A stretch of 11,760 bases of DNA from the IMG/VR virus record IMGVR_UViG_2737471850_000002, one strand, 5' to 3'. The translations under genes were made by a program, and so were the position numbers. The notes below the pieces were generated by a model that did not search any database, was not told the origin of the DNA, and was given only the letters and a program-made list of their open reading frames with translations. This DNA comes from a virus. Its lineage: Duplodnaviria; Heunggongvirae; Uroviricota; Caudoviricetes. Below, one piece after another: positions 1 to 11,760 of the stretch (positions within the stretch are counted from its first letter, which is position 1; the number at the start of each line of letters is the position of its first letter).

Positions 1-609
1 AGACCATAGATGCTGACTTAAAGTTAAGACTTAAAGCTACAGACTTCAGTTATTACTTTAAGCTTCCGCTTCAGTTAATTCTTATGATTGTGGTAACACA
101 ATTCATATAACTACCTATAGCCCAGACTCCAGCAACTATGGTCTTCCTACCACCAGTCTTCAACCTCAAGTCTCGGGACCTTGTACACAGTAGGTCGGCT
201 TCCGGCTGAGGGCTGGATATATGACCAGTGGTCAGGACTAACTATCACTATTAGGAGACTAGCCTCCGCCTCTGTGTCTGACGCGTCAGAACATGCGGTC
301 CGGTCCCGACATTAAGTATCTCTCCTCTTTATACCAAGGCCAGCAGACAGCCTCTGTCAGACCCCAGCTCGTGAGCGTTCTTTAGTTCGTACCGTGGACA
401 GCATCCACAGTCATGACTTAAGTCTATCACCGCTCACCAACTGGACGTCTGACATGCTGTCTTGCACCTTTATCATCACTGGTCATCCCCGACCATCATC
501 AATCCAATTCACTTTCGTTAAGCACTTTCGGCGGCTCCACTTGGTTGCGCTGAATTGGTGTGGATACCCGCAGGGGACGAGAGTGCTTTACCAAAGGAGT
601 AACCTTTAT

Positions 610-1107
610 ATGTCTATCAAATTAACGACCATGCAGGCCGCTTACCTTACTCGTGCAATGACTACAGGCGGAGGATTAATCGAGCTTGGGGAATTGGCTA
701 AGGGATTGGGTAAACAGAAAGCACATTTGATCCGTAAGCTGGAAGCTAATTTTAACAAAGAGTGGCTTTCCAAAATGGAAACCCACTTAACCGTAATGGG
801 CGGCAACCATAAGAATGTAGCCCAGACCGTCAAAACCTACATGCTCGACTACAAGACTGCTGGCGCTCTGGCGATGAGCTACGATCTTCAGTTAGGTGTA
901 GAAGTCCTCACGCTGCTAGAGGAGGCCGTTCAGACTATCGGCGATATGACCAAGGCAGTTCAGGAGGGAGACACTCAGGCGGCGCTGGAGGCCTCTCTGT
1001 CCTTCTCTGAGTCTTTCCGTAAGCGTGTCGAATATTTACCTACCGACTCAGAGAATGCGACCCGTAGCAAGGCCTTGAAGCGCCTGAGCCGTAAGGGAGG
1101 ACTCTGA
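610..1107 (+). CDS. Hypothetical protein, about 165 aa, phage/island-associated. The frame is open from 394 (GTG), but the likely start is ATG 610.
   Basis: ORF track 394..1107; internal ATG at 610 preceded by AAGGAG at 593-598 (11 nt spacing); enterobacterial-like codon use. No family recognised from the translation. Confidence 0.5.
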   Translation: MSIKLTTMQAAYLTRAMTTGGGLIELGELAKGLGKQKAHLIRKLEANFNKEWLSKMETHLTVMGGNHKNVAQTVKTYMLDYKTAGALAMSYDLQLGVEVLTLLEEAVQTIGDMTKAVQEGDTQAALEASLSFSESFRKRVEYLPTDSENATRSKALKRLSRKGGL

Positions 1108-1110
1108 GTC

Positions 1111-1302
1111 ATGGCTATGATTGACCCGCGCACACCTAGCGGTAAGTTGACTCTACGTTACCGAGGTCTTCCCACGTCTATTCTATTGTCGATGCTCAAT
1201 TTGGATAAAGACGCAACGAATGGCCGCCCGTTTTATTCCCGTAATGAGCTTATAGAACAATTGGTCATTCGTGATATGGATATTAACCGAAGAAATAAGT
1301 AA
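1111..1302 (+). CDS. Hypothetical small protein, 63 aa
   Basis: ATG 1111 lies 3 nt after the upstream stop (1105-1107); GGGAGG-like SD (AAGGGAGGA, 1092-1100) upstream; ORF track 1111..1302. Confidence 0.45.
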   Translation: MAMIDPRTPSGKLTLRYRGLPTSILLSMLNLDKDATNGRPFYSRNELIEQLVIRDMDINRRNK

Positions 1303-1591
1303 GAAAGCCTCTGGTCACTGCGTCCGTAAATCCTACAAGTAACGCGATAGCAGAAGGAATAACGTTAATTGCTGCGACGGAAAATGATTTTGCTATCCCT
1401 TGTCCTTTGGCTGCCTTAAATAGAACTGCAAAGATAAATACTAGAATGAATGCAAATAAGGCTACTGTGATTATACGTTCAAGCATATATAGAGTGCGCC
1501 ACGTTATTCCTTCTGCTATATATCCAGCGCCGTATCCAACTGCATAAAAGCAAGCTAGGTAAAGCAATATGCTAAGAGCTAATTTGGGCAT
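1283..1591 (-). CDS. Small integral membrane protein, 102 aa, about 3 predicted transmembrane helices
   Basis: ORF track 1283..1591 minus; translation has three long hydrophobic stretches; AGGAA-type SD upstream of the ATG on the minus strand (plus coordinates about 1599-1603); 3' end overlaps the convergent 1111..1302 ORF by 20 nt. Confidence 0.5.
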   Translation of the reverse strand: MPKLALSILLYLACFYAVGYGAGYIAEGITWRTLYMLERIITVALFAFILVFIFAVLFKAAKGQGIAKSFSVAAINVIPSAIALLVGFTDAVTRGFLTYFFG

Positions 1592-1652
1592 GAAACATTC
1601 CTGAGTGTCTTGGTGAAAAGTTGTCGCAGCTTAGCAAATAACCACATATCTA

Positions 1653-1705
1653 TTGATCGTTTGTTCCAATCGTAATGTCTTCAATTGATCGTTAAGAGTG
1701 ATCAA
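1653..1705. promoter_or_regulatory. Putative operator/promoter region between divergent genes: direct repeat ATTGATCGTT (1653-1662, 1684-1693) plus an inverted partial copy GTGATCAA (1698-1705)
   Basis: Repeats seen directly in the intergenic region between the minus-strand gene ending at 1591 and the plus-strand gene starting at 1810. Confidence 0.3.
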
Positions 1706-1809
1706 ACCTAACCCTATTTAAACCTTTTGAGATGACCGATGCGGGGAGACCGTAGGCATAGCTATGTCTGCGAGACCGATAGTCTCAACTCTCAAGAGGA
1801 GTATTCATT

Positions 1810-2301
1810 ATGTTGTTCAATAACCAAAACTGGGAACTGTCAGTCACCGACATCGACCTTTACGCAAATACTTGCAAGCTGGACGGTCAGCCATACCCGT
1901 TGTCTCTCGCTATCAAGACCCTGATTCCGGGCTATCTGTCTGGCCTGCCGTCTACCAGCCGCGAGGCAATGGAGTTACTGGAAGCTCTGGCTGAAGCTGG
2001 TGTAGCTATTGGCAACTTCTTCAGTAATGACCTGATGACCGCCTATGGTCGCCGCCAGCTTAACAAACGAGCTGAGGCTGAGCGTATCGCTAAAGAGCAA
2101 CGACTTCAGGCTGAGCGTATGCGTGAAGAGAACATGACCGATGCAGAGTGGCAGAAAGAGCTACAGCGTCGCGAACAGGTCAAAGCTGACCGCCGGACCT
2201 ACGGTGAGAACCTCCGCAGTGCTACCCATTCCGCTGGTCGCTCCCGTGCTTCTATGGTCGCTGACATTGAGTCCACGGACAACTGGATGGACAGCCTGTA
2301 A
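1810..2301 (+). CDS. Hypothetical protein, 163 aa, with a charged, coiled-coil-like C-terminal half
   Basis: ORF track 1810..2301; AGGAG SD about 8 nt upstream of the ATG; K/R/E/Q-rich segment (RRQLNKRAEAERIAKEQRLQAERMREE). Confidence 0.6.
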   Translation: MLFNNQNWELSVTDIDLYANTCKLDGQPYPLSLAIKTLIPGYLSGLPSTSREAMELLEALAEAGVAIGNFFSNDLMTAYGRRQLNKRAEAERIAKEQRLQAERMREENMTDAEWQKELQRREQVKADRRTYGENLRSATHSAGRSRASMVADIESTDNWMDSL

Positions 2302-2312
2302 GACACACAAGT

Positions 2313-2335
2313 GGTCCTGACCCGATGTCGGGACC
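2313..2335 (+). terminator. Stem-loop (GGTCCTGAC...GTCGGGACC) 12 nt after the stop of the 1810-2301 gene; no U-tract, so it may be a weak terminator or an RNA-stabilising hairpin
   Basis: About 9-bp stem with one G-U pair and a 5-nt loop, identified by eye; downstream sequence is not T-rich. Confidence 0.3.
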
Positions 2336-2370
2336 CACAGTATCCAAACTAATTTAGGAGATTGATTATT

Positions 2371-2550
2371 ATGACGATTAAAGACGCTTTCCAGTTCGGC
2401 ATTGAGCCAGTACGCATCACCGACACCGACAACATTCAGGTCAATGAAGGTCTGCCGACTAACGCCGACCCGCAGGTCTATGCCCTCCAGTTAGCTAAGA
2501 CGGTTATCCAATGTCTTACCTGCTTCAATGTCTCCCGTAGGCATCAATAA
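2371..2550 (+). CDS. Hypothetical small protein, 59 aa, immediately upstream of alpA
   Basis: ORF track 2362..2550 (TTG start); ATG at 2371 with AGGAG at 2356-2360 (10 nt spacing). Confidence 0.4.
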   Translation: MTIKDAFQFGIEPVRITDTDNIQVNEGLPTNADPQVYALQLAKTVIQCLTCFNVSRRHQ

Positions 2551-2569
2551 ACAACGGGAGACGATTATC

Positions 2570-2767
2570 ATGTCACAATCTTTAATTCGTATGCCAGAAA
2601 CCATGCGCCGTACAGGGTATGGAAGGGCATGGATCTATAAACTCATTGCCCAAGGGCGTTTTCCTAAACCTGTAAAAATTGGCTCGCGAGCTATTGCTTT
2701 CGTTGAGAGTGAAATTGACGAGTGGATTAATCAGCGTATTGCGGAATCACGCGGAACAGCTACCTGA
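2570..2767 (+). CDS. alpA: AlpA-family prophage transcriptional regulator / excisionase-like DNA-binding protein, about 65 aa
   Basis: Translation MSQSLIRMPETMRRTGYGRAWIYKLIAQGRFPKPVKIGSRAIAFVESEIDEWINQRI matches the conserved AlpA/Vis-type small HTH protein pattern; GGGAG SD 9 nt upstream of ATG 2570; the frame is open from 2528 but the 2570 start fits the family length. Confidence 0.85.
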   Translation: MSQSLIRMPETMRRTGYGRAWIYKLIAQGRFPKPVKIGSRAIAFVESEIDEWINQRIAESRGTAT

Positions 2768-2844
2768 TTAAATGGCTACGGGGCTATTGCCCCCAGCTAT
2801 CCACCAGCAAATAAAAGTAACTTAATTCGATAGCAGGAGTTTTT

Positions 2845-3645
2845 ATGAAATTTCCAAAAACGCCCGTACAGGGGCGGGGCTTCGTTCGGCCTGAAAACCA
2901 GAATCTGCAAAATTTCGGCGAAATTATCCCGATTATTTCCGGCGTTATTGGCGGGAGTGAAACCACTATTGTTAGCGCCAGAGCGTTACATAAGGCGTTA
3001 GGTGTAGGGCGCGTTTTCCGTTCGTGGATCAAGGGGCGCATTGAAGAATACGGGTTCACGGAAGGCGTGGATTATGAGGTTGTTGAATATTTGAGCCGAC
3101 CCGATCCGGTGAGCGCAAAATCTCGCCAGCAAACCGCTCTTGAGTACATCATCACAGTGAACATGGCGAAAGAACTGGCGATGGTCGAACGTACCGAACA
3201 GGGCCGCGCCGTTCGCCAGTACTTTATCAAATGCGAGGAGGAGCTACACAAGGTTGCGCCTGTTCGTTCCGCAGCGTTACGCCGGGAACTGAAAGCCCGT
3301 ATCACAGTTGCCAGCTACTTTAAGCCAATGTGTGCCGCGCTGGAGGCGTACCGGGCTGAACTGGGTAAAAACACACTCCAGCACCACTACACCACGGAAG
3401 CGAGCATGCTGGCGCGTATCGTGCTGGGTGGCATGACTGCAAAACAGTGGGCACTGGCGAACGGCATTACAGGCGAACCACGCGACCACATGAGCACGTT
3501 GCAGCTTGAGCACCTTTCTTACCTTGAGCAGAGCAATATCACGCTGATTGAGTTAGGCCAGGACTACCACCAGCGGAAGGCTGAATTAATTCGTCTTTCG
3601 CAGCGTTGGTTAGCCCGTCGCATGGAGGAAAACAGCCATGTGTAA
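2845..3645 (+). CDS. Phage antirepressor-like protein, 266 aa, with an Rha/AntA-type N-terminal DNA-binding region
   Basis: ORF track 2845..3645; AGGAG SD 6 nt upstream; N-terminal segment (SETTIVSARALHKALGVGRVFRSWIKGRIEEYGFTEGVDYEVVE) resembles phage antirepressor / regulatory N-domains. Family assignment is from memory, not a search. Confidence 0.55.
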   Translation: MKFPKTPVQGRGFVRPENQNLQNFGEIIPIISGVIGGSETTIVSARALHKALGVGRVFRSWIKGRIEEYGFTEGVDYEVVEYLSRPDPVSAKSRQQTALEYIITVNMAKELAMVERTEQGRAVRQYFIKCEEELHKVAPVRSAALRRELKARITVASYFKPMCAALEAYRAELGKNTLQHHYTTEASMLARIVLGGMTAKQWALANGITGEPRDHMSTLQLEHLSYLEQSNITLIELGQDYHQRKAELIRLSQRWLARRMEENSHV

Positions 3646-3716
3646 CGCTCTGACCGTTACAAAAAGAGAAAGCGCCCCGTTGCCGGAGCGCCTTTGTGAA
3701 CGAATACCGCGCCTTA

Positions 3717-3866
3717 ATGACTGGTGGGGTACGCTACGACCTGAAAGGCCAGCCGTGCGGCGAGGTGACACCACAGGAACAACAGGACGCAGAAACGCGG
3801 CTGGTGGCGCTGAATGAGAAGCGCAAACGCCAGCGCCGGGTAGCAAAGGAGAAAACAGGCGCATGA
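3717..3866 (+). CDS. Possible small basic protein, 49 aa (MTGGVRYDLKGQPCGEVTPQEQQDAETRLVALNEKRKRQRRVAKEKTGA), whose stop overlaps the perC-like start (ATGA)
   Basis: Hand translation; falls below the 60-aa ORF-track cutoff; ATGA overlap with the downstream ATG 3863 suggests coupling, but no clear SD (a GTG at 3696 is an alternative start). A second short frame from 3638 to 3817 is also open in this GC-rich stretch. Confidence 0.25.
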   Translation: MTGGVRYDLKGQPCGEVTPQEQQDAETRLVALNEKRKRQRRVAKEKTGA

Positions 3867-4150
3867 TTCACGACAGCAAAGCGGAAGCACTGGAAGCGCG
3901 TGGCCTGTACCGGAGAGCGGCGGCGCGGTGGGCTGAGGTCATCATGCTGGCGAATGATGACAAGGCACGGGAACAGGCGGCAAAACGTCGCGCGGAATGT
4001 ATCCGCAAGGCAGCACGCCCACCAGCAAGGCAGGATAATTTCGGGGAGATGCGCGAAACCATCAGCCGGGCACATGCCGGGATGGGATTACATCAGCCCA
4101 ATGGTGAGGCATTCAGGAAATACCAAAAAAAGAACAATTGTAGTCAGTAA
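3863..4150 (+). CDS. PerC-family transcriptional activator (Pch/PerC-like), 95 aa
   Basis: N-terminal pattern SKAEALEARGLYRRAAARWAEVI is typical of the PerC family; AAGGAG SD at 3846-3851; ORF track 3863..4150. Confidence 0.75.
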   Translation: MIHDSKAEALEARGLYRRAAARWAEVIMLANDDKAREQAAKRRAECIRKAARPPARQDNFGEMRETISRAHAGMGLHQPNGEAFRKYQKKNNCSQ

Positions 4151-4284
4151 CAGAGGATGGGATTCTCTTGGTTTTTTGTTGATGCTTTCTGAGGAAATCT
4201 ACTACGTTGCTGAGCTGATGAATATTCAATTGCATCTGGGTTCCTGATAAGATTAATCTGAATATTTTCATTTGGAATAGGGAT

Positions 4285-5427
4285 ATGAATAAAACTTTAA
4301 TTGCAACATTAGTCGGTATAGTAATGTTAACCGGATGTGGGCCAGAAGAGTTAACTCCAGAACAGAAACAGGAAGTAGCTGCTCTTAAAGCTGAACTGTC
4401 GCAAACGGAAGGTGAAATATCAGCAGCTAAGGAAGTTGACCAGCAGTTTTCTGGTGGGTTGATAAAAAATCTGACAACAGCAAGACTGGAAATATTAGGA
4501 ACTAATAAAGCGCTTTTGGAACAGCGTATTAATGCTATTGAATCAGGTGCCAAAATTGATGTTGTTGTATCTGGAGTAAAACCTGATCCTGAGCTTGCGG
4601 CTTCAATTAAAACTGAAATTGACAGCTTAGATGCAAAAATCAACGAAGCCAAAGCTGATGCTCGTCAGTATAGTGGTGGTCTGATAAAGGTACTAAAATT
4701 ATCTACTGTTGCCACTGAAGAGCAGACCATGGCAATGTTGCAGCAAAAGTACCTCACAGCCAAGTATGGCCTCGCTGAAGTTAAGCTGGCATCAGTACAA
4801 GATAATGACGCAAAAAACAGTACTGAAACGGAAGTAACAGCCAAAAATTCCCAAGAGCAACTTCCTTTACTCCCGCCAGCGGATGGTCCGTTTGGCTTAG
4901 AAGCCGGTCTTACACAGAAAAACATCGAAGATATGATCGGTGCTAAGCTCAAGCCACTACCAGACAGTGTGAATCTGTATACTTCTGATAAATTACCGAA
5001 GCAAAACGCAGATTTTGAAATGTATGGTTTGTTGATCTCCCCGAAAGCTGGTTTATGTCAAATACGGGCTTTAGGAAAAAATATTGATACTGATAGCTAT
5101 GGATTGGCTCTTAAATCCAAGTTTGAAGAATTGAGTAATTCTTTAAGTTCTCTGTATGGAAAGGCTGATACTACAGACTTTTTGCTGGCTGGTTCAATTT
5201 GGAAAGATCCTCAGGACTGGATGAGGGGGCTAAACAAAAAAGAACGCTTCTTATCTGCCACATGGAAGGGAACAAAAGAAATACCATTAAAAAACAATAT
5301 TGATACTATATATATTGAGGCCAGAGCGAACAATTCCACTCAGGGATATGTCTATTTGCAGTACTCATTTACAAATGACGAAATTTGTCAGGCAGAAATT
5401 GAAGGGGCGAAAAAAAGTTCCCTTTAA
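4285..5427 (+). CDS. Lipoprotein, 380 aa, with two internal repeats of about 45 aa (Q-F/Y-SGGLIK...) and a C-terminal globular region
   Basis: Signal peptide with lipobox LTGC (MNKTLIATLVGIVMLTGC); internal repeats QQFSGGLIKNLTT... and RQYSGGLIKVLKL...; AT-rich codon use unlike the upstream genes. Confidence 0.75.
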   Translation: MNKTLIATLVGIVMLTGCGPEELTPEQKQEVAALKAELSQTEGEISAAKEVDQQFSGGLIKNLTTARLEILGTNKALLEQRINAIESGAKIDVVVSGVKPDPELAASIKTEIDSLDAKINEAKADARQYSGGLIKVLKLSTVATEEQTMAMLQQKYLTAKYGLAEVKLASVQDNDAKNSTETEVTAKNSQEQLPLLPPADGPFGLEAGLTQKNIEDMIGAKLKPLPDSVNLYTSDKLPKQNADFEMYGLLISPKAGLCQIRALGKNIDTDSYGLALKSKFEELSNSLSSLYGKADTTDFLLAGSIWKDPQDWMRGLNKKERFLSATWKGTKEIPLKNNIDTIYIEARANNSTQGYVYLQYSFTNDEICQAEIEGAKKSSL

Positions 5428-5439
5428 ACAATCCGTGCA

Positions 5440-5466
5440 AAGCCCCTTAGTAAGGGGCTTTTATAT
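5440..5466 (+). terminator. Rho-independent terminator downstream of the lipoprotein gene
   Basis: AAGCCCCT / AGGGGCTT stem with a short loop, followed by TTTTAT, 13 nt after the stop codon at 5425-5427. Confidence 0.7.
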
Positions 5467-5491
5467 ATTAATGTTCAACGGGGGGGATTAG

Positions 5492-5815
5492 ATGAAAGAT
5501 AATCTAGAAAAACTAATTGAAAATACTTTAAAAGATATTCTATTAGCTAATGCTGCTCTAACATTCATTTTTGCAATACCAATGGCTATTATCAGTAGGT
5601 ATGGGATGGGCATCACAATCTGGTTTATAACTGTGCTCATTGCACCTGCTCTGTGTGCAGTAGGTGCATGGCTTGTATCTCGAACATCCGGCCATGCTGA
5701 GGAGTTCTTTCATCGTCGGTGGGCTAAGCGAATTTATGTTTTTTATACTCTTGCGGCTGCCGAGTTTTTGCTTGTGTACTCAATCGCGCAAATAATGAAA
5801 AATCTGATGAAATAA
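5492..5815 (+). CDS. Small integral membrane protein, 107 aa, about 3 predicted transmembrane helices
   Basis: ORF track 5492..5815; G-rich SD (GGGGGGA) about 6 nt upstream; three hydrophobic segments of about 20 residues. Confidence 0.6.
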   Translation: MKDNLEKLIENTLKDILLANAALTFIFAIPMAIISRYGMGITIWFITVLIAPALCAVGAWLVSRTSGHAEEFFHRRWAKRIYVFYTLAAAEFLLVYSIAQIMKNLMK

Positions 5816-6022
5816 TTAACAAGTTATTATCATGGAGCTTGTGGCTGTTAACCTGCAGTGAGGCGACAATCGTGTATTTATAAAAACTTCCCCTTTTCAC
5901 TCCCCGCTGTTTCTTCTGCTATTGCCTTTATGTTTGCATGCACCAACATCTGCCATACCTTTGCAGAAAAATCAGAGCATTCAGTGCCGAAGGTTGGTTT
6001 ATTGATGCTTTTCGTTTCATTT

Positions 6023-6078
6023 ATTGCAATTGTCTCTGGTATCATTTCAATTTGTGCAATAATTGCAATAATTGCAAT
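6023..6078. promoter_or_regulatory. Three perfect copies of the 8-bp palindrome ATTGCAAT (6023-6030, 6062-6069, 6071-6078) just upstream of the 6103 gene; candidate operator array
   Basis: Seen directly; the last two copies are tandem with 9-bp periodicity (GCAATAATT GCAATAATT GCAATTATT); located 25-80 nt upstream of the ATG at 6103. Confidence 0.4.
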
Positions 6079-6102
6079 TATTGTCATTCAGAAGGGATCA
6101 TC

Positions 6103-6270
6103 ATGAAAAATCACGGAGTAAAGCCAGTTTTACTTTCCCGGAGGCAGATCGAAGCCCTGCAACGCATCCAGGACGAAGAGCGTCAGAAATCTGTGCTTGG
6201 TGTGGCACCGTCGATTCATGTTATCGCTCGGCAACTGATGGATAAGGCACTTAAAGAGGTGAGACTGTGA
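6103..6270 (+). CDS. Hypothetical small protein, 55 aa (MKNHGVKPVLLSRRQIEALQRIQDEERQKSVLGVAPSIHVIARQLMDKALKEVRL), a possible small DNA-binding regulator
   Basis: ATG 6103 with AAGGGA SD 6 nt upstream; stop overlaps the GTG start of the next ORF (GTGA); the upstream part of ORF-track frame 5938..6270 is low-complexity translation of the repeat region. Confidence 0.5.
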   Translation: MKNHGVKPVLLSRRQIEALQRIQDEERQKSVLGVAPSIHVIARQLMDKALKEVRL

Positions 6271-6527
6271 AATTAAATATCAGAGTGGATAAACGCCAGC
6301 TATGGCAGAAAAAAGAGAACAGCGAGGCATTCAGGGCGTTGCTGGTGGAAAATCTTCAGCACCGGTTCAGTGGAGAGTTGCCTGATGCTCTAGGGAAGAA
6401 ACTGGAATCCCTGACGGTGGAAATTGGCGATTATGGCTTTGTTGATGTTGAAAGCACGACTGCCAACACAGAAATCGTAAAACAGGTCGTCAATGATGTA
6501 ATGAAAACCACGCTTAACGGACGATGA
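6267..6527 (+). CDS. Hypothetical protein, 86 aa
   Basis: ORF track 6267..6527; GTG start overlapping the upstream stop; AAAGAGG SD about 7 nt upstream. Confidence 0.5.
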   Translation: MKLNIRVDKRQLWQKKENSEAFRALLVENLQHRFSGELPDALGKKLESLTVEIGDYGFVDVESTTANTEIVKQVVNDVMKTTLNGR

Positions 6528-6540
6528 CATACGGCAGCGT

Positions 6541-6789
6541 GTGCTGAATGCAGCCGGGGAATTAGGCTGGGAAGTGCACTTTCTTGATGATGGTGCTATC
6601 TGCCTTGAGGATGATGAAGGACAGCATTACTTTGAACAATACAATTTGCGGGGTAATGCCTGGCTGGCAATTCATATGCTGCGTTGTGAACTATGCTATG
6701 TTGCCAGCGATTGTCCCGATGAACAGGACACATGGAGTGAGGCAGGACTAAACGCCCTGGCTGAATGGGAAAAATCAGGCCATCAATGA
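6541..6789 (+). CDS. Hypothetical acidic protein, 82 aa
   Basis: ORF track 6541..6789 (GTG start, weak SD); the frame opens only at 6505, so the start is constrained; possible third gene of the small operon. Confidence 0.4.
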   Translation: MLNAAGELGWEVHFLDDGAICLEDDEGQHYFEQYNLRGNAWLAIHMLRCELCYVASDCPDEQDTWSEAGLNALAEWEKSGHQ

Positions 6790-6794
6790 CCTCA

Positions 6795-7008
6795 AAAAGT
6801 GTCAAGTTGAGCAGCTTGCCAGGTTGACACTTTACACTCTGAACGCGAAAAAGTGTCAACCTTGCTGGAAGCCGCGCCATTACTGGCCTTGTACCATATT
6901 CACCACGTCAAAAAACCGAAAAAATCGCGAAAAGTGTCAAGTTGCCATGCTTAGAAATGCCAGGGATGGTTAAGTTTTGTTAAGGTTTTTCGCGAAAAAG
7001 TGTCAACC
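6795..7008. repeat. Iteron-like array: four direct copies of (CGCG)AAAAAGTGTCAA(C/G) at about 6795-6810, 6844-6861, 6926-6942 and 6991-7008, plus one inverted copy GTTGACACTTT at 6823-6833
   Basis: Seen directly; copies are spaced about 50-80 bp apart in an intergenic region. Consistent with a replication-origin iteron set, a partition site, or a multi-site operator. Confidence 0.7.
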
Positions 7009-7038
7009 AGCCCCCTAAGATTTCCTAAGGTGTAAACC

Positions 7039-7218
7039 ATGACCATCACCGAAGCCGATATGCTGGAGATGATCCGCAGCATTGCCGAAATCAAACAACC
7101 AGCAAGCAAAATTAACAGGTGTTCAGCGCCTGTTTCCGTTGTGCTGCAACAGGAACGCCACCAGCAGGATGATGTGAGGCCGTATCAGTGGAAGAAACCG
7201 GACAGGCCGCGACGGTGA
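7039..7218 (+). CDS. Possible small protein, 59 aa (MTITEADMLEMIRSIAEIKQ...), immediately downstream of the iteron array
   Basis: Hand translation; AAGG about 9 nt upstream of ATG 7039; below the ORF-track cutoff; overlapped by a minus-strand ORF (7123..7440) of equally uncertain status. Confidence 0.25.
   Translation: MTITEADMLEMIRSIAEIKQPASKINRCSAPVSVVLQQERHQQDDVRPYQWKKPDRPRR

Positions 7219-11760: not shown

Follow-up and report, generated by a model that had tools for sequence, protein, structure and literature searches.

A two-domain lipoprotein carried by lambdoid prophages and their PICI satellites, with a possible role in superinfection exclusion

The window analysed here, an 11,760-nt stretch of DNA, is a decayed E. 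coli phage-inducible chromosomal island (PICI), which agrees with the mobile-element setting assigned to it in an earlier interpretation made without database searches (hereafter the sequence-only reading). The replication genes of this island are gone, and ProQ and one downstream backbone gene are truncated. The features that concern us are a lipoprotein gene, the sequences that flank it and a second, smaller gene downstream:

4238-4284, + strand: conserved 5' leader, with a palindrome and the ribosome-binding region
4250-4259, + strand: 10-bp palindrome AGATTAATCT, which is GGATTAATCC in most relatives
4285-5427, + strand: lipoprotein gene, 380 aa
4285-4338, + strand: signal peptide and lipobox as read from the sequence (residues 1-18; L15-T16-G17-C18)
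4339-4788, + strand: N-terminal module (residues 19-168), predicted to form two antiparallel coiled-coil hairpins
4375-4527, + strand: repeat 1, with an [FY]SGGLIK motif at the predicted hairpin turn
4597-4749, + strand: repeat 2, with an [FY]SGGLIK motif at the predicted hairpin turn
4789-4866, + strand: linker (residues 169-194), variable and predicted to be disordered
4867-5427, + strand: C-terminal globular domain (residues 195-380 plus the stop codon)
5439-5472, + strand: intrinsic terminator, with a 10-bp G+C-rich stem and 3-nt loop (5439-5461) and a T-rich tail
5492-5815, + strand: membrane protein gene, 107 aa, predicted inner-membrane protein with two to three transmembrane helices

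The window also carries a DUF4747 gene pair. Two genes in Tatumella (L032), coding for 297 and 190 aa, resembled this pair in size and were rejected as counterparts, as they were not homologous to it.

The 380-aa and 107-aa ORFs are present as hypothetical proteins in RefSeq, in 113 of 5426 complete E. coli genomes. Comparison with orthologues indicates that both are real genes, with dN/dS of 0.05-0.10 for the lipoprotein and 0.17-0.20 for the 107-aa membrane protein; in the same genomes, identity was 88-93% for the former versus 68-73% for the latter. Within the lipoprotein, dN/dS was 0.02-0.07 in the N-terminal module and 0.1-0.4 in the linker.

The lipoprotein N-terminus (MNKTLIATLVGIVMLTGC) runs through M-L-T-G-C18 to G19-P20 and fits the lipobox pattern [LVI][ASTVI][GAS]C. 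In an alignment of 23 homologues G17, C18, G19 and P20 were invariant, which confirms the clean LTGC lipobox noticed earlier. A lipobox precedes the N-terminal module in 16 of 29 two-domain representatives and in 25 of 40 that have the N-terminal module only. Since Asp is not found at position +2, the outer membrane is predicted by the +2 rule. Retention in the inner membrane has been reported for Gly at +2 in reporter fusions, and the Gly at this position makes the predicted sorting compatible with either membrane.

The lipoprotein consists of two separable, widespread modules that have no family name. In the N-terminal module, residues 31-81 align with residues 105-155 (17 of 51 identical), with a local score of 76 against 27.5 +/- 5.4 in shuffled sequences, none of 500 of which reached 76. 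The motifs QFSGGLIK (54-61) and QYSGGLIK (128-135) are spaced by 74 residues. AlphaFold places helices at 25-54/59-86 and 102-126/133-161, with pLDDT of about 70-86. The two internal repeats of the sequence-only reading are therefore real and significant, but the Q-F/Y-SGGLIK motif, which was thought to begin each repeat, lies in its middle, at a hairpin turn in the AlphaFold prediction. The sole solved structure matched by the sequence of this module was a designed single-chain antiparallel coiled coil (E = 2e-4). Among the 150 best representatives, 40 had the N-terminal module without the C-terminal domain, and this module was also fused to at least five other types of C-terminal head, such as a peptidoglycan-binding domain in a Paracoccus protein and a VasI-like, type VI-associated domain in one relative. 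The linker was delimited by pLDDT below 50 at residues 164-191 and by unconserved alignment columns.

What had been described as a distinct C-terminal region proved to be a separate alpha/beta domain of about 185 aa in the AlphaFold model (pLDDT 96). It contains the motifs GPFGL, GLC, GSIW, ER and W, as well as two Cys residues, C258 and C368, that are invariant in the enterobacterial family. Its top structural match was a lipoprotein of a temperate Erwinia phage, followed by other phage lipoproteins. The best solved structures were all weak matches (Z <=6.8) and belonged to the group of Mog1/PsbP/DcrB-like alpha-beta-alpha sandwiches (PA1624, PsbP, DcrB, SciW, LpqN, MTC28, TiME and Mog1), suggesting that the modelled domain resembles the Mog1/PsbP/DcrB fold only distantly. 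A profile of the two modules matched 2858 representative clusters, and 81 of the best 150 contained the head domain alone. Stand-alone head domains were also encoded beside housekeeping genes, e.g. thrS, without a mobile-element context, and no conserved neighbours of such genes were found in the contexts inspected.

Neither protein had a meaningful family match in Pfam, NCBIfam, PHROGs or PADLOC, where no model matched either of them at E <= 0.1. NCBIfam matches to LpoB, a staphylococcal lipoprotein and Lpp were rejected because they covered only the signal peptide or coiled coil and fell far below curated cut-offs. PDB sequence searches yielded chance antibody matches in addition to the designed coiled coil, tblastn against 50,697 phage records gave no match, and a Foldseek search of the full-length model against the PDB returned nothing at E <= 0.001. 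The database entry of one homologue is labelled as a member of the SadB/YajI family, an assignment that no search backed. Thus, the earlier statement that no family could be assigned still holds. No homologue with a tested function was found in family, phage-record or literature searches, nothing was found in the literature on the protein accessions or on a PICI lipoprotein, and the literature searched contained no experiment on phage resistance conferred by the lipoprotein. The lipoprotein family is large, strongly conserved and well predicted structurally, yet none of the domain and defence catalogues searched contains it.

As a single gene between a conserved leader and a terminator, the lipoprotein gene forms a self-contained cassette of the moron type. 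The leader block was kept in 8 of 12 aligned upstream regions, whatever gene precedes it (PerC, primase or hydrolase), and was also detected in the PICI-type viral loci L081 and L071. A consensus promoter scan of positions 4150-4285 found no promoter. At the other end of the cassette, the terminator hairpin (5439-5461) is followed by UUUUAUAUAUU and has a folding energy of -14.4 kcal/mol (z = -3.06), which none of 200 shuffled sequences equalled; the strong terminator noted previously between the two genes is genuine. Terminator-like hairpins of unrelated sequence follow the lipoprotein stop codon in about 15 of 19 related loci (folds judged by eye). In prophage loci, terminator hairpins flank the lipoprotein gene on both sides, and the downstream one sits just ahead of the ribosome-binding site of the tape measure gene. 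The base composition also changes here, G+C being 0.39-0.42 across 4251-5500 versus 0.54-0.58 across 3001-4250. Of the features expected of a moron, its own terminator, a deviating base composition and insertion in a tail operon were observed for this gene.

Carriers of the lipoprotein gene are temperate lambdoid phages and their PICI satellites. In one group of loci (L089, L090 and L092-L095), it is preceded by genes for a major tail protein, a protein in the chaperone position, Doc, a CI-like repressor, Ant and again Ant, and a gene for a 1111-aa tape measure protein begins 65 nt after it, followed by gpM/L/K homologues. The tape measure gene is likewise the next gene in L087 (+72 nt), L085 (+82 nt), L101 (+145 nt) and L096, and only a tail assembly chaperone gene separates the two in L088/L034. 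Altogether, a tape measure gene lies within about 4.5 kb downstream in 26 of 35 non-E. coli-type viral loci, a count that includes L075, whose gene is tape-measure/transglycosylase-like. Three tape measure families occur downstream of the lipoprotein (phrog_24, phrog_1107 and phrog_1538). In a separate prophage lineage (L091, L099 and L102), an unrelated 273-aa membrane protein (phrog_8032) is encoded between the lipoprotein and the tape measure protein. In a clade with 41% identity (L098 and L103), the next gene codes for an endolysin and not for a tape measure protein.

Islands of the E. coli type, including the window, have no tape measure gene nearby. Their gene order is primase or RepA, ProQ, PerC and lipoprotein, and in L002-L006 and L033 the lipoprotein gene comes after the primase gene. 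The gene thus lies in the accessory region of a PICI, i.e., in the middle of an integrase/AlpA/primase island and adjoining its replication gene. This mid-element, primase-adjacent region of PICIs holds immune genes (He et al. 2024, PMC11364771). Some of the satellites that bear the lipoprotein gene own a full-length tape measure gene, which was unexpected.

The small membrane protein described downstream of the lipoprotein is present at 5492-5815. In its hydropathy profile, strongly hydrophobic stretches lie at about 16-34 and 39-62, and a third, weaker one at 81-101 contains Glu91; a basic loop at residues 63-80 suggests an N-in, C-out topology. The sequence-only reading regarded the two proteins as an envelope-located pair and made this idea dependent on conservation of the pairing. 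When co-occurrence was analyzed, the pairing was not conserved in the family as a whole. Every 107-aa gene found directly follows a lipoprotein gene (frameshifted in one case, L046), but homologous clusters numbered 17 for the 107-aa protein versus more than 320 for the lipoprotein, most of whose genes have no such neighbour. The 107-aa gene was missing in 14 of 16 full-length genomic loci and in all 35 non-E. coli-type viral loci. It occurred in E. coli, E. ruysiae, Klebsiella, Citrobacter, Edwardsiella and Yokenella, and was limited to the corresponding Escherichia/Klebsiella/Citrobacter/Edwardsiella/Yokenella sub-clade of the lipoprotein. In Yokenella the 107-aa gene is degraded and the lipoprotein gene intact, and in the Citrobacter contig (L046) the 107-aa gene is intact and the lipoprotein gene frameshifted. 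The lipoprotein gene also stands alone in decayed islands and, in Pantoea, at an ordinary site on the chromosome. Because the pairing is mostly absent and the lipoprotein gene can stand by itself, the lipoprotein appears to be autonomous and the membrane protein a lineage-specific add-on. The suggestion that the two genes are independently expressed is doubtful, since the 30 nt between the terminator and the next start codon are too few to hold a promoter. Transcripts of the 107-aa gene probably arise by read-through of the terminator or start at a promoter within the lipoprotein gene.

We tentatively propose that the lipoprotein is a periplasmic superinfection-exclusion protein that acts at genome injection; the localisation, the target and any anti-phage activity of the protein are what we infer, whereas its gene anatomy, its signals for export and lipidation, its domains, the purifying selection, the cassette organisation and the genomic slots are shown above. 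Superinfection exclusion had been suggested for the pair, and the suggestion is strengthened, purely by context, by the prophage slot before the tape measure gene and by the PICI immune region. That the gene is intact in decayed islands, with dN/dS of 0.05-0.10, argues that it is retained for the benefit of the host and not for element mobility. After export, the product would receive its lipid anchor at Cys18 and be held on the periplasmic side of a membrane. The double coiled-coil hairpin would serve as a stalk, followed by a flexible linker of about 26 residues, and the two would display, in the periplasm, an alpha/beta binding domain that contains a disulfide. The head of a lipoprotein made by a resident element could then bind some part of an incoming siphophage that is exposed to the periplasm. 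The prime suspect would be an ejected tail protein, whether the tape measure protein or another one, and an alternative target might be a conserved host factor needed by the tape measure protein. As a result, DNA would be kept from the cytoplasm while outer-membrane receptors would still function. The 107-aa protein would remain outside this core device, either as a second stacked envelope moron or as a lineage-specific helper.

The cassette structure, the prophage and satellite slots, the precedent of Ltp (see below) and the match of the head to a phage lipoprotein make exclusion at injection the likeliest of the explanations considered, without making it probable. Against this proposal, the proximity of tape measure genes may go back to a single ancient insertion into a permissive moron slot that was inherited with the tail module, with no functional link, and such adjacency is not seen in the E. 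coli-type islands or in the 41%-identity clade, where endolysin comes next. Purifying selection as strong as this across genera is unusual in an arms race with phage proteins and would fit a conserved host target better. In addition, the head domain alone is very widespread, and the Pantoea gene, which is full-length, occupies an ordinary chromosomal site. A less probable explanation is a lysogenic-conversion or envelope fitness factor like lambda Bor or Lom, unrelated to phage defence. The head would then bind a conserved envelope component (peptidoglycan, a transporter or a lipid-trafficking protein), with possible effects on serum resistance, stress tolerance or envelope homeostasis. Such a role would be consistent with very strong purifying selection across genera, with a huge head domain family that is often found at non-mobile chromosomal sites, with retention of an orphan gene in decayed islands, and with the Paracoccus fusion of the N-terminal module to a peptidoglycan-binding domain. 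Fold matches to Mog1/PsbP-type periplasmic or envelope proteins (DcrB, LpqN, MTC28, TiME and PA1624) point in the same direction, although all of them are weak (Z <=6.8). However, a fitness factor leaves unexplained why, in several divergent prophage lineages, a tape measure gene comes directly after the gene, and why the gene lies in the immune region of PICIs. An obligate two-gene envelope device, in which the lipoprotein and the 107-aa protein form a trans-periplasmic bridge or a sensor plus effector, seems improbable. The strict position of the 107-aa gene directly after the lipoprotein gene in six taxa would suit it, and the phrog_8032 protein in L091, L099 and L102 suggests that a membrane partner may recur; but most lipoprotein genes lack such a neighbour, a terminator separates the two genes, only a few residues of the 107-aa protein are predicted to be exposed to the periplasm, this protein evolves much faster than the lipoprotein, and either gene can decay without the other, as in Yokenella and L046.

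Masking of a receptor from the inner leaflet of the outer membrane, as by Cor or Llp, is quite unlikely. In this case, adsorption or receptor triggering would be blocked by binding to the periplasmic face of a receptor such as FhuA, LamB or TolC, or to a TonB/Tol component. Cor, a prophage exclusion protein, has been cited as inactivating FhuA (PMC3594210). The absence of Asp at +2 makes outer-membrane sorting probable, a conserved host receptor would suit the strong conservation, and the mobile-element, or moron, context is equal to that of exclusion at injection. On the other hand, the linkage to tape measure genes indicates a later step, and the lipoprotein is unlike Cor and Llp, having no PHROG, Pfam or phage tblastn match; Cor and Llp are about 60-80 aa and have neither stalk nor globular head. 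We also regard as improbable that the lipoprotein is an orphan immunity protein against a toxin acting in the periplasm (a type VI effector, a colicin-like bacteriocin or a tailocin component), carried by mobile elements as acquired interbacterial defence. The VasI-like, type VI-associated domain on the N-terminal module of one relative, and the single stalk with interchangeable heads, similar to a polymorphic repertoire, would be in line with immunity; however, an adjoining effector or toxin gene was seen in none of roughly 70 contexts inspected, a search for tandem paralogue arrays found none, and the structural scores are in the twilight zone. Very improbable, finally, is a role in the life cycle of the phage itself, as a spanin-like lysis component or as a periplasmic helper or regulator of its own tape measure protein. 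A periplasmic coiled coil does recall i-spanins, endolysin is the next gene in L098 and L103, and linkage to tape measure genes is tight. Yet the gene is conserved in satellites and at chromosomal sites that lack lysis and tail genes, its own terminators favour expression in the prophage state, and an exported lipoprotein cannot join tail assembly in the cytoplasm. A spanin identity as such was rejected, as the protein has no C-terminal transmembrane segment, no nested or partner spanin gene was found, and holin or endolysin neighbours are absent from the window and most loci, L098 and L103 alone having an adjacent endolysin gene.

To our knowledge, only a handful of entry blockers from temperate phages of Gram-negative bacteria have been described (Cor, Llp, gp15 and SieA), all of them small and unrelated, and passage of the tape measure protein across the periplasm is still poorly understood. 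If injection is indeed blocked by the lipoprotein, this step could be studied with a soluble, tractable periplasmic probe, and defence annotation would gain two new domain families. The lipoprotein could also help explain the phage host range of its carriers among clinical strains, which include E. coli O104:H4 and 55989, Klebsiella and Enterobacter. Should injection prove not to be blocked, the gene would still be an unusually conserved satellite cargo whose benefit to the host needs explaining. A broader idea, which we consider speculative and rather unlikely, is that the lipoprotein represents a new, widespread class of Gram-negative exclusion proteins, in which a lipid-anchored coiled-coil stalk would present interchangeable periplasmic heads that intercept the tape measure protein or a host co-factor, the gene travelling with tape measure genes between lambdoid prophages and PICIs.

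Several known systems share features with the lipoprotein. Tai systems (He et al. 2024) occupy the same position in PICIs, mid-element beside the primase gene, and phage 80 was reported to be Tai-positive (He et al., PMC11364771). However, Tai blocks tail assembly inside the cell, whereas the lipoprotein bears an export and lipidation signal. Cor (phi80, N15 and HK022) and Llp (T5) are also phage-encoded exclusion lipoproteins of Gram-negative bacteria, but they are much smaller and unrelated, and inactivate FhuA, i.e., they act at the receptor and not at the tape measure step. With regard to architecture, the coiled-coil stalk and globular head are reminiscent of the lipoproteins SadB/YajI, and the Mog1/PsbP/DcrB-like proteins that gave the best, if weak, solved-structure matches of the head include many periplasmic or envelope binding proteins.

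The lipoprotein shares a lipid anchor, a spacer and tandem helical repeats with Ltp of Streptococcus thermophilus phage TP-J34, and both are encoded by temperate elements. Ltp has no separate globular head, and its gene is located in the lysogeny module and not in the tail operon. It also differs in having a Gram-positive host and a length of about 140 aa, and it was not matched in PDB sequence searches or by Foldseek of the full model. Ltp mediates exclusion as a lipid-anchored protein that combines a spacer with a repeat domain, and it is reported to target the tape measure protein (PMC3952083). The tape measure link is experimental in the case of Ltp and consists of gene position in the case of the 380-aa lipoprotein. 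HK97 gp15 is a small, YebO-like integral inner-membrane protein; the lipoprotein has 380 aa and two domains and is predicted to be lipid-anchored in the periplasm. There is no sequence relationship between the two, as the lipoprotein matched neither YebO nor any other Pfam family. The inner-membrane product of HK97 gene 15 blocks genome injection in a tail-dependent manner (PMC3594210). The lipoprotein gene occupies the same prophage slot, in the tail operon between chaperone and tape measure genes, and resembles gp15 in being an independent cassette with its own terminator, in its predicted envelope location and in having chromosomal relatives outside prophages.

The lipoprotein and 107-aa genes were found intact in the window despite decay of the surrounding island, which is of the PICI type (phage-inducible chromosomal island, a phage satellite). 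Both ORFs have the boundaries assigned in a sequence-only reading, which had proposed an envelope-located pair.

Features of the window around the two genes
3705-3863: ProQ/FinO remnant, last 53 codons only
4250-4259: perfect 10-bp palindrome, AGATTAATCT, 26 nt upstream of the lipoprotein start codon
4285-5427, + strand: lipoprotein ORF, 380 aa
5439-5461: terminator hairpin, 10-bp stem, -14.4 kcal/mol (z = -3.06), then a U-rich tail
5492-5815, + strand: 107-aa ORF
6514-6786: 175-aa backbone gene cut to 91 codons, 193-aa gene missing

Of 5426 complete E. coli genomes, 113 carry the region in their chromosomal DNA at 99.5-99.8% identity, and their annotation calls both gene products "hypothetical protein". 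Intact E. coli relatives of the island occur at the tRNA-Thr adjoining proA or at a tRNA-Gly. They start with integrase, AlpA-type regulator, AntA and Icd, continue with RepA, D5 or DUF927 primase, then ProQ/FinO, PerC, the lipoprotein, the 107-aa protein and small backbone genes (55, 90, 175, 193 and 60 aa), and end in variable defence cargo (GapS1, SEFIR/TIR protein, ORC/CDC6-like protein or KAP NTPase). This order agrees with that of EcCIMP1, a PICI described from E. coli, whose integrase, AlpA, antirepressor, Ash, primase and PerC genes lie between proA and yagU (PMC11773190). Replication genes are absent from the window; the module that carries them between AntA and ProQ is missing entirely compared to E. 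coli UTAK-5, E. coli F9792 and E. ruysiae. At 9413-11065, the glycoside hydrolase family 15 gene on the flank is split into ORFs 9413-10249 and 10295-11065 and is probably a pseudogene, since it is a single 1611-nt gene in E. coli F9792. A 9-bp tandem repeat, TGCAATAAT, is present in 3.2 copies at 6055-6083, within overlapping small ORFs (5858-6106, + strand; 5878-6087, - strand); its copy number varies between strains, the relative in E. ruysiae (L021) being one unit shorter. Close to the AlpA gene, an AT-rich patch (G+C 0.39) also contains a 102-aa ORF (1283-1591, - strand) whose product has several hydrophobic segments; searches of Pfam, PADLOC and PHROGs assigned it to no family.

Related islands vary in the cargo at their 3′ end, a slot occupied by a SEFIR/TIR protein in Citrobacter (locus L045, 8305-9741), an ORC/CDC6-like protein plus its 229-aa partner in Edwardsiella (L048, 7518-9937), GapS1 in E. 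coli UTAK-5 (L001, 20018-21616) and a KAP-family NTPase in Klebsiella (L007, 8568-9938). In the window, this slot (7551-9043) holds genes for a 297-aa DUF4747 protein (Pfam E = 9.5e-98) and a 199-aa multi-pass membrane protein (phrog_20580), whose stop and start codons overlap; PADLOC did not recognise this pair. DUF4747 has been reported in lambda RexA and mycobacteriophage Sbash gp30, whose partners, RexB and gp31, are four-helix membrane proteins. By this analogy, the two genes look like a RexAB-type abortive-infection pair.

Consistent with the sequence-only reading, which could assign no family, neither the lipoprotein nor the 107-aa protein matched Pfam, NCBIfam, PHROGs or PADLOC, and sequence searches matched neither to a natural solved structure. 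The predicted lipobox was confirmed: the N-terminus reads MNKTLIATLVGIVMLTGC, and G17, C18, G19 and P20 are invariant in 23 homologues (59-89% identity). The two internal repeats are also real (residues 31-81 versus 105-155, 17/51 identical; alignment score 76 against 27.5 +/- 5.4 for shuffles, with 0/500 as high). QFSGGLIK and QYSGGLIK are spaced by 74 residues, and each of these motifs lies at the turn of a helical hairpin in the AlphaFold model, so the motif lies mid-repeat and does not begin the repeat as had been thought.

Full-length homologues (375-401 aa) are common in Enterobacterales (more than 320 clusters). A profile run against 1.8 billion representative proteins gave 2858 matches and revealed two separable modules, bearing out the distinct C-terminal region noted earlier. 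Among the best 150 of the 2858 representatives, 29 had both modules, 40 the N-terminal module (residues 19-168) only and 81 the C-terminal domain (195-380) only; the latter are mostly secreted proteins of ~200 aa with GPFGL directly after the signal peptide. At least five other C-terminal heads were found on the N-terminal module: a VasI-like domain, two unnamed types (with 12 and 10 representatives), one more type and the peptidoglycan-binding domain of a Paracoccus plasmid protein. That 432-aa protein (P. sediminicola conjugative plasmid p2, L051, 2998-4296) joins the hairpin module to a C-terminal PG_binding_1, and its gene adjoins a BREX cluster (WYL-domain protein, DUF1819, DUF1788 and BrxC annotations). 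Neither module, nor most of the fusion-partner domains, is present in Pfam. By sequence, the N-terminal module matched only one solved structure, a designed single-chain antiparallel coiled coil, in keeping with the hairpins predicted for it. The C-terminal domain has a high-confidence predicted fold (pLDDT 96, pTM 0.89), and its best match among the predicted viral structures of BFVD was a "lipoprotein" of temperate Erwinia phage Midgardsormr38 (E = 1.6e-6; TM 0.62-0.65 over 178 columns), followed by further phage lipoproteins. C258 and C368, invariant in the enterobacterial family, fit a disulfide bond in an exported domain. A natural 225-aa variant (L101, 5998-6675) keeps the lipobox and head and lacks almost the whole coiled-coil module; its gene is still directly upstream of a tape measure gene, suggesting that the stalk may be dispensable in some settings.

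The strong terminator claimed between the two genes was found, and by our reading of the folds, a terminator-like hairpin with a T-run follows the lipoprotein stop codon in about 15 of 19 loci, its sequence differing from locus to locus. A leader of ~50 nt is kept in 8 of 12 aligned loci independently of the upstream gene. Its palindrome is GGATTAATCC in relatives, and the window form is a symmetric double change that preserves the palindrome. The site might serve as the operator of some regulator, and PerC is encoded just upstream. The lipoprotein gene is AT-rich relative to its upstream neighbours, and in prophages it is flanked by terminator hairpins on both sides. Taken together, the own terminator, conserved leader, AT-richness and flanking terminators give it the anatomy of a phage moron, an independently transcribed addition to a phage genome.

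The proposed pairing did not hold across islands. Every 107-aa gene found, in a small family of 17 clusters, lies 60-70 nt 3′ of a lipoprotein gene (frameshifted in Citrobacter contig L046), and the 107-aa gene is absent from 14 of 16 full-length genomic loci, from all 35 viral loci outside the E. coli type and from the loci of Enterobacter hormaechei, Erwinia and Pantoea. Within the same genomes it also diverges faster than the lipoprotein (identity 73% versus 93% in Citrobacter, 68% versus 88% in Klebsiella, and 48% versus 81% in Yokenella, where the 107-aa gene is degraded). On these comparisons, the lipoprotein is autonomous and the small membrane protein a clade-specific addition. As for the three helices claimed for the latter, two strong hydrophobic segments were evident and the third was weaker; the basic loop at 63-80 points to an N-in, C-out topology that would expose very little of the protein to the periplasm. 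In one prophage lineage (L091, L099, L102; 7258-8079), an unrelated 273-aa membrane protein (phrog_8032) is encoded between the lipoprotein and tape measure genes, paralleling the 107-aa gene of E. coli, so a membrane companion may be a recurring option.

Viral contigs yielded 52 lipoprotein loci, 17 of the E. coli PICI type and 35 others. In 26 of these 35, a tail tape measure gene lies within ~4.5 kb downstream (counting L075, where it is a 626-aa tape-measure/transglycosylase-like gene), and in ten loci it follows immediately (gap 52-145 nt). A lineage of 47% identity has the order major tail protein, gene in chaperone position, Doc, CI-like repressor, two antirepressors, lipoprotein, tape measure and gpM/L/K homologues; in L034 and L088 a tail assembly chaperone separates the two genes. 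Three PHROG families (24, 1107 and 1538) account for the tape measure proteins. PICI-type islands of Enterobacter, Pantoea and Tatumella have the order primase, (PerC), lipoprotein, 55-aa gene, 108-aa gene and full-length tape measure. In such islands (L031, 9837-12410; L032, 9841-13449; L081, 7805-10801; L071-L082), the tape measure gene encodes 857-1202 aa (phrog_1538 or phrog_1107) and other tail genes are absent. A tape measure gene in a satellite looks unexpected, because EcCIMP1 was described as lacking phage-like structural genes (PMC11773190); it might act as a decoy or host-range device.

The reading with most support, at somewhat short of an even chance, is that the lipoprotein is a periplasmic, lipid-anchored superinfection-exclusion protein acting at genome injection, in which the coiled-coil stalk and flexible linker (169-194) would present a binding head in the periplasm. 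Gene anatomy and position fit the exclusion role first proposed from sequence, and the reading rests on these rather than on a homologue of tested function. Against it stands very strong purifying selection on the lipoprotein: dN/dS relative to orthologues in Klebsiella, Pseudenterobacter, Pseudescherichia, Kosakonia, Enterobacter and Citrobacter was 0.05-0.10 for the whole protein, 0.02-0.07 for the N-terminal module, 0.03-0.11 for the C-terminal domain and 0.1-0.4 for the linker; the 107-aa protein gave 0.17-0.20. Synonymous sites were saturated in most of these comparisons. Genes for the head domain alone abound at ordinary sites in chromosomes, the full-length Pantoea gene is chromosomal, and E. 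coli islands with the lipoprotein have no tape measure gene, all of which also pull away from exclusion.

An envelope fitness factor with no role in defence ranks first among the rivals, at perhaps half the probability of exclusion. A Cor-like receptor mask is less probable still, and we give slightly less weight again to an orphan immunity protein. An obligate two-gene device, considering the many lipoprotein loci without the 107-aa gene, is just as improbable as the latter, and a function in the phage life cycle is very unlikely. The exclusion reading is a concrete and easily testable hypothesis, and the function a candidate one.

The position of the lipoprotein gene has precedents in both kinds of element. 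In prophages, its slot ahead of the tape measure gene is that of HK97 gene 15, the first described moron, whose inner-membrane product stops genome injection in a manner that depends on the tail and leaves receptors unaffected (PMC3594210); in PICIs, the mid-island region adjoining the primase gene carries immune genes, as reported by He et al. (PMC11364771). Among Gram-positive systems, Ltp of phage TP-J34 sets a precedent: this exclusion protein has a lipid anchor, a spacer and a repeat domain, and is reported to target the tape measure protein (PMC3952083). A moron-encoded envelope protein of temperate elements is already known in kind; what is new is the protein itself, with two uncatalogued widespread domains and a modular stalk-and-head design, and the recurrent link of its gene, in prophages as well as satellites, to tape measure genes.

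Follow-up and report, generated by a model that had tools for sequence, protein, structure and literature searches.

Gene content of the locus

The window analyzed here is a whole stretch of 11,760 nucleotides of viral DNA (IMG/VR record IMGVR_UViG_2737471850_000002). Gene 1 (6103 to 6270, plus strand) is intact, starts with ATG, and encodes a 55-aa basic protein with a pI of 10.5 that is predicted to be a ribbon-helix-helix (RHH) protein. A Shine-Dalgarno-like AAGGGA (6092 to 6097, plus strand), read from the sequence, lies 5 nt before the ATG. The TGA of gene 1 (6268 to 6270) overlaps the GTG start of gene 2 (6267 to 6269) as GTGA, and this gene pair is also annotated by RefSeq in relatives. 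This confirms the 55-aa basic open reading frame (ORF) with a stop overlapping the next GTG that had been reported in an earlier, sequence-only reading of this DNA.

Gene 2 (6267 to 6527, plus strand) is a shortened allele of 86 aa instead of 90 aa, in which the last seven residues, SQPSWRN, are replaced by NGR. The remnant of gene 3 (6517 to 6789, plus strand) comprises the C-terminal alpha/beta domain of a 175-aa winged-HTH (wHTH) protein; the listed 82-aa ORF (GTG at 6541) corresponds to residues 94 to 175 of that protein and has neither the DNA-binding domain nor an evident ribosome-binding site. Alignment with strain F9792, the closest relative, shows that a 376-bp deletion produced the 86-aa and 82-aa ORFs. 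The junction lies at 6515/6516 relative to the listed relatives, and the missing segment, equal to positions 9709 to 10084 of the F9792 locus (L001), takes the end of gene 2 together with a GC hairpin and the intergenic region, plus gene 3 from codon 1 to approximately codon 84. When the junction was used as a probe, all 30 records listed spanned it in two pieces totaling about 517 bp, and therefore none of them shares the deletion. The 86-aa allele (WP_040084720.1) occurs in 2 contigs, compared to 948 contigs for the 90-aa forms listed.

Intact relatives (F9792 and others annotated) carry the 55-aa gene, a 90-aa gene with a 4-nt overlap, a gap of about 100 bp, and then a separate 175-aa gene. 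The gap holds a GC-rich hairpin (−14 kcal/mol) with a weak U tract. The proposed operon of three genes of 55, 86, and 82 aa therefore does not hold for intact islands, and the 82-aa ORF is a remnant. Gene 2 encodes an orphan protein represented by 9 clusters; searches of Pfam, NCBIfam, and PADLOC matched no toxin, defense, or other family, and the only weak match was to a PHROG of unknown function (E of 0.019). The sole distant relative found lies at locus L025, behind a gene 1 relative and beside a tail-completion gene. Thus, the homology search suggested for the two proteins left the 86-aa protein without a family, as a clipped 90-aa orphan, and placed the 82-aa protein as the C-terminal part of the wHTH protein.

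Predicted fold and distribution of the 55-aa protein

The AF2 monomer model of the 55-aa protein (pLDDT of 84) has an extended segment at residues 1 to 12, followed by helices at residues 13 to 29 and 38 to 54, in the beta-alpha-alpha order of the RHH fold, which takes up about 45 residues. The N-terminal strand is not assigned in the monomer (residues 1 to 10 have a pLDDT of 63), since the strand of an RHH protein is expected to pair only in the dimer. The best structural matches of the model were all RHH proteins. Gene 1 is predicted on this basis to encode a small RHH DNA-binding protein, and the fold first guessed from the letters was right. By sequence, the protein falls outside the curated RHH families (Pfam RHH_1, CopG, Arc, etc.). 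Searches with the gene 1 protein, with 31 family members singly, and with family profiles gave zero Pfam, NCBIfam, or PDB-chain sequence matches; PHROGs and PADLOC gave nothing, and PDB sequence searches with gene 1 and two gene 1 profiles returned chance-level matches only. The putative ribbon, VKPVLLS (V6, K7, P8, V9, L10, and L11), is unusually hydrophobic for a base-reading strand.

The identical 55-aa protein was present in at least 1,000 contigs. Homologues formed 29 clusters in a word-indexed search and gave 55 representatives among 1.84 billion in an exhaustive profile search, and they are restricted to Enterobacterales. Neither gene 1 nor gene 3 was matched by tblastn in 50,697 phage genomes, indicating that these genes are island specific.

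Palindromes and tandem units upstream of gene 1

Exactly three copies of the palindrome ATTGCAAT are present in the 11.76-kb window, at 6023 to 6030, 6062 to 6069, and 6071 to 6078, with the starts of the last two 9 bp apart. Three or more copies were reached in 10 of 200 whole-window shuffles. In simulations with the AT-rich local composition (5950 to 6102; 35% G+C), one 8-bp palindrome occurred three times with a p of about 2e-4 and twice with a p of about 0.014. Palindromes 2 and 3 are carried by two tandem 9-bp units of AATTGCAAT (6061 to 6069 and 6070 to 6078, plus strand), one of which is a duplication that most relatives lack.

Among 5,426 complete E. coli genomes, 112 contain the 111-bp stretch with the palindromes; the median number of places in these genomes is one and the maximum two, and the repeat is thus not the widespread dispersed element that the sequence-only reading had allowed for. 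All but one among the 102- to 111-bp matches listed have two palindromes and one 9-bp unit fewer (102 bp); in F9792 and O104:H4 this shorter allele reads TTTGTGCAAT-AATTGCAAT-TATTG. Identity bands fitting the longer, third-palindrome allele were seen in 4 to 6 of the 112 genomes. A yak isolate of the longer-allele group has R2 (described below) homogenized into three perfect tandem units. The island variant of strain ABU 83972 has no perfect ATTGCAAT, yet its gene 1 protein is 98% identical. By this comparison, the third palindrome is a recent, allele-specific 9-bp slippage duplication. The three perfect copies and their 9-bp tandem spacing hold for the window, but the third copy is confined to those 4 to 6 genomes.

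Conserved direct repeats and promoter elements

The palindromes overlap or adjoin two 16-bp direct repeats on the plus strand. R1, TTTCATTTATTGCAAT (6015 to 6030), holds palindrome 1, and R2, TTTCAATTTGTGCAAT (6045 to 6060), ends in a TGCAAT that together with the next AAT forms the extended −10-like TGCAATAAT (6055 to 6063). Both repeats match TTTCANNNNNTGCAAT exactly; with up to one mismatch, the only other matches to this pattern in the whole window are two within the adjacent tandem units. Composition-matched simulations gave a p of about 0.02 for the best local direct repeat. In the E. coli alleles, TGCAAT(A/T)AT corresponds to TGn plus a −10 hexamer and is copied by the 9-bp duplication, each 9-bp unit recreating it (6064 to 6072 and 6073 to 6081).

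Relatives of gene 1 were compared at 14 loci (Escherichia ruysiae, Rouxiella, Chimaeribacter, Rosenbergiella, Erwinia, Lonsdalea, Pantoea, Rahnella, and two metagenome bins), and 7 further, more distant loci were added from metagenome assemblies. Upstream alignment and motif scans showed that two 16-bp boxes, TTTCA-N5-(T/C)(G/T)GCA(A)T, are conserved across genera. Their starts are separated by 30 bp, and the second start precedes the ATG by about 49 nt; this spacing is shared by E. coli, Chimaeribacter, Erwinia, Lonsdalea, Pantoea, and the distant metagenomic locus L021. The order across loci is a terminator-like hairpin, the two boxes, a −10 hexamer abutting the second box, and a Shine-Dalgarno box. 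In the other genera, R2 directly adjoins TATAAT (TGCAAT-TATAAT), and a conserved −35 is absent. A simple sigma-70 consensus scan of the window found no plus-strand promoter upstream of gene 1 and one minus-strand match inside the repeats, and a looser scan gave extended −10-like candidates only. Many non-E. coli loci also keep CTG-N9/10-CAG as a third conserved element, placed after the −10 and before the Shine-Dalgarno box; the window has none. The terminator-like hairpin between perC and gene 1, seen in ABU 83972, Pantoea, and Chimaeribacter, suggests that gene 1 heads its own transcription unit.

The left half of the palindrome varies by genus: in other genera, R2 has TTTGCAAT, AATGCAAT, TCTGCAAT, or ATTACAAT, and R1 has ATCGGCAT. 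Outside one E. coli island lineage, what is kept is the TGCAAT half and the TTTCA box 10 bp upstream, and ATTGCAAT itself is also found inside R2 of Lonsdalea and Pantoea sp. 1.19. Because the left half of the octamer differs between genera while the TGCAAT boxes are kept, the palindromes represent, on this alignment, the form that a conserved TGCAAT core takes locally in E. coli. A conserved palindromic operator, as envisaged from the window alone, was thus not borne out across genera, where the two direct repeats are retained instead.

Island context and decay

The window is an E. coli chromosomal island, and its stretch from 5800 to 7100 occurs in 167 of the 5,426 complete genomes. Upstream in the window, all on the plus strand, are AlpA (PF05930, 1.9e-19; 2528 to 2767), AntA, a 56-aa ProQ fragment, and PerC, followed by the cassette of promoter repeats and gene 1. 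The window therefore has the alpA-type regulator near the left end and the unidirectional gene order of a Gram-negative phage-inducible chromosomal island (PICI), a type of phage satellite. The int-alpA-antA-... layout agrees with that published for E. coli PICIs (PMC6092414, PMC6739421, PMC11773190), whose genes are induced via AlpA on helper induction (PMC6092414, PMC11773190). In ABU 83972, the island lies behind an integrase between yicC and dinD, in the order int, alpA, antA, icd-like, primase, proQ, perC, gene 1, gene 2, and gene 3; the window itself ends short of the integrase.

In the window, AntA is joined straight to the 56-aa ProQ fragment at 3705, where ABU 83972 has 5.4 kb (icd-like, DUF4222, and primase). 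The primase/replicase (pri-rep) and origin expected of a PICI are present in intact relatives and missing from the window, and because the replication module is absent, the window island cannot be a functional PICI. Judged by gene content, the island in the window is decayed: the replication module is gone, but the cassette is still intact. No complete genome matched the window arrangement over 80% of its length, and Rfam and tRNA scans of the window found nothing.

perC is upstream of gene 1 in most of the loci examined and directly upstream in several; in other genera, the gene before gene 1 is perC or encodes a primase. Behind gene 1, the Escherichia islands carry the orphan gene 2 and gene 3 as cargo. 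Elsewhere, the cargo consists of a tape measure protein with a chaperone-sized protein, a Dit-like protein, a baseplate hub, the P22 gp7 to gp16 ejection proteins, or TerS. That the promoter and RHH head stay constant while the cargo varies is the chief reason for regarding gene 1 as a regulator of its own unit.

Proposed regulation and alternative explanations

We propose, at about even chances, that this locus is a conserved promoter and RHH cassette that is negatively autoregulated through TGCAAT-bearing boxes. The region would serve as regulatory head for the distal (post-perC) transcription unit in a Gram-negative PICI-type satellite. Its promoter would be built from R1 and R2, three helical turns apart, with R2 over the extended −10-like element. 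Dimers of the 55-aa protein would bind the TGCAAT-containing boxes, and binding at R2 and the 9-bp units would repress the promoter because these sites overlap the −10 region. Occupancy of R1 would add cooperativity, and the negative autoregulation would reach the cassette plus whatever cargo genes follow. Here we infer dimerization and DNA binding, as well as the identity of the operator box and whether regulation is negative or positive. The CTG-N9/10-CAG element of the non-E. coli loci is an equally good operator candidate. Across 24 loci, the R motif and the RHH strand showed no visible covariation; at L021, for example, the strand is ITVALC, and the TTTCA...CAAT boxes are kept. Common descent of the promoter fits this pattern as well as a cognate operator does.

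TGCAAT(A/T)AT is also extended −10-like, and therefore the repeats could be promoter DNA or sites of another factor; given this promoter-like overlap, their conservation may reflect RNA polymerase or another factor. We consider it possible, if doubtful, that the repeats are promoter DNA or are recognized by another regulator (a helper-phage late activator, PerC, AlpA, or a host factor) that switches on the distal module at helper induction, with the RHH protein acting elsewhere, for example on helper or island DNA, or as an adaptor. A TATAAT without a −35 is typical of activator-dependent or extended −10 promoters, and the non-E. coli promoters have a perfect TATAAT and no conserved −35. Moreover, R1 is near −50 (reckoned from the alignment with TATAAT as the −10), which is a classical activator position, the R motif shows no visible covariation with the RHH strand, and perC precedes gene 1 in most loci examined. 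Induction of PICIs by the helper through AlpA is also known (PMC6092414, PMC11773190). However, the sequence upstream of alpA contains no R-like box, even though AlpA activates its own promoter, and R2 falls in the interval from −35 to −10, where protein binding usually causes repression. Also counting against another regulator, RHH first cistrons are classically autoregulators, and we know of no DNA motif for PerC. The autoregulation proposed above has an improbable variant in which the ATTGCAAT octamer is the recognition unit, with one RHH dimer per palindrome and MetJ-like cooperativity on the 9-bp units. A perfect 8-bp palindrome would suit the twofold RHH ribbon, and the 9-bp spacing of the tandem units, the three local copies (p of about 2e-4), the octamers in R2 of Lonsdalea and Pantoea sp. 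1.19, and the three perfect tandem units of the yak isolate are consistent with it. This variant conflicts with the unconserved left half of the palindrome in other genera, with ABU 83972, which has no perfect copy despite its 98% identical protein, and with the tandem copy number of 1 in most genomes.

Two further explanations concern what the DNA encodes. That genes 1 and 2 form a toxin-antitoxin pair of type II that stabilizes the island, with the RHH protein as antitoxin and autorepressor and the 90-aa protein as toxin, is very improbable: gene 2 belongs to no toxin or defense family in Pfam, NCBIfam, or PADLOC, the 55 aa are all RHH fold and end at helix B without a C-terminal toxin-binding tail, and the partner gene changes, most genera having a tail chaperone-like, tape measure, or baseplate hub gene after gene 1. 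It is likewise very improbable that the palindromic stretch codes for protein rather than serving regulation, with a product that would be either a 33-aa hydrophobic peptide (plus strand, 6005 to 6106; MLFVSFIAIVSGIISICAIIAIIAIIVIQKGSS) or that of a 69-aa ORF (minus strand, 5878 to 6087). Both frames are open in window-type islands, where the 9-bp indel preserves the frame and inserts IIA or AII; the stop of the 33-aa frame overlaps the gene 1 ATG (ATGA) in a way that resembles translational coupling, and RefSeq annotates a 66-aa equivalent of the minus-strand ORF in relatives as a hypothetical protein. In ABU 83972, however, the ORFs lack a start codon or are in another frame, all other genera have stops in every frame, and the E. 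coli variant L018 has an Asp in the middle of the hydrophobic stretch. Neither ORF matched a family, and the exact 69-aa sequence is absent from a collection of 15 billion proteins.

Comparison with known regulators and satellites

The cassette resembles those of autoregulated RHH repressors (Arc/Mnt of P22, CopG, omega, MetJ, TraM/TraY, and RHH antitoxins) in the small size of the protein, its predicted beta-alpha-alpha fold, its closest structural matches, which are to these proteins, and its place as first cistron. Here too, repeated short sites lie over the −10, in an arrangement that recalls the heptads of omega and the 8-bp boxes of MetJ. In contrast to these repressors, the gene 1 protein has no detectable Pfam RHH or PDB sequence kinship, its ribbon is hydrophobic (KPVLLS), and its candidate sites are 16-bp direct repeats 30 bp apart rather than adjacent half-sites.

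Intact relatives of the window island share with the E. coli PICIs EcCICFT073 and EcCIMP1 (Fillol-Salom 2018/2019, Pick 2025) the one-strand layout of int...perC followed by small or accessory genes (PMC6092414, PMC11773190). EcCICFT073 carries rppA in the post-ori region, and the cassette occupies the same region here. Unlike those PICIs, the window copy has no replication module and no lambda-type cosN. Neither an RHH gene nor a TTTCA-N5-TGCAAT promoter was found in the PICI literature searched, and for the distal module of Gram-negative PICIs, we found no description beyond AlpA.

SaPI operon I is the LexA-controlled packaging operon of staphylococcal islands, a separately controlled distal satellite operon with helper-exploiting genes. 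Some likeness to it is seen in Lonsdalea and Pantoea sp. 1.19, which have a perfect CTGT-N8-ACAG just downstream of the −10. Upstream of gene 1, the perfect LexA box was present only at loci L010 and L011, and the CTG-N9-CAG variant was present at seven others. Unlike SaPI operon I, most loci carry CTG-N9-CAG, which lacks one base of a LexA box, and the E. coli islands have none. The LexA box was absent from the window and from every E. coli allele examined, which rules out LexA control of the window cassette.

The cassette, previously unannotated, combines a small predicted RHH regulator with repeats in its promoter, and the mobile element that carries it is of a known type. The window copy is biologically minor, being a relic without a replication module and without the DNA-binding half of gene 3. 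If the inference of autoregulation holds, a regulator and an operator/promoter could be named for the distal module of common E. coli and enterobacterial satellites, and the cassette, with 110 bp and a 55-aa protein, would offer a compact handle on when satellites switch on helper-exploiting genes.

Gene 3, the downstream repeat array, and possibly helper-matched cargo

Five copies of AAAGTGTCAA lie downstream of the gene 3 remnant (6796 to 7006), on the plus strand at 6796, 6850, 6931, and 6997 and on the minus strand at 6824, and are the presumed sites of the intact gene 3 product. Family searches with gene 3 (Pfam, NCBIfam, PHROGs, and PADLOC) gave only a generic HTH_17/excisionase/TerS-N match, and a PDB sequence search gave chance-level matches only. 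Against a viral fold library, the HTH alone was matched, with no E below 0.001, and the C-terminal alpha/beta domain had no structural match. Gene 3 was also considered as a member of the Rpp family (RppA and RppC). It has no sequence match to RppC PDB chains, and only the generic wHTH aligns structurally; the C-terminal alpha/beta domain has no Rpp-like match, and the window copy has no DNA-binding domain at all. In place of the cosQ-cosN-cosB site of the Rpp systems, the DNA beside gene 3 has the five AAAGTGTCAA repeats, and the lambda-type cos GGGCGGCGACCT was not found with up to one mismatch. Membership in the Rpp family was rejected on the lack of a sequence match, the different C-terminal domain, and the missing lambda cosN.

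The more interesting leads are the family-wide link between the cassette and helper-matched virion modules and the pairing of gene 3 with AAAGTGTCAA. A speculative and rather unlikely extension is that R1/R2 and the RHH gene form a portable switch of enterobacterial PICI-like satellites for helper-matched virion modules, with gene 3 and AAAGTGTCAA as a new packaging-specificity pair in E. coli and the RHH protein as the regulator of hijack timing. If this were true, the modules under the switch would be a tape measure and chaperone matching siphovirus helpers, the gp7/gp20/gp16 ejection proteins matching P22-like helpers, a baseplate hub matching myovirus helpers, and TerS. In the E. coli lineage, the switch would drive the gene 3/AAAGTGTCAA pair, which would then work like Rpp/cosB or TerS/pac while being unrelated to either.

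On the present sequence, the AAAGTGTCAA array of the window is orphaned by the deletion of the gene 3 DNA-binding domain. The repeats are probably the gene 3 product's own putative target and not a replication origin, because the pair is retained in islands with differing replication proteins (RepA-type helicase, primase, or DUF927) and because the repeat recurs in Rouxiella (L003), where the AAAGTGTCAA 10-mer is repeated just downstream of a 56% identical gene 3 homologue.

Gene 1 in islands of other Enterobacterales

Homologues of gene 1, which encodes a 55-aa predicted RHH protein, head modules in PICI-like islands of other Enterobacterales at eight loci (L006, 6498-9908; L010, 6495-8249; L013, 6165-9123; L014, 6511-9087; L020, 3226-5960; L021, 713-2879; L022, 2680-5183; L023, 3009-5168). 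The products encoded after the gene 1 homologue include tape measure proteins, a Dit-like protein, a baseplate hub, a small terminase, ejection proteins of the P22 gp7/gp16 type, and an HK97 gp10-like tail completion protein. Satellites with DNA-conduit or tape measure proteins of their own have seemingly been little described.

Upstream of the gene 1 homologues, a conserved CTGTAT...CAG element is located between the -10 and Shine-Dalgarno boxes. This element could be a decaying SOS box, or the RHH protein could have its true operator here. In the Lonsdalea and Pantoea sp. 1.19 loci (L010 and L011), CTGTATAAAATAACAG, about 24 nt 5' of the ATG, is a perfect LexA-type box. The CTG-N9-CAG form found in L006, L008, L013, L014, L015, and L021 is one base short of such a box, and the L022 element, CTGTGTATGTTTATCAG, is two bases too long for one. 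No E. coli allele carries the element.

State of the island in the window

The entire replication module (icd-like, DUF4222, primase/helicase, and SSB genes), which is present in the ABU 83972 island (L016, 5667-11102), is missing from the window at a junction at position 3705, where AntA is fused to a C-terminal ProQ/FinO fragment of 56 aa (3696-3866). Because the replication module is gone and AntA is joined to the ProQ/FinO fragment, the PICI in the window is a nonreplicative relic.

Directly 3' of the gene for the 175-aa wHTH protein (gene 3), there is an iteron-like array (6796-7006) of the 10-bp motif AAAGTGTCAA, with copies at 6796, 6850, 6931, and 6997 on the plus strand and at 6824 on the minus strand. 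The motif likewise follows the gene 3 homologue (56% identical) in the Rouxiella locus (L003, 8880-9039), and the array of ABU 83972 (L016, 12722-12993) is bigger than that in the window. The presence of the array does not depend on the type of replication protein in the island, and the wHTH protein may use the array as a site for packaging or regulation. In strain F9792, a GC-rich hairpin, GGGGCGGTTATTGCCCC (L001, 9735-9760; -14 kcal/mol), with only a weak U tract, lies directly 3' of the intact gene 2 and may mark the end of the unit of genes 1 and 2 where the island is intact. The deletion in the window has removed this hairpin.

Two open reading frames overlie the palindromes upstream of gene 1. 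One, on the plus strand (6005-6106), encodes a very hydrophobic 33-aa peptide, and its TGA overlaps the ATG of gene 1 (ATGA). The other, on the minus strand (5878-6087), encodes 69 aa, and its 66-aa counterpart in relatives is a RefSeq hypothetical protein. The 9-bp duplication preserves both reading frames, and neither is conserved outside the island lineage of the window.

Between perC and gene 1, the window encodes a 380-aa lipoprotein (4285-5427) and a 107-aa membrane protein (5492-5815), neither with a family match. Both are absent from ABU 83972, where perC and gene 1 are 110 bp apart. A lipoprotein gene occupies this position in other genera as well.

A 59-aa protein (7039-7218; phrog_7271 and phrog_1561) has the conserved motif P-Y-Q-W-K-K-x-x-R-P-(P)-R in its C-terminal part, and its homologues in Rosenbergiella and Rahnella are likewise encoded last in the module. 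The accessory-gene position of the island is occupied by genes for a 297-aa DUF4747 protein (7551-8444) and a 199-aa multipass membrane protein (8444-9043), the start of the second overlapping the stop of the first. This pair looks like cargo, possibly with a role in defense, and had no PADLOC match. The glycoside hydrolase family 15 gene (9413-11065) is split by an in-frame TGA (10247-10249) into two open reading frames in the same frame; in F9792, it is intact (536 aa).

Follow-up and report, generated by a model that had tools for sequence, protein, structure and literature searches.

A conserved array of short sites paired with a winged-helix protein gene in Enterobacterales phage satellites, a candidate packaging-recognition module

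The closest described counterpart of the locus studied here is the packaging region of the satellite EcCICFT073, whose Rpp (redirecting phage packaging) proteins and cos sites have been reported previously (Fillol-Salom 2018, 2019; PMC6092414, PMC6739421). The C-terminal domain of Rpp is a helical dimerization domain, an R21-T22 double mutation in RppA abolishes cos1-dependent transfer, and T23 and W27 have been named as candidates for DNA contact; the R elements of PICI cosB were not identified by the Rpp authors (PMC6739421). EcCIMP1, a related element at thrW, is mobilized by phage Kapi1, and many Gram-negative PICI-like islands (for example the type C of de Sousa) have no recognizable packaging genes; their mobilization is an open question (PMC11773190). 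PICI origins of replication consist of iterons that flank an AT-rich segment, and they are found immediately 3' of pri-rep (PMC6092414). Here, we describe an array of short sites that, together with the gene of an adjacent 175-aa protein, is best described as a putative satellite packaging-specificity module, one that would work like Rpp and cosB and that is probably not a member of the Rpp family. No description of the motif or of the gene-array module was found in the literature searched.

The window, meaning the whole 11,760-bp stretch of DNA that was analysed, contains five matches to the 10-mer AAAGTGTCAA when up to one mismatch is allowed. All five are exact and lie within 6796-7006, with starts at 6796, 6850, 6931 and 6997 on the + strand and one copy at 6824-6833 on the - strand; there are no further copies elsewhere in the 11.76-kb window, even with one mismatch. 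Shuffled controls gave a mean of 1.17 matches at the same tolerance, and none of 200 shuffles reached five. A repeat search of the window recovered the identical copies. A longer form of 17-18 nt, CGCGAAAAAGTGTCAACC, is present as two exact copies (6844-6861 and 6991-7008) and in a version shorter by one base at 6925-6941. The original prediction of four direct copies and one inverted copy in about 215 bp of intergenic DNA is thus borne out. The sites are referred to as A sites S1 to S5. S1 (AAAAGTGTCAAG, 6795-6806, + strand) lies 6 bp past the stop codon of a truncated helix-turn-helix gene, and a site at the equivalent position is also found in relatives from many genera. S2 (6823-6834), the sole inverted copy, reads AAAGTGTCAACC on the - strand, and is followed by S3 (AAAAGTGTCAAC, 6849-6860), S4 (AAAAGTGTCAAG, 6930-6941) and S5 (AAAAGTGTCAAC, 6996-7007), all on the + strand. 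S2 to S5 were assigned from the repeat and motif searches, in the case of S2 and S3 together with the layout and spacing in relatives. A-rich tracts lie near the repeats at 6905-6930. An Rfam scan of the window gave no RNA family, a BLAST search of the array against 50,697 phage records gave no match, and a literature search with the motif string returned unrelated primers only.

The DNA of the window belongs to an Escherichia coli chromosomal island (99.3% match to E. coli chromosomes over 3705-11078) and, more precisely, to a decayed E. coli PICI-type satellite at tRNA-Gly. The original prediction of a mobilizable element is in line with the organization of the intact relatives, which is that of PICI-type phage satellites. 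These relatives are 15-17 kb in length, are located at tRNA-Thr (thrW) or tRNA-Gly (glyU) and carry, in order, int, a hypothetical gene, alpA, antA/Bro, icd-like genes, small ORFs, DUF4222, a primase/helicase, proQ, perC, a gene for a 380-aa protein, small ORFs, the gene for the 175-aa protein, the repeat array, a small ORF and cargo, which in the intact E. coli relatives comprises DUF4747 and a 199-aa membrane protein. Such a gene order corresponds to the Gram-negative PICI organization (PMC6092414, PMC10111431). E. coli MFDS1006657 and SCU-104 are examples of strains that have an intact element. In three of these relatives (L001-L003) int, alpA and pri run in one direction, with a specific att site and an ori 3' of pri. 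In the copy studied here alpA and attR remain, pri and ori have been lost, and int falls outside the window. Relative to L002 (7048-12397), 5.3 kb has been deleted at the junction 3705/3706. The deleted segment comprised the icd-like genes, DUF4222, the primase, the PICI ori and the 5' end of proQ, and a 56-aa ORF at 3696-3866 is a C-terminal fragment of ProQ. As a result of the loss of primase and ori, the island is no longer able to replicate on its own. A 375-bp deletion (junction 6515/6516) took the first ~84 codons of the 175-aa gene, including the DNA-binding N-terminus; the last ~90 codons, corresponding to the predicted C-terminal alpha/beta domain, are left at 6516-6789 on the + strand. 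Because both the DNA-binding half of the protein and the replicon have been deleted, the array in the window is a non-functional relic. The small proteins encoded at 6103-6789 and 7039-7218 had been put forward as candidate binders; within the first interval, ORF 6541-6789 is indeed a remnant of the likely binder, but it is the C-terminal part only, the DNA-binding N-terminus having been deleted here.

As had been anticipated, the array stands at the boundary between the conserved satellite genes and AT-rich cargo, with a GC content of 36-39% from 7201 compared with 45-47% around the array. Comparison of att sites places the right end of the satellite at 9203-9300 (+ strand), with a doubled arm-type motif, GTGTATAGAAATGTGTATAGAA, at 9203-9224 and the attR core, TTCCCTTCGCCCGCTCCAA, a copy of the tRNA-Gly 3' end, at 9282-9300. 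The doubled arm motif lies ~60-80 bp inside attR and is found again between attL and int; it is GTGTATAGAAATGTGTATAGAA (TGTATAGAA type) in glyU elements and TTGGGGGTACTTTTGGGGGTAT (TTGGGGGTA type) in thrW elements, and is present in the relatives at 5613-5634 in L001 and at 3490-3511 and 18748-18769 in L002. A doubled TGTATTGC motif was reported by Tommasini et al. as unique to helper-embedded PICIs (PMC10111431). The arm motif found here matches it in design and placement, and the feature seems to be more general, its sequence depending on the integrase. The window is not covered to 80% or more by any complete E. coli genome, and the source island is therefore a mosaic without a counterpart in the collection. 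The segment that separates the post-integrase gene from alpA (1111-2528) has additional ORFs (1283-1591 on the - strand and 1810-2301, for instance), which the closest relatives, L001-L003, do not have. Just outside attR, a glycoside hydrolase family 15 gene is present as two ORFs (9413-10249 and 10295-11065) within 9413-11065; the same gene is a single 1,611-bp gene in L001, and the split version is probably a pseudogene in the source strain.

The array is found in 169 of 5,426 complete E. coli genomes (~3%), always on the chromosome, and related arrays extend well beyond this species. Across 114 distinct arrays the consensus of the site, the A element, is rAAAGTGTCAAS. There are 3-7 copies per array (usually 3-6), one inverted and the others direct, and the dominant layout is (+)-+++. 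The spacing from the inverted copy to the following direct copy (S2 to S3) is 27-28 bp in most arrays, and the spacings between direct copies are 54-56, 81 or 127 bp; relatives such as L002 have one extra 55-bp unit ahead of S5, so the window array has one unit fewer. Across 36 distinct arrays of the E. coli type, conservation is 98% at the five sites and 83% in the remaining intergenic region. Between genera the spacers are not alignable, while clusters of AAAGTGTCAA persist after the gene. The 1.96 Mb of related loci that were retrieved contain 495 exact hits in clusters and eight isolated ones, seven of which sit within degenerate arrays beside a gene for the 175-aa protein. The motif is therefore not a dispersed repeat, the outcome that would have counted against the original prediction.

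The flanks of the array are hotspots for cargo. In the window, DUF4747 and the 199-aa membrane protein occupy 7551-9043 (GC content 36-39%). A three-gene ATPase-containing insert lies between gene and array in Serratia aquatilis (L020 10121-13054), a KAP NTPase lies beside the array in Enterobacter (L032 8507-9877), and L107 (8709-10724) encodes a large protein of 671 aa that has an ATPase-like motif near its N-terminus. This flanking cargo is likely to serve in anti-phage defence. In three Klebsiella loci (L029-L031) and in the IMG/VR loci L091 and L107, gene and array are immediately upstream of tail genes (sheath, tube and tape measure), and truncated capsid genes are also found downstream of the module in these contexts. 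A second subfamily, in which the array is 5' of the gene, is found in tail-gene contexts. We considered the adjacency to tail genes in the Klebsiella loci and in L091 as evidence for late-gene regulation; it may instead reflect satellites embedded in prophage late regions, or late-gene capture (PMC10111431). A low-GC, phage-like IMG/VR contig (3300012979_000276; L055) has dense TTGACACTT/AAGTGTCAA and GTGTAAAG repeats between divergent gene blocks at 3940-4360. It has no homologue of the 175-aa protein and was set aside as probably unrelated; its repeats could belong to an origin or operator that has no connection with the array, or they could be the same motif with a different reader.

The 175-aa protein belongs to a family of 112 clusters from Escherichia, Citrobacter, Klebsiella, Enterobacter, Serratia, Pantoea, Rouxiella, Yersinia, Raoultella, Erwinia and other genera. 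It is annotated as hypothetical or as helix-turn-helix only, and no Pfam family covers it; full-length examples are WP_000930136.1 and WP_016262939.1. The N-terminal 41 residues are nearly invariant (K5, Y8, A9, V14-S15-R16-Q17-T18, Y20 and W22 among them), and the remainder falls to 35% identity. In loci collected by protein similarity from at least 15 genera, the gene is followed directly by a motif cluster in nearly every genus. The reverse test started from the DNA: a search of IMG/VR with the motif pair TTGACACTTT-N(10-30)-AAAGTGTCAA returned 116 contigs, most of which have the size of a satellite; a homologue of the 175-aa protein is encoded immediately beside the array in 107. In the second subfamily, which starts with MSLMSVSQYAKHAGMSRQALYSW, the array precedes the gene. 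The near-invariant N-terminus parallels the invariant A motif, which we count in favour of a pairing. Taken together, we are confident that the array and the 175-aa protein form a pair. The original suggestion of a multi-site protein-binding array fits well with the neighbouring gene for a putative DNA-binding protein, and the array would then be a cluster of docking sites for its product. The A element is putatively read by the near-invariant N-terminal helix (VSRQTVYDW).

An AlphaFold2 model (63-sequence alignment; pLDDT of 89) predicts a winged helix at the N-terminus (residues 1-44), which a disordered linker joins to an alpha/beta domain at the C-terminus. The modelled winged helix has a fold of the Xis/MerR type and resembles those of terminase small subunits, RppC and Xis. 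Among PHROG families, both subfamilies match phrog_57 (terminase small subunit) best. When profiles were compared, RppA scored better (E 7.8e-4, an hhalign match over only 29 N-terminal residues) than a lambda-like Nu1 (0.02) and the AlpA encoded by the island itself (0.05). A sequence search of the PDB found no relative and no hit to RppC, and Foldseek searches of the PDB and BFVD gave matches for the N-domain but none for the C-domain, and those for the N-domain were all generic HTH_17/Xis-type proteins. Of the proteins that the locus search returned, the most distant, from Paraglaciecola and a betaproteobacterium, have only the N-terminal ~43 residues in common with the family. The genes for these proteins are directly upstream of, and overlap, genes for gpA-type large terminases, a placement from which we conclude that they encode small terminase subunits (TerS). 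Since its relatives are TerS proteins, the DNA-binding domain of the 175-aa protein is of the terminase Nu1 type, as is that of Rpp.

Beyond the A sites, the array contains shorter B elements that consist of doubled half-sites with a 10-bp period. Two follow S4 (ATGCTTAGAAATGCCAGG, 6947-6964, and GTTAAGTTTTGTTAAGG, 6969-6985, + strand), and comparison with related arrays locates another, CCCTAAGATTTCCTAAGG, after S5 (7013-7030, + strand). In related arrays a doubled 7-mer lies 5-8 or 16-20 bp downstream of many + sites, as a rule those that come late in the array. E. coli has, for example, CCCTAAGattTCCTAAG, a distant Enterobacter-like clade has CGTTGAGattTGTTGAG and GCTTCAGaaaACTTCAG, and Serratia has ATGTATCggaATGTATC. 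The sequence of the B element varies with the protein clade but that of the A element does not. We considered the B elements as integrase arm-type sites and rejected this assignment: the true arm motifs adjoin att, and they differ between the glyU and thrW integrases whereas the B elements do not. A central box, AAGCCGCGCCATTACTGGCCTTG (6869-6891), with the near-palindromic core GCCATTACTGGC (6876-6887), is kept in some genera only; the version in Serratia aquatilis (L020) has a perfectly palindromic core, GCCAGTACTGGC. The box is a candidate cleavage site or second-factor site. Composite sites of this general kind have a precedent in P1 parS, in which A-boxes are read by the ParB helix-turn-helix and B-boxes by a second domain. 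Both systems combine two different short motifs at a fixed distance. However, the satellite protein has no homology to ParA or ParB and the array-bearing element is chromosomal rather than a plasmid, and the reading by two domains is in our case an inference. By analogy, the composite A+B build suggests recognition by two domains or by two partners.

The position of the module in the satellite can be compared with that of the Rpp system. We located EcCICFT073 in CFT073 (L035), where cos1 (cosN at 22559), rppA (22660-23094) and cos2 (cosN at 23298, - strand) are followed by a 93-aa gene. In the window, the array is followed by a 59-aa ORF (7039-7218, + strand), an internally shortened homologue of this 93-aa gene that serves as a synteny anchor (E 4e-5 against the 93-aa gene and 7e-9 against a full-length version in L130, which also stands after an array). 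The elements also have a common PICI backbone of int, alpA, icd-like genes, DUF4222, primase and PerC. From the homologous small gene and the shared backbone it follows that the slot before the small gene, at the end of the late zone, is filled either by cos-rppA-cos or by the 175-aa gene and array. Neither an rppA homologue nor a lambda cosN was found in any of ~150 array-bearing loci, and the 175-aa protein is absent from both EcCICFT073 and EcCIMP1. The latter, a thrW PICI with the same integration site and a different late zone, was the one of the two scanned for the motif, and it has none. The likeness extends to the proteins, each of which has at its N-terminus a TerS-like winged helix in which R, T and W occupy corresponding positions (R21, T23 and W27 of RppA align with the invariant R16, T18 and W22), and to short repeats directly 3' of the gene in both systems. 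In EcCICFT073, ATGTCCGGTT is present in three exact copies, two direct and one inverted, between the rppA stop codon and the cos2 cosN (L035 23163-23259), where 1.4 copies would be expected by chance in 25 kb at up to one mismatch; these are candidate R elements. The differences are that the 175-aa protein has no significant full-length similarity to Rpp (BLASTP E 0.06), that its C-domain, modelled as mixed alpha/beta, has no Rpp-like match, and that the array-bearing element has no lambda-type cosQ or cosN. Searches for the lambda-type cosN GGGCGGCGACCT with cosQ at up to one mismatch gave no match in the window, in L002 or in the array-bearing loci, and searches for P2/P4-type cos in the window and L002 gave nothing better than chance. 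No other terminase-like or capsid gene could be recognized in the element.

The layout of the array is also similar to that of lambda cosB (R3-I1-R2-R1, bound by gpNu1). In both cases several 10-16 bp sites in direct-inverted-direct order lie within ~120-250 bp and adjoin the gene of a Nu1-type winged-helix protein, and proteins related to the N-domain are genuine TerS subunits that pair with gpA-type large terminases (TerL). In the 114 distinct arrays, the sites have the appearance of TerS-binding-type R elements in mixed orientation beside a terS-like gene. In contrast to cosB, the AAAGTGTCAA array has more sites and extra B elements, it follows rather than precedes the gene in the main subfamily, and no adjacent cosN or IHF site was identified at it. 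In a Paraglaciecola metagenome-assembled genome (L026), the region upstream of a terS with a related N-terminus (8860-9000) has GTTAAC-core repeats (AGTTAACAC, AGTTAACC and GGTTAACG) and a GC-rich stretch that resembles cosN; on the opposite strand the first of these repeats reads GTGTTAAC, one base off the satellite core GTGTCAAC.

Several other functions could be assigned to such an array. The original prediction interpreted the repeats as iterons of a replication origin. The array would then be either the satellite ori itself or a second cis-acting replication region like P4 crr, to be bound by the primase/helicase or by the 175-aa protein as initiator. The array resembles an iteron-type satellite ori in having short direct and inverted repeats in an intergenic region close to A-rich tracts (6905-6930). 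In P4, origin-type repeats do lie at a distance from the alpha gene. Iterons flanking an AT-rich segment define the PICI ori (PMC6092414). In the intact relatives, however, the canonical origin sits directly 3' of the primase: L002 has CGGGATAT (GCGGGATAT-type) iterons at 11570-11850 after a DUF927 primase, L003 has GGTAGACAGTT-type iterons at 11858-12190 after a different (primase-family) primase, and L001 has another repeat set at 13100-13510 after a RepA-type helicase. The replication module appears to be swapped as a gene-plus-ori unit. The array is elsewhere; its start in L002, where the primase ends at 11541, is at 15856, ~4 kb downstream of the ori. It also does not change with the replication protein as the L002 and L003 iterons do, remaining constant beside four kinds of replication gene (DUF927, primase-family, RepA-helicase and, in Klebsiella, D5-type). 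Its constant companion is the helix-turn-helix gene and not any replication gene, and it persists in the window, where the primase and all other replication genes are missing. The array and the protein are both absent from the 72,556 plasmids searched, and tblastn with the protein against phages and plasmids gave no match. The replication-origin interpretation is accordingly not supported and very unlikely. A role in recombination would make the array a set of directionality sites in the attP arm and the 175-aa protein a Xis-type excisionase, in keeping with its fold. We consider this very unlikely, because the array in E. coli is ~2.3 kb from attR rather than within the ~150 bp of the crossover expected for an arm, the real att arms have doubled motifs of their own, the B elements are identical for both integrase types, spacings of 27-127 bp with one inverted copy are unlike Xis filaments, and AlpA is already the excision and activation factor of the element.

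The main rival is a multi-site operator, with the 175-aa protein acting as a transcription factor of the Cox/PrtN/BldC-like kind on the downstream small gene and cargo, on its own operon in the second subfamily, or by autoregulation. In its favour, the motif has a TTGACA core, and in the second subfamily the array precedes the gene and co-oriented tail genes. Despite the TTGACA cores, a sigma-70 promoter scan found no promoter-like site in the array. The genes that it would control are not conserved between genera: past the array E. coli has the small gene and cargo, Enterobacter (L032) has genes on the reverse strand, and two of the three Klebsiella loci have a DUF5681 gene, which is truncated in the third. 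Five to seven sites over 200-300 bp with accessory boxes would be unusual for a simple operator, and the slot shared with rppA-cos would be left unexplained. An operator is therefore possible but not, in our view, probable. The reading that we prefer, in which the 175-aa protein and the array are a packaging-recognition module resembling cosB or pac, draws on the observation that the module fills the cos1-rppA-cos2 slot and never occurs beside rppA or a lambda-type cosN in the ~150 loci. We put its chances at about even. It is weakened in that the candidate module comes with no identified cleavage site and in that the fold is common to excisionases and Cox/PrtN-type regulators.

If the array does function in packaging, induction by a helper phage would lead several copies of the 175-aa protein to assemble on the 3-7 A sites in mixed orientation, in parallel with the assembly of gpNu1 on R3, R2 and R1 of lambda cosB (one inverted and the others direct). 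The assembled protein would mark satellite concatemers for the helper terminase and thereby for encapsidation. The module would be analogous to Rpp and cosB of EcCICFT073, or to TerS and pac of SaPIs, and the variable C-domain and the B elements would confer helper specificity. A more elaborate version, which we put forward only tentatively and which may well not hold, is that the array is a satellite packaging signal of composite A+B units in which a TerS-derived winged helix reads A, and B is read either by the novel C-domain or by a recruited helper TerS. If so, one scaffold could be retargeted to different helpers by swapping the C-domain and B elements, Rpp-independent terminase hijacking would extend across many Enterobacterales genera, and the mobilization of the abundant type C PICIs that have no recognizable packaging genes would be explained.

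For the window itself the finding is modest, since the array is orphaned in a decayed island, and the interest lies at the level of the family. Islands without packaging genes are often dismissed as defective. The family described here offers an explicit pair, a conserved array of 11-12 bp sites and a protein with a terminase-type DNA-binding domain. If this pair is a packaging module, it would provide a handle for predicting helper-satellite pairings and for building transducible vectors, and it would help to explain the spread of the defence and virulence cargo of such islands.
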